Positions 1 to 64,000 of a stretch of DNA of 64,000 nucleotides are shown here, one piece after another (within the stretch, counting starts at the first letter, position 1; every line of letters starts with the position of its first letter). The position numbers were made by a program, and so were the translations under genes. The notes under the pieces were generated by a model. That model was given only the letters and a program-made list of their open reading frames with translations, was not told where the DNA came from and searched no databases. Origin of the DNA: an uncultured Alphaproteobacteria bacterium (GTDB lineage Bacteria; Pseudomonadota; Alphaproteobacteria; RF32; CAG-239); assembly GCA_934254675.1 (NCBI GenBank), contig CAKQLP010000002.1, positions 96,596 through 160,595 on the forward strand. Direction: 5' to 3'.

Positions 1-61
1 TAAAACAAAAGATGAAATTTCTATCGAGGAAAAAGATAAGACGGAAGCTAAAAAATAAGCA

Positions 62-90
62 TTGACGATTGTTTGTTTTGAAACTATAAT
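62..90 (+). promoter_or_regulatory. sigma70-like promoter for ORF 128-676
   Basis: TTGACG (62-67), 17-nt spacer, TATAAT (85-90), read directly from the sequence. Confidence 0.6.
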
Positions 91-127
91 CAAAATGTTA
101 ATTGTATTATCATTAAATTATTAGCTT

Positions 128-676
128 ATGGACAAACAATCAAAATTTAAGTTGTTGCAACGAATTGCTTTGACGCGAGAAGAAGCCGATGAGTATTTTG
201 AAAATTATGCCGAAGAAAAAAAGAAAAAATGTGAAATTTTTTTGCCTTTTTCCATTGTGTATGAGACAGAAAAAAAATACCTTAATGTGTTGCCTTATTT
301 GGATTTGTCTCAAAAGGATAAAATTTGGGGTATTTCATTTCACGGCATGTTGATTCATCGAAAAAATAAAAATGCTCATACGATTCAGACTCTGAAAAGC
401 AAATTGCAGCAAGAAAATAAAATGTGCGACAGATATTCTCGTTTTCGTCATTTTCCAACAATGAGAGATTGGGAAGAATTGTTTGCAAGTTTTGACGCAT
501 TTAATGAAGTTATGCAAAATTTGCGCAGTTGCGGAGTTGATGCGGATAATCTTTTGATGGATAAAGATTATTTAACAAAAAAAGATTTGTTTATAAAATT
601 TGTTAACAATACTGTTTCTGTAAGTTTTGCCCAAGATAAAGCGGAAGTTTTTTCCAGATTTATCGTATATTTATGA
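128..676 (+). CDS. hypothetical protein (182 aa)
   Basis: Long ORF behind a consensus promoter. I recognise no family motif. Confidence 0.6.
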   Translation: MDKQSKFKLLQRIALTREEADEYFENYAEEKKKKCEIFLPFSIVYETEKKYLNVLPYLDLSQKDKIWGISFHGMLIHRKNKNAHTIQTLKSKLQQENKMCDRYSRFRHFPTMRDWEELFASFDAFNEVMQNLRSCGVDADNLLMDKDYLTKKDLFIKFVNNTVSVSFAQDKAEVFSRFIVYL

Positions 677-684
677 GTTTTTTG

Positions 685-711
685 GAGCCACTGATGTCTG
701 TTCAGTGGCTC
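685..711. terminator. 10-bp perfect hairpin between convergent ORF 128-676 and uvrB
   Basis: GAGCCACTGA / TCAGTGGCTC with a 7-nt loop. The flanking T-tract is weak, so terminator function is uncertain. Confidence 0.4.
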
Positions 712-791
712 TTATGATATGCAAATGAAACTAAATTAAAGATTATTCTTTCGAAAATTAAAAAATCTGTTGATGGTTAATTTTTCAGTTA

Positions 792-2792
792 TTAAAAATT
801 TTTGAGAGCAAGCTGCTCAAGTTCTTTCAGCTTGTCGCGATAGACCATTGCTTGTTCAAACTCAAGGTTTTGCGCCGCTTCTTTCATCAATTTAGTATAT
901 TCTTTAGTCATTTTTTCAATGTTTTTAATTTTATCAATATCTTGAAATTCATCTTTTATAAAATCTGTTTCCGTCATCTCTTTCAAGGTGGAAGAAATGC
1001 TTTTTTTGATGGTTTGCGGCGTTATGCCGTTGGCGATATTGTATTCGGTTTGTTTTTTGCGCCGACGCTCGGTTTCTTCCAAAGCCATTTTCAAAGAGTC
1101 TGTCATTTTATCGGCATACAAAATAACGCGTCCTTCCGCATTGCGCGCCGCGCGACCTATGGTTTGGATAAGCGAACGGGTTGAACGTAAAAAACCTTCT
1201 TTGTCGGCGTCTAAAACAGCAACCAGCGAACATTCCGGAATATCCAAGCCTTCACGCAAAAGGTTAATGCCGACTAAAACATCAAACACGCCGAGGCGTA
1301 AATCTCGGATAATTTCAATGCGCTCTAAGGTGTCGATATCCGAATGCAGATAGCGAACTTTGACGCCGTTGTCTTTAAGATATTCGGTTAAGTCTTCGGC
1401 CATTTTCTTGGTAAGAGTCGTTACTAACACTCTTTCGCCTTTGGCCGCGGTTTTGCGACATTCTTCCATCAAATCGTCAACCTGATTTTCTACCGGACGC
1501 ACAAGGCACAGAGGGTCGGTCAGACCGGTCGGGCGAATTACCTGTTCGGAAAATACGCCTTTACTTTGTCCCATTTCCCATTCTCCGGGGGTGGCGGAAA
1601 CGAAAATGGTTTGCGGCCGCATTTTATCCCATTCTTCAAACTTTAGCGGACGATTGTCCAAGCAGGACGGCAACCGGAAACCATAGTCGGACAATGTTGT
1701 TTTACGATTGCGGTCTCCGCGGTACATTGCGCCGATTTGCGGCACGGCAATGTGGCTTTCATCAATAAAGAGCAGGGCGTTTTTGGGAAAATATTCAAAC
1801 AAAGTCGGCGGCGGTTCTCCCGGAGCGCGTCCGGTTAAATAACGCGAATAGTTTTCAATACCTTTGCAGTGGCCGGTGGTGTCCAACATTTCCAAATCAA
1901 AACGCGTGCGTTGTTCAAGTCGTTGCGCTTCAAGCAATTTGTTTTCTTGTTTGAATTGTTGCAAACGGATTTCCAAATCTTCTTTAATGTGCGTCATTGC
2001 TTGAGACAGAGCCGGACGAGGTGTTACATAGTGGTTGGCGGGATAAACGGTAATTTCATCAAGTTGACGCGTTTTTTTGCCGGTTAAAACGTCAAATTCG
2101 TAGATTTCTTCTATTTCATCGCCAAAAAAAGAAACTCGCCAAGCGCGGTCTTCGTAGTGCGCCGGAAAAATGTCCAAAGTGTCACCTTGAACGCGAAAAG
2201 TGCTGCGGACAAAGTTAACGCTGCAACGTTCATAAAGAAGTTCGGTCAGGTGTTTGTTTACTTCGTGGATGTCAACCACATCTCCGACTTTCAGTTGAAA
2301 AACCATAGAAGAATAAGATTCCATGCTGCCTAAACCGTAAATGCACGAAACAGAGGCCACAATGATTACATCGCGCTCTTCTAAAACGTTACGAGTGGCA
2401 CCGTGTCGCATTCGGTCTATTTGCTCATTGATGGCCGAATCTTTTTCAATATAAGTGTCGGTTTTGGGAATATAGGCTTCCGGTTGATAATAATCGTAAT
2501 AAGAAACAAAATATTCCACGCGGTTATGCGGAAAAAATTCTTTCATCTCCGTATAAAGCTGCGCCGCCAAAATTTTATTCGGTTCCATAATCAGAGCAGG
2601 TCGTTGGCATTGTTCGATTATTTTAGCCATTGTAAAAGTTTTGCCGGAGCCGGTTACGCCCAGCAACACTTGGTTGCGTTCACCGCGCTCAACGCCTTCG
2701 CATAGTTCTTTAATGGCCTGCGGCTGGTCGCCGGAAGGTTCAAACGGACTTTCAATTTTAAATTCGGGGTCTTTCATGTTTTTAATATTCAT
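792..2792 (-). CDS. uvrB: excinuclease ABC subunit B
   Basis: 666 aa. Walker [11 protein letters not shown], helicase motifs, C-terminal UVR coiled coil ([16 protein letters not shown]). Start could be the ATG at 2777. Confidence 0.97.
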
Positions 2793-3138
2793 AGTTATAA
2801 AGAGAACGTAAATAATTTGCTATTTTCTCACGATTATTTAAGGTTTCTTTTGATAACTTTTGAGGGATAGGCAAATTATTTTGCTTGGCGGCAACAATTT
2901 GGGCTTTGTTCAAAGAAATTGCAAAATTGCGTAGTTCTGCGTCAGAGTAATGGTCAAGCATGTATTGCAAATCTTTTTCTGAAGTGTGAAGTATAGCTGA
3001 AATGTCTGTCGGAGAAGCGACATTTGCGTTTCCGACAGATATTTTAGGAGAGACATCCGGTACGCCTCGAGTTATTTCACCCGCAAAAGATGATTGTATT
3101 GTTAAAATAAAAGCGAAAACATATAAAGCGAATTTCAT
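2782..3138 (-). CDS. hypothetical secreted protein
   Basis: N-terminal signal peptide [19 protein letters not shown]. Tightly packed with flanking minus-strand genes. Confidence 0.55.
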
Positions 3139-3157
3139 GGTAATTTCCTCCAGTTAT

Positions 3158-3712
3158 TTATTGTAAGCTTTTTAATGTGTCGTCAATAGATTTTTCAAAA
3201 TCGAAATTTGTCAGGTCATTAAATTGTCTTTTTAATTTATTTATGGAACGTTTTGAATCTCTCATCCATTTATCATATTCTTTTTCATAATCTTTTAATA
3301 AGTCATTGCTGCCATTGGTAAAAGAAGCGGATGTTTTTTCTTGTTTTACTTCTTTGGGCGGTGTTTTTTTGGTGAAAGAGCTGCTTATGCTGTCAAGCCA
3401 ACCATTGTCATTTCCTGAGTTGGCTGTCTTGGATTGTTCCAAAAGTTTTCGCTGATATTCTATTTCAGCTTTACGGCGTTCTTCATTTGCTTTTCTTATT
3501 CTGGCATTGTTTTCATCAATTTCTTTGACGCGCTGTGCAATCCAATCCTGCTGAGATTGAGATGTTTTTGAAGAATTGGTTGTGTTGTAAGTTTGCGGCG
3601 CGGTTCGAACCGTATGATTAGAAGATTCCCATGGATTTATGGGTAATTCTTCTGACTGAGCGGAATATATTAAAGAAAATGAAAGTAAAAAGGTTAAATA
3701 TGCAGCTTTCAT
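3158..3712 (-). CDS. hypothetical secreted protein, charged or coiled-coil
   Basis: Signal peptide MKAAYLTFLLSFSLIYSAQS. Starts 4 nt after the cysE stop. Confidence 0.55.
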   Translation of the reverse strand: MKAAYLTFLLSFSLIYSAQSEELPINPWESSNHTVRTAPQTYNTTNSSKTSQSQQDWIAQRVKEIDENNARIRKANEERRKAEIEYQRKLLEQSKTANSGNDNGWLDSISSSFTKKTPPKEVKQEKTSASFTNGSNDLLKDYEKEYDKWMRDSKRSINKLKRQFNDLTNFDFEKSIDDTLKSLQ

Positions 3713-3716
3713 TGGT

Positions 3717-4370
3717 TTATCCTTTGTTTGGCTTTTGTGATGAAGGTCGTATCGTCTTCTTTTTTGTTTTGGTAAAGGACGAAGCGTCCGGTTCCAATCC
3801 GTAGGCGCAGAATGTCTTATCTTTTATTTCAGATTTTTTTACAATATATGCCGGTGTGTTGACAACCGTGCAGTTTTCGGGAATGTCCTTAATAACAATG
3901 GCATTGGAACCGATTTTAGTGTTCTTTCCGATAGTAATTGGTCCTAAAATCTGCGCACCGGAACCAATAGTGACATTATCGCAAATTGTTGGGTGTCTTT
4001 TTTCTAGTTTTTTCCCGTTAGCATCATAAAATTTTCGGCCGCCTAAAGTGACGTCATGGTATAAGGTGACATTATTGCCGACAACAGTAGTTTCGCCAAT
4101 AACAACCCCCATGCCGTGATCAATCATAAAACCGGAACCGATTTTTGCTCCGGGGTGAATTTCTATACCCGTAAGAAAGCGGGCTATTTGTGAAAGTATT
4201 CTGGCAGTCAATAAAAAATTTTTTTTCCAAAGGGCATGAGATAGACGATAAATCATGATGGCGTGAAGCCCCGAAGAGCAAATAACAGCTTCTAATTTGC
4301 TGCGTGTTGCCGGATCTCTATCCATAATAGCTTGAATGTCTTGTAAAATTATCTTGTAATTTGAATTCAT
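3717..4370 (-). CDS. cysE: serine O-acetyltransferase
   Basis: SATase N-terminal region (DRDPATRS) followed by hexapeptide-repeat left-handed beta-helix (IHPGAKIGSGFMIDHGMGVVIGETTVVGNNVTLYHDVTLGG). Confidence 0.9.
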   Translation of the reverse strand: MNSNYKIILQDIQAIMDRDPATRSKLEAVICSSGLHAIMIYRLSHALWKKNFLLTARILSQIARFLTGIEIHPGAKIGSGFMIDHGMGVVIGETTVVGNNVTLYHDVTLGGRKFYDANGKKLEKRHPTICDNVTIGSGAQILGPITIGKNTKIGSNAIVIKDIPENCTVVNTPAYIVKKSEIKDKTFCAYGLEPDASSFTKTKKKTIRPSSQKPNKG

Positions 4371-4453
4371 TGTGTGGTATATTCCTCTAAAAATAACAAT
4401 TTTTATTAATGTAACACATTATGTGTTAAATAAAAGTAATAAATGGAAAAAAA

Positions 4454-5218
4454 ATGGTAGAAGTTTTGTTTAACGGTCATGCCGGTCGATTAGAAGGCAG
4501 ATATTATAAGAGTGAACGTCCTAATGCTCCGATAGCATTGATATTGCATCCTCATCCTCAATACGGCGGAACAATGAACAATAAAGTTGTCTATACTTTG
4601 TTTAGTTGTTTTAAGGATTTAGGTTTTTCGGTCTTGAGATTTAATTTTCGTAGCGTTGGGCGTTCACAAGGACAATTTGAAGATGGCCCAGGAGAACTTT
4701 CTGATGCGACAATTGCTTTGGATTGGTTGCAAAATATGAATCCTGATGCGAAACAATGTTGGATAGCTGGCTATTCTTTTGGTGCCTGGATTGGCTTGCA
4801 ACTTTTAATGAGACGTCCGGATATCAATAATTTTATTGCAGTTTCTCCACCGGCGAATGAAAAAGATTTTTCATTTTTAGCGCCGTGTCCGGCATCCGGT
4901 TTGATTGTTCAGGGCGGAAAAGATGAAATTGATAATCCGTTTTTGGTGGAAACGATGGCGCGAAAATTAAACCAGCAGCGAAACGTTGAGATTGATTTTG
5001 CTATGATTGAAGACGGTGATCATATGTATAACAATCATTTAGGTGATTTGTATAAAGTTACCGGACAATATGTTATCAGTGCATTGCAACGCCGTTCTCC
5101 GCAGAAAAAACGTCGCGGACGTCGTAAGAAAACAGAACTGGATGACGATTTATTGTTGGATGGTCCTGAAGATGCGGGCTATGATATGGATGAGCTGGAT
5201 AACGACGGAGAAGAATAA
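4454..5218 (+). CDS. alpha/beta hydrolase (COG2945-like) with basic-then-acidic C-terminal tail
   Basis: HPHPQYGGTMNNKVV, LRFNFRSVGRSQG and nucleophile elbow GYSFGA motifs. Tail is QKKRRGRRKK followed by DDDLLLDGPEDAGYDMDELDNDGEE. Confidence 0.8.
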   Translation: MVEVLFNGHAGRLEGRYYKSERPNAPIALILHPHPQYGGTMNNKVVYTLFSCFKDLGFSVLRFNFRSVGRSQGQFEDGPGELSDATIALDWLQNMNPDAKQCWIAGYSFGAWIGLQLLMRRPDINNFIAVSPPANEKDFSFLAPCPASGLIVQGGKDEIDNPFLVETMARKLNQQRNVEIDFAMIEDGDHMYNNHLGDLYKVTGQYVISALQRRSPQKKRRGRRKKTELDDDLLLDGPEDAGYDMDELDNDGEE

Positions 5219-5243
5219 GGTGAAAAATTCTATTGAAAGCGCA

Positions 5244-6017
5244 ATGATGTCAGATAAATTAAAGGATAATAAGCCTGCCGACGGAGGCAATATTAAAAAA
5301 GCTTTTCTTGAAAATTTAAAAACCGTGTTTTTAGCTATTTTAATAGCCTTAGTTATTAGAAGTTTTTTCTTTGAGCCTTTTCGCATTCCATCCGGTTCGA
5401 TGTATCCGACTTTGCGTGTGGGAGATTATTTATTTGTCAGTAAATATACTTATGGTTTTTCTCGCTATTCTTTTCCGGCGGCATTGCCTTTGTTCTCCGG
5501 ACGCATTTTGTATAGCGAGCCGCAAAGAGGAGATGTGGTCGTTTTTCGTCCCGTTAATAAACCGAACACTGATTTTATAAAACGTATTATCGGGCTTCCG
5601 GGAGATAAAATTCAGGTAAAGGACGGCCGTCTGTATATAAATGATGAACTTGTCCGCCGAGAGGAAATGGATCGTTATGTTATTGATGAGTACGTTGAGC
5701 TTCCGGAATTTTATCATCAGTATGATGAAGTTTTACCGAATGGAAAAATTCATCGTATTATTGAAATTTCCGACAGCGAAAGAATTGTTGATAATACAGA
5801 TGTGTTTGTTGTTCCGGAAGATTCCTTTTTTATGATGGGTGACAATCGTGATCGTTCTGATGACAGCCGTATCAGCGTGGGTTTTGTGCCAAAAGAAAAT
5901 TTGGTTGGAAAAGCTCGCTTTATCTTTTTTTCACATAATGATAAAGGAGAGTTTTATGAACCTTGGACATGGTTCAAAGCTATCCGTTGGAGTCGCTTTT
6001 TTAAGAGGATTTATTAA
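5244..6017 (+). CDS. lepB: signal peptidase I
   Basis: Catalytic Ser box IPSGSMYPTL, Lys box (KRIIGLPGD), GDNRDRSDDSR box. The track ORF starts at 5043 inside the previous gene. A start at ATG 5244 or GTG 5220 is more plausible. Confidence 0.92.
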   Translation: MMSDKLKDNKPADGGNIKKAFLENLKTVFLAILIALVIRSFFFEPFRIPSGSMYPTLRVGDYLFVSKYTYGFSRYSFPAALPLFSGRILYSEPQRGDVVVFRPVNKPNTDFIKRIIGLPGDKIQVKDGRLYINDELVRREEMDRYVIDEYVELPEFYHQYDEVLPNGKIHRIIEISDSERIVDNTDVFVVPEDSFFMMGDNRDRSDDSRISVGFVPKENLVGKARFIFFSHNDKGEFYEPWTWFKAIRWSRFFKRIY

Positions 6018-6673
6018 TGACACAGCTAGAAGATATTTTACAATACCATTTTAATAATCCAAGGTTGTTAACACAGGCTTTGACCCATAGCAGCGTTACC
6101 AGAAATGAACGCAAAAACTATGAACGTTTGGAATTTTTAGGCGATCGGGTGCTGGGTATGACTATGGCTCATTTGCTTTTTAAAATGTTTCCAAAAGACA
6201 GAGAAGGGCAGCTGTCTCAGCGTCATGTCAAGCTTGTTTGCGCCGATGCGGTTGCTGAAGTTGCTAAGAAACTAAAATTAGAAGATTATATTATAACAAA
6301 AGATAAAGATTCTGTTAAAAGCGTTAATGTGTTGTGTGATGTCGGTGAAGCGGTGATTGGAGCTATTTATATTGATTCTGATATAGAAAACGCTATTGCT
6401 TTTGTGGAGCGCAATTGGAAGGATTTGATAGATCAATCAGACAGCGGCGCCCAGAAAGATTTTAAAACAAGTTTGCAAGAAAAATTTCATGCTTTGCATT
6501 TAAGCCTACCGGTTTATGAGGTTGTTGCCAAAGAAGGGACAGAGCATGAACCTATTTTTAAAGTCCGAATTGCTTTAAACTCAGAAGTTTACGCGTATGG
6601 ACAGGGAAAAAATAAAAAGGCGGCGGAACAACAAGCTGCTCGCAATCTTTTGGAACTGATGGATGATAAATAA
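6017..6673 (+). CDS. rnc: ribonuclease III
   Basis: RNase III signature ERLEFLGDRVLG plus C-terminal dsRBD (GKNKKAAEQQAA). Conserved lepB-rnc-era order. Confidence 0.96.
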   Translation: MTQLEDILQYHFNNPRLLTQALTHSSVTRNERKNYERLEFLGDRVLGMTMAHLLFKMFPKDREGQLSQRHVKLVCADAVAEVAKKLKLEDYIITKDKDSVKSVNVLCDVGEAVIGAIYIDSDIENAIAFVERNWKDLIDQSDSGAQKDFKTSLQEKFHALHLSLPVYEVVAKEGTEHEPIFKVRIALNSEVYAYGQGKNKKAAEQQAARNLLELMDDK

Positions 6674-7571
6674 CATGAAAAAAACTCGCTGCGGGTTTGT
6701 GGCGCTTATTGGCGCTCCTAATGCCGGAAAATCTACAATTACCAACAATTTTGTTGGTTCCAAAGTTTCTATTGTTTCGCCTAAAGCACAGACAACCCGT
6801 ACTACGATAAAGGGTATTGGAATTTATGACAATACTCAGATTATTTTTTTGGATACTCCGGGAATTTTTGTTCCGAAACGCCGTTTGGACAGGGCAATGG
6901 TGGCATCGGCTTGGAATGGTTTTACGGATGCGGATATCAATGTTTTGGTGGTTGACGCCAAGCGCGGAATGAATGAAGAAACATCGGCGATTATTGATGA
7001 GTTAATAAAAAGAGATGCGCATGCTGTTTTGGCTTTTAACAAAATAGATTTGGTTTCAGAAGAAAAGCTAGAGGCTTTGAAAGAAGAGTTTGAAAATTTG
7101 TTCCAATTTGATGCCGTGTTTATGTTTTCGGCGCAATCCGGCGACCACATTACAGAGTTCTATGAATATTTGGCGGAAAACTTGCCGGAAAGTCCTTGGT
7201 ATTATCCCGAAGAACAAATGTCTGATATGCCGCTGAAATTGCTGGCTGCCGAAATTGTTCGAGAAAAACTTTTTTTGAATTTAAGACAGGAACTTCCATA
7301 CGCTTTGACCGTGGAACCGGAATTGTGGGAACATAAAGATGATGGTTCAATTCGGGCAGAAATGACAATTTATGTGGAAAGAGACGGTCATAAAAATATT
7401 GTTATTGGTCATAATGGCGCTATGATTAAAAAAATAGGGCAGGCGGCTAGGCTGGAATTGGAGGAACTTTTAGAAGAACGGATTCATTTGTTTCTGTTTG
7501 TAAAAGTGAGAGAAAATTGGGGAAATGATCCCGCGCGTTACAGCGATTGGGGACTAAATTTCAAATCTTAA
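6663..7571 (+). CDS. era: GTPase Era
   Basis: G1 GAPNAGKST, G3 DTPG, G4 NKID, C-terminal KH domain. Alternative start ATG 6675. Confidence 0.96.
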   Translation: MINNMKKTRCGFVALIGAPNAGKSTITNNFVGSKVSIVSPKAQTTRTTIKGIGIYDNTQIIFLDTPGIFVPKRRLDRAMVASAWNGFTDADINVLVVDAKRGMNEETSAIIDELIKRDAHAVLAFNKIDLVSEEKLEALKEEFENLFQFDAVFMFSAQSGDHITEFYEYLAENLPESPWYYPEEQMSDMPLKLLAAEIVREKLFLNLRQELPYALTVEPELWEHKDDGSIRAEMTIYVERDGHKNIVIGHNGAMIKKIGQAARLELEELLEERIHLFLFVKVRENWGNDPARYSDWGLNFKS

Positions 7572-7707
7572 ATTGCTATTGATAAATCCTTGAGTTTTCA
7601 AGGATTTTATTTTTATAACAATATTTTATCATTATATTTCAATAAATTATTAATGAGGTATTATGATACCATATTAATAATATGTTGAAAAATGTATGTT
7701 TTTTTGG

Positions 7708-7735
7708 TTGACAATACATTTATATTGTGTATATT
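7708..7735 (+). promoter_or_regulatory. sigma70-like promoter of the rplM-rpsI operon
   Basis: TTGACA (7708-7713), 16-nt spacer containing TGTG, TATATT (7730-7735). Confidence 0.6.
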
Positions 7736-7777
7736 AACAGCGAATTTAATAACATTTTTAACAAGAAAGAGATAAAA

Positions 7778-8248
7778 ATGATTTCTACACATTCTACAAA
7801 ACCTGCCGACATCGAAAGAAAATGGTATGTTGTTGATGCCAGCGGTGTTATTTTGGGCAGACTTTCTGCTGAAATCGCAAAGATTCTCCGCGGTAAAAAC
7901 AAGCCTTATTTTGCACCAAACTTGGATTGCGGCGATTATGTTGTCGTTATTAATGCCGATAAAGTGAAATTAACCGGTAAAAAATTGACAGATAAACACT
8001 ATTATCAACACACTGGTTTTATTGGTAGCGTAAAAGATACGACTGCCGGTAAAATTTTGAATAGTCGTTTCCCTGAAAGAGTTATTCAAAAAGCTGTTGA
8101 AAGAATGATTTCCCGTAATCCGCTGGGACGTCAAATGATGACAAAATTGAAAGTGTATGCTGGTGAAAATCACCCGCACACAGCGCAAAATCCAATTGTT
8201 TTGGATATTGCTTCTCAAAACCCTAAAAATAAAAGGAGTGCTTTGTAA
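7778..8248 (+). CDS. rplM: 50S ribosomal protein L13
   Basis: [21 protein letters not shown]... matches the canonical L13 N-terminus. The track ORF start at 7727 lies within the promoter, so ATG 7778 is used. Confidence 0.95.
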
Positions 8249-8733
8249 TGGCTACTAAAAAAATTGAATCTTTGCAAGATATTAAATCTGCAACAGTTGC
8301 AGCTAATGCTGAAGCCAAAGCTCCTCGCAAATCTGTAAAAGATAAAAAAGGTCGCTCTTATGCTACTGGTAAAAGAAAAGACGCTGTGGCAAGAGTTTGG
8401 GTTATGCCGGGTAAAGGAAATATTTCAATTAACGGCAAATCTATGGATGAATATTTTGCTCGTCCGGTTTTAAAAATGGTTATCAATCAACCATTTGCTG
8501 TTGCTAATCGTGAAAATGAATTTGACGTTGTTTGCACAGTTAAAGGTGGTGGTTTATCTGGTCAAGCTGGTGCTATCAAACATGGTATCGCAAAAGCTTT
8601 GAACGAATACGAGCCAGAATTGAGAACTGTTTTGAAACAAGCTGGTTTCTTGACACGTGATGATCGTGTTGTTGAACGTAAGAAATATGGTAAAGCTAAA
8701 GCTCGCCGTTCTTATCAATTCAGCAAACGCTGA
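8248..8733 (+). CDS. rpsI: 30S ribosomal protein S9
   Basis: C-terminal [14 protein letters not shown] and [16 protein letters not shown] motifs. ATG overlaps the rplM stop. Confidence 0.96.
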
Positions 8734-8756
8734 TTTTATCAGAAATATCAAAATTC

Positions 8757-8792
8757 AAAGGATTGTGGATGTCTTTCACAGTCCTTTTTTGT
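8757..8792 (+). terminator. intrinsic terminator after rpsI
   Basis: Imperfect hairpin AAGGATTGTG / CACAGTCCTT followed by TTTTTT. Confidence 0.65.
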
Positions 8793-9070
8793 AATGAGAT
8801 TTTACAGCTATTCGTCCTTATGCGCAATAGGCGGATTTAAGCAAGGATTTTGTTTTTTTATATCTGATATGATTTAGAAATTGTCTCAAAATTCTGCAAT
8901 GATAAATTTGTTAACTTTTTTAAGAAAGAATCGATTTTAAGGCCGTTTTTTTGCCCGTAGAAGCATATTGACTATTTTATTTTGGGTATAAAAACGAGAA
9001 AAAACTTTTTATTAGGGCGAATTTTTGCTATGTTTGGACAGTTTAACAAGTTTAACAAAAGAGGTATAAA

Positions 9071-11887
9071 GTGACTGAAGAAATTGAAAATACAGATGTC
9101 ATTAAGTCTGACAACATTACCCCGACAATGATTTCGGAGGAAATGCGCCGTTCATATTTGGATTATGCGATGAGCGTGATTGTGTCGCGTGCGTTGCCTG
9201 ACGCCCGTGATGGTATGAAACCTGTGCACCGCCGCATTATTTACGGAATGTATGAAAATGGTTATGATTGCACAAAGCCATATCGTAAATCGGCGCGTAT
9301 CGTTGGTGATGTTATGGGTAAATATCACCCGCATGGTGATAGTTCTATTTATGAGGCCATGGTGCGTATGGCGCAGCCGTTTTCAATGCGTTTGACTTTG
9401 GTCGATGGTCAGGGAAACTTTGGCTCTATGGATGGTGATGGCGCGGCCGCGATGCGTTATACCGAGGCCAGACTCGCCAAAGTGTCTTCTTGTTTAACCG
9501 ATAACTTAGATGAAGACACAGTTGACTTTATGCCGAACTATGATGAATCATTGCAAGAACCGACGGTTTTGCCGGCGCGTTTTCCTAACTTGCTGGTTAA
9601 TGGCGGCAATGGTATTGCCGTGGGTATGGCCACTAATATTCCGCCGCACAATTTGGGTGAGGTTATTGATGCTTGCTGTGCCTATATTGACAATCCGGAA
9701 ATCAGCATTGAAGAATTAGTCAGCATTGTTCCGGGACCGGATTTTCCGACCGGTGGTTTGATTTTGGGTTATGGCGGAGCCAAACAGGCTTATTTGACCG
9801 GCCGCGGTTCGGTTATGATGCGCGCTAAATGCACAATTGAAGAAATTCGCAAAGACAAAGAGGCCATTATTGTGCACGAAGTGCCGTATCAAGTTAATAA
9901 GGCCGCATTGGTTTCGCACATTGCCGAATTGGTTAAAGATAAAAAAGTTGAGGGTATTTCCGATATTCGTGATGAATCTGATCGTCAGGGTGTGCGTATT
10001 GTAATTGAAATCAAGCGTGATTTTCAGGCCGATGTGGTTTTGAACCAGTTGTATAAGTTTACGGCTTTGCAGACCAGTTTCGGTATGAATATGCTGGCTA
10101 TTAACGCCGGTCGTCCGATGATGATGAATTTGAAAGACATTATTTCAACCTTTATTGAATTTCGTGAAGAGGTAATCCGTCGCCGCACGATTTATCGCTT
10201 AAACAAGGCTCGTAATCGGGCGCACGTTTTGGTTGGTTTGGCTATTGCTGTGGAAAATTTGGACGAAGTTATCGAGCTGATTAAAACCGCGCCGACTCCG
10301 CAAGACGCTAAAGAATCTTTGGTTGCAAAAGCTTGGCCGGCCGCGACCATTGAAGATTGGGTTAAACTCATTGATGAGCCGGATAGAAAGGTTGAAAATG
10401 GTTTTTACCGCTTGTCTGATGACCAAGCCAAAGCCATTTTGGATTTGAAATTGCAACGCTTGACTGGTTTGGAACGTGACAAAATTCACGATGAATTGGT
10501 TTCTTTGGGTGAAGATATTAAAGAGTTTCTTTCTATTTTAGCCAGTCGTGAAAAACTTTATGGAATTATGCGCGATGAATTGGTGGCTGTTAAAGACGAA
10601 TACGCCACTCCGCGCTTGACCAAAATTGAAGACATTGAATACAACCAAGATATCGAGTCTTTGATTCAGCGTGAAGAAATGGTTGTTACCGTGACCGAGG
10701 CCGGTTATATCAAACGCGTGCCGTTAAACGCTTATAAGGCGCAACGCCGCGGCGGTAAAGGCAAATCGGGTATGACTACGAAGGAAGAGGATTTTGTGAC
10801 TCGCTTGTTTGTGGCCAGCACCCACACGCCGGTGTTGTTCTTCTCAAACAAAGGTATTGTTTATAAAATGAAAGTTTATAAACTTCCGTTGGGTTCGCCA
10901 ACTTCTAAGGGCAAACCATTTATTAATTTGTTGCCGTTGGTGCAGGGCGAAACCATTACCGCAATTATGAAACTTCCGGAAAATGAAGCCGATTGCGAGA
11001 ATTTGTCAATTGCTTTTGCAACCGCTAAAGGAAATATCCGCCGTAACAGCCTGATGGATTTTGTAAATGTTCAATCCAATGGTAAAATTGCGATGAAACT
11101 GGACGAGGGCGACAAACTTATCAATGTGGCTTTGTGCGATGACAGCAATGACATTATGTTAGCGGCCAAGAGCGGTAAATGTATTCGTTTTGCTGTGGAA
11201 GATTTACGTGTGTTTGTCGGTCGTAATTCTACCGGCGTGCGCGGTGTCAAATTGCAAGGCGATGATGAAGTTATCTCGATGTCGATTTTGAAACATTGCA
11301 CCGCCAGTGTGGAGCAACGCGACGAATATTTGCGTGTTTCCAACGCTATGAAGCGTATGGAAGCCGAAAGTGGCGTTGATGCTTGCATTTCTCCGGATCA
11401 AACCGGTTTGTTGAATTTGCTGGATACGGCTAAATTTGAAGAAATGCGCAAAGCTGAAGAGTTTATTTTGACTGTTACCGTAACCGGTTATGGTAAGCGC
11501 ACATCTTCGTATGAATATCGTGTGACCGGTCGTGGCGGTCAAGGTATTGCCAATATGGAAATGTCCCCGCGCAACAAAGAAGTTGTAAGTTCTTTCCCGA
11601 TTGAAGATGGTAAAGAAATTATGATGGTTACCGACGGCGGCAAGCTTATTCGTATGCCGGTTGATGATATCCGTGTGGCCGGACGTAAGACACAAGGCGT
11701 TATCTTGTTCCGCACGGGCGAAGATGAAAAGGTTGTTTCTGTAACATGGCTGGATGCAGATGCCGACGCCGATGAAGAAATTGACGAGGAAAACGGAAGC
11801 GAAGTTTTAGGAGATGCCGTGCCGGATGTTGATGAAACAGCGGAAACAGCGGTGAATGAGCCTGAAACACAAGAAGACGATGAATAA
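9071..11887 (+). CDS. gyrA: DNA gyrase subunit A
   Basis: 938 aa. GTG start behind AAGAGG. Motifs [21 protein letters not shown], active-site region [14 protein letters not shown]-like [11 protein letters not shown], beta-pinwheel CTD, acidic tail. Confidence 0.98.
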
Positions 11888-11909
11888 TTTGTGTTTTCTT
11901 TGAGATGTA

Positions 11910-11937
11910 AAAGGCGGGATATGACATCCCGCCTTTT
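11910..11937. terminator. bidirectional intrinsic terminator between gyrA and pilin-like gene 1
   Basis: AAAGGCGGGAT / ATCCCGCCTTT hairpin with A-run upstream and T-run downstream. Confidence 0.8.
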
Positions 11938-11949
11938 AATAATGTAAAT

Positions 11950-13041
11950 TTAATCCTTTCTAGGAACTTTAATATCCGCAAGTAAATCAAAACCGACATA
12001 CATTTGTCCGGTGCCAAAGCTATCTGCGGCGGAACTTTCACAGTATTTTGCGGCAGCCGCGGGGGAAACAGGTTTGAAACGCTGTTCTTTTGTTTCTATG
12101 CAATAATATTCTTGATCATCATTTTCATCGCAATTATAATCACCAACATCACTAGCATTAGCATATACAAATAGAACCCAAAATCCTAAAGTAGTTGGGT
12201 CGGCATCTTTTATCACAATTCCTTTCATATCAGCGTTTCGCCAATCATAAGTTAAAAGAGGTACGCATAAATTTTGGGGTACAAGAACACCGATAGATAA
12301 TGCAGAAAAACCACCTTCTTCATATTCTTCAGTGTATCCAAAGGGGTTGATAAGGGTTAAAGGAGAAGATAAACCAATCCTCTTTTCTCCTTCTAATTCA
12401 AAAATGTATTCTTGCGGTAAAAGCCCCATGTCTTGAATTTGATTATCAGCTCCTATTAGCCCTCCATCGAAAACATCATAAGCTTTTTGGCTGATATAAG
12501 CTGTTCGGATAGTGGCAGAAATATCGGAAATCATATTGACAATTTTATTGATATGAATTTTTTCCATGGCTTTAGTATAGCCGGCAATACCGCCAACGCT
12601 CAACACCCCGATGATGGCCAGAACGCCGAGCATTTCAATCATACTTCGCCCAATCGGGTTTGTCTGTCTGGTCACTGCTTGCGCTTTTCTCACTCGTGTA
12701 CCGCTTTGTACACGTCGTTCCAAAAGTGCGGCGCATTGACGCACAACATCCAAGCCCTTAGTGAAATTCTTCCTATTGTCATACTCGGGCTTGTCCCGAG
12801 TATCCACCATCAAGTCCATGTCATATTTAGGCTTAAAACACATCCTTCTCCTATTGTCATACTCGGGCTTGTCCCGAGTATCCATAGGAGTGTGTTCCGT
12901 ATTGATTCTCGGAATAAATCCGAGAATGACGTTTGTAAGGTGTTTTGTATGGATTCTCGGAATAAATCCGAGAATGACATTTAAAGTGTGTCCGAAAATG
13001 ACGGAGAATAGGGTATTCTGTTCATCCTTAAATTTTTTCAA
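11950..13041 (-). CDS. type IV pilin-like paralog 1, out of frame with its upstream SD/ATG at 13142 because of a (CT)7 tract
   Basis: Contains G-RSMIE-MLGVLAIIGVLSVGGIAGY (Gly at -1, Glu at +5, hydrophobic helix), then a divergent Cys-containing domain. The frame is open for 131 codons upstream of the Gly and is built of palindromic modules. Confidence 0.75.
   Translation of the reverse strand: MKKFKDEQNTLFSVIFGHTLNVILGFIPRIHTKHLTNVILGFIPRINTEHTPMDTRDKPEYDNRRRMCFKPKYDMDLMVDTRDKPEYDNRKNFTKGLDVVRQCAALLERRVQSGTRVRKAQAVTRQTNPIGRSMIEMLGVLAIIGVLSVGGIAGYTKAMEKIHINKIVNMISDISATIRTAYISQKAYDVFDGGLIGADNQIQDMGLLPQEYIFELEGEKRIGLSSPLTLINPFGYTEEYEEGGFSALSIGVLVPQNLCVPLLTYDWRNADMKGIVIKDADPTTLGFWVLFVYANASDVGDYNCDENDDQEYYCIETKEQRFKPVSPAAAAKYCESSAADSFGTGQMYVGFDLLADIKVPRKD
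12695..12975. repeat. cluster of 5 palindromic modules inside the leader of pilin-like gene 1
   Basis: CGTGTAC-N6-GTACACG (12695-12714). ATACTCGGG-CTTGT-CCCGAGTAT at 12781-12803 and 12859-12881. ATTCTCGGA-ATAAA-TCCGAGAAT at 12905-12927 and 12953-12975. Confidence 0.9.
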
Positions 13042-13156
13042 AAAGTGGCAAAAACCGCGTGTAGAAGCTTTAAAACGCTCTGAAATCGAATGTTTAGGAT
13101 TTACAGAGAGAGAGAGAGACCTTTTGATTGCTTATTTTTCATCTTTCTTTCCTCTT
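12998..13156 (-). other. conserved 5' expression cassette (SD AAGAGG, ATG 13142, (CT)7 13105-13118), copy 1 of 3
   Basis: About 150 nt nearly identical to 15053-15209 and 31596-31751. Confidence 0.85.
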
Positions 13157-13313
13157 AAATTTGATTAAAATTTAACTCTAATTTTAGAAAAAATATCTTA
13201 AAATAAAGTTAAATGTTACTTAGAATAGAGGAGTGTTTCATATATATAAATACCTTGCTATTTGGATGTATGTTGTTTAAAAATGATGAAAAATGATAAT
13301 TAAAGAGGATTAA

Positions 13314-14045
13314 ATGATTACCCAATTTTCAAGAACGGAATTGTTGATTGGCGCAGAATATGTTGAAAAACTTAAACATTCGCGCGTGGCTGTGTTCGGA
13401 CTTGGCGGCGTCGGCGGCTATGTGGCGGAAGCATTGGCTCGAGTCGGTGTCGGCGCGCTTGATTTAGTGGATAATGACAAGGTGAGTTTGAGCAATATAA
13501 ACAGGCAGATTTTGGCTTTGCATTCAACTATCGGCATGCCTAAAACAGAGGCGGCGAAACAACGTTTATTGGATATAAATCCTGATTTGAAAATTGTTTG
13601 TCATAATTGTTTTTATTTGCCTGAAAACGCTGATGATTTTGATTTTAAGCAATATGATTATGTGGCCGATGCAATTGACACGATTGCCGGAAAAATTGCT
13701 TTAGTACAGCGGGCGACGGAAGCAAATACGCCGATTATTTGCGCCATGGGCGCTGGTAATAAGCTGAATGCCTGTGGTTTTAAAATTGCGGATATCAGTA
13801 AAACGTCCGTGTGTCCGTTAGCAAAGGTAATGCGACGGGAATTACGTAAACGCGGTATAAATCATTTTAAGGCGGTGTATTCAGAAGAACCGGCTTTGAC
13901 CCCGTTAGGTGCGGCGGAAGACAGCAATAAACGGCAAACACCGGGGAGTATATCTTATGTGCCGGCTGTGGCGGGGTTATTGATGGCTGGCGAAATTATC
14001 AAGGATTTATTGACCCAAAATTCAAAAGAAGCGGCTGATTTATAA
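13314..14045 (+). CDS. tcdA: tRNA threonylcarbamoyladenosine dehydratase (ThiF/MoeB-fold, TcdA/CsdL-like)
   Basis: GLGGVGGYVAEALARVGVGALDLVDNDKVSLSNINRQ Rossmann/E1-like motif. 243 aa with overall TcdA layout. Confidence 0.85.
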   Translation: MITQFSRTELLIGAEYVEKLKHSRVAVFGLGGVGGYVAEALARVGVGALDLVDNDKVSLSNINRQILALHSTIGMPKTEAAKQRLLDINPDLKIVCHNCFYLPENADDFDFKQYDYVADAIDTIAGKIALVQRATEANTPIICAMGAGNKLNACGFKIADISKTSVCPLAKVMRRELRKRGINHFKAVYSEEPALTPLGAAEDSNKRQTPGSISYVPAVAGLLMAGEIIKDLLTQNSKEAADL

Positions 14046-14071
14046 AGGAGACATATTAGTTGTTTAGGTTG

Positions 14072-14117
14072 TTCTGCTATGGTGTAAATGTGAATTTAGC
14101 ATAGCAGAATTGTTTTT
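14072..14117 (+). terminator. intrinsic terminator after tcdA
   Basis: TTCTGCTATG / CATAGCAGAA 10-bp stem followed by TTGTTTTT. Confidence 0.7.
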
Positions 14118-14275
14118 ATTCGCCCAGCTGATAATTAGTTCTATTGTTTTAAAATGTAACTTTTGTATAAAGTAAGAAAGTTCTTTTAAATGAATTTATG
14201 GGCATCAGTAAAAAACGGATGCCCATATTTGTATATATAAAATGCCTTATTTATATGTTTCAAGATAATATTTTG

Positions 14276-15094
14276 TTATTTGGGAATATACATTCCAAAT
14301 ATACAATCTCCATCTTCGCAAGTAGAACAAGCTAAAGCTGTATCGGCAGGTGAAAATGGAATTTGTTTAATTTTTGAATTATTCTTAATAATCCAATTAC
14401 AATTAGTAAAATCGGGGGAGCAATAGGCTAAAGAGTTTGTTTCATCTGCAAAGTTTTCTAGCATTACCAATAATGGATTGAATGTTCGCCAATCAGATTG
14501 AGCTAACGCCATGCAGGATTCTTTTGAAGTTAAAAATAAGCCTAGCAAGAAAAAGTTTTCATCCATTGACAGGTTATCTTGAGCATTTCCAATAATAATA
14601 TCATTTCCAAAAGCGTCAAAAGCACTTAGTCTATCAGAGGCAATCATTTCATCAGGAATGATACCCATTTGAATAGCGGTTTCTGTGCTAAGGTTGTTAA
14701 AATCTTTCTGCTGGATGTAAAGTGTTTGGATATTATTTATTATCGTTGAAAATTGAGAAAGGACAGTGTTTGTTTTAAATTTAGTCATGGCTTTTGAGTA
14801 GCCGGCAATACCACCGACGCTCAACACACCGATGATGGCGAGGACGCCTAGCATTTCAATCATACTTCTGCCGCACTGCACGCCATCTGCTAGGAATTTT
14901 TGCGCTCGTGTACCTCTTTTGTACACGTCGCTTAAAAATCCCGTCGCATCTGGTGTACATTGTGGCAGAAGGTTGTTATTGTCATACTCGGGCGTGACCC
15001 GAGTATCCACAGAAGAGTGTTCCGCATGGATTCTCGGAATAAATCCGAGAATGACGGAGAATAGGGTATTCCGTTCCGACTCAAATTTTTTCAA
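14276..15094 (-). CDS. type IV pilin-like paralog 2, out of frame with its upstream SD/ATG at 15195 because of a (CT)7 tract
   Basis: QCG-RSMIEMLGVLAIIGVLSVGGIAGY motif and a divergent Cys-rich C-terminal domain. The leader carries palindromic modules. Confidence 0.75.
   Translation of the reverse strand: MKKFESERNTLFSVILGFIPRIHAEHSSVDTRVTPEYDNNNLLPQCTPDATGFLSDVYKRGTRAQKFLADGVQCGRSMIEMLGVLAIIGVLSVGGIAGYSKAMTKFKTNTVLSQFSTIINNIQTLYIQQKDFNNLSTETAIQMGIIPDEMIASDRLSAFDAFGNDIIIGNAQDNLSMDENFFLLGLFLTSKESCMALAQSDWRTFNPLLVMLENFADETNSLAYCSPDFTNCNWIIKNNSKIKQIPFSPADTALACSTCEDGDCIFGMYIPK
14907..15052. repeat. 3 palindromic modules in the leader of pilin-like gene 2
   Basis: CGTGTAC-N7-GTACACG (14907-14927), ATACTCGGG-CGTGA-CCCGAGTAT (14984-15006), ATTCTCGGA-ATAAA-TCCGAGAAT (15030-15052). 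Confidence 0.9.
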
Positions 15095-15209
15095 AAAGTG
15101 GCAAAAACCGCGTGTAGAAGCTTTAAAACGCCCTGAAATCGAATGTTTAGGATTTACAGAGAGAGAGAGAGGCCTTTGCTAAGCTTATTTTTCATCTTTC
15201 TTTCCTCTT
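15053..15209 (-). other. conserved 5' expression cassette (SD 15204-15209, ATG 15195, (CT)7 15158-15171), copy 2 of 3
   Basis: Nearly identical to 12998-13156 and 31596-31751. Confidence 0.85.
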
Positions 15210-15443
15210 AAAATAAATTGAAACTCTATTAAGTATTGTCAAAAATAGTAAAAATATATTTAAGATATATGTATGTAAAAATATTTCTTGCATAATAGAC
15301 GAAAACAACATACAATAAAGTCGTATTAAATAAGTATTATGGAAAAAATTATGGCAATTATCTGTGCTGTTTTCAAATCTTTCTAAGGAAGAAATGTCCA
15401 TTATGCTTATATTGAATGTTTAACTCCTTAATTTTTTCAAGAT

Positions 15444-15782
15444 ATGAATAGAGCTGTGATTTTGGGTGTTGTTTCTTTCTTTGTGCTTATGTACATTGGT
15501 GCCAAGTTTAATAACGCATTGCCTATTGATTTGGATGGAAATCAGGAAAACGTCGAATATCTGTTCGGGGCTTTCTTTTCTGCTCTAAGTCTTATTATAG
15601 CGACGTTCCAGCGTCACTACAATAAAAAGTTTATGGCGCTTGCGTTAGTGGTATATTTTATTTATCCGGCATTGTGCGGCTTAGAAACTATTGTTGCGGC
15701 AGTAGTTTTTTGCATTCTCGGCTTTGTCGTGATGAATAAAACAGTCGTAAGAAATCTGAAATATGATTTGGAACACCCATAA
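15444..15782 (+). CDS. small integral membrane protein (about 3 TM segments)
   Basis: ORF with three hydrophobic stretches. No family recognised. Confidence 0.5.
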   Translation: MNRAVILGVVSFFVLMYIGAKFNNALPIDLDGNQENVEYLFGAFFSALSLIIATFQRHYNKKFMALALVVYFIYPALCGLETIVAAVVFCILGFVVMNKTVVRNLKYDLEHP

Positions 15783-15910
15783 AAAAACATCGTTGTCTTG
15801 TATAAAGGCAACGATGTTTTTTTATGTTGAAATGTGTATAACCATAGGTAACTTTTTGAAAAAATCATCTTTTATTATATAATGCTAAAAGTTTAATTAG
15901 GACTGTACAG

Positions 15911-17074
15911 GTGAAAAGTATGGAAAATCAAGATAATAATAAAAAAATAGTCGTGTTGCAGGTTTTGCCGGAATTGGGGCAGGGCGGTGTGGAACTCGGA
16001 ACAATTGAGATTGCATCGGAATTGCAAAAACGCGGTATTGAAAATTATGTGGCGTCGGAAGGCGGACGAATGGAATATAATTTAGAACGCCTTAAAGTGA
16101 AACACTTTACTTTGCCTTTGAAAACGAAAAATATTTTTAAAATGTATTTAAATTCGTTGCGTTTAGCTAAAATTATTAAAAAATATGGGATTACAATTGT
16201 TCATGCCCGTTCTCGCGCGCCAGCATGGAGCGCATATTGGGCGGCAAAGCGTTGCGGTGTGCATTTTGTCACCACTTTTCACGGAACATATGGTTTGGGA
16301 CCATGGGGAATTAAAAAATTTTATAACAAAATTATGACTTATGGCGAACGAGTTATTGCTATTTCAAACCATATTAAGCAACATATTTTGAAAAATTATA
16401 AAACGGATGAAAATAAAATCCGCTTAATTCATCGTTGTGTCAATATGGAAAATTTTAATGTTGAAACCACATCGGCCGAAAGGATGATTAAATATTTGGA
16501 AGACAACAATATTCCAGAAGACAAACCGATTGTTACGCTTATTGGACGTTTGACCAATTGGAAGGGACAAAAACTTTTAATCGAAGCGCTTCATTTAATT
16601 GATGACGAAGACTTTTTTTGTGTGATGATTGGTGATGATCAGGGACGTAAAAAATATTCGGCGGAATTGCGCAAAATGATTGCTAAATATAATATGACCG
16701 AGCGTTTTTTATTTATTCGCAATGTAAAGGATATTCCGGCGGCAATGATGGTTTCTGACGTGGTGCTTTCAACCTCAATTGAACCTGAGGCGTTTGGTCG
16801 CATTGCCATTGAGGGACAAGCCATGGGGCGCGTTGTGGTTGCATCAAATATCGGTGGTTCGGTTGAAACGGTGATTGACGGCGTGACCGGTCGTCTTTAT
16901 GAAAGCACAAGTCCAAAGGCTTTGGCCGAAGCTATTAAATGGGCTTTGCATCTTTCAACAGAAGAAAGAGAAAAAATCGGCGCTGCCGGTATAAAAAATG
17001 TAAAAGAACATTTTACAAAACAAATTATGTGTGATAAAACGATAGAGGTTTATAAAGAATTGATAAACTTATAG
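15911..17074 (+). CDS. glycosyltransferase family 4 (GT-B, GT1-type)
   Basis: N-terminal GGVE motif, C-terminal E-x7-E region (EPEAFGRIAIEGQAMG). Confidence 0.85.
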   Translation: MKSMENQDNNKKIVVLQVLPELGQGGVELGTIEIASELQKRGIENYVASEGGRMEYNLERLKVKHFTLPLKTKNIFKMYLNSLRLAKIIKKYGITIVHARSRAPAWSAYWAAKRCGVHFVTTFHGTYGLGPWGIKKFYNKIMTYGERVIAISNHIKQHILKNYKTDENKIRLIHRCVNMENFNVETTSAERMIKYLEDNNIPEDKPIVTLIGRLTNWKGQKLLIEALHLIDDEDFFCVMIGDDQGRKKYSAELRKMIAKYNMTERFLFIRNVKDIPAAMMVSDVVLSTSIEPEAFGRIAIEGQAMGRVVVASNIGGSVETVIDGVTGRLYESTSPKALAEAIKWALHLSTEEREKIGAAGIKNVKEHFTKQIMCDKTIEVYKELINL

Positions 17075-17107
17075 TGAACTTTACTTAATAGTGAAAAGGT
17101 AGAAAAA

Positions 17108-19039
17108 ATGGTTAAAATTAAATTGCCTGATGGCAGTATCTTAGAAGAAAAAGATGGTGTTTCCGGATTGGAAATTGCCAATAAAATCAGCTCTAGTTTA
17201 GGAAAAGCGGCTTTAGCTGTTTCCGTTAACGGTACATTACAAGATTTGACAACCCCCATAACAACCGATTCTACAGTCACTATTATTACCGCTAAAGACA
17301 AAGAGGGTTTGCAAATTTTACGCCACTCTTGTTCTCATGTGATGGCTCAAGCGGTTAAGGAATTATGGCCTGATGCTCAAGTAACAATTGGTCCGGCTAT
17401 TGAAAACGGTTTTTATTATGATTTTTCATGCAAAGAAAACTTTACAACTGAAGATTTTGCTAAAATTGAAGCAAAAATGCATGAAATTGTAAAACGTGAT
17501 GAAAAAATTGAACGTGTTGTGATGTCTCGTGACGAAGCTATTGAGTTTTTTAAAAATTTGGGCGAGCATTATAAGGTGCAGATTATTGAAGATTTACCGG
17601 AAAACGAGACAATTACATTGTATCGTCAAGGAAATTACACAGATTTATGCCGTGGTCCTCATGTGCCGTCTACTTGCAAAATTGGTGATGCTTTCAAAAT
17701 TACCAAAGTTGCCGGAGCTTATTGGAGAGGAGACTCTAATAATGAAATGTTACAGCGTTTGTATGCAACAGCATGGCCAACAAAAAAAGAATTGGACAGT
17801 TATTTAAATATGCTTGAAGAAGCGGCAAAACGCGATCATCGAAAATTGGGTAAAGAAATGGATTTGTTCCATTTTGAACCGGAATACGCTCCGGGTGCTG
17901 TTTTTTGGCATGACAAAGGTTATCGCGTTTATCGCAAATTGATTGAGTATATGCGCAATCGTCAAGAACATAACGGCTATGAAGAAATTTCTACTCCGCG
18001 CATTATGGACAAGTGCTTATGGGTTACCTCTGGACACTGGGATAAATATGGCGCGCACAACTATTCTGGCAAAACCGAAGATGGTAAGGAATTTTGTGTT
18101 AAACCAATGAACTGCCCAGGTGGATTGCTTGTTTATAAACAAGGTGTTAAATCTTATCGTGATTTGCCATTGCGTATGGCCGAATTTGGTAAAGTTAACC
18201 GCTATGAAGCTTCTGGCTCTTTAATGGGGTTGATGCGCGTACGCGAATTTACGCAAGATGATGCGCATATTTTCTGCACGCCTGAACAAATGGAAGATGA
18301 ATGCATCCGCACAATGAAACTGATTTTTGATATTTATAAGGATTTTGGCTTTGATAATATCAAAATTTATCTTTCAACACGTCCAGACAGCATTTATCGT
18401 ATTGGTTCTGATGAAATTTGGGATTTGTGTGAAAATTCTTTGGCTCACGCTTTGGATAAACATGGTTACAAATATGAAATTAATGCCGGCGAGGGCGCTT
18501 TTTATGGTCCTAAATTGGAATTTATTTTGCGTGATGCCATTGGTCGTGAATGGCAATGCGGTACAATTCAGGTTGATATGAACTTGCCGCAACGGTTTGA
18601 TATTTCTTATATCGGCGAAGATGGTGAAAAACATCAACCGGTGATGTTGCATCGTGCGTTGTTTGGCTCTATTGAACGTTTCTTGGGAATTTTAATTGAA
18701 CACCATGCCGGAAAATTACCTTTGTGGTTGTCTCCGGAACAGGTTGTGGTGGCGCCTATTGTCAGTGATTTTGATGATTACGCCAAAGAAGTTGCCGATG
18801 TTTTATCTAAGGCTGGGTTATCTGTTAAAACGGATTTGCGTAATGAAAAAATCAATTATAAAGTTCGTGAACACTCTTTAGAAAAAATTCCGGTAATTGC
18901 TGTTGTCGGTGCTAAAGAAAAAGAAAACCGCACAGTGACAGTTCGACGTTTAGGCTCAGAAAAACAAGAAGTTATGTCATTGGATGATTTTGTTGCTCAG
19001 TTGCAAAAAGAAGCGGAAATGCCGCATCGTTTTGAATAA
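17108..19039 (+). CDS. thrS: threonyl-tRNA synthetase
   Basis: 643 aa. TGS domain, second additional domain (HSCSHVMA), class II motifs (FRVREFTQDDAHIF, GEGAFYGPKLEF). Confidence 0.97.
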   Translation: MVKIKLPDGSILEEKDGVSGLEIANKISSSLGKAALAVSVNGTLQDLTTPITTDSTVTIITAKDKEGLQILRHSCSHVMAQAVKELWPDAQVTIGPAIENGFYYDFSCKENFTTEDFAKIEAKMHEIVKRDEKIERVVMSRDEAIEFFKNLGEHYKVQIIEDLPENETITLYRQGNYTDLCRGPHVPSTCKIGDAFKITKVAGAYWRGDSNNEMLQRLYATAWPTKKELDSYLNMLEEAAKRDHRKLGKEMDLFHFEPEYAPGAVFWHDKGYRVYRKLIEYMRNRQEHNGYEEISTPRIMDKCLWVTSGHWDKYGAHNYSGKTEDGKEFCVKPMNCPGGLLVYKQGVKSYRDLPLRMAEFGKVNRYEASGSLMGLMRVREFTQDDAHIFCTPEQMEDECIRTMKLIFDIYKDFGFDNIKIYLSTRPDSIYRIGSDEIWDLCENSLAHALDKHGYKYEINAGEGAFYGPKLEFILRDAIGREWQCGTIQVDMNLPQRFDISYIGEDGEKHQPVMLHRALFGSIERFLGILIEHHAGKLPLWLSPEQVVVAPIVSDFDDYAKEVADVLSKAGLSVKTDLRNEKINYKVREHSLEKIPVIAVVGAKEKENRTVTVRRLGSEKQEVMSLDDFVAQLQKEAEMPHRFE

Positions 19040-19071
19040 TTCAGAGTGGTGTAAATCATTGGCTAAAAGAG

Positions 19072-19101
19072 CGAGGGTAACAGATTTTACCCTCGTTTTT
19101 T
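19072..19101 (+). terminator. intrinsic terminator after thrS
   Basis: CGAGGGTAA / TTACCCTCG stem followed by TTTTTT. Confidence 0.85.
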
Positions 19102-19190
19102 ATGGATAAAGCGTTTGACAAAAAATATTCTTTGTGTTAAACAATAATTACATAATGTAATTATTGTTAAACTATTAAAAATAAACATAT

Positions 19191-19613
19191 ATGGTTAGAT
19201 TTATTGTTGTAAATGCTGAATGTGTTGAAGCAAAAGCTTTTTGCATTGCTGTTGAGAGTTGTGAAAACTATGAAGTGGCACTGAAAGTTGATTCCAGCTA
19301 TTATTCAGAACTAGATAGCTGCAATACAGTAACAGAGGCTTTGGAATTGACGAAACCGTCTATGGTGGTTGATTTCAGTGTTGAACCTGCTGAAATAGGG
19401 GCGAATATGTATGCTTATGTGCTTGCCGGCGTACCTGCTGTCTTTCCAAGGGAAGAAGGGTTTTATGATGAAGCCGAAAGGGTTTTGATGGCTAAAAGCA
19501 TTGCTGATTGTCGTGGTTTGAGCACGATGGCTTTGCAAATGATTAATTCTTATATAAAAGATAGAATTACATTTGTGCAAAATTTTATGCAGTACAAGGA
19601 GTATTATATGTAA
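19191..19613 (+). CDS. hypothetical protein (140 aa)
   Basis: ORF only. Faint layout resemblance to the N-terminal half of DapB but lacks a GxxGxxG motif. Confidence 0.45.
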   Translation: MVRFIVVNAECVEAKAFCIAVESCENYEVALKVDSSYYSELDSCNTVTEALELTKPSMVVDFSVEPAEIGANMYAYVLAGVPAVFPREEGFYDEAERVLMAKSIADCRGLSTMALQMINSYIKDRITFVQNFMQYKEYYM

Positions 19614-19681
19614 TATCCTAACGGTGCTACAACTAACAATTTGATCGAAAGAGAGGTGTAAAAGCTTCTCTTTTTTTATAC

Positions 19682-19709
19682 AAAAAAAGCCCGCTCAATG
19701 GAGCGGACT
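19682..19709 (-). terminator. intrinsic terminator after ldh
   Basis: On the minus strand, AGTCCGCTC / GAGCGGGCT hairpin followed by TTTTTTT. Confidence 0.75.
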
Positions 19710-19727
19710 TTGAAAAATTAAATAAAG

Positions 19728-20675
19728 TTATTTACCTTCAATCATAGCCAAGGCTTTGTCTGTATATTCTTTCATAATTTCCGCACTGTTTTTCAGTTTG
19801 GCACGTTCTTCATCAGAAAGTTTCGGCGAAATAACATGGAAAATACCTTTTCTGTTGATAACAGTAGGCAATGACAGACTTACACCTTTAACGCCTTCAA
19901 TATCGTCGTGATGAGAAGACACGGTCAAAATAGCGTATTCATTGTTATTTATAGCGCGGCAAATTTGGGTTAAAGCACCGGCAATACCATAGAAAGTAGC
20001 GCCTTTGCCATCAATAATTTTGTAGGCCGCATTAACAACACCATCTTTGATTTCAGCTTTTTTAGCGTCATCTAAAACTTTGTTAACGCTTTCAGCATAT
20101 TCTTCCAAAGACAAAGTACCGGCTTCGGCGTTAGACCAAATCAAAACTTCGCTGTCACCATGTTCGCCGATTACGTCAGCATGAACTGATTTTGTGGAAA
20201 CACCCAGATAGAAGGCCAACAAGGTTCTGAAACGAGCCGTATCTAAAACTGTGCCGCTACCGATAACGCGTTCTTTAGGAAAACCGGAAAGTTTGCGGGC
20301 AACTTCAGTCATAATGTCGGCCGGATTAGCGGTGATTAATAAAATAGATTCAGGAGCGTATTTAGCAACTTGCGGAATAATGCTTTCAAAAATTTTGACG
20401 TTGCGACCTAACAAATCAATGCGGGTTTCACCTGGTTTTTGATTTGCACCGGCGGTTACAATTACAACTCCGCAACCTTCCAAATCTTCATAAGTTCCGG
20501 CTTTAATTTTTCCGGCGTGACCAAAAGGAGCGGCGTGAGCAATATCCATAGCTTCGGCTTGTGCTTTTTTTTCATTCATATCAATCAAAACAACCTTGTG
20601 CGCAACGCCTGTCATCATCAATGAAAATGCCGCAGCACTTCCAACAGAACCGGCACCGATAATACCAACTTTCAT
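19728..20675 (-). CDS. ldh: L-lactate dehydrogenase
   Basis: MKVGIIGAGSVGSA Rossmann motif, substrate loop GANQKPGETR (Gln rather than Arg at the discriminating position), GEHGDSE active-site motif. GGAG lies 8 nt before ATG 20675. Confidence 0.9.
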   Translation of the reverse strand: MKVGIIGAGSVGSAAAFSLMMTGVAHKVVLIDMNEKKAQAEAMDIAHAAPFGHAGKIKAGTYEDLEGCGVVIVTAGANQKPGETRIDLLGRNVKIFESIIPQVAKYAPESILLITANPADIMTEVARKLSGFPKERVIGSGTVLDTARFRTLLAFYLGVSTKSVHADVIGEHGDSEVLIWSNAEAGTLSLEEYAESVNKVLDDAKKAEIKDGVVNAAYKIIDGKGATFYGIAGALTQICRAINNNEYAILTVSSHHDDIEGVKGVSLSLPTVINRKGIFHVISPKLSDEERAKLKNSAEIMKEYTDKALAMIEGK

Positions 20676-20794
20676 GTTTATCTCCAATCTAAAAAATATG
20701 TTCAAAAATTCATTTACTTATATAGATATGATTAGAGGTAAATTGCAATACCTTTTTTAAATTTTTTGCAAATTTTTTTACATAAAAAACAGGG

Positions 20795-20823
20795 TTGACA
20801 GCCAGAAATAAAATTTATATAGA
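20795..20823 (+). promoter_or_regulatory. sigma70-like promoter ending 6 nt before the ybaK ATG
   Basis: TTGACA (20795-20800), 17-nt spacer, TATAGA (20818-20823). Confidence 0.55.
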
Positions 20824-20829
20824 AAAATT

Positions 20830-21327
20830 ATGAGAAATGTAGAAAAAATGATAAAAACTAATGCGATGCGGATTGTGGAAACTACCAAAATTCCGTATAA
20901 GGTGTATGAGTATGAGGTGACCGACGGTGTTGACGCCAAAAGTGTGGCGCAATATTTGCAAAAGCCGGAGGAACAGGTGTTTAAAACATTGGTAACTCAA
21001 GCACCGACCGACCAACATGGTTTTATTTATTTTGTGTTTGTTATTCCGGCAAATGCCGAACTTAGCGTTAAAAAAGCCGCTCATGCCGCCGGTGTAAAAA
21101 ATTTGGAAATGCTGCCGCTGAAAAAACTTTTGCCGCTGACCGGATATGTGCACGGTGGGTGCTCTCCATTGGGAATGAAAAAACAATTTCCGGTTTTTAT
21201 TGATGAAACGGCGATATTGTTTGACACATTTTGCCTATCGGGCGGAAAAATTGGCATAACTCTTGAGTTAAATGCCGAAACTTTGGCAAAGGCAATCGGA
21301 GCAAAGTTTGCCGATTTAACACTTTGA
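20830..21327 (+). CDS. ybaK: Cys-tRNA(Pro)/Cys-tRNA(Cys) deacylase YbaK
   Basis: About 160 aa. KTLV..., GYVHGGCSPLG and FIDE motifs typical of the YbaK/ProX editing domain. Confidence 0.85.
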   Translation: MRNVEKMIKTNAMRIVETTKIPYKVYEYEVTDGVDAKSVAQYLQKPEEQVFKTLVTQAPTDQHGFIYFVFVIPANAELSVKKAAHAAGVKNLEMLPLKKLLPLTGYVHGGCSPLGMKKQFPVFIDETAILFDTFCLSGGKIGITLELNAETLAKAIGAKFADLTL

Positions 21328-21340
21328 AAGGAGTAAGAAA

Positions 21341-21775
21341 ATGAAATATTTATTAATGGTTTGTTTGTTATTTCCTCTGTCGGCGCAGGCATTTTGTTTG
21401 GGTGAGGTTGGCAGTCAGCGTACAAATGGATTGGGCGAAACCGAATATAGAAACAGCAGCGGACAATTGCTGGGAACATCCCGCCAGAACGGATTGGGTG
21501 AGACCGAATATCGCGACAACAGCGGTCAATTGGTCGGCACGGCCAGACAGAACGGATTGGGCGAGACCGAATATCGGGACAACAGCGGACGATTGTCCGG
21601 AACTTCTCGCCAAAATGGATTGGGAGATACCGAATATCGAAATGGTAACGGCGTGTTAGTTGGAACCTCTCGCGAAAACAGTCTTGGAGATACCGAATAT
21701 CGTGACAACACCGGCAGACTAAATAAAACATCTCATCAAAACGGATTGGGTGAGACAATTTATTATAATTACTAG
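21341..21775 (+). CDS. secreted tandem-repeat protein
   Basis: Signal peptide MKYLLMVCLLFPLSAQA, then five and a half copies of the 21-aa unit NGLGETEYR(D/N)xSGxLxGTxRQ. Confidence 0.75.
   Translation: MKYLLMVCLLFPLSAQAFCLGEVGSQRTNGLGETEYRNSSGQLLGTSRQNGLGETEYRDNSGQLVGTARQNGLGETEYRDNSGRLSGTSRQNGLGDTEYRNGNGVLVGTSRENSLGDTEYRDNTGRLNKTSHQNGLGETIYYNY
21425..21772 (+). repeat. 63-nt in-frame tandem repeat, about 5.5 copies
   Basis: Period of 21 codons read from the translation (N29, N50, N71, N92, N113, N134). Confidence 0.9.
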
Positions 21776-21787
21776 GAGAATCGTTTT

Positions 21788-22255
21788 ATGAATGAAATTT
21801 TACGTCTGGCTATGGAGCAAGCGCGCAAGACAATGAATGAAAATATCGGCGGTCCGTTTGGGGCGGCGGTTATTTCTGAAACCGGCGAAATTTTAGCTAT
21901 AACCTCAAATTCTGTTTTGCGTGACAACGATCCGACGGCACACGCTGAAGTTAACGCCATCCGCGCCGCTTGTCAAAAAATCGGCAGTTACGATTTAAGC
22001 AACTGTATTTTATATACCACGGCTTATCCTTGTCCGATGTGTTTATCCGCAATTATTTGGGCGAATATCAAAAAAGTGTATTTCGGATGTCGTCCAGAAG
22101 ACGCTGAACACATTGGTTTTAGAGATGATTTTATGTATCGGTTTATCGAAAATAAATGTAATGATAAGTCTGTTTTGGATTTGACAGAATTGAACAGAGA
22201 TGAGTGTTTACAACTGTTTAATGAATATCAACAAAAATCTAAAACAATATATTAA
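21788..22255 (+). CDS. guaD: guanine deaminase (CDA-fold, GuaD-like)
   Basis: GGPFGAAV..., zinc motifs HAE and PCPMC. Length and layout match B. subtilis GuaD as I recall it. Confidence 0.8.
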   Translation: MNEILRLAMEQARKTMNENIGGPFGAAVISETGEILAITSNSVLRDNDPTAHAEVNAIRAACQKIGSYDLSNCILYTTAYPCPMCLSAIIWANIKKVYFGCRPEDAEHIGFRDDFMYRFIENKCNDKSVLDLTELNRDECLQLFNEYQQKSKTIY

Positions 22256-22291
22256 ACAAGATAAAAGCATCTATGGAGTTAAAAAAATAAA

Positions 22292-22352
22292 TGTAATGTT
22301 TGACATTACAATTTTTATGTTATATTACTTAAATGTAACAAGATATATTACA
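22292..22352 (+). promoter_or_regulatory. two 19-bp operator-like palindromes overlapping the cupin-Rrf2 operon promoter
   Basis: TGTAATG-TTTGA-CATTACA (22292-22310, overlaps TTGACA 22300-22305) and TGTAACA-AGATA-TATTACA (22334-22352). Confidence 0.55.
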
Positions 22353-22368
22353 ATTATGGAGAAATAAA

Positions 22369-22746
22369 ATGAAAGAATATACTTCTGTAAATTTAGGCTC
22401 TTTTAATGAAATTGCCAAAAAAGAAAATGGTAAGGCTTTTTTGCATGATGCTTTAAACTTAACCAGCTGCGAAATTTCAGTTAACTCTGTTCCAAAGGGT
22501 TTTAAAGTTCCGTTCAGTCACTTACATAAGCAAAATGAAGAAGTTTATATTGTTTTAAAAGGTATTGGTGTAATTACCGTTGGCGAAGTTAAAATTGACG
22601 TAAAAGAAGGCTCGGCGGTCAGAGTTGCCACAAAAGTTGCTCGCACGATTGAAAACATTGGCGATGGTGAGTTCCAATTTATTTGTATTCAGGCCAAAGA
22701 AGGTAGTTTGACACAATTTGGTTTGGGTGATGCGGAACTTTGCTAA
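22369..22746 (+). CDS. cupin domain protein
   Basis: 125 aa with cupin_2-like beta-barrel pattern (HLHKQNEEVYIVLKGIG...VxxGSAVRV). Confidence 0.7.
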   Translation: MKEYTSVNLGSFNEIAKKENGKAFLHDALNLTSCEISVNSVPKGFKVPFSHLHKQNEEVYIVLKGIGVITVGEVKIDVKEGSAVRVATKVARTIENIGDGEFQFICIQAKEGSLTQFGLGDAELC

Positions 22747-22756
22747 AAGGTGAAAG

Positions 22757-23185
22757 ATGCAAATTTCAAGCCGTTTTACCATAGCTTTGCATATATTAAC
22801 TGCCCTTGAAATTTTTAAAGGGCAGTTTCCGCTTACTAGTGATTTTTTGGCTAGTTCGGTACAGGTAAATCCGGTCATCATCCGTAATATATTGCTTAAA
22901 CTTAAAGCCGCTGGAATGATACAGATTTCCCGCGGGCGCAACAATATGAGTTTATTGAAATCTCCAAATGAAATCAGTCTGCTTGACGTGTATAAAGCCA
23001 TAGAACCCTTGGAACACAATACTCTATTTGCTTTTCATAAAAATCCTAATCCTGAATGTCCGGTCGGGCATAATATTCATAATTTGCTAGATAATCGTTT
23101 GATGTCCGTGCAGACGGCTATGGAAGAAAAACTCAGCAAGATGAATTTAGCCGATATTTTAAATGATTTGCACAATTTATTATAA
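22757..23185 (+). CDS. Rrf2 family transcriptional regulator
   Basis: N-terminal MQISSRFTIALHILTAL and winged-helix layout typical of Rrf2/BadM. 142 aa. Confidence 0.85.
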   Translation: MQISSRFTIALHILTALEIFKGQFPLTSDFLASSVQVNPVIIRNILLKLKAAGMIQISRGRNNMSLLKSPNEISLLDVYKAIEPLEHNTLFAFHKNPNPECPVGHNIHNLLDNRLMSVQTAMEEKLSKMNLADILNDLHNLL

Positions 23186-23193
23186 GGAAAACA

Positions 23194-24072
23194 ATGCACG
23201 ATATTTGGAATCCTTGGCACGGGTGTATAAAAAAAAGCGCGGGTTGCCAAAACTGTTATATGTATTTTTTAGATAAGCAACGCGGCAAAGACGGAACTCA
23301 AGTTTATAAGGTTAAAAATAATTTTGATTATCCTTTGCAAAAAGATATAAATGGTAATTATAAAATAAAATCCGGCGAGCAAATTCGGGTTTGCATGACT
23401 TCTGATTTCTTTTTACCCGAGGCTGATAAATGGCGGCAGGAAGCTTGGAATATTATGCACGAGCGTTCTGATGTTGTGTTTTTCTTGCTGACAAAAAGAC
23501 CGGAACGTGTTTTTGATTGTTTGCCCGACAATTGGAAAAGCGGTTGGGAAAATATATTTTTTAACGTCACTTGTGAAAATCAGCAAATGGCCGATGAGCG
23601 GATTCCTCTTTTAGAACAACTTCCCTTTAAGCATAAGAGGATTATGGTCGCACCATTTATAGGTGAGGTAAGTATTGCCAAATATTTAGCTAAGGGTTTT
23701 ATTGAACAAGTTATTGCCGGCGGCGAAAACTATGATGGTTCAAGACCTTTGAAATATGAGTGGGTGAAAGAACTTTATAATGAATGTGTGACGGCAAAAG
23801 TTAAATTTGCTTTTATTGAAACCGGAACTTATTTTGAAAAAGATGGTAAAATCTATAAAATTGAAAATAAGTTTAAACAAAGCCAACAGGCTTATAAATC
23901 AGGTTTACAATATGTGGGAAAACCTATAAAATTTAAACTGACAAAGCTTCAAGGCAATTTATTTGAAGACAATACAAGTCTGTATAAACCTTATTTTTGC
24001 GGGCAATGTAAAACTTGCGGCAGCCGTTTGATTTGCAACGGCTGTTCTAATTGCGGAAGGTGTCGGTCTTAA
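23194..24072 (+). CDS. DUF5131 (phage Gp37/Gp68-like) family protein with Cys-rich C-terminus
   Basis: N-terminal WNPWHGCIKKSAGCQNCYM matches the Gp37/Gp68 signature as I recall it. C-terminus is CGQCKTCGSRLICNGCSNCGRC. Confidence 0.65.
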   Translation: MHDIWNPWHGCIKKSAGCQNCYMYFLDKQRGKDGTQVYKVKNNFDYPLQKDINGNYKIKSGEQIRVCMTSDFFLPEADKWRQEAWNIMHERSDVVFFLLTKRPERVFDCLPDNWKSGWENIFFNVTCENQQMADERIPLLEQLPFKHKRIMVAPFIGEVSIAKYLAKGFIEQVIAGGENYDGSRPLKYEWVKELYNECVTAKVKFAFIETGTYFEKDGKIYKIENKFKQSQQAYKSGLQYVGKPIKFKLTKLQGNLFEDNTSLYKPYFCGQCKTCGSRLICNGCSNCGRCRS

Positions 24073-24079
24073 CCTTTAA

Positions 24080-25510
24080 TCAGAAACGGAAATCATTTCC
24101 TCTTCCGGTGCGGATATCTTCCAATCGTTGCCGCACAATATTGGCTAAATTGTTTGGAATGGTCGCCAGTTCTTGCTCAATCAATTTTTCACCGATGGCT
24201 TTAGTGTCTTTTGAGGCGTAATCGGTTAGATATTCCTGCAAAGTCATCAGCGCATTTGGGTGGCAACAATTATGAATTTGCTTAGCCTTGCAAAGTTCCA
24301 TAAAGCGGTCACCGGTACGTCCGGCGCGGTAACAAGCAGTGCAAAAACTCGGCACATAGCCAAGACGCATCAGCCAATTGATAATTTCATCCAGAGGGCG
24401 ATTGTCTATAACGTCAAATTGTTCGGAGTTTTCATCTTCCGCTTCCGGAGAGGCATAGCCGCCAACCGAAGTCTTTGAGCCTCCGGAAATTTGCGAAATT
24501 CCTAATTGTAAAACCCGTTCGCGAGTTTTTTTGCTTTCCCGAGTGGAAACAATCATACCTGTATAAGGTACGGCAATACGGATGAGAGCGACAATTTTGG
24601 CGAAAATATCGTCTGGAATACAGTTGCTGAATTGGCTTGTATCAATGTCATCGGCATGGCGCAAGCGAGGAACGCTTATGGTGTGCGGACCAACTCCAAA
24701 AACCGCTTCCAGATGTTCGGCATGCATCAATAATCCGCTAAATTCATAACGATATGTCGATAAACCGAACAAAACACCCAGACCGACATCATCAATACCG
24801 CCTTGCATGGCTCTATCCATAGCTTCAGTATGCCAATTGTAATTATGTTTAGGTCCTTGTGGATGAAGCTGCTCATAAGATTCCTTATTGTAGGTTTCTT
24901 GAAACAAAATATATGTTCCGATACCGGCTTTGTGCAATTTGGCGTAATCTTCAACTGTGGTGGCGGCAATATTGACATTAACGCGTCGGATTGCCCCGTT
25001 TTTATGCTTGATTCCATAAATGGTGTCAATGCTCTCCAATACATATTCTAGCGGATTGTTTACCGGATCTTCTCCCAGTTCCAAAGCCAAACGTTTGTGT
25101 CCCATATCTTGTAGGGCGATAACTTCCTGCTTGATTTCTTCCTGAGTCATTTTTTTGCGGAAAATGTGCTTATTTTTGATGTGATAAGGGCAATAAACAC
25201 AGCTGTTGACGCAATAGTTTGAAAGATAAAGAGGGGCAAACAAAACAATGCGATTGCCGTAATAATTATTTTTTATTTGTTCCGCCAGGGCAAATATCTC
25301 GGCTTCAATTTCCTTATTGTCACAAGCCAGTAATACCGAAGCTTCGCGATGGGTCAAGCCTTTTTCCTGTTTTGCCTTATCAATAATTTGATGAATAAGT
25401 TGCAAATTATTTTTATTTTTATCGGCATATTCCAATGTTTCAAGAATTTCTTGATGTGAAATAAATTCTTCTGCTTTTGCTGAGTTCGGATTATATTTTA
25501 TGCTTTCCAT
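24080..25510 (-). CDS. hydG: [FeFe]-hydrogenase maturase HydG (radical SAM tyrosine lyase)
   Basis: 476 aa. Radical-SAM CVNSCVYC preceded by GNRIVLFAPLYLSNYC, and C-terminal CTAC-x22-C auxiliary-cluster motif that is absent from ThiH. Confidence 0.85.
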   Translation of the reverse strand: MESIKYNPNSAKAEEFISHQEILETLEYADKNKNNLQLIHQIIDKAKQEKGLTHREASVLLACDNKEIEAEIFALAEQIKNNYYGNRIVLFAPLYLSNYCVNSCVYCPYHIKNKHIFRKKMTQEEIKQEVIALQDMGHKRLALELGEDPVNNPLEYVLESIDTIYGIKHKNGAIRRVNVNIAATTVEDYAKLHKAGIGTYILFQETYNKESYEQLHPQGPKHNYNWHTEAMDRAMQGGIDDVGLGVLFGLSTYRYEFSGLLMHAEHLEAVFGVGPHTISVPRLRHADDIDTSQFSNCIPDDIFAKIVALIRIAVPYTGMIVSTRESKKTRERVLQLGISQISGGSKTSVGGYASPEAEDENSEQFDVIDNRPLDEIINWLMRLGYVPSFCTACYRAGRTGDRFMELCKAKQIHNCCHPNALMTLQEYLTDYASKDTKAIGEKLIEQELATIPNNLANIVRQRLEDIRTGRGNDFRF

Positions 25511-25525
25511 AATTGACCTTCTTTA

Positions 25526-27115
25526 TTATTTGTTTGGGTTTAACGGATCTTTTTCATCGGCTAACAAATCCTCAACCGATATTTTATGGTTTTCCGACGA
25601 AGGATTGTCTTTCAAAATATCTAAATCCGCTAATTCATTTGCCAAATTATCATTAAAAATAGTATCTAATTTTACTTCATTTTCTTTTTCTTCTTGCGAA
25701 ATATTTAGCGTAGGTTTTGCATCTTTTTCATTAAAATAGTCAGCCGGCGGATTGAATGGATCTGTTGCTTCAAATGAAGTTTCTTCAAAATAAGGTTCAT
25801 GTTGAACAGAACTATCTGTTTTTTGTGATAAATTTTGCGAAATTTCATCAAAATGAGGTTCATTGTTTGGTGTTTTTGATGAAGTATCAGGGGGCAGAAG
25901 AGGTGTGTTCTCTAAACTTGTAAGAGTTGCTGGTTCTGCTGTAATATCACTGTTAGAATCTTGGTCTTTGAATGACATGAATTCTTGTTGTGCATTCTTA
26001 ATTTCTGTGGACAAAGGTTCTTCCCAAGGCAATTTTTCTTCTTTTTGAGCAACATCGTCGGCAACATTGTCTTCAATAATGACTTCTTCTTGATGCTCAG
26101 TTTTATCATCAGCTTCAGGAGAAAGCGGGTTTTCTTGTAATGGAGAGTTTAACAATTCATCAATTCGCTGCTCGTTTTCTTGAATTACATCCTCGTCTTC
26201 TTCCACTTCAACAGGAATATCAGTTGATTTTTCCTCAGAATCATTTTGTTTTTGAGTAAATCGTTCGTCATAAAAATCTGCAATAGATTGCGGCTGTGGT
26301 TCATTGGCTTTTTCTGGTAAAGGTGTTTCCATAGCGTCCGAAAACGTAGTTTGTTTTTTGTCGGAAGAAGATTGCGCCAAAGTGTCTGATTGTTGGTTTG
26401 CAAGCTGTGAATTATCAGCTCGAGCAAGTAGAATTTTTTGGAGTATATCTTTTATTTCATTGTCAATATCGGTGTGACTTTGAATACTTGTTGTAACATT
26501 GTGGCTGATTTGATTGACAACATCCAATAAGCGTCCATTTAAATCATTGATATCTGAACTTAATCGTGAAACAGTACTAACAAGAACGGCAAAATTTCCA
26601 GAATGTCCTGCGTTACGTTCAATTTCTTTAGCATTTTCAGTTTTTATATTTCCCACATATTCGGATATTTGTTCGCAAATGGCAATAAGTTGATTTAATG
26701 TTGTTTGTAAATTTGTTGTGTTTTCAGTTGAATTATTAGTCAGTGAATTTAAGCCGTTGTTAAGTATCTGAAAGTGATTTTCAAGCAATAAGTTTGTTCT
26801 GTCTTCAGCCGAAGATATATGTGATAAAATATCGGGAATTTTGTTTTGTTCTGTATTGTTTTCTAATGAGCCGTTTTGCAAAGAACGAATAAACAATTCT
26901 CCGATACCTTTGTTTTGATAAGCGTCAAAAGTAAGAAATAAAAGTGCAAAGACGAGAGATGAAATAAGAAAAACTATCAATGCAATATTGGCAATCAGCA
27001 AGTTTGATGTTTCTTGGGTTAATTGATATTGATAAGTGTAGTACAAAAAAACGCCAAAAACAATGGCTGATAAAACTCCGCTGAAAAATTTTATCAAAGT
27101 TGCCGCAAATTTCAT
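25526..27115 (-). CDS. membrane-anchored protein with coiled-coil and a long acidic low-complexity C-terminus
   Basis: Two N-terminal TM helices, an N/T/S-rich helical region, and an E/D/P-rich tail. Stop lies 15 nt upstream of the hydG start. Confidence 0.6.
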   Translation of the reverse strand: MKFAATLIKFFSGVLSAIVFGVFLYYTYQYQLTQETSNLLIANIALIVFLISSLVFALLFLTFDAYQNKGIGELFIRSLQNGSLENNTEQNKIPDILSHISSAEDRTNLLLENHFQILNNGLNSLTNNSTENTTNLQTTLNQLIAICEQISEYVGNIKTENAKEIERNAGHSGNFAVLVSTVSRLSSDINDLNGRLLDVVNQISHNVTTSIQSHTDIDNEIKDILQKILLARADNSQLANQQSDTLAQSSSDKKQTTFSDAMETPLPEKANEPQPQSIADFYDERFTQKQNDSEEKSTDIPVEVEEDEDVIQENEQRIDELLNSPLQENPLSPEADDKTEHQEEVIIEDNVADDVAQKEEKLPWEEPLSTEIKNAQQEFMSFKDQDSNSDITAEPATLTSLENTPLLPPDTSSKTPNNEPHFDEISQNLSQKTDSSVQHEPYFEETSFEATDPFNPPADYFNEKDAKPTLNISQEEKENEVKLDTIFNDNLANELADLDILKDNPSSENHKISVEDLLADEKDPLNPNK

Positions 27116-27226
27116 TAAGTTTCTCCAATTATTGTTAACTAATAAATACTATATAAAAATATAAAGCAAACCAGATAAGAACGCAAGGTTTGCTTTATAC
27201 TTCTTAACAGCTTAACAATACAGATT

Positions 27227-28816
27227 TCAGATTGTTTGTTCGCGCGTTTTATGTAGTTCCAAATGCGGAAAATCTTCTTTTATTTTGCCTAAATGCCAAG
27301 CGTTGCGGGCTAAAAATACTTTTTGTCCGTCATAATCATCGGCAATATTCATTTGGTTGGTGTTATAAAATTTTTCCAATTCTGCTTTATCGGAACAGCT
27401 AACCCAACGAGCGGTATAATATTGAGTCGGCTCAAAAATAACGTCAATATTAAATTCGGTACGCAAGCGGTCGGCAATCACTTCAAATTGCAAAACTCCG
27501 ACCACGCCCACAATATATTCCGAACCGATTATCGGTTTGAATACGCTGGCTCCTCCTTCTTCAGCAATTTGTTGAAGAGCGTTTGATAAGTGCTTGGATT
27601 TTAATGGGTCTTTGGCTCGTACGGATTTTAATAATTCTGGTGCGAAACTCGGAATTCCGGTATAATGCAATTTTTCACCTTCGGTTAGAGTGTCGCCAAT
27701 TCGCAACTGCCCATGGTTAGGAATACCGATAATATCACCGGCATAAGCATCTTCCGCCAATTCGCGCTCTTGCGCCAAAAACATTACCGGAGTTGGCACT
27801 TTTATATCTTTGCCGGTACGAACCTGAAGCAAACTCATACCGCGTTTGAAATGGCCGGAGCAAATTCGCATAAAAGCGATGCGGTCACGATGTTTTGGAT
27901 CCATATTGGCTTGAATTTTAAACACAAATCCTGTAACTTTTTTTTCATCAGCTGACACAATTCGCTCGACACTTGGGTGCGGGCGAGGGGTTGGAGCAAA
28001 TTTGTGCAAACCATTCAGAACTTCGCGCACGCCGAAATTGTTGACGGCACTGCCGAAAAACACCGGTGTCAACGCGCCGGCCAAGTATAATTCCAAATCA
28101 AAAGCCGGACACAGTTCTCGAACCATTTCCACGTCTTCACGCAGTTTTTTTATGGCGTGAGCCGGCAAAAGTTCATCAAGTTTCGGGTCGTTTAACCCCT
28201 TGCAAGTTTCAACAGTGTCGTTGATTAAAGATTTGCTGCCGGTTTTGTTCATCAAAATCAACTGGTCGTTAATCAAATCATAACAGCCTAAAAAATCTTT
28301 GCCGCTACCAATCGGCCAACTTGCCGGCGTAACGTCCAAGGCCAACGTTTTTTCAATGTCGTCTAACAACTCAAACGGGTCCAAACCTTCTCGGTCAAGC
28401 TTGTTGATAAAAGTAATAATCGGAATGTTGCGCAAACGGCAGACTTCAAACAATTTTTTTGTTTGAGTTTCAATACCTTTCGCCGAGTCCAAAACCATCA
28501 CCGCCGAGTCAACCGCCGTCAAAACACGATAAGTGTCTTCCGAAAAGTCTTCGTGTCCCGGAGTGTCCAACAGGTTAAATGTAATGTTGTCATAATCAAA
28601 GTTCATTACTGAAGAAGCAACGGAAATTCCGCGTTCTTGCTCCACTTTCATCCAGTCAGAATGGGCGTGACGATTTTCACCGCGCGCTTTGACTGCGCCG
28701 GCTTGCTGAATGGCACCACCAAAAAGCAGTAATTTTTCGGTTAGGGTAGTCTTACCGGCATCCGGATGGGAAATTATGGCAAAAGTTTTGCGTTTGTTGA
28801 CAATTTGTTCTGGCAT
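27227..28816 (-). CDS. prfC: peptide chain release factor 3
   Basis: RKTFAIISHPDAGKTTLTEKLL, DTPGHEDF, NKLDR. About 529 aa from ATG 28816. The track ORF carries a 17-codon extension. Confidence 0.95.
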   Translation of the reverse strand: MPEQIVNKRKTFAIISHPDAGKTTLTEKLLLFGGAIQQAGAVKARGENRHAHSDWMKVEQERGISVASSVMNFDYDNITFNLLDTPGHEDFSEDTYRVLTAVDSAVMVLDSAKGIETQTKKLFEVCRLRNIPIITFINKLDREGLDPFELLDDIEKTLALDVTPASWPIGSGKDFLGCYDLINDQLILMNKTGSKSLINDTVETCKGLNDPKLDELLPAHAIKKLREDVEMVRELCPAFDLELYLAGALTPVFFGSAVNNFGVREVLNGLHKFAPTPRPHPSVERIVSADEKKVTGFVFKIQANMDPKHRDRIAFMRICSGHFKRGMSLLQVRTGKDIKVPTPVMFLAQERELAEDAYAGDIIGIPNHGQLRIGDTLTEGEKLHYTGIPSFAPELLKSVRAKDPLKSKHLSNALQQIAEEGGASVFKPIIGSEYIVGVVGVLQFEVIADRLRTEFNIDVIFEPTQYYTARWVSCSDKAELEKFYNTNQMNIADDYDGQKVFLARNAWHLGKIKEDFPHLELHKTREQTI

Positions 28817-28951
28817 TTTAACCTCGTCTTTCTTTATTATGTGCAAGTTATAAACAAAAATAAGCAATTTGCAACATTTTTATGAAATTTTGCTTGATTT
28901 ATAAAATATTTTATGTTCTAATTCGCCGTAATTGGGATGTAATATCCTTGC

Positions 28952-29036
28952 GCGGGTATGGTGAAATTGGTAGACACGCCAGACTTAGGATCTGGTGCCG
29001 CGAGGCTTAAGAGTTCGAGTCTCTTTACCCGCACCA
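28952..29036 (+). tRNA. tRNA-Leu (anticodon TAG), CCA encoded
   Basis: Acceptor stem GCGGGTA/TACCCGC, D-arm GGTGAAATTGGTAGACAC, anticodon loop CTTAGGA, long variable arm, T-arm GAGTTCGAGTCTC, ACCA 3' end. Confidence 0.93.
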
Positions 29037-29092
29037 TCACTTTTCTTGGGTGATGAATGTTGAATAACAATTTATTTTTAGAGAAAATCACA

Positions 29093-30451
29093 ATGAACGT
29101 AAAAGAAGAAAAAACAAAAGGTTTGAATAAAAAGTACAATGTGACTTTGGCTGCTGCGGATTTTGCCAACGCTGTTGATAAAAAATTGGAACAGGTTGCC
29201 AAAACTGTTAAATTAGCTGGGTTTAGAGCTGGTCATGCTCCAAAAGCTATGATTAATCAAAAATATCGTCCAAGTGTTTTAGGCGAAGTTCTTGATGATA
29301 TGATTCGCGATGCCGTTAACGAGGTAATTGCCAATAACAAATTGCGTCCGGCTGTTACTCCAGATATTAAAATTGAAAAATTTGAAGATGGTAAAGATGT
29401 TGAATTTACGGTAGAAGTTGAAGTTTTGCCGGAAATTAAAGTCGGTGATTTTTCTAAAATTACATTAAATAAATATGTGGCTAAAGTTCCGGCTGAAGAA
29501 ATTGAAAAAGCTGTAAAATATATGGTTGATTCTCGCCGCGATTCTGCAAAAGTTGAAGAAGACAGAGCCACTAAAAAAGGTGATATTGCCGTTATTGACT
29601 TTGTGGGCTCCATTGATGGTGTTGAGTTCCAAGGCGGTAAAGGAAATTCTTATCCGTTGGAATTGGGTTCAAACTCTTTTATTCCGGGATATGAAGATCA
29701 GTTAATCGGTAAAAAAGCCGGTGAAACAGTAGAAGTTAAAACAACATTCCCTGCCGATTATCACGCTAAGGATTTGGCCGGAAAAGAAGCTTTGTTTGTT
29801 ACCACAATTAAAGAAATTCGCGAGTACAAACCGGCAGAATTGAATGATGAATTTGCTAAATCTATGGGCGCAAAAGATGTTGCTGATTTGAAGTCTAAAA
29901 TTGAAGCTCGTATTTTGGAAGACTATAACGCAACTTCTCGCATTAAATTAAAACGTGACTTGTTGGATGCTTTGGATAAAGAATATGACTTTGAAGTTCC
30001 GCAAAAACTGATTGATGCTGAATATGCCGCTATTGAAAAGCAATATCAAGACGCAAAAGCTAAAAATCAGCTTGATGAAAGCGAAAAAGCTCGTGATGAA
30101 AAAGATGTTTTGGCTGAATATAAAGAAATTGCTTTACGTCGTGTTAAATTGGGTTTGTTGCTGTCAGAAATCGGTGCCGATGCAAAATTGCAATTGTCTG
30201 CCGATGATGTGAACAAAGCTATTATGAATGAAGCAAAACGTTATCCTGGACAAGAAAAAATGGTTTTGGATTATTACGTTAAAAATAAAGAAGCTGTTGA
30301 GGCTCTTAAAGCTCCGGCTTATGAAGAAAAAATCGTTGATTATGTTTTGGAAAAAGCTAATGTCGGCGATAAAGAAGTTTCAGTTGAAGAACTTTATGAT
30401 TTTAGCGATGGTTCTGCTAAAAAAGAAAGCAAAGCTAAAAAGTCTGCCTAA
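29093..30451 (+). CDS. tig: trigger factor
   Basis: N-terminal ribosome-binding GFRAGHAP (GFRxGxxP), central FKBP PPIase (DFVGSIDGVEFQGGK), C-terminal arm domain. Confidence 0.95.
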   Translation: MNVKEEKTKGLNKKYNVTLAAADFANAVDKKLEQVAKTVKLAGFRAGHAPKAMINQKYRPSVLGEVLDDMIRDAVNEVIANNKLRPAVTPDIKIEKFEDGKDVEFTVEVEVLPEIKVGDFSKITLNKYVAKVPAEEIEKAVKYMVDSRRDSAKVEEDRATKKGDIAVIDFVGSIDGVEFQGGKGNSYPLELGSNSFIPGYEDQLIGKKAGETVEVKTTFPADYHAKDLAGKEALFVTTIKEIREYKPAELNDEFAKSMGAKDVADLKSKIEARILEDYNATSRIKLKRDLLDALDKEYDFEVPQKLIDAEYAAIEKQYQDAKAKNQLDESEKARDEKDVLAEYKEIALRRVKLGLLLSEIGADAKLQLSADDVNKAIMNEAKRYPGQEKMVLDYYVKNKEAVEALKAPAYEEKIVDYVLEKANVGDKEVSVEELYDFSDGSAKKESKAKKSA

Positions 30452-30482
30452 TTATAGCTTAACTGAAATTGCAGAATAATAC

Positions 30483-30518
30483 AAAAAGAGTCCCATGTTA
30501 CGGCATGGGACTCTTTTT
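30483..30518. terminator. bidirectional terminator between tig and pilin-like gene 3
   Basis: AAAAAGAGTCCCATG / CATGGGACTCTTTTT 15-bp stem. Confidence 0.85.
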
Positions 30519-31737
30519 AAGAAATAAAGTATAAAATTAAATCACAATTTTCAGTTGTGCAGCTTTTACAAAACTGGGTCATTTTTATCGGTGTCATGTT
30601 TTTAAAGCAGGTTTGTCGAGAGTCGGTACAATAGATTTTACCCCAAATAATAACATCAGTCGTATAATTGTTTTTTAATTCCAATCTAGAAATATTACCG
30701 TTTTCAGCATCAAAGGCTGTGATAGCTTTTATAATGTTTTTGCATTGATTTTCAGAACTTATGGCAAAAGCGTTATTTATGGTTTTAAGACTGATTCCCA
30801 AATAAAATGAGGTACTGTTACAAGGGGATAAAGAACCATCTGGTTGTCGGCATGTGTCAACACCATAAGATAAAATAAATTTATTTCCAAATCGATCCTG
30901 AGCAGTCTCATTAGAGATAAGCTTCATGTCGTCAGGTAAATATCCAAGAGCATTGATAGCGCCCATAAGGTCGTTTATTCTGATTGTTGATTGGTTACGG
31001 TAGTCTTGTTTGAAAGTGTCACGAAGTTCTAATATATGATAAATAAGGGAATTGATTTGTTCAAGTTGTTTGTGTGATTGATAAGTTTCCATGGCTTTGC
31101 TGAATCCCTGAATACCTCCGACGGATAGCACCCCAATAATGGTGAGAACGCCCAGCATTTCAATCATGCTTCGCCCAAGGGAAAACTCGTTTAGCTGGTG
31201 TCTGCTTGAAATTTTCGCGCTCGTGTACCTCTTTTGTACACGTCGCTTAAAAATTCCGGCGCATTCACGCACGCTATCCAAGTTTTCAAGTAAGATGTTA
31301 GGATTTTTTTCGCAGCTAGAAACCTCTTTATCTACACCACTCTCCGCGGTTTCAATACATTCATTTGTCTGTCTGGTCACTGCTTGCGCTTTTCTCACTC
31401 GTGTACTACTTTGTACACGTCGTTCCAAAATTGCGGCGCATTGACGCACGACATCCAAGCCCTTGATAAGACTCTGTTCTCTGTCATACTCGGGCTTGAC
31501 CCGAGTATCCAAAGAATAGTGTTTTGTATAGATTCTCGGAATAAATCCGAGAATGACGTTTAAAAATTGGTTAACATTTAAGGTGTGATTGAGAATGACG
31601 GAGAATAGGGTATTCCGTTCATCCTTAAATTTTTCCCAAAAGTGGCGAAAACCATGTGTAGAAGCTTTAAAACGCTCTGAAATCAAATGTTTAGGATTTA
31701 CAGAGAGAGAGAGACCTTTTGATTGCTTATTTTTCAT
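30517..31737 (-). CDS. type IV pilin-like paralog 3, intact and in frame from the cassette ATG ((CT)6), with a 188-codon leader
   Basis: MKNKQSKGLSLSVNPKH... runs through palindromic modules to LG-RSMIEMLGVLTIIGVLSVGGIQGF, then a divergent Cys-rich domain. SD AAGAGG lies 8 nt before the ATG. Confidence 0.8.
   Translation of the reverse strand: MKNKQSKGLSLSVNPKHLISERFKASTHGFRHFWEKFKDERNTLFSVILNHTLNVNQFLNVILGFIPRIYTKHYSLDTRVKPEYDREQSLIKGLDVVRQCAAILERRVQSSTRVRKAQAVTRQTNECIETAESGVDKEVSSCEKNPNILLENLDSVRECAGIFKRRVQKRYTSAKISSRHQLNEFSLGRSMIEMLGVLTIIGVLSVGGIQGFSKAMETYQSHKQLEQINSLIYHILELRDTFKQDYRNQSTIRINDLMGAINALGYLPDDMKLISNETAQDRFGNKFILSYGVDTCRQPDGSLSPCNSTSFYLGISLKTINNAFAISSENQCKNIIKAITAFDAENGNISRLELKNNYTTDVIIWGKIYCTDSRQTCFKNMTPIKMTQFCKSCTTENCDLILYFIS
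31222..31554. repeat. 4 palindromic modules in the leader of pilin-like gene 3
   Basis: CGTGTAC-N7-GTACACG (31222-31242), CGTGTAC-N6-GTACACG (31400-31419), ATACTCGGG-CTTGA-CCCGAGTAT (31486-31508), ATTCTCGGA-ATAAA-TCCGAGAAT (31532-31554). Confidence 0.9.
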
Positions 31738-31751
31738 CTTTCTTTCCTCTT
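31596..31751 (-). other. conserved 5' expression cassette (SD 31746-31751, ATG 31737, (CT)6 31702-31713), copy 3 of 3
   Basis: Nearly identical to the cassettes at 12998-13156 and 15053-15209 but one CT unit shorter. Confidence 0.85.
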
Positions 31752-31918
31752 AAAATAGGTAAAAATATCTAACAAGATAATCTTAATAAACGTTTTTTAT
31801 AAAATCAATTATTTTAATCAAAATTGTTTTTTAATTGCGTTTTTATTGTCAATAAGTGATATAGGAACAAAGACAAAATAAATATTTTTATGCTAAACTA
31901 TAATTAAGGAGAAAAATT

Positions 31919-32353
31919 ATGAATAGTTTTGATTATGTTGCCGGTTTGAGTTTGGCTGAAAAATTGATTTTTTTACGAATGATTATTCGGCTTATCGGAA
32001 AGGATGGGCGTATTGATGCGGATGAGCGTCTTTTTATGAAAGAATTAGCCGAGCAATACCATATTCCCAAAGAATATGGTACACAGATAAATAAAAAATC
32101 TACGGAGGATGAACTTATTGCGGAAGCTCAAAGTCTTTTAGATAGAAAAAAATCAATATATTTAATTAAAGAACTTTTAATGATTGCTAATGTGGATAAC
32201 GATTTGGATGACGCTGAAATTGACTTTGTTATTAAGGTTAGCAAAGCCCTGAATATTGAAGACCAGAAAGTTAGTGACTTAAACCAGCTGGTTTTGGACC
32301 AAATTAGTTTACAGGAAAAATTGATAAAAGTGTTGGAATTAAATAAGGCTTAA
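31919..32353 (+). CDS. TerB-like (tellurite resistance TerB family fold) protein
   Basis: Two copies of the DG/D-x-D-x-E-E...L helix pair pattern (KDGRIDADERLFMKELAEQY; VDNDLDDAEIDFVIKVSKAL). Confidence 0.55.
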   Translation: MNSFDYVAGLSLAEKLIFLRMIIRLIGKDGRIDADERLFMKELAEQYHIPKEYGTQINKKSTEDELIAEAQSLLDRKKSIYLIKELLMIANVDNDLDDAEIDFVIKVSKALNIEDQKVSDLNQLVLDQISLQEKLIKVLELNKA

Positions 32354-32976
32354 TGATATAAATTTTTGAATAAATTTATAATCTGAGACATTTCTTCACG
32401 AGTTATACGGTTATCGCCATTGCTGTCAAAAAGCTGAAATATCATTTTGTTATTATTATTTAAGTCTTTTTGCAAAAAATGGCGCAACTCAAATTCATCT
32501 AAGTAATTGTTTTTATCCATGTCCGCTTCGCTAAAACGTTCTGATAATTTTTTTAGTGTTTGTTCATCTAACTGTTGTTTGCTGTAATAAGATAAAATTT
32601 CTTCTTCTGATATTTTACCATCTTTGTTAGTGTCAAATTCATTAAATGTTTGTTGAACCATTTGCATAAAGTTGTTTTGTTGGTATTGAAGTAGTTCATC
32701 TTCTTCTATAATACCATCTTTATTGGCGTCAGCTTTATCGAAATCATCTTCTGTAAACGGAATTTCAGCAGACGCATTTGAAAAATTCTGGACGTTCATT
32801 TCTGTTGAAACATCTGTATTTTTTTGATTTTCATCAATAAGGCTATCTAATGAAGTCGGCTCATTTTCTGTTGAGATGTTAATTGCTGTGTCCGGCGCAT
32901 TCCAGTTCCATTTTTGAGCAGATAAAATGTTTGGTGTTAAAAGCAATGCAGATAATAAAACAACAGATAATTTCAT
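32350..32976 (-). CDS. secreted EF-hand calcium-binding protein (4 EF loops)
   Basis: Signal peptide MKLSVVLLSALLLTPNILSA. Loops DANKDGIIEEDE, DTNKDGKISEEE, DMDKNNYLDEFE, DSNGDNRITREE. Confidence 0.8.
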   Translation of the reverse strand: MKLSVVLLSALLLTPNILSAQKWNWNAPDTAINISTENEPTSLDSLIDENQKNTDVSTEMNVQNFSNASAEIPFTEDDFDKADANKDGIIEEDELLQYQQNNFMQMVQQTFNEFDTNKDGKISEEEILSYYSKQQLDEQTLKKLSERFSEADMDKNNYLDEFELRHFLQKDLNNNNKMIFQLFDSNGDNRITREEMSQIINLFKNLYH

Positions 32977-33047
32977 TATGATAACTCCTCACAATTCATA
33001 ATTGGTGACAGTATATAATAAAAGCAATCTGTTTGGCAAGAAATTTT

Positions 33048-33851
33048 TTATTGATACGCGTAACCATTAACAATCAGTTTAGTGGTAAACAGAATAAAGC
33101 ACATTCCTGGGTTTTGCCCGCTCATTACATACTCATGATGTTGATTGGTTCGAGTTCCGGTGAGCATACCCATAGACGGTACGTCAACCAAATAACCTTC
33201 AATGTGTACAACATCTCCGGCAATCAGGGTATGTAATCCCTTGTTTATATTTTCATTTGCCGGAATAGGGTGATAATTATTAAACTGATTGTTTTTCATA
33301 TATGTTTCGCAATGTGCGTAATTCTTTTCACTTTTCTCACGTTCTGAATCAGAAGCATAAAACGAAAAGAAAGATTCTTTATATTTTACACCTTTACACT
33401 TGATAAAACCTGTTCGTTCCTCGTGTTCAAACTCAAAAAGTTTATAAATTTCCGGTTTAGCCATATCTCCATAAACCATAAGCAAATCCACAGGCACTAA
33501 ATTGATGTAGTCATTTTGGCTATGCCCGCGGTACATTTTGTTTAGAATGGTGTCATAATGATCGATATAGCCGATTTTAGCGGTGATGCCGTATTGTGTT
33601 TTAGGTTGCAGCTTATAAATATGGTTATTTCTGGTGAACTCAAACGCATTCAGGTTAACATCTTTGTAATTGCCATCTGGTGAAATTGTCAGTGTTTCAG
33701 ATGTTTTTTTAGCAAATAAAAATGGATAAATCAAACGTTTAGGATATTCAGGAAACAAAAACAGGAGTATAATCGCAATACAAATCATTGTGCCAATTTT
33801 TGATCGTTTTTTTGATATTTTTGTTTGGCGTAAAATGTGTAAAGCAGGCAT
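33048..33851 (-). CDS. hypothetical membrane-anchored protein
   Basis: ORF with one N-terminal TM segment. No family recognised. Confidence 0.55.
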   Translation of the reverse strand: MPALHILRQTKISKKRSKIGTMICIAIILLFLFPEYPKRLIYPFLFAKKTSETLTISPDGNYKDVNLNAFEFTRNNHIYKLQPKTQYGITAKIGYIDHYDTILNKMYRGHSQNDYINLVPVDLLMVYGDMAKPEIYKLFEFEHEERTGFIKCKGVKYKESFFSFYASDSEREKSEKNYAHCETYMKNNQFNNYHPIPANENINKGLHTLIAGDVVHIEGYLVDVPSMGMLTGTRTNQHHEYVMSGQNPGMCFILFTTKLIVNGYAYQ

Positions 33852-33878
33852 TGATATACTCCTGTTTTTATATAATAA

Positions 33879-35318
33879 TCAAGCTAATTTGGCTATGGCG
33901 TCTTTAATGCGCGACAAAGTTTCGTTTTTACCCAAAATATGCGCCAATTCGGTTGCGCCACCAGGGGTGGTTTCTTTTCCGGAGAGAGCTATGCGCACCG
34001 GATAGAGAATTTGCCCGTTTTTCATTTCATTGGCAACGGCGGTTTCTTTTAGGGTGTTAAACAAGGTTTCATTAGTCCAATCGTTAATGTTTTCCAACAC
34101 GGGCAAAACTAAATTCAGGGCTTTAGCGGCTATTTCCGGATTGGTTTTCATCTTTTTATTTTCATACAAAGCAATGTCATATTCCGGCATTTTGGCTAAA
34201 AAGTCTGTTTGTTCGGTAATTTGATTTAATACTTCAATACGAGGTTGTAACACTTTGCTTAAAAATACTAAATCCATATTTTTGCTTTCTAAATCTTTAT
34301 AATACGGTAAAGCCAGTTTATGAAAATCTGTTTCAGAAAGGTTGCGGATATAGCAGCCATTCATCCAAGTAAGTTTTGTAATGTCGAAAATCGCCGGAGA
34401 TTTGTTTAATCTTTCACTTGAAAAACATTGTTTAAGTTCTTCTAGTGAAAAGATTTCTTGCTCTGTTCCTGGGTTCCAGCCGAGCAGGGCTATATAGTTC
34501 AAAATTGCTTCTGGTAAATAGCCTTTAGCCACCAAATCTTGGAAAGAGGCGTCGCCGTTGCGTTTGCTTAATTTGTGCTGAGCGTCTTTCATAACCGGCG
34601 GAACGTGAACATAAATCGGCGGTGTCCAGCCAAACGCCTCATAAATCAGGTTATATTTAGGGGTGGAAGAAATATATTCATTACCACGTACAACGTGAGT
34701 TATCCGCATTAAATGGTCATCTACCACATTGGCAAAGTTATAGGTTGGCAGACCATCAGATTTTAGTAGAACCCCTTCGTCAAGTTCGTCATAATCAATT
34801 TCAATATCACCATAAACCACATCGTGAAAAATCGAAGTGCCTTTTTTGTTAATGGTTTGGCGAATGGTGTATGGCTCGCCGGCGGCAACCCGTTTTTTTG
34901 CTTCTTCTAGAGAAATTTTTAAGCACGGGTCCTTAAATTTGATATGTGCTTCCGGCGTATCTTCGTCAGCTTCTTCATTTTCTTCTTTTTGAGCGCAAAA
35001 ACAATAGTGTGCGCCGCCAAGTTCAACCAATTTATGAGCGTATTTTTGATAGATTTCACGACGCTCGGATTGTACATAGGGACCAAATTCACCACCGATA
35101 TCCGGACCTTCGTCCCAGTTCATACCCACACGTTTCAAAGTCTTGAAGATAATGTCGGTCGCGCCTTCTACATAGCGTTTTTGGTCGGTGTCTTCAATGC
35201 GCAGAATAAAATCTCCGCCGGCGGATTTGGCAATTAAATATTCATATAAAGCCGTGCGCAGGTTGCCGATGTGCATATATCCGGTCGGGCTTGGCGCAAA
35301 TCTGGTTCTATTTTTCAT
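33879..35318 (-). CDS. gltX: glutamyl-tRNA synthetase
   Basis: RFAPSPTGYMHIGNLRTAL (HIGH) and KLSKR (KMSKS) class I motifs. 479 aa. Confidence 0.96.
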   Translation of the reverse strand: MKNRTRFAPSPTGYMHIGNLRTALYEYLIAKSAGGDFILRIEDTDQKRYVEGATDIIFKTLKRVGMNWDEGPDIGGEFGPYVQSERREIYQKYAHKLVELGGAHYCFCAQKEENEEADEDTPEAHIKFKDPCLKISLEEAKKRVAAGEPYTIRQTINKKGTSIFHDVVYGDIEIDYDELDEGVLLKSDGLPTYNFANVVDDHLMRITHVVRGNEYISSTPKYNLIYEAFGWTPPIYVHVPPVMKDAQHKLSKRNGDASFQDLVAKGYLPEAILNYIALLGWNPGTEQEIFSLEELKQCFSSERLNKSPAIFDITKLTWMNGCYIRNLSETDFHKLALPYYKDLESKNMDLVFLSKVLQPRIEVLNQITEQTDFLAKMPEYDIALYENKKMKTNPEIAAKALNLVLPVLENINDWTNETLFNTLKETAVANEMKNGQILYPVRIALSGKETTPGGATELAHILGKNETLSRIKDAIAKLA

Positions 35319-35395
35319 GGTTGTAACAATCCTTTAATCTAGTTTTATAGTTAATTGTCCTTAGAATAGACCAAAAATTGCGCATTGCAAGTGTT

Positions 35396-36079
35396 TTATC
35401 GAGTTTTATCCTCAATCAGTTGACAGATTGCTCCGACCATATTTTGCGCGCCTTGGCAAACGTCCAGCATATTGGTGGCAAGCATATAAGCCGGCGTGCT
35501 ACAAACCAGATTTTTATCATCTATGCAAACATCGGAAACGCCGACTTCTTCGTGAATCGCACCAAGTTCTTCTAATTTGCGGGCGGTGTCGCCGCCGGCG
35601 CCGAGTGTGAATTTTACATGTTTATCAGCCAAAACCAAAGCAATCAGCACCGGAGCAATGCACATAGCGCCGATAACCACTTTGTCTTCCCAACACTTGC
35701 GGATAACCTGTCTGACACTGGTGTTGATGTTGCAAGAAACCCCGCGTCCGGCAAAATCACACCAGTTGGTGACAGCTCCAAGCCCTCCGGGGAAAATAAT
35801 GGCGTCATAATCTTTGGTGTTAAATTCTTTAAGATTTAGAATATTGCCGCGGGCAATGCGGGCAGCTTCAACCAAAACATTACGTTTTTCATTCATTGCT
35901 TGGTTGTTTAGATGATTAACCACCGCCGCTTGATCAATATCCGGCGCAAAGCATTGATAGGTGCAACCCATATTTTCAATACACAGCAAAGCACATACGG
36001 CTTCATGAATTTCCGAACCATCGGCGCGTCCGCAACCAGAAAGAACCACAGCAAAATGTAATTTTGTCCCCATAACCAT
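35396..36079 (-). CDS. elbB: ElbB/ES1-type DJ-1/PfpI family protein (isoprenoid biosynthesis glyoxalase ElbB-like)
   Basis: VVLSGCGRADGSEIHEAV N-terminus and nucleophile elbow IGAMCIAP. Confidence 0.8.
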   Translation of the reverse strand: MVMGTKLHFAVVLSGCGRADGSEIHEAVCALLCIENMGCTYQCFAPDIDQAAVVNHLNNQAMNEKRNVLVEAARIARGNILNLKEFNTKDYDAIIFPGGLGAVTNWCDFAGRGVSCNINTSVRQVIRKCWEDKVVIGAMCIAPVLIALVLADKHVKFTLGAGGDTARKLEELGAIHEEVGVSDVCIDDKNLVCSTPAYMLATNMLDVCQGAQNMVGAICQLIEDKTR

Positions 36080-36166
36080 CTCCTTAAAAAGTTTTGTATT
36101 GATTTATCATAATCAAATAATATAATGCTGTCATATGTAATTTTTTAGGATAAGGCAAGATTTTTT

Positions 36167-37429
36167 ATGGAAGTTAATTTAACAACATTGAAAAACGGCT
36201 TGCGGGTGGTGACAGCTGAACGTCCGCAAACCGAAACTGTTTCTCTCGGAATTTGGGTGAATACCGGCAGTGCTTGTGAAACTCTGGATAGAAACGGTAT
36301 TTCTCATTTTGTGGAACATATGGTGTTTAAAGGCACTAAAAAGCGCAATTCTTTGCAAATTTCTGAGGATATAGAAAACGTGGGCGGTCAAACCAATGCT
36401 TATACTTCACGCGAATTTACGGCTTTTTATGCTAAAATGCTTAAAAATGATTTGGAGTTGGCTACCGATGTTTTGGCCGATTTGGTGATGGCGCCGACTT
36501 TTGACGCCGCGGAAATGGCTAAAGAAAAAGAAGTTGTGGTGCAAGAAATTAAACAAACCAATGATGACCCGAGCGATATTGTTTATGACTACTTTCAAGA
36601 AACGGCTTTTGCCAATCAGGCTTTGGGGCGAAGCATTTTGGGACCGGCGGAAAAAGTTCGTTCGTTTAACGCTGAAAAACTGCATAGCTATATGAATCAT
36701 AATTACGCGGCCGAAAATATAGTGGTTGCCGCCGTTGGTAATTTGAAACACAATGACTTTGTTAAAATGGTGGAAGATCGTATGTCCGGTTTGCGTGAAA
36801 AAACAGATTATGTAAAAGAAGCGCAACGATATACCGGCGGTTCGTCTATCAAAACCCGCGATATTGAGCAGGCACAGGTTTTGCTTGGCTTTGAAGGAGT
36901 GCCTTATAACGATGCGGACTATTATCCGGTGACCGTGCTTTCGACATTGCTGGGTGGCAGTATGTCTTCTCGCTTATTCCAAGAAATTCGTGAAAAACGC
37001 GGCTTGGTTTATACGGTATATAGCTTTGCCAACGCTCACACCGGCAGCGGCATATTTGGAATTTATGCCGGATTGAATGAAGAGGAAATTAAACAATATG
37101 TTCCAGTAGTGGCTGATGAACTGAAAAAAATTGTCAATGACTATGTGTCTGATAGAGAATTGGAACGTGTAAAAGTTCAACTCAAGGCAAGTATGCTGAT
37201 GGCTTTGGAAAGTTCTTCTTCCACCGCCGAAGTGATTGCTCGTCAATATTTGCTTTATAACCGCGTGATTCCTGTTGAAGAAATTGTGGAAAAAATCAAT
37301 AGCATATCCAAAGAGGATATTCAGCGTTTGGCGCGTCGGGTTTTTGCCAGTAAACCAACTTATACGCTTTTGGGGAATTTACGGGATTATCCGAGTTATG
37401 ATTTGGTTGAGAAGTATTTGCATTTTTAA
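36167..37429 (+). CDS. M16 family zinc peptidase (pitrilysin/MPP-like)
   Basis: Inverted zinc motif HFVEHMVFKG (HxxEH) and downstream E. 420 aa, two-domain layout. Confidence 0.9.
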   Translation: MEVNLTTLKNGLRVVTAERPQTETVSLGIWVNTGSACETLDRNGISHFVEHMVFKGTKKRNSLQISEDIENVGGQTNAYTSREFTAFYAKMLKNDLELATDVLADLVMAPTFDAAEMAKEKEVVVQEIKQTNDDPSDIVYDYFQETAFANQALGRSILGPAEKVRSFNAEKLHSYMNHNYAAENIVVAAVGNLKHNDFVKMVEDRMSGLREKTDYVKEAQRYTGGSSIKTRDIEQAQVLLGFEGVPYNDADYYPVTVLSTLLGGSMSSRLFQEIREKRGLVYTVYSFANAHTGSGIFGIYAGLNEEEIKQYVPVVADELKKIVNDYVSDRELERVKVQLKASMLMALESSSSTAEVIARQYLLYNRVIPVEEIVEKINSISKEDIQRLARRVFASKPTYTLLGNLRDYPSYDLVEKYLHF

Positions 37430-37455
37430 GCGGAATATGATATCTTAACAAAAAG

Positions 37456-38550
37456 ATGACAACCGGAGGCATTGCTATGTCCAGAGCGGAAGATATTTTT
37501 GAAAAGCTGATTTATTTTGGTGAAGACGCCTTGGATGATTTTATTCGCGAACGGCAAACAGAGGAATTGTTTTTAGATTTTAAACAAGCTGCCTCAACAG
37601 GTAAGCACGGACAAGCTTTGTGTAGTGATGACAGGCGCAATCTTTCTAAATGTATTTCCGGTTTTGGCAATTCCGAAGGCGGTGTAATTATCTGGGGAGT
37701 TGAATGTTCTCGAGATTGTGAAGTCGGCGATGTGGCAAAAAGCAAAGTTAAAGTTCACAATGTCCATCGTTTTATGAGTTGGGTAGAAAACGCCATCTCC
37801 GGCTGCACCATTCCGAGCCATAACAAAGTGCGCAATCATATAATTGCTTGTGATAAAAACGGCGATGGTTATTTGGCCACCTATATTCCTAAATCTGACT
37901 TGGCCCCGTTGATGACCACAATCGGCAGTCATATTTACATTCGTTCAGGTTCCAATAATGTACCGGCTCCATATTCGGTGATTGCCGGAATGTTTGGACG
38001 TCAGCCACAGCCTAATGTGGAATTGATGATAGAAAATCGCAAATTGGAAATTGTGCAGAACGACGAGGCGGAAATTCTTTATCTGAAAAGCAAAAAAGGT
38101 AAGGCTGTGCGCAAATATGTCAAAGTTTCGTTTGATGTCTTTTGCAAAAATGAAAGCAATGTGATTGCCAGCGAACTTTATCTGACTTGCACTACCGAGA
38201 ATTACGGCGGCGTTAATAACAAAGTGCGTTTTTTGGATTATAACCAGATGTATGCCATTCAGGGAATAGCGGGGCATTTGAACTTGATAACCAAGCCGGA
38301 ATTACGTCTGCCGCCGCGCGGAATTTTGAAATTTACAAGGATTGAGATAATTTTGTCACCGCTAGTTGAAGATGATTTGTTGCTTGATGGCGTGGTTGGA
38401 GCAGAGCGCGCCGCGCCGAAATCGTTTAGAATAAGCGGGTTGAAAAATAATTTACGTTCTTTTGTGGCTAAGGCTTTACGGACAAATGAAGAAAGTAACG
38501 AATGGCTGATTAATGAATTTTTTAACGAGTTTTTACGAAAAGTGGAATAA
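37456..38550 (+). CDS. AlbA_2 (Schlafen-like, putative DNA-binding) domain protein with an uncharacterised C-terminal domain
   Basis: E-ELFLDFKQA ... ISGFGNSEGGVIIWGV matches the AlbA_2 pattern (E..EFK ... aFaN..GG.l..GV). Stop abuts the rnhA ATG. Confidence 0.65.
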   Translation: MTTGGIAMSRAEDIFEKLIYFGEDALDDFIRERQTEELFLDFKQAASTGKHGQALCSDDRRNLSKCISGFGNSEGGVIIWGVECSRDCEVGDVAKSKVKVHNVHRFMSWVENAISGCTIPSHNKVRNHIIACDKNGDGYLATYIPKSDLAPLMTTIGSHIYIRSGSNNVPAPYSVIAGMFGRQPQPNVELMIENRKLEIVQNDEAEILYLKSKKGKAVRKYVKVSFDVFCKNESNVIASELYLTCTTENYGGVNNKVRFLDYNQMYAIQGIAGHLNLITKPELRLPPRGILKFTRIEIILSPLVEDDLLLDGVVGAERAAPKSFRISGLKNNLRSFVAKALRTNEESNEWLINEFFNEFLRKVE

Positions 38551-39012
38551 ATGACGGCAAGAGTTGAAATTTTTACGGACGGAGCTTGTTCCGGTAACCC
38601 CGGAGTGGGCGGTTGGGGCGCAATTTTACGCTATAAGGATATTGAAAAAGAGTTAAGCGGTGGAGAAGAAAACACCACCAACAATCGTATGGAACTGATG
38701 GCCGTGATTATGGCGTTGAGCGCGCTTAAAACCAATTGCAATATTTCACTCTATACCGACAGCAAATATGTGATGAACGGCATTACCGAATGGTTGGCAA
38801 ATTGGAAACGCAATAATTGGCGTACGGCTAATAAAAAGCAAGAGGTTAAAAATGTGGATTTGTGGCAACGATTGGATGAACTGACGCAACAGCATGAAAT
38901 TCGCTGGCTGTGGGTGAAAGGACATAACGGTCATCCCGAAAACGAACGTTGTGATGCGCTTGCCCGCGGTGAAGTCGCAAAAATTAAAGATAAGTCAAGC
39001 AACGATATATAA
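38551..39012 (+). CDS. rnhA: ribonuclease HI
   Basis: [45 protein letters not shown] catalytic DEDD residues. Confidence 0.96.
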
Positions 39013-39040
39013 AAATTTGCATTATTTAATATTTGAATGG

Positions 39041-39069
39041 TTGACAAAAAAACATTCTGGCGTTAATAT
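39041..39069 (+). promoter_or_regulatory. sigma70-like promoter of a small transcription unit
   Basis: TTGACA (39041-39046), 17-nt spacer, TAATAT (39064-39069). Confidence 0.6.
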
Positions 39070-39106
39070 ATACTTGTTTTATAAATAATTTAAATATTTT
39101 TGTGCT

Positions 39107-39223
39107 ATGGCAACTGTTGTTTCCGTTGTAGAGTCTGTTTTGGCTCTTGCTATACTGATTGTCTGTGGTATTGCAGCCATTTGGTTTATGTTAAAGAAAA
39201 AACACATCAAAAAAATGATGTGA
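39107..39223 (+). CDS. candidate 38-aa hydrophobic peptide (MATVVSVVESVLALAILIVCGIAAIWFMLKKKHIKKMM)
   Basis: My own translation. One TM helix plus a basic tail, bounded by the promoter and a strong terminator. No SD, so it may instead be an sRNA. Confidence 0.4.
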   Translation: MATVVSVVESVLALAILIVCGIAAIWFMLKKKHIKKMM

Positions 39224-39240
39224 GACAACATGCTAAGAAA

Positions 39241-39279
39241 ACGAGATTTTTGACTGATGGTCAAAAACCTCGTTTTTTT
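39241..39279 (+). terminator. intrinsic terminator of the small unit
   Basis: ACGAGATTTTTGAC / GTCAAAAACCTCGT (13 of 14 bp) followed by TTTTTTT. Confidence 0.85.
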
Positions 39280-39378
39280 GTGTTGATAATATTAAGAATA
39301 AATTTAGACGACAAAATTAATTTTTGTAAAATATTTTGAAACAAAAATTGGTCTTTTTTTAACAAATTAAAATAATAT

Positions 39379-39407
39379 TTGACATAAATTGCAAAGTTTT
39401 ATAGCTT
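39379..39407 (+). promoter_or_regulatory. candidate promoter of the pilin-4 leader
   Basis: TTGACA (39379-39384), 17-nt spacer, TAGCTT (alternative -10 TATAGC with a 15-nt spacer). Confidence 0.45.
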
Positions 39408-39412
39408 TATCT

Positions 39413-39632
39413 CTAGATAAAGGAGGCTTTATCTAGGGCGTCGAAAACCCTTTCAAATAATAACTAGTCGCTTTTGAGCATAAGCGACTTTAAATAGTTT
39501 ATGCCGACTTCTGTTCTGTTGGACGGATGTCGGCTGAATAAGGCTATATGCTGAATAAGCCGAGCTGTTTTATATTTAGTTATTATTTGAACGGTTTTCG
39601 AACATCCGCCCGCTTAAAGCGGGTTTTGTTTT
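39413..39632 (+). ncRNA. unclassified hairpin-rich leader or sRNA ending in an intrinsic terminator, directly upstream of pilin-like gene 4
   Basis: Perfect hairpins CTAGATAAAG-GAGG-CTTTATCTAG (39413-39436) and AGTCGCTT-N8-AAGCGACT (39466-39489), plus GCCGAC...GTCGGC (39503-39534). Direct repeat CTGAATAAG x2. Terminator CCCGC-TTAAA-GCGGG followed by TTTTGTTTT (39609-39632). Confidence 0.5.
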
Positions 39633-39658
39633 GTATAACAATAAACGGAGTTGGAAAC

Positions 39659-40468
39659 ATGTTCAATAATTTGAAAAGAAAAATAATGTTTTGCTTAGAT
39701 AAAGTCATTTTCGGCTTTATTCCGAGAATCCACTTGAAACATCATGCTTTATGCTGTCATTATCGGGCTTGTCCCGATAATCTAGATCCTCGGGTCAAGC
39801 CCGAGGATGACAAGAGGTTGGTCAAGCCCGAGGATGACTATAAAATAGCGCAGTGCGGTCGTTCTATGATTGAAATGCTGGGTGTGCTCGCCATTATCGG
39901 TGTCCTGTCCGTCGGAGGTATTGCCGGTTATTCCAGCGCCATGGAAAAATGGAAATTAAATGAAACATTGGTTGGGTATAATCATTTGATGTACGGTCTT
40001 TTAGAGTATGAGGTTTCTTTAAGAACTTTGGAATCCGGCAGTGGATATTATTTATTAGAAGATGTTATTTCCAGCTTAAATCTATTGCCGGAAAATTGGA
40101 AAAATACTGGCGGCTTTATATATGATCCTGCGGGAAACCGCTTTCGCCCGTTTATTCGTCATAACCGTTTTGTTTTTGATGTATATATAGGAAATACGAA
40201 AAAAGTTGAAGATAAAAGAGTTCAAGATGCGTTTTCATATAAAATGTGCTTAAACCTTATGAGTAACTTGCTCAAACCGATGCATAATCTGATTTATATG
40301 ACAGGTATTTATAGAGACAGCGGTTATAATAAATATCTGTATGGGGATTCATCTTGTGATAATGAAGGACAAAAATGCTTGAGCGACGCAACATTGTCTG
40401 ATATGCAAAATATATGTAACTCTTGTGTGCTGAATGAAGAGTTTTGCATATTCCTTATAGAATTCTAA
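39659..40468 (+). CDS. type IV pilin-like paralog 4 (67-codon leader, no CT tract)
   Basis: GGAG lies 8 nt before ATG 39659. QCG-RSMIEMLGVLAIIGVLSVGGIAGY motif and a divergent Cys-containing C-terminal domain. The track ORF start at 39548 runs through the leader terminator and is rejected. Confidence 0.8.
   Translation: MFNNLKRKIMFCLDKVIFGFIPRIHLKHHALCCHYRACPDNLDPRVKPEDDKRLVKPEDDYKIAQCGRSMIEMLGVLAIIGVLSVGGIAGYSSAMEKWKLNETLVGYNHLMYGLLEYEVSLRTLESGSGYYLLEDVISSLNLLPENWKNTGGFIYDPAGNRFRPFIRHNRFVFDVYIGNTKKVEDKRVQDAFSYKMCLNLMSNLLKPMHNLIYMTGIYRDSGYNKYLYGDSSCDNEGQKCLSDATLSDMQNICNSCVLNEEFCIFLIEF
39707..39838. repeat. palindromic modules in the leader of pilin-like gene 4
   Basis: Degenerate ATTTTCGGC-TTTAT-TCCGAGAAT (39707-39729), ATTATCGGG-CTTGT-CCCGATAAT (39759-39781), ATCCTCGGG-TCAAG-CCCGAGGAT (39786-39808), half copy GTCAAGCCCGAGGATGAC (39820-39838). 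Confidence 0.9.
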
Positions 40469-40567
40469 AAATATAAAACCTGTGCAAAAGTTACAGAGAA
40501 TGTGTACTTTTGTTTACTTTTTGTTAAGATATACTTGTTTTAAGTACTTTTTTACAAGGAGCGTAAA

Positions 40568-41023
40568 ATGAAAAAAATTTTAGGAACAATGGCAGTTTTA
40601 TCTGTTGTATGTTTGGCTGGTACCGCTCACGCTGTTGACAGCACCGGCGGTTGCGGTTTGGGCTCTATGGCTTGGCGCGGTCAAAGCGGTGTAATTCCTC
40701 AGTCTTTGGCTATGACCACCAACTCTTGGTTTTCTAACACTATTGGTGTGACGATGGGAACTTCCGGCTGTGACCCTAACGGTCGTGTAACCGGCGGTAC
40801 GGGTCGTATGACTTTGGCATTTTTGCAAGACAATATGGAACAGTTTGCAATGGACGCAGCGGCAGGACGTGGCGAAACCATTGAAACTTTGGCCGGTATC
40901 TTAGACATGGATAGTGAAACTTTGGGTAAAGAAGTTCAACAAAACTTTGCTTATATTTTCCCTAACGATAATGTAGAAGCTGCTGATGTGGCTTTGAAAG
41001 TTATGGAAATTGCCAAGGCTTAA
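40568..41023 (+). CDS. secreted DUF3015-like protein
   Basis: Signal peptide followed by the GGCGLGSM motif. About 150 aa. Family assignment is from memory. Confidence 0.55.
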   Translation: MKKILGTMAVLSVVCLAGTAHAVDSTGGCGLGSMAWRGQSGVIPQSLAMTTNSWFSNTIGVTMGTSGCDPNGRVTGGTGRMTLAFLQDNMEQFAMDAAAGRGETIETLAGILDMDSETLGKEVQQNFAYIFPNDNVEAADVALKVMEIAKA

Positions 41024-41096
41024 TTGCTGAAATAAGGGAAAGCCGCTCTGTTGCCGTAAATAATTTTTTTGAGGGTAGAGGGCGGCTTTTTTATTT

Positions 41097-42896
41097 GTGC
41101 GTATGCGGAAAATTCTGATTTTTTTTAGTGCTTTATTGTGGTGCGGCGCGGCTATGGCTGTGGAAAGTCCGGCGTATGATGTGTCGTGGCTGAAGTTGTT
41201 GCATTATCATAAAACGCTTAACGGTTACCAGGGTTTAGTGGAAAATCAGGAATTTTATATAAGTTCGGACGGGCGAAACAATCCGCAAGCGGAATTTGCG
41301 GCAGAAATAGAAGCTTTTTCTAAAGGTGAAGAAAAGTGCCGCTTTCCGGCAAGATTTAACTATCTGAAACAGCTAAAAAAAGTGCAGGGTGATTTAAGCG
41401 GGTGCAAGGATTATCAGCAATTTATGCACGACGTGCGTCCGAATGGTATCACGATTTTGTTTACCAACGCGTATATGAGCAATCCGGCTTCGTTGTTTGG
41501 GCATACGTTGGTGCGTATAGACACAGCGCGCAAGGGAACGCAAATGTTGGCGCATGGCTCAAATTTTGGAGCGGATTCCGGAACGGAATATGGCGTGATG
41601 TTTGCGCTCAAAGGTTTGTTCGGCGGATATCTTGGGGTATATAGCGTCAGCCCATATTGGGAAATAATAAACACTTATAATAATATTGAAAATAGAGATA
41701 TTTGGGAATACAATCTTAATTTAACAGATGAAGAAAAACAGAAATTTGTTGACCATCTGTATGAAATGCGTCAAGCCAAAATCCGCTATTATTTTTTGAG
41801 TAAAAATTGCTCGTATATGATTTTGGAGTTGCTGGAGGCGGTGCGTCCGAGTTTAGAGCTGACTAAGCAATATCCGGCGTGGGTGATTCCGTTGGATACG
41901 CTAAAAACCATTAATAATGAGCCGAATTTGGTTAAGTCGCAAAACTATCGTCCGGCGCGTTATACGCAGATTCAAAAATTGTTAAAGGCAATGAATAATG
42001 CGCAATATCAGGCGTTTTTACACGGTGTAGAAGAACATGATTTTACGGCGGAAAATCTGACTGATGACGAAAAATCAGAAGTTTATGAAGCAGTTTATCA
42101 GTATTTTCAATATGAATACACCGCCGGAAACATGCCGCTGAAAGATTATCGAAAAGCCAGTTTCGGCGTGTTGCGTAAACGCAGTGCCCTGCCGATTGTT
42201 GAAAAAGCTAAGCCGGTTGGGGAAAATCCGGCCTTATCGCATGATTCTATGCAAATATCATTCAGCGGCGGAGCAGAACGCCACAAAAGTTTTGAAGAAG
42301 TTGAAATTCGTCCCGCTTATACCGCTTTAACCGACAGTAGTTTCGGGTTGGTTAAAGGGGCGGAAATCAGCGTGATGTCCAGCAAATGGCGGTATTATAA
42401 TCAATCTCACAAAACTGTTTTGCAAAATTTTGCACCGATAAAAATTAAATCATTAGTGCCGGCGGGCAGGGTGTTTAATCCGATTTCCTATGCGGTCGGT
42501 GCGGAAATTAAACGCGACTATAATCCGCAGAATTATGATGAAGGTTATATTGGTTACGGCTATGGCGGAGTGGGTAAAACCATTGTTTTGCCGGCAGATA
42601 TTTGGCTTTATAGTTTGTTGAAAATCAATGGTGCGTACGGCGGTTTTATTCCGCATAACAGTTGGGGCGGATTGGCTCCGGAAATCGGCGTTTTGAAAGA
42701 TTTTGGCGTGGTGCGGCTGCATTTTAACGCCGAAAAAACTTGGGCAACCCGCAAATTTGGCGACAGATTGGTTTACAAAGCCGCCGCGGCGTTGGGTTTG
42801 ACCGATAATTTGTCACTGGAAATCGGCTATGAAGGCAGTCATAACATCGGCCGAAACAGCGAAAGCTGGCAACTTTGGCTACGAAAAAGTTTTTAG
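41097..42896 (+). CDS. DUF4105 (Lnb N-terminal periplasmic domain) family protein
   Basis: Signal peptide (MRKILIFFSALLWCGAAMA) and the SLFGHTLVRI motif typical of DUF4105. Probable start ATG 41103. Confidence 0.65.
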   Translation: MRMRKILIFFSALLWCGAAMAVESPAYDVSWLKLLHYHKTLNGYQGLVENQEFYISSDGRNNPQAEFAAEIEAFSKGEEKCRFPARFNYLKQLKKVQGDLSGCKDYQQFMHDVRPNGITILFTNAYMSNPASLFGHTLVRIDTARKGTQMLAHGSNFGADSGTEYGVMFALKGLFGGYLGVYSVSPYWEIINTYNNIENRDIWEYNLNLTDEEKQKFVDHLYEMRQAKIRYYFLSKNCSYMILELLEAVRPSLELTKQYPAWVIPLDTLKTINNEPNLVKSQNYRPARYTQIQKLLKAMNNAQYQAFLHGVEEHDFTAENLTDDEKSEVYEAVYQYFQYEYTAGNMPLKDYRKASFGVLRKRSALPIVEKAKPVGENPALSHDSMQISFSGGAERHKSFEEVEIRPAYTALTDSSFGLVKGAEISVMSSKWRYYNQSHKTVLQNFAPIKIKSLVPAGRVFNPISYAVGAEIKRDYNPQNYDEGYIGYGYGGVGKTIVLPADIWLYSLLKINGAYGGFIPHNSWGGLAPEIGVLKDFGVVRLHFNAEKTWATRKFGDRLVYKAAAALGLTDNLSLEIGYEGSHNIGRNSESWQLWLRKSF

Positions 42897-42965
42897 AGAA
42901 AAATATTAAATTTTAGCCGGTTTGATTGTTTTAGCGGTATTCGTTACAGCGCTAATTTATATTAT

Positions 42966-43145
42966 ATGCTTATAGCTTTCATTCTTAACCATACTTTAAA
43001 TGTCATTATCGGGCTTGTCCCGATAATCTGGATCCTCGAGTCAAACCCGAGGATGACAATAGGAAGAGGATGTGCGCCATACCCGAGGATGACAATATTA
43101 AAGGGGCATGTGTTAAGTCCGAGGATGACGAGAGTAGTGATGTAA
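42966..43145 (+). pseudogene. orphan pilin-leader remnant: palindromic-module cluster without a pilin body
   Basis: 59-codon ORF MLIAFILNHTLNVI... matches the leader segment SVILNHTLNV of locus 3. Modules are ATTATCGGG-CTTGT-CCCGATAAT (43005-43027), ATCCTCGAG-TCAAA-CCCGAGGAT (43032-43054), and two half copies ending GAGGATGAC. No GRSMIEM helix follows. Confidence 0.6.
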
Positions 43146-43226
43146 GCACAAGCATTTTTGAACACACCTAAAATAGGTGCGGTTTTTCCCTTTCCCAATA
43201 ATGAGAATATGTATTATTTATAATCT

Positions 43227-45308
43227 TTACCCAGCTGAATAAGTCTTTATAGCCTCATCACGTTCAAAAAGATACATTAAAGTGCGGAGGGCAGTGCCAC
43301 GCGTGGTTGACAAGTTTTTGTCCTGATTGAGAATTAATGCGGCATCTTTGGCGGCAGTTAAAAGCAAGTCGCCGTGCACACTTAAATCTGCCACTTTAAA
43401 GCTACTGAAACCGGATTGCCGCGTTCCTAAAACTTCTCCGCCACCGCGTAGTTTCAAATCTTCTTCAGCAATTAAAAAGCCGTTTTCGGTTTGTTTCATA
43501 ATATTCAGGCGAGAGCGTGAAACTTCGCTAAGCGGATAGCCATACATCAAAATACAGCTCGAGGCTTCAAAACCGCGCTTAATGCGACCGCGCAGTTGGT
43601 GCAGTTGCGCCAGTCCAAAGCGTTGGGCGTGTTCAATAATCATAATGGTGGCGTTTGGCACATTTACACCGACTTCTATCACGGTGGTGGAAACCAAAAG
43701 CTTTAATTTACCGCTCTTAAATTGTTCCATAACCGCGTTCTTTTCACTTTCTTTCATCTTTCCATGCACCAAGCCAACCATATTGCCAAATTCCTGACGT
43801 AAGCTTTCATAGCGTTCTTTGGCGGCGGAAAGGTCAATTTTTTCCGACTCTTCCACCAGCGGACAAACCCAATAAGCCTGTGTTTGAGTTTGCAATTTGC
43901 GTTTCAGGGCGTCAATCACTTCGTGAATTTTACTAAGCGGCATAACCGTGGTGGTGACAGGTTTGCGTCCGGCCGGAAGTTCATCTATTTGCGAATAGTC
44001 CATATCTCCGAATTGGGTTAAGACTAAAGTTCTCGGTATCGGTGTGGCGGTCATCACTAAGACATCACAAGATTTACCTTTTTGCGAAAGGCTAAGGCGT
44101 TGTTTGACCCCGAAACGATGTTGTTCGTCAACCACAGCGTAGGCTAAATCTTTGAAAGTCACATCTTCCGTAAACAAAGCGTGAGTGCCGATTAAAATAT
44201 CTATTTCACCATTTTGCAAAGCGTCTAAAATTTGTTGGCGAGATTTTCCCTTAATATTGCCGGTCAGCAATGCTGTTTTTACACCGATTTGCGAACATAA
44301 ATCGGCAATGGTTTCATAGTGCTGTTGGGCTAAAATTTCAGTTGGAGCCATAATGGCCGCTTGCGCGCCGCATTCAACGGCGTTAAGCATTGTATAAAGT
44401 GCGACAATGGTTTTGCCGGAACCGACATCTCCCTGTAACAAGCGTAACATTCTGTATTCGGAAAACATATCGCTTTCAATTTCGGCTATAACTCGTTGTT
44501 GAGCCGAGGTTAATTGAAAAGGCAGAATTTTCGCCAAGCGTTTTTTTAAATGTCCGTCGCCTTGCAAGGCTCGTCCTTTTTGATGTTTCAAACGTTCACG
44601 CACAATGGCGAGTGAAAGCTGATTGGCCAACAGTTCATCATAAGCCAAACGGCGGCGCGCGGTTGAATTTGGCGATAAATCGTCCAAAGTTTGAGGGTGA
44701 TGAACTTGCTCTAAGGCTTTGTTGAAGCTTGGAAAATTCTGTTGCTTCAAAAACTCGGGGTTCAGCCATTCGTTCAGCGGCGGTGTCAAGCCTAGAGCTT
44801 GCGTCATCAGCTTGTTCAGCATTTTGTTGGTAACGCCGGCGGTCAGCGGATATACGGTTTCTATTTGCGGCATTTGCAGAGGTTTGGCGGCGTCCACCAC
44901 ATAGTCGGGGTGCGGCATTTGCCAGCTGTTGTTAAAGCGTTCCAACTTACCGGAAATAATTTTTTCGGCACCAACCGGAAAAATGCGAGTCAGCGTGTCG
45001 CCGTAAGTTTTGAAAAAAATCAAAATCAGTTGCTCTGTACCATCGTCAACGGCAATGCGATAGGGCTGTTTGCGGGTTTGCGGCGCTTTATGCTCTATAA
45101 CGCGCACTTTACCCGTCCAAATATGTCCTTCAACGGCGGAAATTAAAGGCAGATTACAGCGGCGGTCGATTATTCCCGATGGTAAATGCCACAGCAAATC
45201 AACCACGCGTTCACCGCATAAATTCGCCACAAGTTTGGCATATTTATCTCCCACACCGTTTAGGGTGGTGATAGGGGCAAAAAGCGGATATAAAATGGTC
45301 GGTCGCAT
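43227..45308 (-). CDS. recG: ATP-dependent DNA helicase RecG
   Basis: 693 aa from ATG 45308 (MRPTILYPLF...). Wedge domain, Walker A GDVGSGKT, DEQHRFG, TATPIPRT, QLHQLRGR. The track ORF extension to 45845 overlaps mfd and is rejected. Confidence 0.95.
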   Translation of the reverse strand: MRPTILYPLFAPITTLNGVGDKYAKLVANLCGERVVDLLWHLPSGIIDRRCNLPLISAVEGHIWTGKVRVIEHKAPQTRKQPYRIAVDDGTEQLILIFFKTYGDTLTRIFPVGAEKIISGKLERFNNSWQMPHPDYVVDAAKPLQMPQIETVYPLTAGVTNKMLNKLMTQALGLTPPLNEWLNPEFLKQQNFPSFNKALEQVHHPQTLDDLSPNSTARRRLAYDELLANQLSLAIVRERLKHQKGRALQGDGHLKKRLAKILPFQLTSAQQRVIAEIESDMFSEYRMLRLLQGDVGSGKTIVALYTMLNAVECGAQAAIMAPTEILAQQHYETIADLCSQIGVKTALLTGNIKGKSRQQILDALQNGEIDILIGTHALFTEDVTFKDLAYAVVDEQHRFGVKQRLSLSQKGKSCDVLVMTATPIPRTLVLTQFGDMDYSQIDELPAGRKPVTTTVMPLSKIHEVIDALKRKLQTQTQAYWVCPLVEESEKIDLSAAKERYESLRQEFGNMVGLVHGKMKESEKNAVMEQFKSGKLKLLVSTTVIEVGVNVPNATIMIIEHAQRFGLAQLHQLRGRIKRGFEASSCILMYGYPLSEVSRSRLNIMKQTENGFLIAEEDLKLRGGGEVLGTRQSGFSSFKVADLSVHGDLLLTAAKDAALILNQDKNLSTTRGTALRTLMYLFERDEAIKTYSAG

Positions 45309-45383
45309 TGTGAATTTGTCTTTTTTTTGTTGCGTTAATGGCTGTATTGTATATATTTTATAACAAAATGTAAACAGGAAAGC

Positions 45384-48300
45384 GTGATTATGCGTAAAGA
45401 TGTGAATGTTTGGGCGGGGAAGACTGTTTCTTCGGTTGCCGATGGTTATGAATCCTTTGTTTTGGCGCAGATTGCCAATGCGAAAAAGCCGGTTATTTAT
45501 ATTGCAAGCGACGGCGTGAGTTTGGCGCAAACGGCGACAATGTTGCGTTTTTTGCATCCGGAATATGAAGTTTTGGAATTTCCGGCTTGGGATACGGTGC
45601 CTTATGACCGTGTTTCGCCAAACAGCGCGCTTTCGGCCAAGCGTATTGAAACTTTGGCGAAAATTGTCTTTTATGACGGAAAAACGCCTTTGGTCGTGGT
45701 TACCTCGGTTGGGGCCGTGTTGCAAAAACTTGCGCCGGCAAAAATTTTTCGCAACGCCCGCAAATTGGTGAAAGTTGGCGAAAAATTGGATTTTGACAGC
45801 TTTTTGCACTATGTTTCGTTGAATGGATATACTCGGGTGGAACAAGTTATGGAGCCTGGGGAATACGCCGTGCGGGGTGATATTACCGATATTTTTCCGA
45901 GCGGCATGGAAAATCCTTTGCGGATTGATTTGTTTGATGATGAGGTGGAACGATTACGGATTTTTGACGCGGTGAGCCAACGCACTATCGGAGACTTGCA
46001 ACAATATGAATTTCAGGTGGCAAGCGAAGTGCTTTTAGACGCCAACACCATTCGCAATTTCCGTGAACAATATCGAGAGCTTTTTGGGGCCGATGGTTTG
46101 CACGATGAAATATATGAGGCGATTTCCAACGGGCAAAAATATATCGGTATGGAAAATTGGTTGCCGTTGTTTTATAACGATGTTTTGCCGACCTTGTTTG
46201 ATTATTTGCCGAACGCGCAAGTCGTGGCGGGGAAAAATATTGAAGAGTCCTTAAAAGCTAAAACAGAGGGGATTGCCGATTATTACGAAGCTCGTTTAGA
46301 GGCGTTGCAAGTTAAGGGAAAACAGGAAACAGATGCTTATAGGCCGTTGCCTCCGAAAAAACTTTATATGTCGGCAGATGAATTTACAGCCAAGTTGGAA
46401 GACAGACAAGCCGTATATTTTACTCCATTGACGATTGCCGCAAATGATAAAGTTGTGGAACTGAAAACCATTCCGGGGCGAGATTTTGTTCACGCCCGAC
46501 ATATCAGCAACGCCGCTGTTTATGAAGAGTTGCGCGATTATTTGACGGAAAACGGAAAACTTAAAAGAATTGTTTGTTGTTATACCGAGGGTTCGCGAGA
46601 ACGTTTGCGTTCACTGATGACGGATTACGATATTAAAAACACGGCGTTGGTCGATACATGGACAGAAGCTTTACGGGCTTGCGCACAAAAGAAAATTGCT
46701 CTGGTTATGGTTGAGTTGGCGCACGGCTTTAGAGATGATGAATATTGTTTGATATCCGAACAAGATATTTTGGGTGAAAGACAACATCGCAAGGCTAAAA
46801 AAGTTTCTTCCAAAGATTTTATCGCCGATGTGTCGGCTTTGAGCGTGGGCGAATTGGTGGTGCATATTGAGCATGGTATCGGGCGTTTTTTGGGACTGGA
46901 AAATATTATGGCCGGCGGTGCGCCACACGATTGTTTGAAAATTGTGTATGCTCACGATGATAAGCTTTTTGTGCCGGTTGAAAATATTGACGTTATTTCC
47001 CGCTATGGCTCCGATGATGAAAACGTGCAGCTTGATGTGTTGGGCGGGGCGGCTTGGCAAGCTAAAAAAGCTAAAGTAAAGGCAAAAATCAAAGATATTG
47101 CCGAAAAATTGATAAAAATCGCCGCCGAAAGACATCTTAAAACTGCCGATGTGTTTATGGCTCCAAGCGGGGCGTATGATGAATTTTGCGCTAAGTTTCC
47201 ATATAGCGAAACCGACGATCAATTGCACGCCATAAAAGATGTTATTCAAGATTTGAGCGCGGGCGAGCCGATGGACAGACTGGTTTGCGGAGACGTGGGG
47301 TTTGGCAAAACCGAAGTGGCTTTGCGCGCGGCGTTTACCGTGGCAATGTCCGGAGCGCAAGTGGCCTTGATTGTGCCAACGACTTTGCTGGCTCGTCAAC
47401 ATTATTTGAATTTTGTCGAGCGAATGAAGGGGTTTCCAATCCGTGTGCGGATGTTGTCCCGTTTAAGCACGCCGAAAGAAGTACGCGAAACCAAACAGGG
47501 ATTGGCCGAAGGTTCGGTGGAAATTGTGATTGGCACGCACGCCCTGTTGTCCAAAGATGTGCAGTTTTGCAATTTAGGCTTGCTTATTGTGGACGAAGAA
47601 CAGCATTTCGGCGTGGCGCATAAAGAAAAAATTAAGGCGTTGAAATCTGATGTGCATGTTTTAACTTTGAGTGCGACGCCAATTCCGCGGACATTGCAAC
47701 TTTCTCTGACTGGCGTTAAACAACTCAGTATTATAGCCACGCCACCCGTTGATAGACTGGCCGCCCGCACTTTTGTGATGCCTTTTGATAAAGTGATGAT
47801 AAAAGAGGCCATTTACCGAGAAAAATTCCGTGGCGGACAAACGTTTTTTGTGTGCCCGAGAGTGTCGGATATTGCCGATATTTTGGAAACTTTGCAAAAT
47901 TTGGTGCCGGATATCAAAATTGCGGTGGCGCACGGACAAATGCCGGCTAAGCAACTTGAAGACATTATGTGCGATTTTGCCGACGGCAAATACGATGTTT
48001 TACTTTCGACCACCATTATTGAGTCCGGTATTGATATGCCGCGCGTAAACACAATGATTATTCACCGCGCCGATATGTTTGGTTTGGCACAACTTTATCA
48101 ATTGCGCGGACGAGTAGGGCGTTCAAAGGTGCGTGGATATTGCTATTTTACGGTTCCGGCGCGTAAAAAGCTTAATCCGGTGGCAGAAAAACGTTTGAGT
48201 ATTTTGCAGGCTCTGGATACGCTTGGCGCGGGTTTTTCTTTGGCTAGTCACGATTTGGATATCCGCGGTTCAGGCAATGTGTTGGGAACAGAGCAGTCCG

Positions 48301-48857
48301 GACACATCAAAGATGTGGGTATCGCTTTATATCAGCATATGCTTGAAGAAGAAATTGCCCGTCAGAAAGCCGGCCAAGCGGAAGAAACGCAAACCATCGG
48401 ATATAGCGATTGGGCACCGCAAATTACAACCGGTGTACCGCTGATGATTCCGGAAAGTTATGTCAAGGATTTGGGTGTGCGTTTGGGACTGTATAAACGT
48501 ATCGGCTCCTTAAAAGACAAAGACGAATTGTTGGATATGCGCGAAGAATTAATTGATCGTTTCGGGGCAATTCCGCCGGAAGTGGAAAATTTGTTGCAAA
48601 CCATAGAAATCAAACAGCTTTGTTATGCGGCTAATGTGGCGAAAGTTGACGCCGGTGCCAAAGGAATTTTGATTACTTTCCGCAATAACACTTTTGCCGC
48701 GGCGGATAAATTGATTGATTGGGTGACAAAGTCGTTTGGCGTGTTGCAAATTCGTCCGGATCAAAAATTGTTTGTGGCGAAAGATTTAACACAATATACC
48801 GTGCGAATTAAAGAAATTAACGCTATTATTTGTAAGTTAAAAGATATGTGTTTGTAA
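45384..48857 (+). CDS. mfd: transcription-repair coupling factor
   Basis: 1157 aa. UvrB-homology N-terminus, CarD-like RID (GELVVHIEHGIGRF), GDVGFGKTEVA, DEEQHFG, TRG motif, C-terminal D7. Confidence 0.97.
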   Translation: MIMRKDVNVWAGKTVSSVADGYESFVLAQIANAKKPVIYIASDGVSLAQTATMLRFLHPEYEVLEFPAWDTVPYDRVSPNSALSAKRIETLAKIVFYDGKTPLVVVTSVGAVLQKLAPAKIFRNARKLVKVGEKLDFDSFLHYVSLNGYTRVEQVMEPGEYAVRGDITDIFPSGMENPLRIDLFDDEVERLRIFDAVSQRTIGDLQQYEFQVASEVLLDANTIRNFREQYRELFGADGLHDEIYEAISNGQKYIGMENWLPLFYNDVLPTLFDYLPNAQVVAGKNIEESLKAKTEGIADYYEARLEALQVKGKQETDAYRPLPPKKLYMSADEFTAKLEDRQAVYFTPLTIAANDKVVELKTIPGRDFVHARHISNAAVYEELRDYLTENGKLKRIVCCYTEGSRERLRSLMTDYDIKNTALVDTWTEALRACAQKKIALVMVELAHGFRDDEYCLISEQDILGERQHRKAKKVSSKDFIADVSALSVGELVVHIEHGIGRFLGLENIMAGGAPHDCLKIVYAHDDKLFVPVENIDVISRYGSDDENVQLDVLGGAAWQAKKAKVKAKIKDIAEKLIKIAAERHLKTADVFMAPSGAYDEFCAKFPYSETDDQLHAIKDVIQDLSAGEPMDRLVCGDVGFGKTEVALRAAFTVAMSGAQVALIVPTTLLARQHYLNFVERMKGFPIRVRMLSRLSTPKEVRETKQGLAEGSVEIVIGTHALLSKDVQFCNLGLLIVDEEQHFGVAHKEKIKALKSDVHVLTLSATPIPRTLQLSLTGVKQLSIIATPPVDRLAARTFVMPFDKVMIKEAIYREKFRGGQTFFVCPRVSDIADILETLQNLVPDIKIAVAHGQMPAKQLEDIMCDFADGKYDVLLSTTIIESGIDMPRVNTMIIHRADMFGLAQLYQLRGRVGRSKVRGYCYFTVPARKKLNPVAEKRLSILQALDTLGAGFSLASHDLDIRGSGNVLGTEQSGHIKDVGIALYQHMLEEEIARQKAGQAEETQTIGYSDWAPQITTGVPLMIPESYVKDLGVRLGLYKRIGSLKDKDELLDMREELIDRFGAIPPEVENLLQTIEIKQLCYAANVAKVDAGAKGILITFRNNTFAAADKLIDWVTKSFGVLQIRPDQKLFVAKDLTQYTVRIKEINAIICKLKDMCL

Positions 48858-48868
48858 ATTGAAAGAGA

Positions 48869-49807
48869 GTGTGTGTCGTGGAAAAATTTAATAAAAAAGA
48901 GATTGAAAGCTTGTCGGATGTTTTTGCTGTTTGGATGGGAGGATATCCTGAGAAAACTTCAGAAATTCGAAACTTTTTGCAAGAGACGCATTTGGAAAAG
49001 CTTTTTAGCGTGACGGATATTGACAATATTTTATATCACCATGGTTATTTTACATCGGAAACCTCTCGGGCGGTTTTTGCGGTTATGCCAACCGAATTTG
49101 TGGTCGGCGGTAAAAAAATGACGATTTTCGCACAGACTTTAAATCGTTTGAATATTCAGGAATCGCGGCAGAAAAATAGCGCATTGATTAATGCTTCTTT
49201 TTTGGCGGTAAAACAATTGGTCACTTTGTACGAAGATGAAAAGAAAAAATATCTTGCGGAAAATTATAATCGTTTGCGTCGTCAAAATTACTTGCGAAAC
49301 CATCCGGATGCCGCTCAAAAAGCATATGAACGGCAGAAACAAAATTTGAGTGAAGAAAAAAAAGAAGAAAAAAAAGAAAAAGCCCGCTTACGCATGCGAA
49401 AATATCGCGCTGAACATCCGGATATTACACCTAAAAAAACGTTACGCAGATTGACTCCGTTGGAAGAAACGTTAGAAAAAATAAAAAATCGGCGCCGAAA
49501 TAAAGAATATAGAGAAAAAAATAAAGAAAAAATAAGTTTGAAAAATAAAACTTACCGCGCTAAAAAAATGGCAGAAAATCCCGAGGAATTTAAAGAAAAA
49601 GAACGAGAATACAACCATTCGGAAAAGCGTCGGCAAGTTAGCCAGAACTATTATGAGCGGCATAAAGATGAAATAAGTCGTCGAGCTAAAGAAAATCCTA
49701 AAACAGCTCTTTATAAACAACGTTATAAACGAAAAAAACGTTTGGAAAAAACAGGTCCGAAAATATTAAATATATTATCAAGCATAATTCAAAGCCGCGC
49801 TAAATAA
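48869..49807 (+). CDS. hypothetical protein with a highly basic repetitive C-terminal half
   Basis: ORF 11 nt after mfd. C-terminal 190 aa are K/R/E-rich with recurring Y-x3-(N/H)-P-(E/D) motifs. Confidence 0.5.
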   Translation: MCVVEKFNKKEIESLSDVFAVWMGGYPEKTSEIRNFLQETHLEKLFSVTDIDNILYHHGYFTSETSRAVFAVMPTEFVVGGKKMTIFAQTLNRLNIQESRQKNSALINASFLAVKQLVTLYEDEKKKYLAENYNRLRRQNYLRNHPDAAQKAYERQKQNLSEEKKEEKKEKARLRMRKYRAEHPDITPKKTLRRLTPLEETLEKIKNRRRNKEYREKNKEKISLKNKTYRAKKMAENPEEFKEKEREYNHSEKRRQVSQNYYERHKDEISRRAKENPKTALYKQRYKRKKRLEKTGPKILNILSSIIQSRAK

Positions 49808-49877
49808 ATATATTGTAGCTTGACAGTTTTAGCGGTGTTTTGTATGCTTTTTATAATCTTTTTAAGGGGAAAATTAA

Positions 49878-50792
49878 ATGAGTTTGGTTTCGGTGATTGT
49901 GCCGGTTTATAATGTGGCGAAATATTTACCGCAATGTTTGGAAAGTTTATTGGCGCAAACTTATGCAAATTTTGAAGTTATTTGCATAGACGATGGCAGC
50001 ACGGATAACAGTTTGCAAATTTTAGAGGATTATCAGCAAAAAGATTTGCGGATAAAGTTTTTTTCAAAGAAAAACGGCGGACCATCTTTAACTCGAAACT
50101 ATGGTATGAAAAAGGCCAAAGGCGAATATGTTTGTTTTTTAGATTCTGATGATTTTGTAGATTCAGCTTTTTTAGAAATTATGTTGAAAGAAATTCAAGA
50201 CGCCGACGTTGTGGTTTGTTCATATCAGGATGTTGATGCCAATGGCGAATTTTCTCCTGATAAAAAAGAACTTACTTATACGGTTGAAAGGTGGCGCGCG
50301 CCGGAATATTTCAGCAAATCCAAAGATATGGGGCTAACAGTATGGGGAAAATTATATCGGCGGTCAATTTTAGAGGGCTATGAATTTGATGAAAATTGTT
50401 TTTTCTCGGAAGATGTATTGTTTCATTCCGCTGTTTTTGCTCAGAATCTGAAACTAAATGTTTTTGACGCACCTTTGGTTTATTATCGTCATACGCCAAA
50501 TTCTTTGCTACACGCCAAAGCTTCGGTGCGTAAAGTTATGTCTTTGTTGGTGGTGGCCGAAAAAATCAGTCTTGCCTATAAAAATTCTTCTTTATGGCCT
50601 GATGTTTATCAAAATCGAGTGGTCAAATCTGTGGCCAACGCCTTGAAATATGCAGCGCGCTGTGATGATAAACAAGGTCTGTCCGCCAAATTTTATCCTA
50701 AATTGAAACAAATGAGGCGAGAACAAAATTTAAGTTTTCGCGGCCTATCGTTGAGTAAAAAAATTGCTTTATTTAAGGCGTTGTATTTATAA
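49878..50792 (+). CDS. glycosyltransferase family 2
   Basis: VSVIVPVYNVAKYLPQCLESLLAQTY, DDGSTD, DSDD motifs. Confidence 0.9.
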   Translation: MSLVSVIVPVYNVAKYLPQCLESLLAQTYANFEVICIDDGSTDNSLQILEDYQQKDLRIKFFSKKNGGPSLTRNYGMKKAKGEYVCFLDSDDFVDSAFLEIMLKEIQDADVVVCSYQDVDANGEFSPDKKELTYTVERWRAPEYFSKSKDMGLTVWGKLYRRSILEGYEFDENCFFSEDVLFHSAVFAQNLKLNVFDAPLVYYRHTPNSLLHAKASVRKVMSLLVVAEKISLAYKNSSLWPDVYQNRVVKSVANALKYAARCDDKQGLSAKFYPKLKQMRREQNLSFRGLSLSKKIALFKALYL

Positions 50793-50849
50793 GGGAAAAT
50801 AGAATGTTTAATCCTAAAATAGCTTTTTATTTTGAATAAGGAATAATAT

Positions 50850-51740
50850 ATGTACGTTATCACTAAAATAGAAAAATTTTTTACCCGTTTAGGCTTAGGA
50901 ATTATTCCGCTTGAAAATAAAAAATTTATTCGTAAGAAAGTTTTGGCAATGCTGGATAAAAAGTATTTGCGCCGCTATCTTTCAGCTTTAAATGAAATTC
51001 AGAAAAATACAGAAACCGCTGTGAAAAATAGAGAGATTATTTGGACTTGTTGGTTGCAAGGTGAAGAAAAGGCGCCCGCTGTGGTTAAGGCTTGTTTGGC
51101 GCAAATGCGGAAAATGGAAGCAAACCGTAAAATTGTGGTGATAACGCGTGAAAATATTCGCCAATATGTTACACTGCCGGACTATATTTGGGAAAAGTGG
51201 CAAAAAGGCATTATCGGTAATACTCATTTTTCGGATATTTTACGCGTTTGTCTTTTGTATGAACATGGTGGAATTTGGCTGGACGCAACAGCATATTTGC
51301 TTAAACCGATCGTTCCAGAAATTGTTGACGCACCATTTTTTGCATATCATAGTCGCACTTACTTGAGAATTTATCCGCAAGTTTTGGGAAACAATAACTG
51401 GTTTTTGGTTAGTAATCCGCGGCATCCTTTAATTGCCGGCATCAGAGCAATGCTTTTTGCCTATTGGCGGCACGAAAACTCTACAATTCATTATTTTATC
51501 TATCATTTGATGTTTGATTTGATGGTTGAAAACAATGAATTATGCGCTGAAGAATGGCGAAAAGTTCCATTGTTTTACGATGATAACGAAGAACTATATG
51601 AAAACTTTTTAAAGCCTTACAACGCAAAACTTTTGGCTGAAATAGCCGAGAGAAATCCTGTGCAAAAACTGAGTTATAAATATACTCAGGAGCCAACAGC
51701 TGATTTTACGTTTGAAAAATTTGTTTTAGCTGAAAAATAA
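50850..51740 (+). CDS. capsular polysaccharide synthesis-type glycosyltransferase (Caps_synth / DXD sugar-binding family)
   Basis: IIWTCWLQG..., FSDILRVCLLYEHGGIWLDATAY motif. Confidence 0.65.
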   Translation: MYVITKIEKFFTRLGLGIIPLENKKFIRKKVLAMLDKKYLRRYLSALNEIQKNTETAVKNREIIWTCWLQGEEKAPAVVKACLAQMRKMEANRKIVVITRENIRQYVTLPDYIWEKWQKGIIGNTHFSDILRVCLLYEHGGIWLDATAYLLKPIVPEIVDAPFFAYHSRTYLRIYPQVLGNNNWFLVSNPRHPLIAGIRAMLFAYWRHENSTIHYFIYHLMFDLMVENNELCAEEWRKVPLFYDDNEELYENFLKPYNAKLLAEIAERNPVQKLSYKYTQEPTADFTFEKFVLAEK

Positions 51741-51849
51741 GCGGCTTATAAAAAATTTGGCAATTTTTTATATCGTTATTGACAACAACTTGTTTTATCG
51801 TTAAAGTACGGATATCTATAATAAATTTGAGGTAGTTAAAAAATAAATT

Positions 51850-53166
51850 ATGAGTAGTCCCATATTTGTGTATGTTTTCAATCTTTTTTTGGTTTTTCTT
51901 TTAGTTTTTTTCAATGCGTTTTTTGTGGTTTCTGAATTTTCCATTGTAAAAATTCGCCGCACAAAGTTGGAGGAATTGGCTCAAAACGGCAGTAAACGGG
52001 CTAAAATCGGTCTAAAAATTAATGATAATCTAAATACTTATTTAAGTGCGATTCAGTTGGGCATTACTTTGGCTTCTTTGGGACTGGGATGGATTGGCGA
52101 GCCTGCGGTTTCTAAACTTTTGGAGGTTATTTTCGGAACATTTTTGAGTGATAATCCGGTTTTGTTGCACTCGTTGAGTTTTGGCGTGGCGTTTAGTCTT
52201 ATCACTTTGTTTCACGTTGTTTTGGGTGAATTGGTGCCAAAATCTTTGGCTATTCAGGATACGGAACGCTATGCTTTGGCTATTGCGCCGGCTCTCTATA
52301 CTTTTAACCATATTTTTTCGCCGTTTATTTGGGTGTTTGACCACGTTACCATCGGTATTTTGAAAATTATGGGTATTCAATCCAGCAATGAAAATGGTGA
52401 CGCTCATTCTGAAGAAGAAATAAAGCTGATTATTGACGCGTCGCAAAAAGACGGAATTATTGACGATACAGAAGGCGAAATTATTCAAAATGCTATTTGT
52501 TTTTCGGAAACTTGTGCGCATGAAATTATGATTCCGCGACAGGATATGAAATGTATTTATAAAAATTCCAGTTACAACGAAGTTATGGATTTTGTCCGCC
52601 GCCATAATCATACGCGTTTTCCGTTGTGTGATAAAGATAAAGACCATATTATCGGTATGGTGCATATTCGGGATATTTTGGAACATCCGGAAGACAAAGA
52701 CGCTAATGACTTTTTGAATCACATTGCTCGCAAAATTTTGTTTGTGCCGGAAAATCACTCTATTTCTGACATTTTACACCAGATGATGCATAAGCATATT
52801 CATTTGGCAATTGTGGTTGACGAATATGGTGGAACAGCCGGATTGATTTCTATGGAAGATATTTTGGAAGAATTGGTTGGGGATATTCGTGATGAACATG
52901 ATGACACCACAATTGAGCCAATTGTAAAAATTGACGATAAATGCTGTGAATTTGACGGACTTTTTTTGGTTGAAGATGCGTTTGATTGTATGGATTTACC
53001 GCATTATGAACCAGAAGAAAGCACTATCGGCGGTTATGTGTTCGCCTTGATTGGGCGCGAACCGAAAGTCGGTGATATAGCAAAAGACGATTATTGCCAA
53101 TACGAAGTTTTAGCGGTAGATAATATGCGTATTACCCGAGTTAAGATAACCAAAATAATTGGGTAA
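51850..53166 (+). CDS. hemolysin/CNNM family protein (DUF21-CBS pair-CorC_HlyC)
   Basis: N-terminal 4-TM DUF21 (SEFSIVKIRRTKLEEL), CBS pair, C-terminal CorC_HlyC domain. Confidence 0.88.
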   Translation: MSSPIFVYVFNLFLVFLLVFFNAFFVVSEFSIVKIRRTKLEELAQNGSKRAKIGLKINDNLNTYLSAIQLGITLASLGLGWIGEPAVSKLLEVIFGTFLSDNPVLLHSLSFGVAFSLITLFHVVLGELVPKSLAIQDTERYALAIAPALYTFNHIFSPFIWVFDHVTIGILKIMGIQSSNENGDAHSEEEIKLIIDASQKDGIIDDTEGEIIQNAICFSETCAHEIMIPRQDMKCIYKNSSYNEVMDFVRRHNHTRFPLCDKDKDHIIGMVHIRDILEHPEDKDANDFLNHIARKILFVPENHSISDILHQMMHKHIHLAIVVDEYGGTAGLISMEDILEELVGDIRDEHDDTTIEPIVKIDDKCCEFDGLFLVEDAFDCMDLPHYEPEESTIGGYVFALIGREPKVGDIAKDDYCQYEVLAVDNMRITRVKITKIIG

Positions 53167-53188
53167 TTTAGTCGAAAAATGTTGAAAT

Positions 53189-53217
53189 AAAAAGGGGGTG
53201 TCGTTTGCGCCCCTTTT
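53189..53217 (+). terminator. intrinsic terminator after the CNNM gene
   Basis: AAAAGGGG / CCCCTTTT stem with a 12-nt loop and a T-run. Confidence 0.65.
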
Positions 53218-53293
53218 ATTGATATATATATATATATTTAAATTTACCTAAGCATCTGTCTTTTCAGCAAAGAATGACTTGCCGAGATGAAAA

Positions 53294-55144
53294 CTATTCT
53301 TTGGCTAAAATGAGAGTGTTGCGTTCTTTAAGCAGTTGCTGATAACGCGCGTAAATATCTGCGGAATTTTCTGGTTGTTGTGTCATCAAAGACATACATT
53401 CTTTTAGTTCAGCGTCTATTTGTTTTAGCTGGATTTCAAGCAATCCGTTATCAATTTCTGCTTTTAGGCCGGGTAAGGTTGATTTTTGAGATTTATACAT
53501 ATTTATTTCCCATAAATCACCGATTTCTGCCGCAAAATTGAGTTTTAATTTTTCAATTAATGTTTCACTGTCAAGATGTTCGTCTTCTTGGTTAATTTCT
53601 ATGATTTCAGCCAAGACTTTGGCCATGCGTGAATCATTTATTTCAAAAGCCGTTAATTTTTCTTCATATTTTTCAATTAGTTCCGGATATAAGAGCATTG
53701 CCGCAATAATACCGCGAATGACTAAATCATTTAGTGGTGGTTTTTTTACAAAATGATAAACAGAGGTGTTTTCTTGTTTAATACGGCGTGCTTTATATGC
53801 TGTTTTTGGGGGATTATTTACTTGAGTTGGTTCATTATTGTTTGGTGTAGGTGTGTTTTTATAGATAGAACCTTTGCCAAACGTATAATAAATCCGCTTT
53901 TTCATTTCTTGGGTATAATAATTGCGAATCTGGTCATCTTTAATTTTTGCAACCTCGTCAAAGGTTTCTTTTTCTATAAGAGCCTTTTGTTCCGGTGTAT
54001 CCGTATCTTTATTCATTTTGCATTTGTGCCACAATATGTCAACCAGTGGTTTGGCTCTTTGTAAATATTGTTCAAATATTGGAGCGCCTAAACTTCTCAA
54101 CAGTTCGTCCGGATCCTTTTTTTCTTTAAGAAAAATGTAGTTTACAGAATAACCGGCTTTGAGAATCGGTAATACTCGGTCAATGGAACGAATAGCGGCT
54201 TTTATACCGGCGCCGTCTCCGTCAAAACAAAGGGTGGGCGTGTTGCATACCCGCCATGCTTCAATAATTTGTTCTTCAGTTAAAGCTGTTCCCAATGGGG
54301 CAACCGCATAGTTAAAATTAAAGCAATCCAGTGCAATCACATCCATGTATCCTTCACAAATAATCAAACGCTTTGAACCATAAGCCGGTTCGCGAGCGTT
54401 ATTCATGTTGTAAAGAATGCGGCGTTTATTAAAAATGGGAGTTTCAGGGGAGTTTAGATACTTGGGCTGACTGTTATCCATAATCCGTCCGCCAAAAGCA
54501 ATGACGTTGCCTTGTTTGTCAATAATCGGTATCATAACTCTTTCTCTGAAAAAATCATGAGGAGAGCGATTCTTGTCTTCTGGAACAGCTATTAAGCCCA
54601 GCTCCGCCATATCGTGTTCCGATACGCCTTTAGACGACAATAATGCTTTTAAGCCGTTATTGTTAGGAGCAAATCCTAGCCGAAATTTTTTGATGGTTTC
54701 ATCACTTAAACCCCGTTTTTCTTTAAAGTAGGCTAATCCTTGAGCGCCAACCGGCATTCTTAGATTCTTTTCAAAAAAAGCACAAGCTATATCCATAATT
54801 TCGTATAAGGATTTTCGTTTCAGGTTTTGCTCTTGGCTTTCTTTTGACCAACTCGGCAATTGCATTCCGACCTTGTCTGCCAATTTTTTTACGGCGTCAA
54901 TAAACGGCAATCCGTTTGCATCCATTTCAAATTTAACAATATCACCATGTGCGCCGCAACCAAAGCAATGATAAAATCCTTTGCTTTCATTTACAGTGAA
55001 TGAAGGTGTTTTTTCATTATGAAAAGGGCATAAGCCAAGATACTCACGCCCTCTTTTTGTCAATTTGACTTTAGTGCCGACAACATCGGCAATCGAAATT
55101 CGACTACGCAATTCATCTAAAAATTTTTGCAAATCGTCATTCAT
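53294..55144 (-). CDS. dnaG: DNA primase
   Basis: Zinc ribbon CPFHNEKTPSFTV...YHCFGCGAHGD, TOPRIM (EGYMDVI, DGDGAG). 616 aa. Confidence 0.96.
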   Translation of the reverse strand: MNDDLQKFLDELRSRISIADVVGTKVKLTKRGREYLGLCPFHNEKTPSFTVNESKGFYHCFGCGAHGDIVKFEMDANGLPFIDAVKKLADKVGMQLPSWSKESQEQNLKRKSLYEIMDIACAFFEKNLRMPVGAQGLAYFKEKRGLSDETIKKFRLGFAPNNNGLKALLSSKGVSEHDMAELGLIAVPEDKNRSPHDFFRERVMIPIIDKQGNVIAFGGRIMDNSQPKYLNSPETPIFNKRRILYNMNNAREPAYGSKRLIICEGYMDVIALDCFNFNYAVAPLGTALTEEQIIEAWRVCNTPTLCFDGDGAGIKAAIRSIDRVLPILKAGYSVNYIFLKEKKDPDELLRSLGAPIFEQYLQRAKPLVDILWHKCKMNKDTDTPEQKALIEKETFDEVAKIKDDQIRNYYTQEMKKRIYYTFGKGSIYKNTPTPNNNEPTQVNNPPKTAYKARRIKQENTSVYHFVKKPPLNDLVIRGIIAAMLLYPELIEKYEEKLTAFEINDSRMAKVLAEIIEINQEDEHLDSETLIEKLKLNFAAEIGDLWEINMYKSQKSTLPGLKAEIDNGLLEIQLKQIDAELKECMSLMTQQPENSADIYARYQQLLKERNTLILAKE

Positions 55145-55159
55145 TGTTTAACCATTGTT

Positions 55160-55612
55160 TTAGGCTAAAAATTTTTTTATGGCAGCAGACGCTGTGCCAA
55201 AATCCATTTGACCGGCATATTTGGCTTTTAAGGCGCCCATTACTTTGCCCATATCGCGAATACCGGTTGCGTTTGTTTCTGCAATAGCTTCTTTTATGGC
55301 TTTGTCAATTTCTTCCGCAGTCAGTTGTTTTGGTAAAAAACGGTTGATAACATCTATTTCTGCTTGTTCTTTTTCTGCTAAATCCGGACGATTGCCTTCA
55401 TTATAGATTTTAATAGATTCATTTCGTTGTTTAATCATTGTTTGCATCATTGATAGCAAATCGGTGTCAGAAGCTTTTTCCAAACCTTTTCCTCGGGCTT
55501 CAACATCTTTTTCTTTTTGACCGGCAATAATTAAGCGAACGGCGTTGACGGTTTTCATATCTTTGTTTTTCATTGCTTCTTTTAAGCTGTTTTGTAAGTC
55601 TTCTCTTAACAT
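55160..55612 (-). CDS. yqeY: GatB/YqeY domain protein
   Basis: 150 aa. LKEAMK..D....AVRLI...K pattern and C-terminal GKVMGALK. Lies upstream of dnaG. Confidence 0.85.
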   Translation of the reverse strand: MLREDLQNSLKEAMKNKDMKTVNAVRLIIAGQKEKDVEARGKGLEKASDTDLLSMMQTMIKQRNESIKIYNEGNRPDLAEKEQAEIDVINRFLPKQLTAEEIDKAIKEAIAETNATGIRDMGKVMGALKAKYAGQMDFGTASAAIKKFLA

Positions 55613-55623
55613 TTTTATCTCCT

Positions 55624-56436
55624 TTATTCTTTATTTGAAACTCTTTTAGCGCGTTGGGCGGACTGCGGAAAAGCGCTTTCATCAAAAACCAGTGTAACCT
55701 TTTTTTCTTCAAAAGAATCGTCTGGTAATAAAATTCTAAAGACAGCGCTAAATTCCGGCTCCAATCTATCCAATGTCAATGTTTTGGTCGTTTCCGATAC
55801 TATTTTACCGCTATTGTTTAGTAAAGTGGCTTTAATTGGCAAAACCAGTGATTTTTTGTTGCCGGCATTATAAATTAAACCCGTGACTTCAACAAATGTT
55901 TTGCCGTGGCGGTCAATATTTTTAATTTTTATATTTTTAAAAACAATTCCTCGTCCTTTATAAATACTTTCAATGCCTAATTTATTATAAAAATTTTCTA
56001 GTTGAGGAATGAAAGAAACCAGTTCAAACCGGTTGGCGTAGCCTATATATAAAGTAAATGCAAACATACAGAGTAACAAAAGGCAATTTATCATAAACGG
56101 CGTAAAAAATAAGATGATTTTACGCTTGAAAAGTTCCCATTTCGTGTCTGACGAACTTTTTCCGCTAAACAATCCCTTAGTATCTTGGGACAGACGATTA
56201 AACATTTTTTGCAAATCGTCTTCTTCTGTGGATTGAGGACTTGCTATTTGAGATTTAACCTGTGCGGACGAAGGTGTGGCAACCGGCTGAGGAGTAGGTG
56301 TCTGAATTTTGTTTTCAACAGGTTTCACCATCCATATTTCGCCGCACTCGGCACATTTAAACTTTTTTCCTTCCGACGGTATTTGATTGTCGGAAACTTG
56401 ATAGACAGCATTACATTTTGGACAACTTATTAACAT
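55624..56436 (-). CDS. zinc-ribbon (MJ0042-type) membrane protein, DUF3426-like
   Basis: MLISCPKCNAVYQV...FKCAECGEIW double CxxC, central TM helix, C-terminal beta-rich domain. Confidence 0.7.
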   Translation of the reverse strand: MLISCPKCNAVYQVSDNQIPSEGKKFKCAECGEIWMVKPVENKIQTPTPQPVATPSSAQVKSQIASPQSTEEDDLQKMFNRLSQDTKGLFSGKSSSDTKWELFKRKIILFFTPFMINCLLLLCMFAFTLYIGYANRFELVSFIPQLENFYNKLGIESIYKGRGIVFKNIKIKNIDRHGKTFVEVTGLIYNAGNKKSLVLPIKATLLNNSGKIVSETTKTLTLDRLEPEFSAVFRILLPDDSFEEKKVTLVFDESAFPQSAQRAKRVSNKE

Positions 56437-56546
56437 TCTAACCTCTTTTTTTTGCACTATATTCTAAAAATCTGCAGAATAAAAGAAAAAAAGTATTTTA
56501 TTAAATGGATTATTGTTATATGCTTGAAAAAACTTGGAGGATAACA

Positions 56547-57266
56547 ATGGAAAACAATCAATCGACCATAACGCAACCCATTATTGATTTACAAAACGTG
56601 GCGGCCGGTTATGATAACCGTGAAGATGTTTTGCAAAATGTTTATTTTTCTTTATTACCGGGGTCTTTTACATTTGTCACGGGAAAAAGCGGCGCCGGCA
56701 AGACAACTCTTTTGAGCATGCTATACCTAATGAAAAAGCCCAGCAAAGGAATTTTGAAAGCATTTGGAAATAATATTAATTTTTCTAATCGTGACACACT
56801 GGCTTTACTGCGGCAAAAAATAGGCGTTGTTTTTCAAGATTTCCGTTTATTGGAACATTTAAACGTTTTTGATAATATAGCTCTGCCTCTGCGAGTTCGC
56901 GGAATGGGAGAAAAAGAAATTTATAAACGCGTGACCGAATTGTTACAATGGGTTGAATTGCATAAAAGCATTTATAAAGTATGCGCTTCCTTATCAGGCG
57001 GTGAAAAACAACGTGTCGCAATAGCACGCGCCGTTATCAATCGTCCGGAAATTTTATTTGCAGATGAGCCGACCGGAAGTGTGGATGCTGAAATAGCCAA
57101 TAAATTGATGCGGCTGTTTGTTGAATTAAATAAAGTTGGAACCACAGTTGTTATCGCGACACACAACGAGCAGCTGACCTCATCATATAATTATCCGCGT
57201 ATAGCTTTGGCAAATGGTTCAGCAAAACTATATCCGGCCTTAGGAAAAGTGGGGAGAAATATTTAA
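56547..57266 (+). CDS. ftsE: cell division ATP-binding protein FtsE
   Basis: GGAGG lies 7 nt before ATG 56547. Walker A GKSGAGKTT, signature LSGGEKQR, Walker B ILFADEPTG. Confidence 0.9.
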   Translation: MENNQSTITQPIIDLQNVAAGYDNREDVLQNVYFSLLPGSFTFVTGKSGAGKTTLLSMLYLMKKPSKGILKAFGNNINFSNRDTLALLRQKIGVVFQDFRLLEHLNVFDNIALPLRVRGMGEKEIYKRVTELLQWVELHKSIYKVCASLSGGEKQRVAIARAVINRPEILFADEPTGSVDAEIANKLMRLFVELNKVGTTVVIATHNEQLTSSYNYPRIALANGSAKLYPALGKVGRNI

Positions 57267-58180
57267 TGAAGAGAGATTTAGTTACCGGCCGCCGCAATGA
57301 AATAACGACAGAAGATGAAGATACATCGACATTTATGTATGTTTTGACATCTATCTATATGTATCTTTTTGTGGTGGTTTTAGCTATTGTGATGGCTATT
57401 AACGCCATGGCAGATAATTGGAAAAAAGATATTATGGGGTCTATAACGGTTCAAATTATTCCGGTGGAAGATGAAAACAAACACATAGATACGGAAAAAA
57501 CAATAGAACAGCAAAATAAAGTTTTACAATTTATGGAAAATCTTTCAGCTGTGGAAAGCGTGAACGCATTAGACACGCAGACTGTTGAAAAATTAATGAC
57601 GCCGTGGCTAGGTAATAAAGTTGATATTTCATCTTTACCTATTCCTGTTTTGTTAGATGTTAAACTTAAAACAAACGCAGAGCTCGATTATGATGAAGTC
57701 ACACGCGGATTGAGACAGATTTCTGAAAACGCTTCTGTCGATAACCATCGTTTGTGGCTAAATCGTTTGATAAAATTTGCATCTTCTTTGAAAAATATAG
57801 CCATGTCTGTTTTACTGATGGTTGTGGCCATTTGTGCTTTTTCTATCTATTATTCAACAAGAACAAGTTTGGGAATTAATCTAAATACAATTGAAATTTT
57901 GCATATTATCGGAGCTAAAGACGACTATATTGCCCGTCAATATGCTCGTAATTTTGCTAAAATAGGCTTCTTTTCGGGTATTATTGGTTTAATGGCCGCG
58001 ATTCCGTGTATAATATTGGTTGGAAAATATGGAATTTCGACAGGAAGCGGACTTATTAAGGGGGCGCAGCTTTCAACGTTGGCTTGGAGTTTAATTATGA
58101 TGACGCCGCTGTTTTCCTTATTATATGCCATGGGAATGTCGTATATAACAGTTCGAAAGTCTTTGGAGAAAATGCTTTAA
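57266..58180 (+). CDS. ftsX: cell division permease FtsX-like
   Basis: Translationally coupled to ftsE. One TM, a periplasmic domain, then three C-terminal TMs. Confidence 0.8.
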   Translation: MKRDLVTGRRNEITTEDEDTSTFMYVLTSIYMYLFVVVLAIVMAINAMADNWKKDIMGSITVQIIPVEDENKHIDTEKTIEQQNKVLQFMENLSAVESVNALDTQTVEKLMTPWLGNKVDISSLPIPVLLDVKLKTNAELDYDEVTRGLRQISENASVDNHRLWLNRLIKFASSLKNIAMSVLLMVVAICAFSIYYSTRTSLGINLNTIEILHIIGAKDDYIARQYARNFAKIGFFSGIIGLMAAIPCIILVGKYGISTGSGLIKGAQLSTLAWSLIMMTPLFSLLYAMGMSYITVRKSLEKML

Positions 58181-58761
58181 TGAAACGTTGGTTATTATCC
58201 ATAGCTGTTGTCATCGGTGTTATTTGGTTTTTGGGATTCATCTATTTCGTGCGCTATATAAATTCTTATGACATTGATACCAATACCAAAACCGATGCCA
58301 TTATTGTTTTAACCGGGGGACGAAATCGAATTTCAGAAGGAATTAAATTACTGAATGCCGATTTAGCCGATAGATTGTTTATTTCAGGCGTGCCGGAAGA
58401 AATTTCAATTAAACAGATAGAAAGTCAGGCTAAAATCAAAGCAAATGATGAAAATAAAATAGAATTAGGCCGTAAAGCTAAAAATACTATTGAAAATGCC
58501 ATAGAAACAGAAGAATGGATTAGAAAAAACAACATTAAATCCATTAGGCTGGTGACTTCCAGTTACCATATTCCGCGAAGCATGCAGGAATTTATTATTT
58601 ATGTAACCATGGGAAATGATTTGGAAGTTATATTGAATCCTATTTATTCACCTAATGTAAATCCCAAATGGTGGGTAAGTTGGGGAACATTTAAATTATT
58701 GCTTTTGGAATATAATAAATTTTTAATTGTTTATGTTTGCCGTCACTTGCATATATATTGA
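58180..58761 (+). CDS. DUF218 (YdcF/ElyC family) protein
   Basis: ATG overlaps the ftsX stop (TAATG). IIVLTGGRNRI and LVTSSYHIPRS motifs. Confidence 0.8.
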   Translation: MKRWLLSIAVVIGVIWFLGFIYFVRYINSYDIDTNTKTDAIIVLTGGRNRISEGIKLLNADLADRLFISGVPEEISIKQIESQAKIKANDENKIELGRKAKNTIENAIETEEWIRKNNIKSIRLVTSSYHIPRSMQEFIIYVTMGNDLEVILNPIYSPNVNPKWWVSWGTFKLLLLEYNKFLIVYVCRHLHIY

Positions 58762-58773
58762 GGAGTTTTAATT

Positions 58774-59541
58774 ATGCTGTTTGTTCGTTCTTTGTTAACA
58801 AATATTTTCTTTTTCGGAACTTTGGGAATTGGTTGTATTATTCAGCTTCCGTTGGCTTTATTTCCCCAAAAAGTGACTATTTTTTATTGGGATAAAATTG
58901 TTATGCCCATTGCTTTGTTTTGGGTGCGCTGTTTTGGGGGGATAAAATTAGAAGTTCGCGGTGTTGAAAATATCAGGCATCATAATGTGTTGTATGCATG
59001 TAAACACGAATCGGCCTTAGAAACCTATTCCTTCACACAATTTTCTCCGACAACAACTTATATTTTGAAAAGAGAATTAATCTTTTTGCCTTTTTTTGGA
59101 TGGGCTCAATATTTTTACGGGATGATTCCTGTAAATAGAAAAGGCGGCGCCAGTGCGATGAAGCATATGTTAACTGAAGTTAAAAAGAAAACAGATACAG
59201 GTCGTCCCGTGGTTATTTTTCCCGAAGGAACACGTTGTCAACCGGGAACGACAAAAGGTTATAAGTCTGGTATTTTCTTTTTGGCTGAAAATTTAGATTT
59301 ACCGGTTGTTCCGGTGGCAATAAACACAGGTTTGTTTTGGGCAAAAAATTCATTTTTACGCTACCCAGGTACGGCTGTTTTTGAATTTTTGCCACCTATC
59401 AGCGCCAAAGGAAAAACAAAAGAAGAATTTATGATTGAGTTGCAGAATGTTATTGAAAATAAATGCGCAGAACTTAATGAAGAAGCTGTGAAAAAATATC
59501 CTTATGTGACTAAAATGTTACCCCAGATACGGGAGAAATAA
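58774..59541 (+). CDS. plsC: 1-acyl-sn-glycerol-3-phosphate acyltransferase
   Basis: H-x4-(D/E) box KHESALE and FPEGTR box. Confidence 0.85.
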   Translation: MLFVRSLLTNIFFFGTLGIGCIIQLPLALFPQKVTIFYWDKIVMPIALFWVRCFGGIKLEVRGVENIRHHNVLYACKHESALETYSFTQFSPTTTYILKRELIFLPFFGWAQYFYGMIPVNRKGGASAMKHMLTEVKKKTDTGRPVVIFPEGTRCQPGTTKGYKSGIFFLAENLDLPVVPVAINTGLFWAKNSFLRYPGTAVFEFLPPISAKGKTKEEFMIELQNVIENKCAELNEEAVKKYPYVTKMLPQIREK

Positions 59542-61293
59542 ATGTTGAAAATTTGGCAAAAATTCAAAAAATTTATTCGCTTGGCGTGTACATTTACGGG
59601 GGGAGTAACATTAGCAATAGTGATGGGCTTATTTTTTATAAAAATTGCGAATGCTCCAAAGTCTATCAGAAAAAACTCGTATTTGACAATAGATTTAAAT
59701 AAACCAATGTCGGAAACTGAAAATTCTAATATAATTAATGACTTAACAGGGGAAAATTCTATTTCTTTGTTAAAATTGCTGCAAACAATTGAATATGCTT
59801 CTCAAGATGAAAATATTATAGGACTTGTTGTAAAAATTAATAAAACACATCTTGAACCGGCTCAAATTCAGGATGTTGCCAGAGCTGTATCTTTGTTTAA
59901 GTTATCTGGAAAAAAGACTATTGCATTTTCGCAAGGATTTGGTGATTTCGGACGTGGAAATCTTGAATATTATTTGGCTTCATTTTTTGATGAAATTTAT
60001 ATGCAACCACACACATACATAGGTTTAACCGGCATCAACATAGAAGTTCCGTTTGCTAAAGATTTTTTAGACAAGATTGGCGTATATCCAGAGTTTTACA
60101 CACGTTACGAATATAAAAACGCTATGGCGTCTTTTACGGATTTTCGAATATCCAAAGAATATTCCGAACAAATGAAATCTTTGGGAAACAGTTTGTTAGG
60201 GGAATTAAAATTGGATATTACCAATAATCGAAAACTAAATGATTCATTTGAAAGTATTGTAAATAAAGCTCCTTTATCCGCCATAGAGGGAAAAAAATTA
60301 GGACTTGTTGATGAAATTATGTATCAACAGCAATTGGAACAAAAGCTAAAAAAAGAAGGTGCCGAATATTTTGTTGATATAAAAGATTATGCTTCGGAAT
60401 TGTATCCAAATGAAGGAAATTTGCCAACAGTCGCTGTTTTGAATTTAGACGGGGAGATTGTTGAAGGACTTAGTGAGGATAATTTGAGCCAAAGCGGCGT
60501 TATTGGCAGTCAAAGTGTGGTGAATGATATTGAAAACATTAAAGAATTGTCCAATTTAAAGGCTGTCGTTGTACGAATAAACAGTCCGGGAGGAAGCTAT
60601 AATGCGGCGGATGAAATTTATTTTGCCTTGCAGCAGCTAAAGGTTGATAAAAAAGTGCCAATCATAGTGTCTCAATCAGCTTACGCGGCTTCCGGCGGAT
60701 ATTTTATTTCTTTGGCCGGGGATTATATTTTTGCAGAACCAATGACCATAACCGGCTCTATCGGCGTTTTGGGCGGCAAAGTTGTTTTTGAAAAATTATG
60801 GAAAAAGCTAGGCATCAATTGGAGTAATATTGCTTTAGGAAAAAATGCCGGAATTTTGAGTCCAAATCATGCTTTTAGTGCGGAAGAAAAGAAAATATTT
60901 AATGCTTCATTGGATGAAGTTTATTTGGATTTTATTACCAAAGTAAAAGAAAATAGAAAATTAACAGAATCGATAGATTTAATTGCCCGCGGCAGAGTTT
61001 GGACAGGAAGGCAAGCTCAGAAATTGGGCTTAATTGATGATTTAGGCGGTTTTTCAGAGGCAGTTGTAAAAGCTTTGAAAACAGGAAAGGTTAAAGAAAA
61101 TCAGAAAATTAAAATTGTTTCATATCCCAAAGAAAAATCCTTTGGAGAAAAAATCAGCGCGTTGCTGTCGAGCACTAATAATATAAAAGTTGAAAAGGCA
61201 ATTGAGCAAAGCGGTGTTGATATCACGAATTTAAAACTTTTCAAACGCTTACAATATGATACTGTGTTGTTACCGTTTAAAATTGAGATGTAA
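59542..61293 (+). CDS. sppA: signal peptide peptidase SppA (67K type, tandem S49 domains)
   Basis: 583 aa. RINSPGGS..., AASGGYFISLAGD catalytic Ser region. N-terminal TM. Confidence 0.85.
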   Translation: MLKIWQKFKKFIRLACTFTGGVTLAIVMGLFFIKIANAPKSIRKNSYLTIDLNKPMSETENSNIINDLTGENSISLLKLLQTIEYASQDENIIGLVVKINKTHLEPAQIQDVARAVSLFKLSGKKTIAFSQGFGDFGRGNLEYYLASFFDEIYMQPHTYIGLTGINIEVPFAKDFLDKIGVYPEFYTRYEYKNAMASFTDFRISKEYSEQMKSLGNSLLGELKLDITNNRKLNDSFESIVNKAPLSAIEGKKLGLVDEIMYQQQLEQKLKKEGAEYFVDIKDYASELYPNEGNLPTVAVLNLDGEIVEGLSEDNLSQSGVIGSQSVVNDIENIKELSNLKAVVVRINSPGGSYNAADEIYFALQQLKVDKKVPIIVSQSAYAASGGYFISLAGDYIFAEPMTITGSIGVLGGKVVFEKLWKKLGINWSNIALGKNAGILSPNHAFSAEEKKIFNASLDEVYLDFITKVKENRKLTESIDLIARGRVWTGRQAQKLGLIDDLGGFSEAVVKALKTGKVKENQKIKIVSYPKEKSFGEKISALLSSTNNIKVEKAIEQSGVDITNLKLFKRLQYDTVLLPFKIEM

Positions 61294-61310
61294 TAAAAAG
61301 AGGTTGAAAA

Positions 61311-61598
61311 ATGGCCATAGATAACGAAACTGTCAAGAGAATAGCATTTCTCTCTCGATTAAAAGTGAATGACGATAAAATTGAGGCAACAAAAGAAGAA
61401 TTTAATAAAATTTTAGGTTGGATTGAAGAACTGAATGAAATAAACACCGATAATGTTGAACCCTTGATTTCAGTAAACGACACCACACTGCGTTTACGAG
61501 AAGATGAAATTACCGACGGAAACTATCAAGAAGCGGTTTTAGCTAACGCTCCGGATAAAGAATATGATTATTTTGCCGTGCCAAAGGTTGTGGAGTAA
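61311..61598 (+). CDS. gatC: Asp/Glu-tRNA amidotransferase subunit C
   Basis: 95 aa. IAFLSRLKV...NVEPL pattern. Precedes gatA-gatB. Confidence 0.92.
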
Positions 61599-61603
61599 TT
61601 AAA

Positions 61604-63058
61604 ATGAAAAATATCACAAAATTAACTATTCATGAACTGCTGAACGGTTTACAGAAAAAAGAATTTACAGCTGTGGAGCTGACTGAAGCTTATTTGGAAA
61701 ATATGCAATCAGGAAAGCATTATAACGCCTATGTAATTGAATGTGGCGAAAGAGCTTTGGAACAGGCTGCTCAAGCGGATAAACACTATGCAGACAACAG
61801 TAATCGAGCCTTGGAAGGCATACCGTTGGGTATAAAAGATTTATTTTGCACCAAAGGTATTCGCACAACAGCTTGTTCTCATATTTTAGACAATTTTATT
61901 CCGCCGTATGAATCTACCGTGACTTCACAATTGTTGAATGACGGAGCTGTTTTTTTAGGCAAACTTAATATGGATGAGTTTGCTATGGGCGGAAGCAATG
62001 AAACAAGTTATTTTGGTCCGGTAATAAATCCATGGAGCAAAGATAAAGATTTAGTTCCGGGTGGCTCTTCAGGTGGTTCGGCGGCGGCTGTGTCCGCTCA
62101 TTTGTGCGCTGGCGCCACAGCCACAGATACCGGTGGTTCTATTCGCGAGCCGGCGGCTTTTTGTGGTTGTACCGGAATTAAACCGACATACGGCCGCTGT
62201 TCACGTTATGGAATTATGGCTTTTGCTTCCTCGCTTGATCAGGCAGGCCCAATTGCCCAAGATGTGCAAGATTGCGCCATATTGCTAAAAAGTATGGCGG
62301 GTTTCGATGCCAAAGATTCCACCTCTTGTGAAAAGGATGTGCCGGATTATGAAAGTTTCTTAACTCAAGATATTAAGGGGTTGAAAGTCGGTTTGCCGAA
62401 AGAATATCGACCTGAAGGCTTAAATCCTGAAGTTTGCGCTTATTGGGATAAAGCTGCCGAATATTTGAAAGCCCGCGGTGCGGAAATCGTGGATATTTCT
62501 TTACCGCATACAAAATATGCTTTGGCGACTTATTATGTTTTGGCTCCGGCCGAAGCATCTTCCAATCTGGCGCGTTATGATGGTATTCGCTACGGTCTGC
62601 GGCAAGAGGGTGAAAATCTGGATAAACTTTATATCAATACCCGCACAGCCGGTTTTGGCGCGGAGGTTAAACGCCGTATAATGATTGGCACTTATGTTTT
62701 GTCGGCCGGATACTATGACGCCTATTACATAAAAGCGCAAAAAATGAGACGTCTTATCCATGATGATTTTGTTAACGCTTTCCAGAAATGCGACATTATT
62801 TTAACCCCGACTTCTCCGGTTACGGCTTTCCCGATTGGCGATGAAAGTATGCTGAGCAACCCTATTAATATGTATTTGAACGATGTGTTTACGGTTTCGG
62901 TCAACCTTGCCGGATTGCCAGCTTTGAGCTTACCGATTGGTTTGTCTAAAGAGGGCTTGCCTTATGGTATGCAACTGATTGGCAGACCTTTTGACGAAGG
63001 TACGATTTTTAAAGCTGCGGCTAAAATTGAAGCAGATGCAAAGTTTGAAAGGAAATAA
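61604..63058 (+). CDS. gatA: Asp/Glu-tRNA amidotransferase subunit A
   Basis: Amidase signature [11 protein letters not shown]...DTGGSIR. 484 aa. Confidence 0.96.
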
Positions 63059-63059
63059 A

Positions 63060-64000
63060 ATGTCGGATTATATTATCGAAACAGCCAAAGGAAAATGGGA
63101 AGTTGTTGTCGGACTGGAAATCCATTGCCAAATTATTTCCAAGTCTAAAATTTTTAGTGGAGCCTCTACCGAATTTGGTGATGATCCCAATGTTAATGTT
63201 TCATTTGTTGACGCCGGAATGCCGGGGATGTTGCCGACATTGAACAAACAATGCGTGCATCAGGCGGTTAAAACCGGTTTAGGTCTAAACGCTAAAATCA
63301 ATAAATATTCGGAATTTTCACGCAAAAACTATTTTTACGCGGATTTACCAAGCGGTTATCAAATCACACAATTTCGTTTTCCGATTGTGGGCGAGGGTAG
63401 TATCCGTATTGATTTAAGTGACGGTAGCTCTAAAATAATTGGTATTGAACGTATGCACATTGAGCAAGATGCCGGAAAATCAATTCATGATTTGAGCCCG
63501 CATAAAAGCTTTATTGACTTAAACCGTGCCGGTGTGGGTTTAATGGAAATTGTAACCAAACCAGATTTTCGCGCGCCGGAAGAAGCCGGAGCTTTTTTGC
63601 GTAAACTTCGTTCAATTTTACGCTATTTAGGAACTTGTGATGGCAATATGGATGAAGGTTCTATGCGTTGCGATGTTAATGTTTCAGTTCGACCATATGG
63701 TTCTAACGAATTGCGCACCCGTTGTGAAATGAAAAATGTAAATAGCGTTAAGTTTGTTATGCAAGCTATTGAAAATGAAGCAAAACGTCATGTTGAAGTT
63801 TATGAAAACGGTGGAGAAATCTGTCAGGAAACCAGACAATTTGATCCGGTCAGCGGACAGACCAAAGTTATGCGTAAAAAAGAATTCGCACATGATTATC
63901 GCTATTTTCCCGAACCTGATTTACCGCCGTTGGTTTTGAGTGATGAATATATTGACCAAATAAAAAAAGAAATGGTGGAACTTCCGGATGCTAAAAAGCA
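63060..64000 (+). CDS. gatB: Asp/Glu-tRNA amidotransferase subunit B (5' part, runs off the window)
   Basis: My own translation from ATG 63060: [40 protein letters not shown]... The frame stays open to the window end. Confidence 0.93.

Follow-up and report, generated by a model that had tools for sequence, protein, structure and literature searches.

Does the frame break at the 5' end of a pilin-like gene, g1, mark a broken gene or one held in the OFF state of a switch? We analyzed the 64-kb stretch of DNA around g1 (the window) and compared the locus with its relatives in other genomes. Judging from sequence, we consider it likely (probability of roughly 0.77) that g1 is a slipped-strand contingency switch in a scattered family of type IVb-like pilins, in which each copy would have a separate on/off switch acting on translation. 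Most known phase-variable surface structures come from pathogens; g1 would be a well-supported case from an uncultured human-gut commensal.

A CT tract places the start codon of g1 out of the pilin frame

The g1 gene lies on the minus strand. A Shine-Dalgarno sequence (SD; AAGAGG, 13151-13156) is followed after an 8-nt spacer by an ATG (13140-13142), the first start past an in-frame TAA located 15 nt upstream. The seven codons that follow (AAA AAT AAG CAA TCA AAA GGT) lead into a (CT)7 tract (13105-13118). Thus, a perfect repeat whose unit is not a multiple of three separates the start codon from the functional part of the gene: it begins 21 nt past the ATG and ends 152 codons before the pilin cleavage site. 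With seven units, the ATG frame and the pilin frame are 2 nt apart, corresponding to the OFF state. The tract is followed by a G and a TAA (13103-13101), and the ATG frame encodes MKNKQSKGLSLSL before it stops. The pilin frame, for its part, is open from before the tract to its stop codon (11952-11950).

The SD, the ATG, the tract and the stop right after it had been proposed by an earlier, sequence-only reading, and every coordinate proved correct on checking. That reading also held that the pilin frame, which the ORF lister begins at a TTG (13041), lies 101 nt from the ATG and would be fused to it by the loss of one CT unit. This is right, and the gain of two units fuses the frames as well. 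Nor did we find an ATG or GTG in the pilin frame between the tract and the bare TTG, as it had claimed.

Two stops close both wrong frames in g1 (13094-13103, minus strand). The TAA at 13103-13101 terminates reading at tract lengths like 7, and a second TAA (13096-13094) does so at lengths like 8. Both sit in the near-invariant GTAAATCCTAAACAT (G TAA ATC C TAA), at most 15 nt from the tract. Within the whole 64 kb, we found just three CT runs with 5 units or more, one in each of three paralogs and always at the same position. For a 10-nt probe, shuffles predicted 0.02 matches. Another dinucleotide repeat of the window, (AT)8, lies at 53222-53237.

The SD of g1 forms the 5' edge of a cassette common to all tract-bearing copies (AAGAGGAAAGAAAG-ATG). 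Most of 20 distinct upstream regions contain it without change, and the similarity between copies starts exactly at the SD. A promoter scan upstream of the g1 ATG on the minus strand gave no sigma-70-like promoter.

The window contains three tract-bearing pilin genes and a fourth paralog

Three pilin genes of the window bear a tract: g1 (7 units), g2 (7 units) and g3 (6 units, in frame). The g2 gene (14276-15209, minus strand) has its SD at 15209-15204, its ATG at 15195-15193 and a (CT)7 tract at 15171-15158, an OFF configuration. Its pilin frame extends to 14276 and comprises a 96-codon leader and a Bundlin-like pilin. The g3 gene (30517-31751, minus strand) has its SD at 31751-31746, its ATG at 31737-31735 and a (CT)6 tract at 31713-31702, an ON configuration. 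The intact N-terminus that had been claimed for this (CT)6 paralog (30517-31737) is indeed present: g3 shares the 5' module of g1 and reads through as an unbroken 406-aa ORF (MKNKQSKGLSLSVNPKH...) with a 188-aa leader. The fourth paralog, g4 (39659-40468, plus strand), lacks a CT tract, and its 5' end differs from that of the others (MFNNLKRK...). Ahead of G|RSMIEML, it has a leader of ∼69 aa with the same kind of hairpin modules (see below), translated from its own upstream ATG. The sequence-only reading had not covered g2, g4, the stops in both wrong frames or the cleavage site 152 codons past the tract.

In the window, the family genes are scattered among housekeeping genes, outside any pilus operon. 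We found no pilus assembly genes in the window, and neither a prepilin peptidase nor an assembly ATPase among the 21 window ORFs scanned. A T2SSE-family ATPase gene is located 1.6 kb upstream of one pilin-family member (L032).

Tract length differs between near-identical alleles

We surveyed the tract at 24 distinct loci from related gut Alphaproteobacteria MAGs, the sources of which include Hadza and Nepali samples. A neighbouring ThiF-like gene and a 144-aa gene served as anchors for finding orthologous loci. Seven units (12 loci) and eight units (8 loci) were the usual lengths, and 4, 5, 6 and 13 units were found at 1 locus each. With its length ranging from 4 to 13 pairs in related genomes, the tract has the look of a classic slippage on/off switch.

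Seven units are not fixed in all strains, a point on which the claim of a contingency locus had been staked beforehand: 8 units were counted in a syntenic g1 orthologue from a different sample (L030, gene order ThiF-g1-gyrA), which shows only 5 substitutions in ∼300 nt. At the orthologous g3 locus, we found alleles with 6, 7, 7, 7, 8, 8 and 13 units. The 7-, 8- and 13-unit alleles of this locus show 0 or 1 mismatch over the first ∼300 nt (intergenic region and tract), and the 13-unit allele (L024) has 0 mismatches in 313 nt when compared to two alleles with 7 units (L025, L029) and one with 8 (L020). The repeat number thus differs between near-identical alleles at both the g1 locus (7 or 8) and the g3 locus (6, 7, 8 or 13). 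Since it differs on flanks with zero substitutions, the tract mutates much faster than point sites.

Could the frameshift of g1 be an assembly or sequencing artefact? Repeats are open to miscalling, and several metagenome contigs end near the tract. Such ends are explained by the ∼100-nt cassette that the paralogs have in common. A 14-nt repeat, however, fits well inside the read length, and the 7/7/6 pattern recurs in independent assemblies, being identical in all three assemblies of the source strain (the window, L009/L010 and L021). We find an artefact hardly credible.

In-frame alleles also exist. Homologous proteins read GLSV, GLSLSV, GLSLSLSV or GLSLSLSLSV across the tract, which corresponds to 3, 6, 9 and 12 units, and a g2-type orthologue with 9 units is ON. 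These alleles bear on whether the genomic frame is the true state of the gene at all. In sequence logic, 7- and 8-unit alleles could be rescued at the level of the RNA or the ribosome, through re-pairing of tRNA-Leu on CUC or a slip of the polymerase: a 2-nt slip re-pairs perfectly on CUCUCUC and reaches the pilin frame for n = 7. Yet neither a slippery heptamer nor a downstream stimulator lies beside the g1 tract, and the genomic length polymorphism, with its in-frame 3, 6, 9 and 12 units, already accounts for the frames. Dinucleotide runs are also, to our knowledge, not known as efficient slippage sites. Rescue of this kind is thus very improbable.

The switch would account for the many differing false N-termini that gene callers have given to these pilins. 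An exact-sequence look-up of the g1 product, with L or M as the first residue, returned no match because the public gene call begins elsewhere. Scanning species-representative genomes with a 23-nt pattern recovered 4 true loci; 4 further matches (Cloacimonadales, Acidobacteriaceae) were chance matches without a tract and were dropped.

OFF copies keep a stop-free pilin frame

We counted stop codons in 17 distinct leaders (96-208 codons each, 2460 codons). There were 0 in the pilin frame but 105 and 175 in the two alternative frames, showing that the OFF copies are intact rather than decayed. We rejected a pseudogene on this count. The frame after the tract enters the pilin motif in all 16 loci with enough sequence (16/16), and this holds across 11 different leader lengths. 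Both ON and OFF alleles thus occur, and the OFF alleles have an intact downstream ORF. The proposal of a contingency locus is therefore supported on three counts: the number of units differs between strains, in-frame homologues exist, and OFF alleles keep the pilin frame free of stops.

OFF alleles predominate. Only 1/24 DNA loci is in frame, which puts OFF far above the two-thirds expected by chance (binomial P = 8e-4, for loci that are not independent). None of the g1-type orthologues is ON (0/44), and for this reason g1 may have been silent over the long term. It would then be a stable silent or decaying gene, effectively never expressed, whose tract differences between strains reflect slow drift. 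The absence of an MKNK start from all 44 g1-type orthologue representatives (0/44) fits such a gene, as do the 7-unit g1 tract in all assemblies of the source strain and the OFF state of both alleles found at the g1 locus (7 and 8 units). A dead gene, however, would gather stops, as the other two frames have done, whereas every OFF locus keeps its SD, ATG, tract and a stop-free frame of 290-415 codons. Slow drift also sits poorly with a unit number that shifts on zero-substitution flanks, and permanent silence with a g2-type orthologue that is ON with 9 units. We consider a silent g1 unlikely.

We also looked for starts that would bypass the tract. No conserved start codon is found just past it; the codon there is TTG, TGG, GGG or AAA, depending on the copy. 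Because many copies share an in-frame GTG ∼32 codons ahead of the cleavage site, which in g1 lies at about 12744, and two loci (L013 and L016) hold an ancestral-looking ATG within the leader, we kept tract-independent initiation as a reading. The 13-codon ORF would then be a regulatory upstream ORF, the pilin would be made from an internal start (for example this GTG), and the tract would not gate expression. Most copies do have an in-frame GTG or ATG 19-33 codons before G|RS, some of them after a weak AAGG, and the pilins of more distant relatives have ordinary leaders of 8-24 aa. The 7- and 8-unit states are also the norm. But an independent upstream ORF needs no pilin frame after it, and yet the 17 leaders, of at least 11 lengths, are in frame and stop-free. 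Fused ON alleles occur in several pilin types, the internal candidate starts lack a good SD and are abutted by a hairpin, and the tract-less g4 translates its hairpin modules from its own upstream ATG. Internal initiation as the regular route to the pilin is improbable, and we retain the translational switch as the preferred reading.

The genes encode type IVb-like pilins with long leaders

The proteins of the family are type IVb-like pilins (G|RSMIEML). A class III signal peptide ends with Gly or Ala and is followed by 20-25 mainly hydrophobic residues, often with Glu at +5; the leader varies in length and is longer in type IVb pilins (PMC10191384). In g1, the corresponding sequence is ...G|RSMIEMLGVLAIIGVLSVGGIAGY, and G, R, S, M, I, E and the following columns are invariant in 52 aligned sequences. 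The structural model of g1 (mean pLDDT 71.5) predicts a lollipop fold, with a helix at residues 37-89 followed by a beta-sheet domain. Its sole significant match in the PDB is a type IVb pilin of ETEC (9iuf_A, E = 1.3e-4, TM 0.52 on target). The g2 protein matches Pfam Bundlin (5e-10), and Bundlin and PilS Pfam domains are also found in many homologues. Signal motif, Pfam domains and structural match all agree with the pilin-like product first suggested for g1.

The predicted mature pilin of g1 (11950-12648, minus strand) opens with RSMIEMLGVLAIIGVLSVGGIAGY, which is followed by a globular domain, and is closed by the stop codon at 11952-11950. Downstream, we read from the sequence a terminator-like hairpin (11909-11933, minus strand) composed of GGCGGGAT, a 5-nt loop, ATCCCGCC and TTTT. 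The consensus scan flagged no terminator at g1, since this hairpin is followed by 4 T only.

Leaders of type IVb pilins are usually a few tens of residues long. The leaders found here are outside the range of a few to a few tens of residues: they measure 113-207 aa in ON proteins and 96-208 codons in the DNA loci, against 8-24 aa in more distant relatives. We know of no precedent for a prepilin leader of 96-208 aa. In g1, the leader is encoded by 152 codons (12649-13104, minus strand), the first being the GTA that follows the tract and the last that of the Gly preceding the predicted prepilin cleavage site. Of the frames of this region, only that of the pilin lacks stops, and the RNA of the region is strongly structured (fold z = -6.7).

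The leaders are built from translated hairpin modules. Five of these modules lie in the g1 leader (within 12696-12976, minus strand): those at 12953-12976 and 12905-12928 are translated VILGFIPRI, those at 12858-12881 and 12780-12803 DTRDKPEYD, and the one at 12696-12713 RRVQSGTR. An Rfam search of the leaders returned no known RNA family. We rejected genome-wide MITEs for the window, where all hairpins but one fell within pilin leaders. The lone outlying hairpin led to g4, a fourth pilin paralog, so that in the window the modules are confined to pilin leaders.

Comparison with known systems

In H. pylori, CT repeats in the signal-peptide coding region switch oipA On or Off by slipped-strand mispairing, which is also named as regulating sabA and babA; repeat numbers are many among strains, and the gene was On in 386/536 (PMC10564699). 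The genes described here resemble oipA/hopH in having a CT tract in the 5' coding region, upstream of the part that matters, with the frame set by the number of units. In both cases the tract encodes Leu-Ser repeats and exists in many unit numbers among strains. The likeness to H. pylori is in the switch only: our Pfam searches gave Bundlin and PilS rather than Hop/OipA homology, and the switch has a type IVb-like prepilin as its cargo instead of a Hop porin-like protein. Moreover, the tract belongs to a cytoplasmic leader, with 96-208 codons between it and the cleavage site, and not to a Sec signal peptide; OFF predominates, whereas oipA is mostly On; and the host is an uncultured gut alphaproteobacterium.

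The Neisseria opa genes had been put forward as the model for g1. They have CTCTT repeats in the leader-peptide coding region and switch ∼1e-3 times per cell per generation; slippage switches the copies independently, each of them being equipped with a promoter, a start codon and a coding repeat (PMC3960869). The analogy is apt because here, too, a multi-copy surface-protein family is scattered over the genome with a coding repeat, and thus a switch, in each copy. The closest match is nevertheless provided by the CT-repeat genes of H. pylori: the unit here is a dinucleotide and not a pentamer, and the products are pilins and not beta-barrel adhesins.

As in the pilE/pilS system of Neisseria, a genome holds a repertoire of variant type IV pilins, with variable globular domains behind a conserved N-terminal helix. 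The pilS copies have no promoter, no ribosome-binding site and no 5' coding region and act as donors in gene conversion. Every copy here has an SD, an ATG and a full ORF, unlike pilS; we ruled out pilS-like silent cassettes in the window, where none of these three elements is missing from g1, g2 or g3. Compared to the type IVb pilins BfpA (bundlin), those of the ETEC CFA/III/Longus type and R64 PilS, the family has the same leader ending in Gly, hydrophobic helix and Glu at +5. It differs from them by its leaders of 96-208 aa made of translated palindromic modules and by the location of its genes outside a pilus operon.

In-frame, translated palindromes recall intragenic MITEs and the palindromic elements of Rickettsia, which interrupt ORFs without shifting the frame and add translated segments to the encoded peptides (PMC10969869). 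Those elements, however, measure ∼150 bp and are spread over unrelated genes; the modules here are ∼24-28 nt long, occur in both orientations and in the window are confined to pilin leaders. The literature that we searched contained no prior description of this pilin family or of type IV pilins switched by a dinucleotide repeat, a weak negative.

A model for the proposed switch

In the mechanism that we propose, the switch would be the (CT)n tract seven codons past the strong SD-ATG. Slipped-strand mispairing during replication would add or remove CT units, as the allele comparisons suggest. With n divisible by three, a ribosome that initiates at the ATG would read the 96-208-codon leader into the prepilin, and prepilin peptidase would presumably cut after the Gly of ...G|RSMIEML. 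At any other n, translation would stop at either of the two TAA codons within 15 nt of the tract. On this scheme, g1 and g2 (both n = 7) would be OFF and g3 (n = 6) ON, and g1 would be turned on if its tract became one unit shorter or two units longer. When left untranslated, the leader probably forms a chain of stable hairpins. It is speculative that these hairpins hinder internal initiation and so keep the OFF state tight.

The leader could also be a second layer of the switch and not a passive extension, a composite reading that we hold to be doubtful as a whole. Its starting point would be a hairpin chain found only in these pilin genes, in both orientations, free of stops but with a peptide sequence that is little constrained. 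While the gene is OFF, the RNA would fold and either block internal initiation or trigger premature termination or decay; it would be melted only by ribosomes that come in frame through the CT tract. Recombination through the shared modules would permit copies to exchange switch cassettes and leaders, and approximately one pilin would be expressed per cell out of a repertoire of ten or so. If all of this were true, the leader would be by far the longest known to be removed by prepilin peptidase.

Such a switch suggests that pressure from the host or from phages leads the organism to vary its pili. In the biology of type IV pili, the very long leaders made of hairpin modules raise the question of whether prepilin peptidase can process 100-200 residues and what purpose the RNA structure serves. 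At these loci, read-level repeat counts could follow population dynamics in vivo, and a candidate peptide for recognising expression of the family is MKNKQSKGLSLSVNPK.

A CT tract at the 5' end of three pilin-like genes

Three minus-strand pilin-like genes of the window, g1, g2 and g3, have one 5' cassette in common, consisting of a Shine-Dalgarno (SD) sequence, an ATG and a CT tract. In g1, the SD AAGAGG (13156-13151) stands 8 nt before the ATG (13142-13140), which is followed by AAA AAT AAG CAA TCA AAA GGT, a (CT)7 tract (13118-13105), a G and, directly past it, a TAA stop (13103-13101). The ATG frame encodes MKNKQSKGLSLSL and then stops. The pilin frame, which is shifted by 2 nt, stays open from a point upstream of the tract to its stop (11952-11950); the start that the ORF lister assigns to it, TTG 13041, lies 101 nt from the ATG. 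The two frames would join by loss of one CT unit or gain of two. The sequence-only reading had described g1 in these terms, and on re-reading the sequence its coordinates for the SD, ATG, tract and frames, its 101-nt distance and the fusion on loss of one unit were all correct. The post-tract sequence, GTAAATCCTAAACAT, holds one TAA in each wrong frame; therefore, every out-of-frame tract length stops translation within 15 nt.

We call a copy ON when its number of CT units is a multiple of three, so that the ATG and pilin frames join, and OFF otherwise. g2 (ATG, 15195-15193; pilin frame to 14276) also carries (CT)7 (15171-15158) and is out of frame, hence OFF. g3 (30517-31737) carries (CT)6 and is in frame and open over 406 aa, as had been proposed. 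The window contains three CT runs of at least 5 units, all at the equivalent site of these paralogs; shuffles of the window predict 0.02 probe matches. The sole other dinucleotide run of that length is an (AT)8 (53222-53237) in the spacer that separates the end of minus-strand dnaG (53294-55144) from an ORF that ends at 53166.

The copies become alike precisely at the SD (AAGAGGAAAGAAAG; 13143-13156 and its equivalents in g2, g3 and the homologous loci L002-L032 of related gut MAGs). Upstream of it the DNA is different at each locus, and thus no promoter is shared among the copies. At L005 and L032, an alternative 5' UTR (ATAAGGATTATAC) precedes the same ATG-tract cassette.

The fourth paralog, g4 (plus strand, 39659-40468), lacks a CT tract and differs at the N-terminus. 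It starts with SD GGAG and MFNNLKRKIMFCLDK..., and its leader of ~69 aa still contains the hairpin modules VIFGFIPRI, CHYRACPDN and DPRVKPEDD. g4 may be a constantly expressed copy.

The paralogs encode type IVb-like pilins with divergent globular domains

All four paralogs contain ...G|RSMIEMLGVLAIIGVLSVGGIAGY (| marks the predicted cleavage site): a leader whose last residue is Gly, then a hydrophobic helix that carries Glu at +5, and these columns are invariant in an alignment of 52 sequences. Type IV pilins have such an arrangement as their class III signal (PMC10191384). In Pfam, g2 hits Bundlin (5e-10) and PilS; its match to bundlin 1zwt is weak. Homologues of the mature part of g1 (35-48% identity) carry Bundlin and PilS domains. 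The family's source organisms are MAGs that bear the label Alphaproteobacteria bacterium and derive from human gut samples, Hadza and Nepali ones included. The AlphaFold model of g1 (mean pLDDT 71.5) shows a long helix leading into a beta-sheet head; of PDB entries, only the ETEC type IVb pilin 9iuf_A matches it significantly (E = 1.3e-4). Sequence and fold agree with a type IVb-like pilin; the short-leader feature is absent. Among the four paralogs, globular domains share only 27-44% identity, and the family is therefore a repertoire of pilin variants.

Around the pilin-like genes lie housekeeping genes (gyrA, a ThiF-family gene, a glycosyltransferase, thrS, mdh, prfC, tig and others), and no pilus machinery was found among the 21 window ORFs scanned. 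At L032 (1-843), a family member is directly preceded by a gene for a T2SSE-family ATPase and two small genes with no annotation; they may be part of this lineage's pilus assembly cluster.

Tract length varies on near-identical backgrounds

We counted CT units at distinct loci gathered by DNA pattern or via neighbouring genes: 7 units at twelve, 8 at eight, and 4, 5, 6 and 13 at one each. Unit number differs between loci and between alleles. L030, the syntenic g1 orthologue from another sample (gene order ThiF-g1-gyrA), carries 8 units and differs by 5 substitutions in ~300 nt. At the g3 locus, anchored on an identical 144-aa neighbour, the alleles have 6, 7, 7, 7, 8, 8 and 13 units. The 13-unit allele (L024) shows 0 mismatches over 313 nt against two 7-unit alleles (L025, L029) and an 8-unit allele (L020), and 2 mismatches plus a 12-nt gap over 854 nt against another 7-unit allele (L028). 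Therefore, the tract mutates much faster than point sites. An assembly error is an unlikely maker of the frameshift.

Among 171 homologous proteins, 18 begin with MK[N/K][K/E]xxKG. In-frame proteins read GLSV, GLSLSV, GLSLSLSV or GLSLSLSLSV before NPKH, and the 18 correspond to 3 (one), 6 (thirteen), 9 (two) and 12 (one) units, with one tract-less. The remaining homologues are called from a non-conserved TTG or ATG further downstream, as expected of out-of-frame alleles.

OFF is far commoner than by chance: the frames join at just 1 of the 24 DNA loci (P = 8e-4 assuming independence, which these loci do not have). ON copies number 0 of 44 g1-type and 1 of 22 g3-type orthologues; the lone g2-type orthologue, which carries 9 units, is ON. 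These counts fit a repertoire with about one ON copy per genome. They also fit the idea that g1 is a long-term silent copy.

In metagenome assembly OQVS01, six contigs (L012, L014, L015, L017, L018, L019) break ~30 nt past the tract, probably because the assembler fails on the ~100-nt cassette common to paralogs. That assembly holds seven different paralogs, each with 7 or 8 units and none ON. At the g3 locus of other strains (L022, L023, L026, L027), an additional gene, for a 215-aa low-complexity, Lys/Asp/Asn-rich protein, in some cases separates the pilin gene from the 144-aa gene; no tract was found in L023, L026 and L027 within the stretch examined there.

OFF copies keep an intact pilin frame

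At 16/16 loci with enough sequence, the frame set by GTA AAT CCT passes through the pilin motif and meets no stop before the normal one; among these loci the leader has 11 different lengths. Over 17 distinct leaders (2460 codons), the pilin frame contains 0 stops and the other two frames 105 and 175. This speaks for ribosomes that start at the upstream ATG and read on through the leader, and against OFF copies being pseudogenes. The gene-caller start directly after the tract is TTG, TGG, GGG or AAA by copy and is not conserved as a start. The pilin might instead be translated from an internal start, independently of the tract: an in-frame GTG recurs ~32 codons before the cleavage site, and two loci retain an ancestral-looking ATG there. 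Such a start, however, leaves the retention of the upstream frame unexplained. Rescue of expression by ribosomal or transcriptional slippage is unlikely.

Taken together, the layout of the cassette, tract lengths that differ on near-identical backgrounds, the occurrence of both ON and OFF alleles and the unbroken frames uphold the earlier proposal of a slipped-strand switch in g1, and on this comparative evidence we rate the chance that the tract is a phase switch at roughly three in four. Slippage during replication would change the unit number, translation would begin at the upstream ATG, and the prepilin would be cut after Gly.

In its working the switch is like those of the H. pylori CT-repeat genes (PMC10564699) and the Neisseria opa family (PMC3960869). 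A pilS-type silent-cassette system is ruled out because every copy is complete. In the literature we searched, neither this family nor a type IV pilin switched by a dinucleotide repeat was described. The kind of switch is known; cargo and host are new, and the leader is unusual.

A long leader built of in-frame palindromes

From tract to cleavage site the leader spans 96-208 codons. In more distant relatives the leader is of ordinary length, 8-24 aa (e.g. MFKEINQSG|RSMIEML), and the long leader is therefore derived. In L013 and L016, an in-frame ATG ~21 codons ahead of G|RSMIEML opens MNFLRQRKTALDAPLHAVSSG|RSM, which resembles those short leaders (MNNF...QSG|RSM); an ancestral start seems to be buried there.

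The leader is built of short hairpin modules: GTCATTCTCGGATTTATTCCGAGAATC (VILGFIPRI), GGATACTCGGGACAAGCCCGAGTATGAC (DTRDKPEYD) and CGACGTGTACAAAGCGGTACACGAG (RRVQSGTR), the first two being one kind of palindrome in opposite orientations. Within the 64-kb window these palindromes (~24-28 nt, both orientations, always in frame) are confined to the four pilin leaders (12696-12976, 14908-15053, 31223-31555 and 39700-39840). We found 144 forward-type and 166 reverse-type motifs in 162 leaders; the mature parts contain none. Folding of the g1 leader RNA is far stronger than that of shuffled sequences (z = -6.7). In the 32 codons past the tract, the three codon positions hold similar numbers of variable sites (13, 15, 11), so constraint on the peptide is weak even as the frame stays open. 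Speculatively, the hairpin chain could tighten the OFF state or aid cassette exchange between copies. Rickettsia palindromic elements (PMC10969869) are likewise in-frame palindromes, but those described here are much shorter and limited to this pilin gene family.

Opposite the g1 leader, long plus-strand ORFs (12761-13168, 12487-12984) are probably by-products of palindromic, stop-poor sequence, not genes. Elsewhere, a tandem repeat (21428-21640; period 63 nt, 3.4 copies, 79% match) sits within overlapping ORFs 21341-21775 (plus) and 21081-21758 (minus); its period, divisible by three, suggests a coding repeat.

Follow-up and report, generated by a model that had tools for sequence, protein, structure and literature searches.

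The window, that is, the 64-kb stretch of DNA analyzed here as a whole, contains four loci that encode G-R-S-M-I-E-M-L-G-V-L-A/T-I-I-G-V-L-S-V-G-G (Table 1). Four paralogs with a common G-R-S-M-I-E-M-L-G-V-L helix had been described in a sequence-only reading of this DNA, and translation of all four loci bore this out, including the listed G-R-S codons (GGG CGA AGT, GGC AGA AGT, GGG CGA AGC, and GGT CGT TCT at loci 1 to 4, respectively). ATGATHGARATG is present in four copies, at 12631, 14852, and 31156 on the minus strand and at 39866 on the plus strand, and 0.11 copies would be expected by chance. The genes are composed of their own Shine-Dalgarno (SD) motif and ATG, eight codons, a (CT)n tract that encodes (Leu-Ser)n, a long leader, the cleavage Gly, the near-invariant helix R-S-M-I-E-M-L-G-V-L-A-I-I-G-V-L-S-V-G-G, and a highly variable globular domain. 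The predicted mature N-terminus is RSMIEMLGVLAIIGVLSVGGIAGYTK. The kind of start found at locus 4 also occurs in homologues (MYKNFLC...). Around locus 1, promoter and terminator consensus scans yielded nothing informative, and the terminator-like hairpin behind the gene was not called by the terminator scan.

Table 1. Features of the four pilin loci and of a separate hairpin cluster in the window
Feature	Position	Strand	Basis
Locus 1, SD motif AAGAGG of the distal start	13151..13156	-	read directly from sequence
Locus 1, distal ATG (MKNKQSKG...), pilin out of frame with this ATG	13140..13142	-	pilin frame = +2 relative to ATG
Locus 1, (CT)7 tract, proposed slipped-strand switch, OFF length	13105..13118	-	sequence read
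Locus 1, leader segment, 151 codons, pilin frame open, REP-like hairpin modules	12652..13104	-	presence of hairpins; repeat families D2-D5
Locus 1, Gly(-1), predicted site of cleavage by prepilin peptidase	12649..12651	-	invariance across family
Locus 1, RSMIEMLGVLAIIGVLSVGGIAGY with Arg+1, Glu+5, hydrophobic alpha1-N helix	12577..12648	-	codon-position diversity
Locus 1, predicted mature type IVb pilin, 232 aa and stop codon	11950..12648	-	family profile match to BfpA 1zwt
Locus 1, terminator-like hairpin GGCGGGAT-N-ATCCCGCC, then TTTT	11909..11933	-	read directly
Locus 2, whole: SD-ATG, (CT)7 OFF, leader, Gly-1, pilin	14276..15195	-	sequence, Pfam Bundlin, AF2
Locus 2, SD-ATG	15193-15195	-	sequence
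Locus 2, (CT)7	15158-15171	-	sequence
Locus 2, Gly-1	14870-14872	-	sequence
Locus 3, intact 406-codon ORF, SD-ATG to pilin end	30517..31737	-	sequence
Locus 3, (CT)6, ON	31702-31713	-	sequence
Locus 3, Gly-1, after 187-codon leader	31174-31176	-	sequence
Locus 4, second type of 5' end, no CT tract; SD-ATG MFNNLKRK...	39659..40468	+	sequence
Locus 4, Gly-1, after 66-codon hairpin leader	39857-39859	+	sequence
Hairpin modules outside any pilin leader, between two convergent genes	43001..43113	.	repeat families D6, D8, I4-I7

Judged from their sequences, the loci belong to a family of many dispersed genes that resemble those of type IVb major pilins, in an uncultured gut alphaproteobacterium. At least 10 copies were found in related MAGs, and gut metagenomes contain more than 7,700 family proteins. 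Among the 120 of these that were listed, most have a leader ORF of well over 40 residues, and most carry PF05307 or PF08805.

The earlier reading of the genes as pilins was supported by a Pfam Bundlin match, a profile match to BfpA, the predicted fold of locus 2, and the presence of relatives in type IVb pilus (T4bP) operons; assignment of the family to the type IVb pilins is thus supported by sequence comparison and modeling. Of the checks named in that reading, HMM searches had a divided outcome. Locus 2 scored above the threshold of Bundlin (PF05307; 40.2 bits vs 22.3, E 5e-10), whereas PF07963 stayed below its cut-off at all window loci (8.7-14.3 vs 21.2). With TIGR02532 (cut-off 16.3), the scores were 16.3 for locus 2, 15.7 for locus 4, and 10-12 for loci 1 and 3. 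For loci 1, 3, and 4, single-sequence searches gave no match to Bundlin or to PilS (PF08805). A family profile (72 members, locus 1 as the first row) matched the solved BfpA structure 1zwt with an E value of 1.8e-16 and TcpA with 3.5e-3. Structure prediction of the C-terminal domains yielded, for locus 2, a model (AF2, pLDDT 84.8, pTM 0.80) of the T4b pilin fold, which is characterized by a long alpha1 helix, a beta-sheet, and a C-terminal disulfide region. With this model, Foldseek matched TcpA, PilS, CofA, and the ETEC T4b pilus with probabilities of 0.98-1.0 (TcpA 8uhf, E 1.7e-4, TM 0.54; PilS 3fhu, TM 0.50/0.63; also 9iuf). The model of locus 1 was too poor (pLDDT 54), and Foldseek returned nothing for it. 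The Cys pair is conserved (C129 and C204 at locus 1). All four window genes contain the core of the class III signal, i.e., Gly at -1, Glu at +5, and about 20 hydrophobic residues (KD19 2.1-2.2), and Arg+1 and Ser+2 deviate from the GFxxxE consensus. The codon-position diversity of the pilin N-terminus was 0.14/0.10/0.53, which indicates strong purifying selection on this region.

Upstream of the Gly, the pilin frame is open for 160, 102, 191, and 105 codons at loci 1 to 4, compared with 3-36 codons for the other two frames. The lengths of 164, 108, 188, and 67 codons that had been given for the open frames are correct as distances to the distal ATGs only. At locus 1, the open stretch upstream of Gly-1 (480 nt, 160 codons) contains no stop codon in frame 0, compared with 6 in frame 1 and 12 in frame 2. 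Quantification for 52 loci with together 20,029 nt of leader revealed 3 stops in the pilin frame, all within one aberrant locus, and 355 and 562 in the other two. The distance from the tract to the Gly is divisible by three at 51 of the 52 loci, with 38 distinct lengths between 159 and 909 nt. An origin of the long frames by chance or from stop-poor repeats was rejected on the basis of the frame comparison and the multiple-of-three rule. Hence, comparative evidence, far stronger than that of the sequence-only reading, supports the translation of long leaders, which comprise about 60-315 codons across the family. From the best starts, the window genes have leaders of 66-187 codons, far from the 6-30 residues of a short leader, and leaders of 7-12 residues were found in related species.

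For the immediate vicinity of the helix, translation can be judged independently of the distal start. In 62 of 74 short-leader genes, an SD motif and ATG lie 6-11 codons upstream of the invariant Gly, and therefore, G-R-S is translated. Family-wide, the complete sets of Gly (4), Arg (6), and Ser (6) codons are in use. The argument that synonymous G-R-S variation indicates upstream translation is thus valid for the family, but it reaches only just upstream of the helix. A start at the internal Met of RSMIEM, named before as an observation that would overturn the proposal, was rejected; it is contradicted by the retention of G-R-S via all synonymous codons and by the position of the relatives' SD-ATG.

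The distal starts are highly conserved. The 23-nt string SD-ATG-AAAAATAAG is exactly identical in 88 metagenome contigs across divergent clades, and the SD duplex has a dG of -6.0 at locus 3, in the same context as at locus 1. No start with a good SD was found within 30 codons of the Gly in 54 of 77 long-leader genes, and the remaining 23 have such a proximal start. The sequence-only reading had placed the good SD motifs exclusively at the distal ATGs, which was nearly right; the exception is an in-frame SD and ATG inside a repeat module at locus 1, 64 codons 5' of the Gly (dG -7.3). From these data, we infer that the long leader is translated from the distal ATG.

The 23 proximal starts would also fit a reading in which the upstream region is an untranslated 5'-UTR or an intergenic REP array, the genes begin at a proximal and perhaps non-ATG codon, and the open frames are a by-product of stop-poor repeats. 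One antisense frame is likewise stop-poor, the leader lacks constraint at the amino acid level, and hairpin modules also lie between the convergent genes at 43001-43113. Nevertheless, this reading is improbable in view of the preserved multiples of three over so many lengths and the strong bias of the stops by frame. Moreover, the 31 codons that precede the Gly of locus 3 include no ATG, GTG, or TTG, and strong SD motifs are otherwise usual in the lineage (median dG of -7.3 at short-leader starts).

The leaders consist of short, imperfect palindromes that form stable hairpins and occur in many copies as repeat families. Folding of the locus 1 leader RNA gave a z score of -5.97, compared with -0.73 for the 3' part of the gene. 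The stems change by compensatory substitution (ATaCTCGGG..CCCGAGtAT vs ATtCTCGGG..CCCGAGaAT). In the 64 kb, the cluster at 43001-43113 is the only occurrence of modules outside the leaders. In a larger sample, which is biased to pilin loci, 18 modules in leaders (35 kb) compare with 4 outside (1.0 Mb; 1.04 Mb sampled in all), an enrichment of about 130-fold. An Rfam scan of the whole window detected one tRNA alone, and no known RNA family in the leaders. Codon-position diversity of the leader was 0.22/0.24/0.23, compared with the strongly skewed values of the pilin N-terminus. In addition, a 64-nt module present at 14886-14949 and 31201-31264 with 92% identity is read in different frames. As the three codon positions are equally diverse and this module is used in two frames, the leader peptide appears to be unconstrained. 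These comparisons show, at the level of sequence, that selection keeps the leader open and in frame and leaves its peptide sequence free. The leader is thus apparently a translated spacer built of REP-like hairpins.

The freedom of the leader peptide also bears on a further proposal, namely, that the genes encode unprocessed bitopic N-in proteins with a cytoplasmic N-terminal domain and reuse the pilin helix as an anchor. The topology would be compatible, and no peptidase was found. Yet an unconstrained leader with a module read in two frames is not a domain, and therefore, this alternative lost ground. Gly-1 occurs without exception in the 83 long-leader genes and the 79 short-leader genes (162/162), although the search motif did not require Gly; Glu+5 is also invariant, and relatives with 7-12-residue leaders lie in T4bP operons. 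We consider the anchor proposal very improbable. The leaders have a net positive charge (+9 per 100 aa), and 70 of 80 lack a TM-like segment. The invariance of Gly-1 suggests that cleavage occurs at this residue by a prepilin peptidase.

The (CT)n tract follows the ATG after 21 nt and lies between the start and the body of the ORF, and only certain lengths are in frame. At 74 tract-bearing loci, n was 6 in 6, 7 in 52, and 8 in 16 cases, and tracts with n of 5, 9, or 10 were absent. The pilin was in frame with the ATG in 5/5 cases for n=6, at +2 in 38/39 cases for n=7, and at +1 in 7/8 cases for n=8. The ORF from the SD-ATG comprised 268-406 codons for n=6, 13 or 18 for n=7, and 16 for n=8. In the window, a stop is reached in the ATG frame after 13 codons at both locus 1 and locus 2, and locus 3 is the only one of the three tract-bearing loci with an uninterrupted ORF from the SD-ATG, i.e., one of three has the proposed ON length. 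The earlier doubt about the frame at locus 1 was justified; it applied to locus 2 as well, for which it had not been raised. Neither a (CT)n switch nor the hairpin-repeat composition of the leaders nor the out-of-frame state of locus 2 had been part of that reading.

The length of the tract is polymorphic. The tracts of two loci (L065, n=7, and L095, n=8) differ by a single CT unit, and the identity of these loci is otherwise 99.6% over 900 nt and 100% over a flank of 250 nt. Different values of n were found inside single samples, and homologues contain in-frame (LS)n of 1-4 units. All lengths were taken from short-read consensus assemblies. Three contigs identical to the window all had n=7. 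The orthologous contigs retrieved via the ThiF neighbor were 100% identical to the window and had the same tract lengths, and therefore, they are uninformative on switching; a look-up via Tig gave no hit. Polymorphism is thus a direct observation, and the frame pattern suggests that, most likely, the tract switches each pilin on and off. The OFF length (CT)7 dominates (52/74), and the lengths vary less than would be expected of a free-running contingency tract.

The dominance of (CT)7 would be in agreement with another reading, according to which the long leader is translated from an in-frame start downstream of the tract, and (CT)n forms a regulatory uORF that acts by coupling or as an anti-SD and does not switch the frame. 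Candidate starts would be the TTG of ..HF-L-KKFESERN and the SD and ATG in the 'DNRRR-M-CFKPE' module. At one locus of the short-leader relatives (L049), a (CT)7 uORF stops at a TGA that overlaps the canonical pilin start (ATGA), and therefore, the tract may have, or may have had, a role in translational coupling or as an anti-SD instead. The internal start of locus 1 points in the same direction, and starts of this kind are often chosen by gene callers. Opposed to this are the pilin frame, which is open back to the tract at 50 of 52 loci, the exact conservation of SD-ATG-AAAAATAAG across divergent clades, the weak SD motifs of the TTG candidates (-2.9), and the lack of a start near the uORF stop at window loci 1-3. 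On balance, a downstream start is unlikely.

Most loci are out of frame with their own ATG, which could also be explained if most copies were silent or decaying cassettes that donate sequence to an expressed locus, as does Neisseria pilS. The 5' modules common to paralogs suggest recombination, and separate short-leader pilins are present in the same MAG (L009). However, no copy has lost its SD-ATG, any part of the class III signal, or the integrity of its ORF. Purifying selection on the N-terminus is strong, and maintenance of the frame across the leader would be needless for silent cassettes. This explanation is hardly probable.

The genomic context differs between long-leader and short-leader genes. 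The previous statement that the window lacks pilus assembly genes was upheld as far as a partial scan goes: no T2SSE Walker-A motif was detected in any frame, and the 20 scanned ORFs are housekeeping genes. The window loci and the other long-leader loci lie among housekeeping genes without T4bP assembly neighbors, and neither a prepilin peptidase nor T4P machinery was found in the window or beside any long-leader locus. For short-leader relatives, an association with T4bP genes was seen at L017, at L142-145, and, in a scan, at 11 loci. Short-leader relatives are flanked by T2SSE/T2SSF on one side and by a second T2SSE on the other, and genes for TcpQ, a secretin, and PilO are located upstream. 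Conservation within the ATPase family is high (more than 2,400 proteins). No Peptidase_A24 gene was found within 10 kb on either side of a relative's T4bP operon. Attempts to link a T4bP operon or a prepilin peptidase to the genome of the window made no connection, and the operons found belong to other samples.

Taken together, we interpret the genes as phase-variable type IVb pilins with giant, hairpin-built leaders, and we assign a probability of roughly 0.7 to this reading as a whole. The ancestral gene type evidently had a leader of 7-12 residues behind a strong SD motif. In the present lineage, hairpin repeats evidently accumulated between the start and Gly-1, and the surviving copies are evidently only those in which the repeats kept the frame and added no stop. 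The leader would remain in the cytoplasm and be removed by the prepilin peptidase, and therefore, its sequence would be irrelevant and only its openness would matter. Slipped-strand mispairing would alter n. With n=6, the ATG would be in frame and the full prepilin would be made, and with n=7 or 8, translation would abort after 13-18 codons. As n sets the frame at each locus, each pilin would be switched independently, with a minority ON per genome. Pilins in the ON state would be assembled by a T4bP machine of the kind seen in the relatives, and the outcome would be variable pilus surfaces in the gut.

It is conceivable, if rather doubtful, that the hairpin-packed leader is a working part of a new system of pilus variation instead of tolerated junk. 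In this case, the shared in-frame modules could be substrates for recombination that moves an ON 5' end (SD-ATG-(CT)6) among dozens of pilin genes. The untranslated hairpin array could block internal initiation or trigger termination, which would result in a tight OFF state without leak. The dominance of (CT)7 could then reflect +/-2-nt slippage of ribosomes or RNA polymerase on (CU)n, resulting in a tunable low expression; a slip of +/-2 nt keeps codon-anticodon pairing on a dinucleotide repeat, and therefore, the frame would be restored. Whether the leader is junk or a working part, a prepilin peptidase would process leaders ten times longer than any known.

If phase-variable pilins with giant leaders are confirmed, the view of what prepilin peptidases and SRP/Sec targeting accept would change, as selection keeps a leader of 60-315 codons translatable in a large natural family. 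These genes would be annotated incorrectly by PilFind-type predictors and by gene callers. The family would also be a clean natural case of selfish or REP-like repeats that pile up in the one discarded part of a protein, with selection on the frame alone. The results point to a contingency system of dozens of independently switchable pilins in an abundant uncultured alphaproteobacterium of the human and animal gut, which might be relevant for colonization and for the evasion of IgA and phages.

A short leader of 6-30 residues is part of the definition of class III signal peptides, and the leader of a S. sanguinis pilin has 18 residues. The latter was called 'very long' (PMC10191384), and known pilin leaders have 6-26 residues, or about 15-30 for T4b pilins (PMC4471445). 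Literature searches retrieved no account of the present family and none of pilin leaders beyond about 30 residues. The family shares the homologous globular domain and the Cys pair with BfpA (EPEC), TcpA (V. cholerae), PilS (S. Typhi/R64), and CofA/LngA (ETEC), as well as Gly-1, Glu+5, and a non-Phe residue at +1 with type IVb major pilins. Also as for type IVb pilins, its relatives are located in clustered T4bP operons that also contain genes for TcpQ, a secretin, PilO, and T2SSF as well as two T2SSE genes. In contrast to type IVb pilins, the leader ORF has 60-315 codons and the +1 residue is Arg, and the genes are dispersed in many copies outside an operon, each copy with a (CT)n tract.

Repeat tracts of contingency loci that lie in the part of the gene encoding the signal peptide are known from sabA and hopZ of H. 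pylori, with (CT)n, and from the opa genes of Neisseria, with (CTCTT)n. Similarly, H. pylori oipA contains CT repeats (PMC10564699). As in these genes, a pyrimidine repeat lies just 3' of the start codon, in-frame reading is confined to certain lengths, and the genes form multi-copy families of surface proteins with independent switching, which is proposed here from the sequence. Unlike the present pilins, those genes encode outer-membrane proteins with class I signal peptides and a repeat a few codons from the mature protein, whereas the tract of the pilin genes lies 53-303 codons upstream of a class III cleavage site.

The Neisseria pilE/pilS system likewise has many variable pilin copies with a conserved N-terminus, which presumably vary the pilus surface (see PMC4877100). 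In contrast to pilS copies, which have neither a promoter nor the N-terminal coding part and are transferred by gene conversion into one expression site, each copy of the present family is complete and has its own putative switch. The hairpin modules resemble the Rickettsia palindromic elements (RPEs), reportedly described by Ogata and colleagues in 2000 as selfish palindromic repeats inserted in frame into coding genes, in that short hairpin-forming palindromes are tolerated in ORFs without stops or frameshifts. RPEs are single, scattered over many unrelated genes, and retained in the mature protein, whereas the modules of the pilin genes are stacked in one segment that is predicted to be cleaved off.

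The protein of locus 2 scored above the Pfam Bundlin threshold (5e-10; 40.2 bits versus 22.3) and also touched PilS_N. The homologue search yielded more than 7,700 proteins, nearly all from metagenome assemblies, and most of the matches listed carry PF05307/PF08805. A family profile built from 72 members and headed by locus 1 matched the solved bundlin BfpA (1zwt, E 1.8e-16), TcpA (3.5e-3) and PilS (0.1). Locus 2 gave a good AF2 model (pLDDT 84.8, pTM 0.80), whose fold matched TcpA, S. Typhi PilS, the ETEC T4b pilus and CofA with probabilities of 0.98–1.0 and TM scores of 0.45–0.63. For locus 1 the model was of poor quality (pLDDT 54), and the fold search with it gave no match. Genome contigs bearing relatives came almost all from MAGs of uncultured gut Alphaproteobacteria, and in several related species the pilins are placed inside a type IVb pilus (T4bP) operon. 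The order was T2SSE, T2SSF, four Bundlin/PilS pilins and a second T2SSE in one case (L017), and a 591-aa protein, TcpQ, secretin, PilO, a 481-aa protein, T2SSE, T2SSF, two pilins and T2SSE in another (L142–L145, 1-15750). Sequence, fold and the gene neighbourhoods of relatives therefore make it almost certain that the genes are genuine members of the T4b pilin family. The L142–L145 operon, a full T4bP operon from a related human-gut species, adjoins conjugative T4SS genes (TrbC, VirB4/TrbE), and no Peptidase_A24 gene lies within 10 kb on either side of it. Neither the window nor the surroundings of any long-leader locus revealed a prepilin peptidase or an assembly gene.

Four copies of the motif ATGATHGARATG are present in the window, versus 0.11 expected by chance, and every one sits within an ORF coding for G-R-S-M-I-E-M-L-G-V-L-A/T-I-I-G-V-L-S-V-G-G. 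The pilin copies are single and lie amid housekeeping genes (e.g. gyrA, thiF-like, glycosyltransferase, thrS, tig). Upstream of the Gly that precedes Arg+1 (Gly-1), the pilin frame remains free of stops for 160, 102, 191 and 105 codons at loci 1–4, and the two other frames close within 3–36 codons. The long antisense ORFs over the leaders, which gene callers may report, are mirror images of palindromic modules and not genes; one antisense frame is stop-poor.

Pilin ORFs and other features of the window
Feature	Coordinates	Strand	Remark
Locus 1 ORF	11950-13041	-	ATGATHGARATG copy at 12631 (-)
Locus 2 ORF	14276-15094	-	ATGATHGARATG copy at 14852 (-)
Locus 3 ORF	30517-31737	-	ATGATHGARATG copy at 31156 (-)
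Locus 4 ORF	39548-40468	+	ATGATHGARATG copy at 39866 (+)
Antisense ORF over leader	12487-12984	+	
Antisense ORF over leader	12761-13168	+	
Antisense ORF over leader	14832-15182	+	
Antisense ORF over leader	31139-31444	+	
64-nt module, locus 2	14886-14949		reads LSDVYKRGTRAQKF
64-nt module, locus 3	31201-31264		reads KRRVQKRYTSAKIS
Intergenic hairpin cluster	43001-43113		includes 'GACAATAGGAAGAGGATGTG', SD-ATG-like unit
Convergent gene, 3' end flanks cluster	41097-42896	+	
Convergent gene, 3' end flanks cluster	43227-45845	-	recG-like
144-aa ORF	21341-21775	+	signal-peptide-like start; five 21-residue tandem repeats NGLGETEYRDNSGQLVGTSRQ; no Pfam match
63-nt DNA period	21424-21777		beneath the 21-residue repeats

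The G-R-S codons that the sequence-only reading had listed for the four loci match exactly when read directly from the sequence, and among all copies Gly is encoded by 4, Arg by 6 and Ser by 6 different codons. Of 163 collected pilin N-termini, 152 have an upstream stop inside the fetched DNA. In about half of these, the pilin frame is open for only 7–35 codons, and a strong SD is followed by an ATG 6–11 codons before Gly, e.g. AGGAG..ATG with M-K-N-I-Y-K-N-E-Q-S-G|R-S-M-V-E-M. To judge from these relatives, G-R-S is translated, a normal leader ends at Gly-1, and Arg+1 is a trait of the family. A translation start at the Met of RSMIEM was rejected, because the SD-ATG of the relatives lies upstream of Gly and all synonymous G-R-S codons are used.

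The remaining half, to which all four window genes belong, have 50–312 open codons before Gly. A (CT)n dinucleotide tract follows shortly after the distal SD-ATG in many of them, and the genome loci, combined with 88 metagenome contigs in which the string AGGAAAGAAAGATGAAAAATAAG is conserved, yielded 52 loci where this 5′ element is followed by a pilin. Measured from the tract end to the Gly codon, the distance took 38 distinct values from 159 to 909 nt and was a multiple of three in 51 of the 52 loci. In the 20,029 nt of DNA in between, the pilin frame contains 3 stops, the other frames 355 and 562, and all 3 belong to a single aberrant locus (L084). Many independent indels have thus all been frame-preserving, which is hard to explain without ribosomes reading into the pilin, and on this evidence there is hardly any doubt that selection holds the long leader in the pilin frame. 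Only two loci lack an open frame all the way back to the tract, L084 (length not a multiple of three, 3 in-frame stops) and L137 (nearest pilin in another frame), which may be decaying copies or rearrangements.

The peptide itself is under no constraint: at the nucleotide level the leader is equally diverse in all three codon positions (0.22/0.24/0.23; pilin N-terminus 0.14/0.10/0.53), and one 64-nt module, 92% identical at loci 2 and 3, is read as two different peptides. The leaders are net positive, most are devoid of TM-like segments, and Gly-1, Arg/Lys+1 and Ser+2 are invariant in 83/83 long-leader genes, with variation at positions -2 to -7. These features fit a cytoplasmic leader that would be removed by cleavage, for which Gly-1 is the probable site. 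Some genes may initiate internally, downstream of the distal ATG: of the 77 long-leader genes, 23 possess a proximal start preceded by a good SD, and an internal SD-ATG lies at -64 in locus 1. With such initiation the leaders of the window would still comprise at least 44 residues.

The leader modules are hairpins, e.g. TCTCGGATTTATTCCGAGA, ACTCGGGACAAGCCCGAGT and CGTGTAC-N7-GTACACG, and the sets differ among clades, some being typical REP-like 'LLRRYTPRND' units. The RNA fold of the locus 1 leader has a z score of -5.97 versus shuffles, and the 3' part of the same gene one of -0.73. Within the window, these hairpins are confined to the four leaders and one convergent intergenic spacer; in all sampled DNA, 18 lie inside leaders (35 kb) versus 4 outside (1.0 Mb).

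Loci 1–3 begin with AAGAGG-N8-ATG AAA AAT AAG N12 (CT)n G(T/C)A AAT CC. Locus 3 has (CT)6 and is a single ORF of 406 codons, and loci 1 and 2 have (CT)7 and a stop in the ATG frame after 13 codons. Among 74 tracts, n was 6 in 6, 7 in 52 and 8 in 16, and never 5, 9 or 10. With n=6, the ATG was in the pilin frame in 5/5 cases (ORFs of 268–406 codons); n=7 gave an offset of +2 in 38/39 (13 or 18 codons), and n=8 one of +1 in 7/8 (16 codons). Other observations also point to polymorphism. Two loci from different samples, L065 (n=7) and L095 (n=8), share 99.6% identity across 900 nt on the downstream side and 100% across 250 nt on the upstream side. Single samples contained mixed lengths (6:1 and 7:13; 6:4 and 7:7; 7:4 and 8:7), and in-frame homologues have (LS)1 to (LS)4, i.e. 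(CT)3, 6, 9 and 12. By its sequence, this layout is built like a slipped-strand contingency switch, and the tract is a likely ON/OFF device: n=6 places the distal ATG in the pilin frame, and n=7 or 8 would abort translation. The proposed switch would account for the need to keep the entire leader in frame. Lengths were taken from consensus assemblies, and their spread, dominated by out-of-frame (CT)7, is narrower than a free-running contingency tract would give. In the co-assembly SAMEA3663093, n=8 is dominant. Three contigs identical to the window gave no further information on tract length. The 3.4 kb of the window that were compared (11900-15300) are 100% identical to ENA ERZ28615496 scaffold_9 (L146; 322,705 bp, SAMEA4765572). 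Many contigs (L054–L141) stop a few tens of bases away from the conserved SD-ATG-(CT)n element; because multicopy 5' ends break short-read assemblies, counts of paralogs in MAGs are probably too low.

The lineage CAYOYE has another upstream sequence and the same ATG-(CT)7 design. A tract is absent from locus 4 and its homologues (MYKNFLC... or MFNNLKRK...), which have just an SD-ATG followed by a hairpin leader of 66 codons. In other clades, a related 5' type with leaders of about 31 residues and a single REP unit looks like an intermediate stage. In short-leader relatives (L049), a 20-codon uORF, MKTKQCLSLSLQILHLGELK, holds (CT)7, and its TGA overlaps the canonical SD-ATG pilin start (ATGA). 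Originally, then, the tract may have belonged to a coupling or anti-SD device, perhaps its ancestral role, and a (CU)n tract could pair with the L049 SD. At L049 (3921-4002), two tandem uORF copies are present, with the ATGA just after a strong AGGAG, and L053 is similar.

In S. sanguinis, leaders regarded as very long have 18 residues. Reviews give leader lengths of 6–26 residues, or about 15–30 for T4b pilins (PMC4471445), and the S. sanguinis leaders have been termed 'very long' (PMC10191384). The genes analyzed here lie outside the short-leader criterion of class III signal peptides, and a literature search found no paper on this pilin family or on leaders of this size. Dozens of dispersed pilin genes in which a likely switch sits at the distal end of a giant leader, itself indifferent in sequence and presumably cleaved, form a combination that has not been described. 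Taken together, we assign a probability of about 0.7 to the mechanism proposed from these sequences, i.e. T4b pilins with a translatable giant cleaved leader and a (CT)n switch. The tract resembles that of H. pylori oipA, in which CT repeats lie in the signal-peptide region (PMC10564699), and the mode of action, here deduced from sequence, would be like that of the SSR contingency genes, the H. pylori CT-repeat OMPs and Neisseria opa. Likewise, the RPE-bearing genes of Rickettsia tolerate in-frame palindromic repeats.

Follow-up and report, generated by a model that had tools for sequence, protein, structure and literature searches.

The 64,000-nucleotide stretch of DNA analyzed here (the window) derives from a Hadza metagenome contig assigned to an uncultured human-gut alphaproteobacterium. 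Four genes for pilin-like proteins lie scattered singly among its housekeeping genes, together with an orphan cluster. Three of the four start far upstream of the mature domain, at a conserved ribosome binding site (RBS) and ATG followed by a (CT)n tract. At locus 1, on the reverse strand, the RBS AAGAGGAAAGAAAG and the ATG (13142–13140) occupy positions 13140–13156 and start the long leader ORF; the same 17-mer is found in ten distinct loci. The tract is (CT)7, followed by a G and an in-frame TAA (13103–13101), an OFF allele (13101–13118). The leader is open for 160 codons in the pilin frame (12652–13131) and holds four type-1 hairpins (12778–12805, 12856–12883, 12903–12930 and 12951–12978), a half copy near 12990–13006 and a type-2 hairpin (12695–12714). 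The G codon (12651–12649) of G|RSMIEML and the mature pilin-like domain complete the gene (11950–12651). Locus 2, on the same strand, is likewise OFF, with RBS, ATG (15195–15193), (CT)7 (15171–15158) and TAA (15156–15154) at 15154–15209; its open leader (14873–15153) carries hairpins at 14981–15008 and 15028–15055 and a type-2 hairpin at 14907–14927, and the cleavage-site G and mature domain span 14276–14872.

Locus 3, also on the reverse strand, is an ON allele of 406 codons in frame: RBS, ATG (31737–31735) and (CT)6 (31713–31702) lie at 31702–31751, the leader at 31177–31701 (hairpins 31483–31510 and 31530–31557; type-2 hairpins 31222–31242 and 31400–31419), and the cleavage-site G and mature pilin-like domain at 30517–31176. 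Locus 4, on the forward strand, possesses a divergent 5′ end, with a GGAG RBS, an ATG at 39659 and no CT tract. Its 67-codon leader (MFNNLKRK...IAQCG, 39659–39859) is in frame throughout and bears hairpins at 39704–39731, 39756–39783 and 39784–39811 and a half copy at 39821–39838; the mature pilin-like domain follows at 39860–40468. The orphan cluster (42966–43145, forward strand) is a leader-only remnant, reading HYRACPDNLDPRVKPEDD...SDVSTSIFEHT and a stop, without a pilin domain. It contains hairpins at 43002–43029 and 43030–43057 and half copies at 43083 and 43119, and is conserved in a further sample (L132).

Downstream of the leaders, the proteins carry a putative prepilin motif, G|xxxxE, and a predicted hydrophobic α1 helix. 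G188 and R189–L198 are invariant in 38 sequences, the G at −1 is invariant after four unrelated pre-G modules, and a short-leader paralogue of canonical type, MFKEINQSG|RSMIEML, fixes the cleavage motif. The Pfam Bundlin model was passed by locus 2 alone (40.2 bits, cut-off 22.3), with no Pfam match for loci 1, 3 and 4; the NCBIfam model IV_pilin_GFxxxE (TIGR02532) scored 16.3 bits for locus 2, which equals its cut-off, and the other loci fell below it. Many homologues carry precomputed PF05307/PF08805 assignments, and a weak match to bundlin 1zwt was obtained. AlphaFold2 (AF2) modeling of the locus 3 protein predicted a long N-terminal helix (residues 187–249) and a mature domain with pLDDT mostly 73–94 from about residue 210, while 161 of 195 leader residues fell below 50 and no 10-residue block of the leader exceeded 55. 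A Foldseek search of this model against the PDB returned no significant match; the floppy leader is the probable reason. Among the scanned ORFs and precomputed gene lists of the 64 kb window, neither prepilin peptidase nor pilus machinery was seen. The +1 residue, Arg, is unusual among prepilins.

The length of the CT tract sets the reading frame. With (CT)6, the frame of the ATG continues through all modules as far as G|RSMIEML (ON); with (CT)7 or (CT)8, a TAA directly follows the tract, after 13 or 16 codons, respectively (OFF). Tract length varies among metagenome samples: for an identical protein at the P0016 locus, five assemblies (L144, L146–L149) carry (CT)8 and the sixth (L145) carries (CT)7, and database alleles called from MKNK read GLS(LS)0-3VNPKH, that is, 3, 6, 9 or 12 CT units. 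Across nine distinct leaders the pilin frame contains 0 stops in 1,458 codons, whereas the two other sense frames have 66 and 112; eight of these nine leaders are OFF alleles, and their pilin frame is still stop-free. Where the 5′ end is of another kind (window locus 4, L114, L133 and L136), the leader likewise reads in frame from a Shine-Dalgarno (SD) sequence and ATG. The leaders of the window are 67–188 residues long, and those of homologues reach 300. A frame-setting 5′ repeat, tract-length polymorphism and an intact OFF ORF mark these genes as candidates for SSR-mediated translational phase variation; each pilin would be turned on or off at translation by (CT)n slippage, and the leader would be translated and cleaved at the G. 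A sequence-only reading of this DNA had recognized the modules as in frame, but had missed the upstream RBS, ATG and putative (CT)n switch and the predicted prepilin cleavage site, owing to which the region is an ORF at all.

We queried the window with the type-1 template GTCATNNTCGGRN5YCCGANNATCC (28 nt, at most two mismatches), with expectations taken from 100 shuffles of the window. The template matched 13 times in 64 kb (0.00 expected), at the six positions in the leaders of loci 1 and 2, the five in those of loci 3 and 4 and the two in the orphan cluster given above. The type-2 hairpin, CGTGTAC-N6/7-GTACACG, matched four times (0 expected), at the positions listed for loci 1–3, and half copies (CCGAGNATGAC) were additionally found at 39828 and at the two orphan-cluster positions. 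Every copy lies either upstream of one of the four G|RSMIEMLGVLAIIGVLSVGG genes or within the orphan cluster, at 43002–43129; the template scan found none in other intergenic regions of the window, and a single extra match at three mismatches (63894) is not palindromic. These data bear out the earlier description of one template for four types with complementary NN pairs (AC/GT, TC/GA, TA/TA and CC/GG, all found), its count of about 17 full copies (13 type-1 and four type-2) and their restriction to the four pilin-like leaders and the orphan cluster. The proposed translations, VILGFIPRI, DTRxKPEYD, HYRACPDN, DPRVKPEDD and RRVQ..TRV, are right in the gene frame, and both orientations are present; the type-2 hairpin additionally occurs in another frame, where it reads DVYKRGTR. 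Copies form doublets, either as head-to-head pairs 47 nt apart (12856/12903, 14981/15028 and 31483/31530) or as abutting pairs (39756/39784 and 43002/43030).

Conservation is concentrated in the stems. Among 78 distinct units of the lineage, 56 possess perfect 9-bp stems and 73–76 the GTCAT head; the core has an entropy of 0.1–0.8 bit (mostly <0.5) versus 1.2–2.0 bits (mostly >1.5) for the flanks. The pair 12–18 of the hairpin is GC in 34 units and AT in 31, and a compensatory stem variant, TCTAGG/CCTAGA, occurs in L133. Within the passenger model favored below, constraint on the hairpin would probably act on the nucleic acid, whose stems change only by compensation, with the encoded peptide not under amino-acid selection. 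That the palindromes are protein-binding operator sites in double-stranded DNA was rejected, because different NN pairs covary within a copy. No Rfam family was matched by the whole window at gathering thresholds or by two leader regions at permissive thresholds; in two leaders scanned for promoters and terminators, promoter-like sites were not in excess inside the leaders and no intrinsic terminators occurred at the hairpins.

The modules keep a fixed relation to the reading frame. Forward TC/TT modules are in phase 0 in 21 of 21 cases, as are reverse modules in 20 of 20, and neighbors are spaced by 48 nt in 14 of 25 cases. This fixed codon phase per type and the predominant 48-nt lattice set the modules apart from randomly inserted MITEs, as the sequence-only reading had proposed. 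Variable sites are distributed 14/21/15 over the three codon positions, with no third-position bias. In ~148 kb of lineage DNA, modules were found only in pilin leaders and the orphan cluster, and the 72 matches to leaders alone among 1.84 billion representative proteins were all pilins or leader-only fragments.

The same hairpin family is widespread elsewhere. At least 143 template matches in at least 120 loci were obtained from other genomes, mostly of Alphaproteobacteria, in line with the kinship to GTCAT...ATCC hairpins of other Proteobacteria put forward in the sequence-only reading. Among the matches listed, NN positions are complementary in 133 of 143 (13 complementary types), the loop is CTTGA or CTTGT in 111, and many have inverted partners within 160 nt. 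In Rhizobiaceae replicons, the repeat occurs at 423 places in 121 records; none of the 28 listed matches in annotated Rhizobiaceae records lies under an annotated feature. The hairpin family is thus an ordinary extragenic, inverted-doublet-forming repeat in Rhizobiaceae and many other Alphaproteobacteria. The proposed exclusive tie to one gene family therefore stands within the lineage, for the ~148 kb and the 72 protein matches, but not beyond it, where the family is extragenic. A full-text literature search found the hairpin sequence in no paper, and searches for RIME and for RAYTs in Alphaproteobacteria yielded no description of the hairpin family.

Comparison of related loci revealed extensive rebuilding of the leaders. 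At an orthologous locus, the flanks are 97.3–97.5% identical and the mature domain is 97.3% identical without gaps, and the leaders measure 564 versus 731 nt with patchy identity of 77–94%; the comparison for module gain and loss that the sequence-only reading had called for thus found rebuilt leaders between stable neighbors. Mature domains that are at least 96% identical carry all four pre-G types, and leaders joined to near-identical mature domains contain anywhere from 0 modules to 8 or more. The count of tandem 48-nt units is variable, and some hairpins are chimeric, with arms of different types (for example, TC/GT in L135 and AC/GA in L138). Paralogous leaders within the genome are 74–92% identical. 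An independent assembly, L121, is 100% identical and hence uninformative on variation; a metagenome scan for the AT-loop module found 15 loci, many of them ending at contig ends within repeats. A shufflon, with asymmetric sfx sites, an Rci-like recombinase and C-terminal rearrangement, was considered and rejected, since the hairpins are symmetric and situated N-terminally, within the leader, strains keep a collinear mature domain at 97% identity, and no recombinase adjoins the loci.

Taken together, we favor as probable a reading in which REP-like palindromes are in-frame passengers in a translated and probably cleaved leader, spread by duplication and recombination and not by random insertion. 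The genes would form a multigene family of type IVb-like pilins, most members of which share one 5′ cassette: an RBS, an ATG, about eight codons, (CT)n and a conserved block of ~35–40 codons, followed by a palindromic-module array of variable make-up, a pre-cleavage module of one of about four kinds and G|RSMIEMLGVLAIIGVLSVGG. Slipped-strand changes of (CT)n would bring the ATG into or out of frame with all downstream sequence, so that each pilin would be switched on or off at translation. In the ON state, a leader of 66–240 residues would be translated and presumably cut off by prepilin peptidase at the invariant G, so that an uninterrupted reading frame would be the sole visible constraint on it. 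The 28-nt hairpins would then be members of the widespread alphaproteobacterial palindromic family that persist in a permissive leader, multiplying and moving among paralogous leaders as in-frame blocks (16-codon units and doublets) by tandem duplication and by homologous recombination or gene conversion, rather than by independent insertion.

Two observations are in tension with a pure passenger role and hint at a selected function: i) the stems stay perfect while the flanks are nearly random, and ii) hairpins are common to the leaders of several divergent lineages whose 5′ ends are unrelated. We entertain, tentatively and as the less likely case, that a REP-like family has been co-opted in a coding region for one gene family. 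The palindromes would then be under selection for their structure, as one element of a portable expression cassette that also comprises promoter, ATG, CT tract and cleavage site; the cassette would govern a large phase-variable repertoire of type IVb-like pilins in uncultured human-gut Alphaproteobacteria, with the hairpin array enforcing a tight OFF state on ribosome-free mRNA and/or catalyzing cassette exchange. Roles of the hairpins as recombination substrates and in mRNA structure, both raised by the sequence-only reading, are possible.

Among the specific functions, it is unlikely that the hairpins are a selected RNA part of the switch, where structure in the OFF mRNA would block internal initiation or re-initiation and shape decay or polarity, and ribosomes would melt the hairpins in the ON state. 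The leader mRNAs, folded as had been suggested, are far more stable than their shuffles (z = −6.0 and −5.8); the stem compensation amid drifting flanks and the constancy of hairpins in leaders of several lineages are compatible with such a role, and the pre-G modules are themselves extended hairpins of ~100 nt. However, hairpins also occur in the CT-less leaders (locus 4, L114, L133 and L136) and thus have no obligatory link to the switch, and every hairpin type occurs in both orientations, which better fits a constraint at the DNA level or purely on the stem. U-tracts are absent, so the hairpins are not intrinsic terminators, and the lack of an Rfam match also counts against an RNA element.

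Improbable in our estimate is that the hairpins are DNA substrates for recombination or slippage, retained because they help leader cassettes (promoter, CT tract and leader) to be exchanged, duplicated or deleted among paralogues, as a second layer of variation. The leaders rebuilt between strains, the four pre-G types on near-identical mature domains, the chimeric hairpins and the changing number of 48-nt units would all follow from it, but any dispersed repeat yields the same pattern passively. Moreover, variation is restricted to the probably discarded leader and hence brings no visible adaptive benefit; the identities given above for the paralogous leaders speak against very recent conversion, and a dedicated recombinase was not seen in the window.

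We regard it as very improbable that the region goes untranslated, as a 5′ leader or promoter, with the pilins starting shortly before G|RSMIEML and the long ORF arising incidentally because palindromes are poor in stops: possible GTG starts 4–9 codons before the G in pre-G types i and ii, one antisense frame that is also nearly stop-free and the 13–30 residues typical of type IVb leaders are outweighed by the stop counts in the nine leaders, by four different 5′ ends that each give SD and ATG in the same frame, by a type iii pre-G module without a start codon for more than 10 codons before the G, by the lack of an SD before the candidate GTGs and by a CT tract right after the start codon, with in-frame alleles three units apart, which lacks a rationale in a UTR. 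There is equally little to recommend modules acting as functional peptide units of a pro-domain, in chaperoning, targeting or peptidase recognition, the leader-peptide function that had been suggested: the fixed reading phase of each module type and the recurrence of the charged motif LD.R.KPE.D immediately before the cleavage site in short-leader relatives would agree with it, but it is rendered unlikely by substitutions without third-position bias and by forward and reverse copies that encode unrelated peptides (VILGFIPRI versus DSRNKSEND), both in use, and it sits poorly with the range of module numbers, the low AF2 confidence of the leader and the extragenic occurrence of the same DNA in other genera.

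Among the closest known systems are the Rickettsia palindromic elements (RPE, Ogata et al.), which are 100–150 bp long, Rickettsia-specific and scattered over many unrelated genes. In both cases, palindromes lie in frame inside alphaproteobacterial genes and are tolerated where protein function is unaffected; here, the cores are only 27–28 nt, reside in the probably cleaved leader of one family, follow a 48-nt lattice and would spread by recombination. A scan of the four window proteins against NCBIfam, a library that we take to include an RPE model such as RPE1, gave no RPE-family match. If correct, the present model would add a second, independent case of palindromic repeats in frame inside genes after Rickettsia, one in which the probable removal of the host segment makes tolerance understandable, and in which the mode of spread can be read as in-frame blocks exchanged by recombination.

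The palindromes resemble REP, BIME and REPIN elements in their shortness, high copy number, invariant flanks and frequent inverted doublets, and the Rhizobiaceae copies of the family are extragenic. REP elements have a conserved 5′ GT[AG]G head, whereas the head here is GTCAT, and the window copies, except for the orphan cluster, lie inside ORFs. REP/REPIN elements are linked to a single-copy RAYT gene that the repeats flank; no RAYT-like (Y1_Tnp) transposase was found among the scanned ORFs and precomputed gene lists of the 64 kb window; RAYT Group 1 is reported to be rare in Alphaproteobacteria (PMC5581495). The putative switch resembles that of Helicobacter pylori outer-membrane protein genes such as oipA, which undergo CT-dinucleotide phase variation in the 5′ coding region (PMC10564699). 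In both, a CT repeat lies just past the start codon, in the leader or signal region, and slipped-strand mispairing switches, or would switch, the frame; here, the switch is placed 66–240 codons before the mature protein of a pilin family, and palindromic repeats follow the tract. Neisseria intergenic mosaic elements and dRS3, GTCAT...ATCC-flanked hairpins that form palindromic mosaics linked with variable pilin loci, are intergenic. Gene conversion in Neisseria pilin variation alters the mature protein, whereas here the mature domain is stable and reshuffling is confined to the leader.

With the type IVb pilins bundlin (BfpA), PilS and TcpA, the proteins share G|xxxxE, the hydrophobic α1 helix and, for some members, a Bundlin/PilS Pfam match. 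Type IVb pilin leaders of roughly 13–30 residues are cleaved by prepilin peptidase; the present leaders are several-fold longer, the +1 residue is Arg and the genes are dispersed singly among housekeeping genes. These features suggest that uncultured gut Alphaproteobacteria, from Hadza and other metagenomes, possess a family of type IVb-like pilins, so far undescribed, that is phase-variable through a CT repeat and has exceptionally long leaders; this would bear on surface variation of these commensals. In databases, the gene-caller start falls inside the leader in 101 of 120 cluster representatives, that is, these entries are mis-started.

Scanning the window with the template GTCATNNTCGGRN5YCCGANNATCC (up to two mismatches, expectation from 100 dinucleotide-preserving shuffles) returned 13 matches against 0.00 expected, and the second hairpin type, CGTGTAC-N6/7-GTACACG, returned 4 against 0; 3 half copies (CCGAGNATGAC) adjoin full copies. 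The copies are restricted to five places, namely the leaders of four genes encoding G/RSMIEMLGVLAIIGVLSVGG (slash, probable cleavage site), at ~12.65, 14.87 and 31.18 kb on the minus strand (loci 1–3) and at 39.86 kb on the plus strand (locus 4), and one orphan cluster at 43.0–43.13 kb. The coordinates, NN pairs, orientations and translations of a sequence-only reading were all reproduced by template scan and frame translation. An Rfam search matched no family in the window or leader regions.

We treat the encoded proteins as putative type IVb-like prepilins whose leaders are abnormally long (67–188 residues in the window, up to 300 elsewhere), based upon Bundlin/PilS matches, an invariant G motif, a short-leader paralogue and a predicted N-terminal helix. 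At locus 2, Pfam Bundlin scored 40.2 bits (cut-off 22.3) and the NCBIfam prepilin-domain score was exactly the cut-off; many homologues carry precomputed Bundlin/PilS matches, and the top PDB sequence match was bundlin (E = 0.005). The G preceding RSMIEML and the following ten residues are invariant in an alignment of 38 homologues, and four unrelated modules can stand before this G. The probable cleavage site is fixed by a paralogue (related locus L144, 668–1306, minus strand) with a canonical 9-residue leader, MFKEINQSG/RSMIEML, a strong SD and Bundlin/PilS Pfam matches; this gene bears neither hairpins nor a CT tract and probably encodes the lineage's major pilin. AlphaFold2 predicted a long N-terminal helix, with pLDDT mostly 73–94 from ~residue 210 and mostly below 50 in the leader, where no 10-residue block exceeded 55; Foldseek of the predicted structure against the PDB gave no significant match. 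The pilin genes are single, amid housekeeping genes (uvrB, lepB, rnc, era, gyrA, thrS, mdh, prfC, tig, gltX, recG, mfd, dnaG), and no pilus machinery was seen in the gene neighbourhoods. On the same 411-kb contig, another pilin paralogue is followed 5–9 kb downstream by genes for a phage-type integrase and two resolvases (L142, 15765–20484), which probably belong to an integrated mobile element without relation to the leaders. Elsewhere in the window, a 63-nt (21-codon) unit occurs five times in tandem at 21424–21777 (61–100% identical), inside an ORF (21341–21775) with no Pfam family on record.

Loci 1–3 share a 5′ block composed of an RBS (AAGAGGAAAGAAAG), ATG, AAAAATAAG, a CT tract and then GTAAATCC. 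With (CT)6, at 31.7 kb, the ATG opens a reading frame of 406 codons that spans all modules and enters the pilin domain (ON); with (CT)7, at 13.1 and 15.2 kb, the frame of the ATG meets TAA directly after the tract (OFF), and the pilin frame is open throughout downstream. We counted stops in nine distinct leaders, 4,374 nt in total, taken from the window and from related contigs: the pilin frame holds none, versus 66 and 112 in the other two sense frames, and eight of these leaders are out-of-frame alleles. One locus with an identical protein carries (CT)8 in five assemblies and (CT)7 in a sixth. The MKNK start is called in 19 of 120 database homologues, with tracts of 3, 6, 9 or 12 CT units plus two degenerate tracts, and internal starts are called in the other 101. 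We read this pattern as a hallmark of translational phase variation by slipped-strand changes; CT repeats in Helicobacter pylori outer-membrane protein genes offer a parallel, and H. pylori oipA has CT repeats in its 5′ region (PMC10564699). Locus 4 (39659–40468) has a different 5′ end, with a GGAG RBS, MFNNLKRK and no CT tract, and its ATG is in frame across its four modules. Directly 5′ of this RBS and ATG, a plus-strand stretch (39381–39645) comprises a promoter-like TTGACA-N17-TATAGC, a structured segment of ~210 nt that is apparently non-coding and a strong terminator (CCGCCCGCTTAAAGCGGGTTTTGTTTTG); it could be an sRNA or attenuator-type leader, and its best Rfam match, sRNA-Xcc1, scored 24.5 bits, far under the threshold of 53.

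Each module type is read in a single phase: phase 0 for forward TC/TT-type modules (21/21, VILGFIPRI), phase 0 for reverse modules of all types (20/20, D.R.KPE.D) and phase 1 for forward TA-type modules (3/3, HYRACPDN). Since the commonest module lacks stops in all three forward frames, stop avoidance alone does not explain the fixed phase. Of 25 spacings between neighbouring modules, 14 are 48 nt (16 codons) and most of the rest are multiples of 3; taken with the fixed phase, this argues for spread as in-frame blocks rather than by independent insertion, in keeping with the earlier doubt about random MITE spread. Codon positions 1/2/3 account for 14/21/15 of the variable sites in the 40 codons that follow the tract, and the peptides from the two module orientations are unrelated to each other. 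Amino-acid selection thus does not appear to act on the module-encoded peptide; the hairpin is preserved at the nucleic-acid level. The 9-bp stem is perfect in 56 of 78 distinct lineage units and has one mismatch in 7, with a loop-closing pair of G-C in 34 and A-T in 31, and one relative carries a doubly compensated core, TCTAGG...CCTAGA, bearing out the compensatory stem changes noted by the sequence-only reading. Entropy per position is 0.1–0.8 bit in the core (mostly <0.5), as against 1.2–2.0 bits in the 12-nt flanks (mostly >1.5). Two whole leader mRNAs fold far better than shuffles (z = −6.0 and −5.8), and the pre-cleavage modules, the last leader segments before the G, themselves fold as extended hairpins of ~100 nt.

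On balance, we favor a model in which the modules are REP-like palindromes. CT-tract slippage would set the pilin on or off; in ON alleles the palindromes would ride as in-frame passengers in a translated leader, probably then cleaved off at the G, and they would multiply by duplication and gene conversion among paralogues. Two functional readings are kept alive by stems that stay perfect while flanks drift and by hairpins that recur in leaders across several divergent lineages: a role as RNA structure in the switch, which we consider unlikely, and a role as recombination substrate, which we consider more doubtful still. An untranslated leader, set beside the stop-free pilin frame, and a functional peptide, set beside the variation over codon positions, are both highly improbable.

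Leader turnover between strains was visible in an orthologue of the 31-kb gene from another Hadza sample. Flanks are 97.3–97.5% identical and the mature domain 97.3%, without gaps; the leader is 731 versus 564 nt long, carries six versus two hairpins and aligns in patches only (77–94%). Among alleles whose mature domains share at least 96% identity, all four pre-cleavage module kinds occur and hairpins number from 0 to 6, and chimeric hairpins join a left arm of one type to a right arm of another. Together, these observations argue that the leader is rebuilt by recombination among paralogues, by sequence comparison apparently much faster than the remaining gene diverges. One related locus (L122, 9034–9830) bears an ~800-nt insertion that separates the TerB-like gene from the pilin promoter, contains simple-sequence repeats and a 199-aa called ORF, and is absent at the window's orthologous locus.

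The exclusive pilin association claimed by the sequence-only reading held in ~148 kb of lineage DNA (the window and four 21-kb loci), where all true modules lie in pilin leaders with the orphan cluster, a leader-only ORF conserved in another sample, as sole exception; it did not extend to other genera, where the template is extragenic. A query with the leader alone gave only 72 matches among 1.84 billion representative proteins; each is either a pilin that has the cleavage motif or a short fragment of leader only, and none fuses the leader to another protein family. Other gut-lineage relatives have unrelated leader starts without a CT tract and in-frame hairpins directly before the cleavage site. 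Leader-only clusters without a pilin domain (window 42966–43145; L132 1–330; L140 1–330) are conserved between samples, some ending in a short hydrophobic tail (...NLINKSVFLVSVMFIFLIKYQIL), and may be pseudogene remnants or small ORFs.

Across other genomes (one per species), the template gave at least 143 matches in at least 120 loci. Those listed are mostly from Alphaproteobacteria (Bosea, Shinella, Agrobacterium, Brevundimonas, Martelella, others), with a few Patescibacteria, spirochaetes, Chloroflexi and one Neisseria, which supports the suggested kinship with GTCAT...ATCC hairpins of other Proteobacteria. Among the 143 matches listed, the NN positions, which the template leaves free, complement each other in 133 (13 types of complementary pair), 111 have CTTGA or CTTGT as the loop, and many have an inverted partner within 160 nt. 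The element forms intergenic inverted doublets in Agrobacterium and occupies 423 places in 121 annotated records of rhizobial plasmids and chromids; no annotated feature underlies any of the 28 matches listed in annotated rhizobial records. The family is therefore generally a REP/BIME-like extragenic repeat, and confinement to pilin leaders is specific to the low-GC gut lineages. Templates with the CTTGA loop also occur in a Neisseria sp. MAG (L105), Patescibacteria (L014, L037, L062) and spirochaetes (L081, L092, L103), and this occurrence outside Alphaproteobacteria suggests horizontal spread or a widely shared recognizing enzyme. No pilin motif was found near them.

Three systems come closest: Rickettsia palindromic elements, REP/REPIN elements and H. 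pylori CT-repeat phase variation. Rickettsia palindromic elements likewise lie in frame within genes, but are longer and scattered over many genes; an NCBIfam scan of the window pilin proteins matched no RPE family. The extragenic location and GT[AG]G head of REP/REPIN elements (PMC5581495) are not shared by the window modules, and no RAYT was found within the genome part examined. In the literature searched, the combination seen here appears to be undescribed: a family of REP-like repeats restricted to the long leaders of CT-switched type IVb-like pilins in uncultured human-gut Alphaproteobacteria. More distant pilin leaders (P0063, P0109, P0166–P0175) contain peptides such as LLRFARNDD and LRRCTPRNDA, which look like translations of another GTCAT...-type hairpin repeat, one widespread in other phyla; if they are, these pilin leaders have taken in several families of palindrome.

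Follow-up and report, generated by a model that had tools for sequence, protein, structure and literature searches.

A probable CT-repeat phase-variation switch in a large family of type IVb pilin-like genes from uncultured gut Alphaproteobacteria

A stretch of 64,000 nucleotides from an uncultured Alphaproteobacteria bacterium (referred to here as the window) carries on its minus strand a pilin-like gene, locus 2, whose start codon is followed by a (CT)7 tract and is out of frame with the pilin sequence downstream. We consider it very probable that locus 2 is a contingency locus, subject to translational phase variation by slipped-strand mispairing, and that it sits within a very large family of pilin genes. 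Three features typical of contingency loci are found here: a repeat in the 5' coding region, a frame gate in a gene that has no other lesion, and ON/OFF polymorphism among related strains. Under the mechanism we propose, the conserved Shine-Dalgarno (SD) sequence and ATG, which lie 24 nt upstream of (CT)n, would make the tract part of the reading frame. Tracts with n divisible by 3 (6 or 9) would then allow translation of MKNKLSKG-(LS)n, followed by a long disposable leader, the processing motif G|RSMIEML, and the pilin domain, and at n = 7 or 8 the ribosome would halt one to four codons past the tract, and no pilin would be made. Slipped-strand mispairing during replication would add or remove CT units, such that each locus would flip between ON and OFF heritably and reversibly; locus 2, at n = 7, would be OFF and a single contraction away from ON. 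Given dozens of cassettes per genome, each with a different pilin domain and nearly all with a consensus tract of 7 or 8 units, a population would thereby be able to express varying subsets of pilins.

Locus 2 and its setting in the window

The window, at ~38% GC, is core chromosome: the pilin loci are scattered amid housekeeping genes, including uvrB, lepB, rnc, era, rplM/rpsI, gyrA, thrS, mdh, tig, prfC, gltX, dnaG, mfd, and recG, and locus 2 itself is flanked by a ThiF-family gene and a GT4 glycosyltransferase gene. An Rfam scan of the window returned one tRNA-Leu and nothing at the cassette; sub-threshold Rfam matches near 39.5 kb were judged not credible. The 64 kb contain three tracts of at least (CT)6 (13105-13118, 15158-15171, and 31702-31713), whereas 100 shuffles gave none, and all three sit inside one conserved type of cassette. 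The first of these belongs to sister locus 1 (11950..13156, minus strand; ATG at 13142), which has (CT)7 at 13105-13118 and is OFF; its pilin domain differs from that of locus 2, and the gene would encode 396 aa with (CT)6. Sister locus 3 (30517..31751, minus strand; ATG at 31737) has (CT)6 at 31702-31713 and is ON, with an uninterrupted 406-aa ORF at 30517-31737. Both switch states are thus already present within the window. The earlier note, made from this sequence, had spoken of three loci, and three cassettes do occur in the window, the third of them in frame with (CT)6; the scale was underestimated, as the family numbers dozens per genome.

All elements of locus 2 lie on the minus strand. 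The SD sequence, AAGAGG, at 15209-15204, is 8 nt ahead of the ATG (15195-15193), forms part of a conserved AAGAGGAAAGAAAG block common to all cassettes, and also serves a bona fide neighbour gene, that encoding ThiF (13314). The ATG and the seven codons after it (AAA AAT AAG CTT AGC AAA GGC, for K N K L S K G) occupy 15172..15195 and lead, 24 nt after the ATG, into the proposed switch, the (CT)7 tract at 15171-15158. CTG TAA directly follows the tract, and the TAA at 15156-15154 ends a 13-codon OFF product that translates as MKNKLSKGLSLSL; GTAAATCCTAA gives early stops in both OFF frames a few codons past the tract. The pilin frame is offset by 2 from that of the ATG. It translates as VNPKHSISGRFKAS...GVQCGRSMIEMLGVLAIIGVLSVGG..., beginning VNPKHSISGRF and later including GRSMIEML, and it is free of stops over 293 codons, from the first base past the tract to 14276. 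Within it, the leader-coding region (14873..15157) begins with the first post-tract base and ends just ahead of the Gly(-1) codon (14872-14870). The prepilin-type motif for processing, G|RSMIE (Gly -1, Glu +5), spans 14855..14872, and the mature type IVb pilin-like domain of 197 aa, with its stop codon, spans 14276..14869.

The ORF list shows this frame as 14276..15094, a 272-aa product with a TTG start. Editing the tract in silico gives an ORF of 305 aa with (CT)6 and of 307 aa with (CT)9. The earlier note had described the SD sequence, the ATG, the (CT)7 tract, and the TAA just where we find them, and its two further claims, that 101 nt separate the ATG from the TTG (15195-15094 = 101) and that loss of one CT unit restores a 305-codon ORF, hold as well. 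A promoter scan upstream of locus 2 returned ordinary AT-rich matches alone; a conserved TTGACT-N18-TAGAAT promoter is clear in sister species and absent from the species of locus 2.

Tract length and frame across loci and assemblies

A scan of species-representative genomes for the SD-ATG segment of the cassette identified at least 108 stretches, nearly all from human-gut metagenome-assembled genomes (MAGs) labelled uncultured Alphaproteobacteria (Hadza and HGM sets), and the general cassette pattern matched 95 further contigs among metagenome contigs (JGI). Some cassette contigs have been binned under other names. Among the matches listed, 122 distinct loci have a recognisable pilin ORF, and tract length predicts the frame of the pilin in 122/122. 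Five loci with n = 6 and one with n = 9 have the pilin in frame 0 (ON); n = 7, found at 79 loci together with two of equivalent length, places it in frame 2 (OFF); and n = 8, found at 35 loci, places it in frame 1 (OFF). The parts of the earlier note's proposal of a repeat-length ON/OFF switch that can be judged from assembled sequence hold. Taken alone, the frame rule could stem from homology of the sequences after the tract. In 107 of the 113 loci that have enough downstream sequence, the reading frame continues unbroken between the tract and the pilin stop. Family members that are truly truncated also occur (L039, L041, L082, L088, L098, and L151). The SD sequence, ATG, and KNK codons are kept exactly across species with differing promoters and downstream sequences, a conservation that is partly by construction, as the search pattern required them.

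By consensus sequence, only six of the 122 loci among the matches listed are ON, and 116 are out of frame. This majority could itself be the normal expressed state if programmed ribosomal frameshifting or transcriptional slippage on the (CT)7 template, not a change in DNA length, gave access to the pilin frame. We regard such recoding as highly improbable: (CT)7 would need a shift of -1 and (CT)8 one of +1, and a single programmed mechanism cannot do both. The tract has neither a slippery heptamer nor a homopolymer run, a stop comes immediately after it, and variants in DNA length, in-frame ones included, are found at the same locus.

The same pattern can be seen in a single genome. A MAG of ~1.8 Mb estimated size (CAKQRZ) contains at least 43 cassettes; its 42 readable tracts comprise 22 of (CT)7, 19 of (CT)8, and one of (CT)9, and all 38 cassettes that have an intact pilin ORF are OFF. 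A mostly-OFF pattern fits a repertoire in which each locus is ON in a minority of cells. Six ON loci in 122 is extreme relative to a crude null in which one third would be ON; however, the spread of tract lengths (five of 6, 81 of 7, 35 of 8, and one of 9) is narrow and unimodal, and the scarcity of ON loci may in part be the tail of a mutational equilibrium and not the result of selection. We have therefore downgraded this scarcity as proof of selection.

Orthologues of locus 2 were recognised by an identical 35-nt unique upstream segment and the same ThiF and GT4 neighbours, and they come from other gut metagenomes. The earlier note had taken length heterogeneity to be something that a true switch should display, and tract length does vary among these syntenic loci. 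Locus 2 in the window and two further copies (L001 and L002) have (CT)7 and are OFF, L115 has (CT)8 and is OFF, and L112 has (CT)9 and is ON, with a called gene of 315 aa beginning MKNKLSKGLSLSLSVNPKH. In L113 and L114, both OFF, the tract reads CTAT(CT)5, an interruption that presumably stabilises it. Orthologues of locus 1 have 7 or 8 CT units. Elsewhere in the family, near-identical pairs differ only at the tract (L130 with 7 units vs. L163 with 8, and L053 with 8 vs. L204 with 7), and another near-identical pair sets an OFF allele against an ON one (L030 with 7 vs. L180 with 6). These comparisons indicate that the CT tract mutates faster than its surroundings and that ON alleles occur at locus 2 itself. 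Slippage is the mutational process that the length variants suggest, and switching within a lineage would probably follow from it.

Same-strain assemblies, found via ThiF and a 244-aa product, all carry (CT)7, and the exact allele of locus 2 appears OFF in all six assemblies reached, as judged from consensus sequences. The ON proteins predicted for loci 1 and 2 with (CT)6 and (CT)9 had no exact match among 15 billion proteins, and a pattern specific to the upstream sequence of locus 2 had 0 matches in JGI metagenomes. The (CT)9 orthologue has company among proteins called in public assemblies. Nineteen of the best 120 protein homologues begin with MKNK, with tract segments GLSV, GLSLSV, GLSLSLSV, and GLSLSLSLSV that correspond to n = 3, 6, 9, and 12; the others were called from arbitrary internal codons.

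An allele that is OFF in every assembly of its strain, with an ATG frame that ends after 13 codons, is also what one would see in a pseudogene, that is, a decaying paralogue with a fixed frameshift that happens by chance to lie in a repeat, and the few truncated members listed above show that some copies are indeed broken. For locus 2 we find this explanation very unlikely. Decay would scatter stops and frameshifts along a gene, whereas here the lesion is confined to the tract, with the 293 codons downstream intact, as is the equivalent ORF in most of the family; the syntenic orthologue from another sample is ON with (CT)9, and the pilin core is invariant in 91 homologues. The idea that the extra CT unit is an artefact of sequencing or assembly has in its favour that dinucleotide repeats are error-prone on some platforms and that many contigs break at this repeated cassette, yet it is barely credible when (CT)7 recurs in independent assemblies from different samples and one frame rule spans 122 loci with lengths of only 7/8 or 6/9, since chance errors would fall on multiples of three as well. 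The earlier note had likewise argued against a sequencing error, and the independent same-strain assemblies, which reproduce (CT)7, bear it out.

A pilin-like product behind a long modular leader

As judged from homology and a predicted structure, the product of locus 2 is a type IVb pilin-like protein whose motif, fold, and size fit that class and whose leader length does not. It matches the Pfam family Bundlin (PF05307) with 40.2 bits against a cutoff of 22.3 (5e-10) and also the Pfam family for the PilS N terminus, and among solved structures BfpA (1zwt, E = 0.005) is the nearest to it in sequence. The match to TIGR02532 is weak and sub-threshold, and all matches to NCBIfam prepilin models fall below cutoff. 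A class III signal-peptide site precedes a hydrophobic N-terminal alpha-1 helix (G|RSMIEMLGVLAIIGVLSVGG), and an alignment of 91 family members shows the segment G-R-S-M-I-E-M-L-G-V-L-A-I-I-G-V-L-S-V-G-G to be invariant or nearly so: in these 91 sequences conservation is 90% or more at G1, R2, and S3 and complete at M4, I5, E6, M7, L8, and G9, and three cysteines are near-invariant. AlphaFold modelled the 198 residues that start at Gly(-1) with a pLDDT of 84 and a pTM of 0.79. In a Foldseek search of the PDB with this model, ranks 1-15 were all type IVb pilins (Salmonella PilS, ETEC CofA, or Vibrio TcpA), with TM scores of 0.41-0.62 and probabilities of 0.51-1.00 (at least 0.96 at ranks 1-14). 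The mature length of 197 aa falls within the type IVb range of ~180-200 aa. The pilin-like assignment made in the earlier note is therefore borne out by the Bundlin match, 1zwt, and the AlphaFold and Foldseek results alike. A prepilin peptidase would probably cleave at G|R, and the product would then be a candidate for assembly into a pilus. Neither pilus machinery (ATPase, platform protein, or secretin) nor a prepilin peptidase was found in the 64-kb window, including by a motif search for pilus ATPases and the peptidase; in relatives, a looser search detected a lone 318-aa ATPase of the T2SSE family (PF00437) adjoining a cassette.

The feature that departs from type IVb prepilins is the leader, which in that class is short (no more than ~30 residues) and positively charged; at locus 2 it measures ~108 residues from the start to Gly(-1). 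Its extreme N terminus, MKNKLSKG, is basic, but a long modular sequence comes after, and the portion past the tract varies from 52 to 303 codons across the family. Over 13,948 leader codons, the pilin frame contains no stops, whereas the other two frames contain 743 and 1164; the zero is partly by construction. The unbroken ORFs described above are not a product of construction, and because of these ORFs, together with the stop bias, we conclude that the leader is most likely translated. In the first 30 leader codons, substitutions between paralogues are mostly non-synonymous, and the leader thus appears to be kept open but not conserved as protein.

Translation from the ATG ahead of the tract is nevertheless the point at which an alternative has to be weighed. 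The ATG-(CT)n segment could be a mere short uORF or 5' leader, with the pilin made from a downstream start whatever the length of the tract. Gene callers do pick internal TTG, ATG, and GTG starts (MKKFESE, MISERFKAS, MDTR...), and the leader is presumably cleaved, so any upstream in-frame start could yield a working prepilin; one internal ATG in locus 1 follows AGGAGAAGG, and the concordance of tract and frame would by itself also be expected from post-tract homology. Such internal initiation is the main rival to the switch, ahead of a pseudogene, frameshifting, and artefact in that order, and is unlikely on the present evidence. An internal in-frame start with an SD-like motif is absent from 82/122 loci, and in the rest the positions are scattered and non-conserved; the pilin frame extends without a stop as far back as the tract, beyond any internal start; and the SD sequence, ATG, and KNK codons are exact across species, with the reservation about the search pattern made above. 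The sole conserved ribosome site that can be predicted in the family is the upstream SD sequence and ATG.

The leader is modular, its units carry perfect 9-bp inverted repeats, and the number of modules differs among loci, always by multiples of three bases. At locus 2 (minus strand), palindromic module 1, ATTCTCGGA-loop-TCCGAGAAT, lies at 15029..15052 and encodes VILGFIPRIH, and module 2, ATACTCGGG-loop-CCCGAGTAT, lies at 14981..15007 and encodes DTRVTPEYD (DTRVxPEYD across loci). A third inverted repeat, CGTGTAC-AAAAGAG-GTACACG, can be read from the sequence at 14907..14927, and its CGTGTAC...GTACACG motif recurs at loci 1 and 3. The stems covary between species (e.g., ATTCTAGGC/GCCTAGAAT and ATTCTTGGG/CCCAAGAAT), and the palindromes are therefore maintained at the level of nucleic acid; the leader RNA of locus 2 is far more stably folded than its shuffled counterparts (z = -6.6). 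In close assemblies, an identical mature pilin is found behind differing leaders (P0001 vs. P0121 and P0122). Because one mature pilin carries different leaders, recombination within leaders is likely, and we speculate that the palindromic units serve as its substrates.

Implications and comparison with known systems

Phase variation driven by repeats is a textbook subject in a handful of mucosal pathogens (Neisseria, Haemophilus, Helicobacter, Campylobacter, and Mycoplasma), and the same device is now seen in an alphaproteobacterial lineage from the human gut that is low in GC and uncultured. At 43 or more cassettes in a MAG of ~1.8 Mb (estimated), the family rivals the largest variable-antigen families known from bacteria, and it would imply that the pili of this supposed commensal are under strong pressure from host or phage. 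In the gut, the pilins may contribute to adhesion or to antigenic variation. In practical terms, the switch would explain hundreds of "hypothetical proteins" of gut metagenomes that are called from arbitrary internal codons, the repeated cassette would explain assembly breaks in these organisms, and tract length at each locus offers a ready marker of population structure in metagenomic reads. A search of the literature found no published description of this CT-switched pilin family; one paper (PMC12306168) deals with another reduced-genome alphaproteobacterial order.

A wider reading, which we put forward tentatively as possible rather than probable, is that these gut alphaproteobacteria operate a stochastic one-of-many system of pilin choice. 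At least 40 complete major-pilin genes, scattered among housekeeping genes, would each sit a single slippage event away from ON (7 to 6, or 8 to 9), and on average about one pilin would be expressed per cell. The long leader, with its covarying palindromic units in both orientations, would act as an expendable adaptor, prone to recombination, through which 5' switch cassettes and pilin domains could be reshuffled. If true, a never-cultured commensal lineage would use type IV pili for what amounts to a bacterial equivalent of vlhA- or var-type repertoires.

The mechanism proposed for locus 2 has close precedents. Helicobacter pylori oipA/hopH, sabA, sabB, hopZ, and babB carry 5' CT repeats, and their frame is switched by slipped-strand mispairing. 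As at locus 2, the CT unit of these outer membrane protein genes comes just after the start codon, in a host-adapted organism with a small genome. The products, however, are beta-barrel adhesins with Sec signal peptides and not type IV pilins, and the H. pylori system, that of an epsilonproteobacterium, comprises a handful of loci rather than dozens and has no long modular leader. The opa genes of Neisseria are a multi-locus family of surface proteins with CTCTT repeats in the leader-coding region and recombination among paralogues. Like the pilin family, they are scattered loci that each have their own pyrimidine repeat in the leader-coding region and are mostly OFF, and their recombination between paralogues resembles the leader mosaicism seen here (P0001 vs. 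P0121). The opa loci switch independently, and we propose by analogy that loci of the pilin family may do so as well. They differ in that the repeat is a pentamer and not a dimer, the loci number ~11 vs. at least 40, and the product is an outer-membrane adhesin.

The product of locus 2 shares its fold, the G|xxxxE hydrophobic helix, and a mature length of ~197 aa with BfpA, TcpA, CofA, and Salmonella PilS. Known prepilin leaders of the type IVb class reach up to ~30 residues, and the ~108 residues of locus 2 (up to 300 in paralogues) far exceed, to our knowledge, any that has been characterised. Pilin variation is known from pilE/pilS gene conversion and poly-G tracts of pilC in Neisseria and from the PilV shufflon of R64. 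The apparent purpose, to vary a pilus protein, is shared, but in those systems one expression locus is recombined or an accessory protein is switched, whereas here each complete pilin gene would have its own switch. In scale, the nearest likeness is vlhA of Mycoplasma gallisepticum, with tens of paralogues, each with a GAA repeat and OFF by default, and expression tied to particular repeat numbers (PMC6258824). Unlike the CT tract of the pilin family, the vlhA repeat is a trinucleotide upstream of the promoter with a transcriptional effect, and the products are lipoproteins. The mechanism is a known one; what sets the pilin family apart is its cargo of complete type IVb pilins, the dozens of loci per genome, and the long palindromic leader.

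Tract variants and mosaic leaders

The CT tract of the pilin cassette is not intact in every relative. In two syntenic orthologues of locus 2 (L113, position 1990, and L114, position 1822), a C-to-A change breaks the repeat into CTAT(CT)5, and because this sequence equals (CT)7 in total length, the locus is OFF in both. The pure repeat is shorter in this variant, and slower switching would thus be expected; possibly it is a locked-OFF allele. Rare homologues within the family (P0042 and P0096) have lost the tract and keep the ATG in frame (MKNEQSKGLNPKH... and MKNKLSKGFSENPKH...), so that the LS repeat encoded by the tract is dispensable for the protein. Variation also extends into the leader. 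Among orthologues of locus 3 (30517–31737) in closely related assemblies (P0001 vs. P0121 vs. P0122), some are ON (MKNK...) and others are called from internal starts, and mature pilins that are near-identical carry leaders of different module composition, a pairing that points to recombination inside the leaders.

Surroundings of the cassette

In sister species (including L013, L014, L015, L019, L030, and L033), the cassette contains a conserved promoter of the sigma-70 type (TTGACT-N18-TAGAAT with TG upstream), which spans roughly positions −65 to −30 relative to the ATG. Among the paralogues of the window's species, conservation begins only about 20 nt 5′ of the ATG. Upstream of the locus 2 pilin lies an AT-rich ORF of 69 codons (15192–15401, minus strand), the end of which overlaps the pilin start codon in an ATGA; it is annotated as a gene in the syntenic contig L112, shows no conservation among the paralogues, and is probably spurious.

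In relatives, two ORFs directly adjoin a pilin cassette (L045; also L031, L032, and L055): one of 198 aa with no assigned function, and one encoding a T2SSE-family ATPase (318 aa; PF00437, 2e-32; L045 5953–6909), which is the sole pilus- or secretion-type machinery seen. Assemblies of these genomes break systematically at the multi-copy 5′ cassette: L010, L018, L024, L044, L059, L065, L070, L084, and many metagenome contigs terminate within the cassette or CT tract or shortly beyond it.

A fourth paralogue and other repeats in the window

The window encodes a fourth pilin paralogue (39659–40468, plus strand) with the GRSMIEMLGVLAIIGVLSVGG core and the palindromic leader modules of the cassette pilins. 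Its start differs (MFNNLKRK...) and the CT tract is absent; judging by these features, it may be a non-phase-variable pilin. In the region 5′ of this gene (39410–39640, plus strand), several hairpins occur together with a terminator-like GCCCGCTTAAAGCGGGTTTTGTTTTG, so that the region resembles either a terminator cluster or a small structured RNA; an Rfam search of the region gave sub-threshold matches only (sRNA-Xcc1 scored 24.5 bits, whereas its gathering score is 53).

A tandem repeat (21428–21640; 63-bp unit, 3.4 copies, 79% identity) lies within overlapping ORFs on the two strands (21341–21775, plus; 21081–21758, minus), the minus-strand ORF having no Pfam match. One copy of a palindromic unit of the leader-module family (ATTATCGGG-CTTGT-CCCGATAAT, 43004–43026) is intergenic, between a gene for an Lnb_N-domain protein and recG. 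Because this copy falls outside every pilin leader, the units are not strictly leader-specific, and they may constitute a REP- or RPE-like element family.
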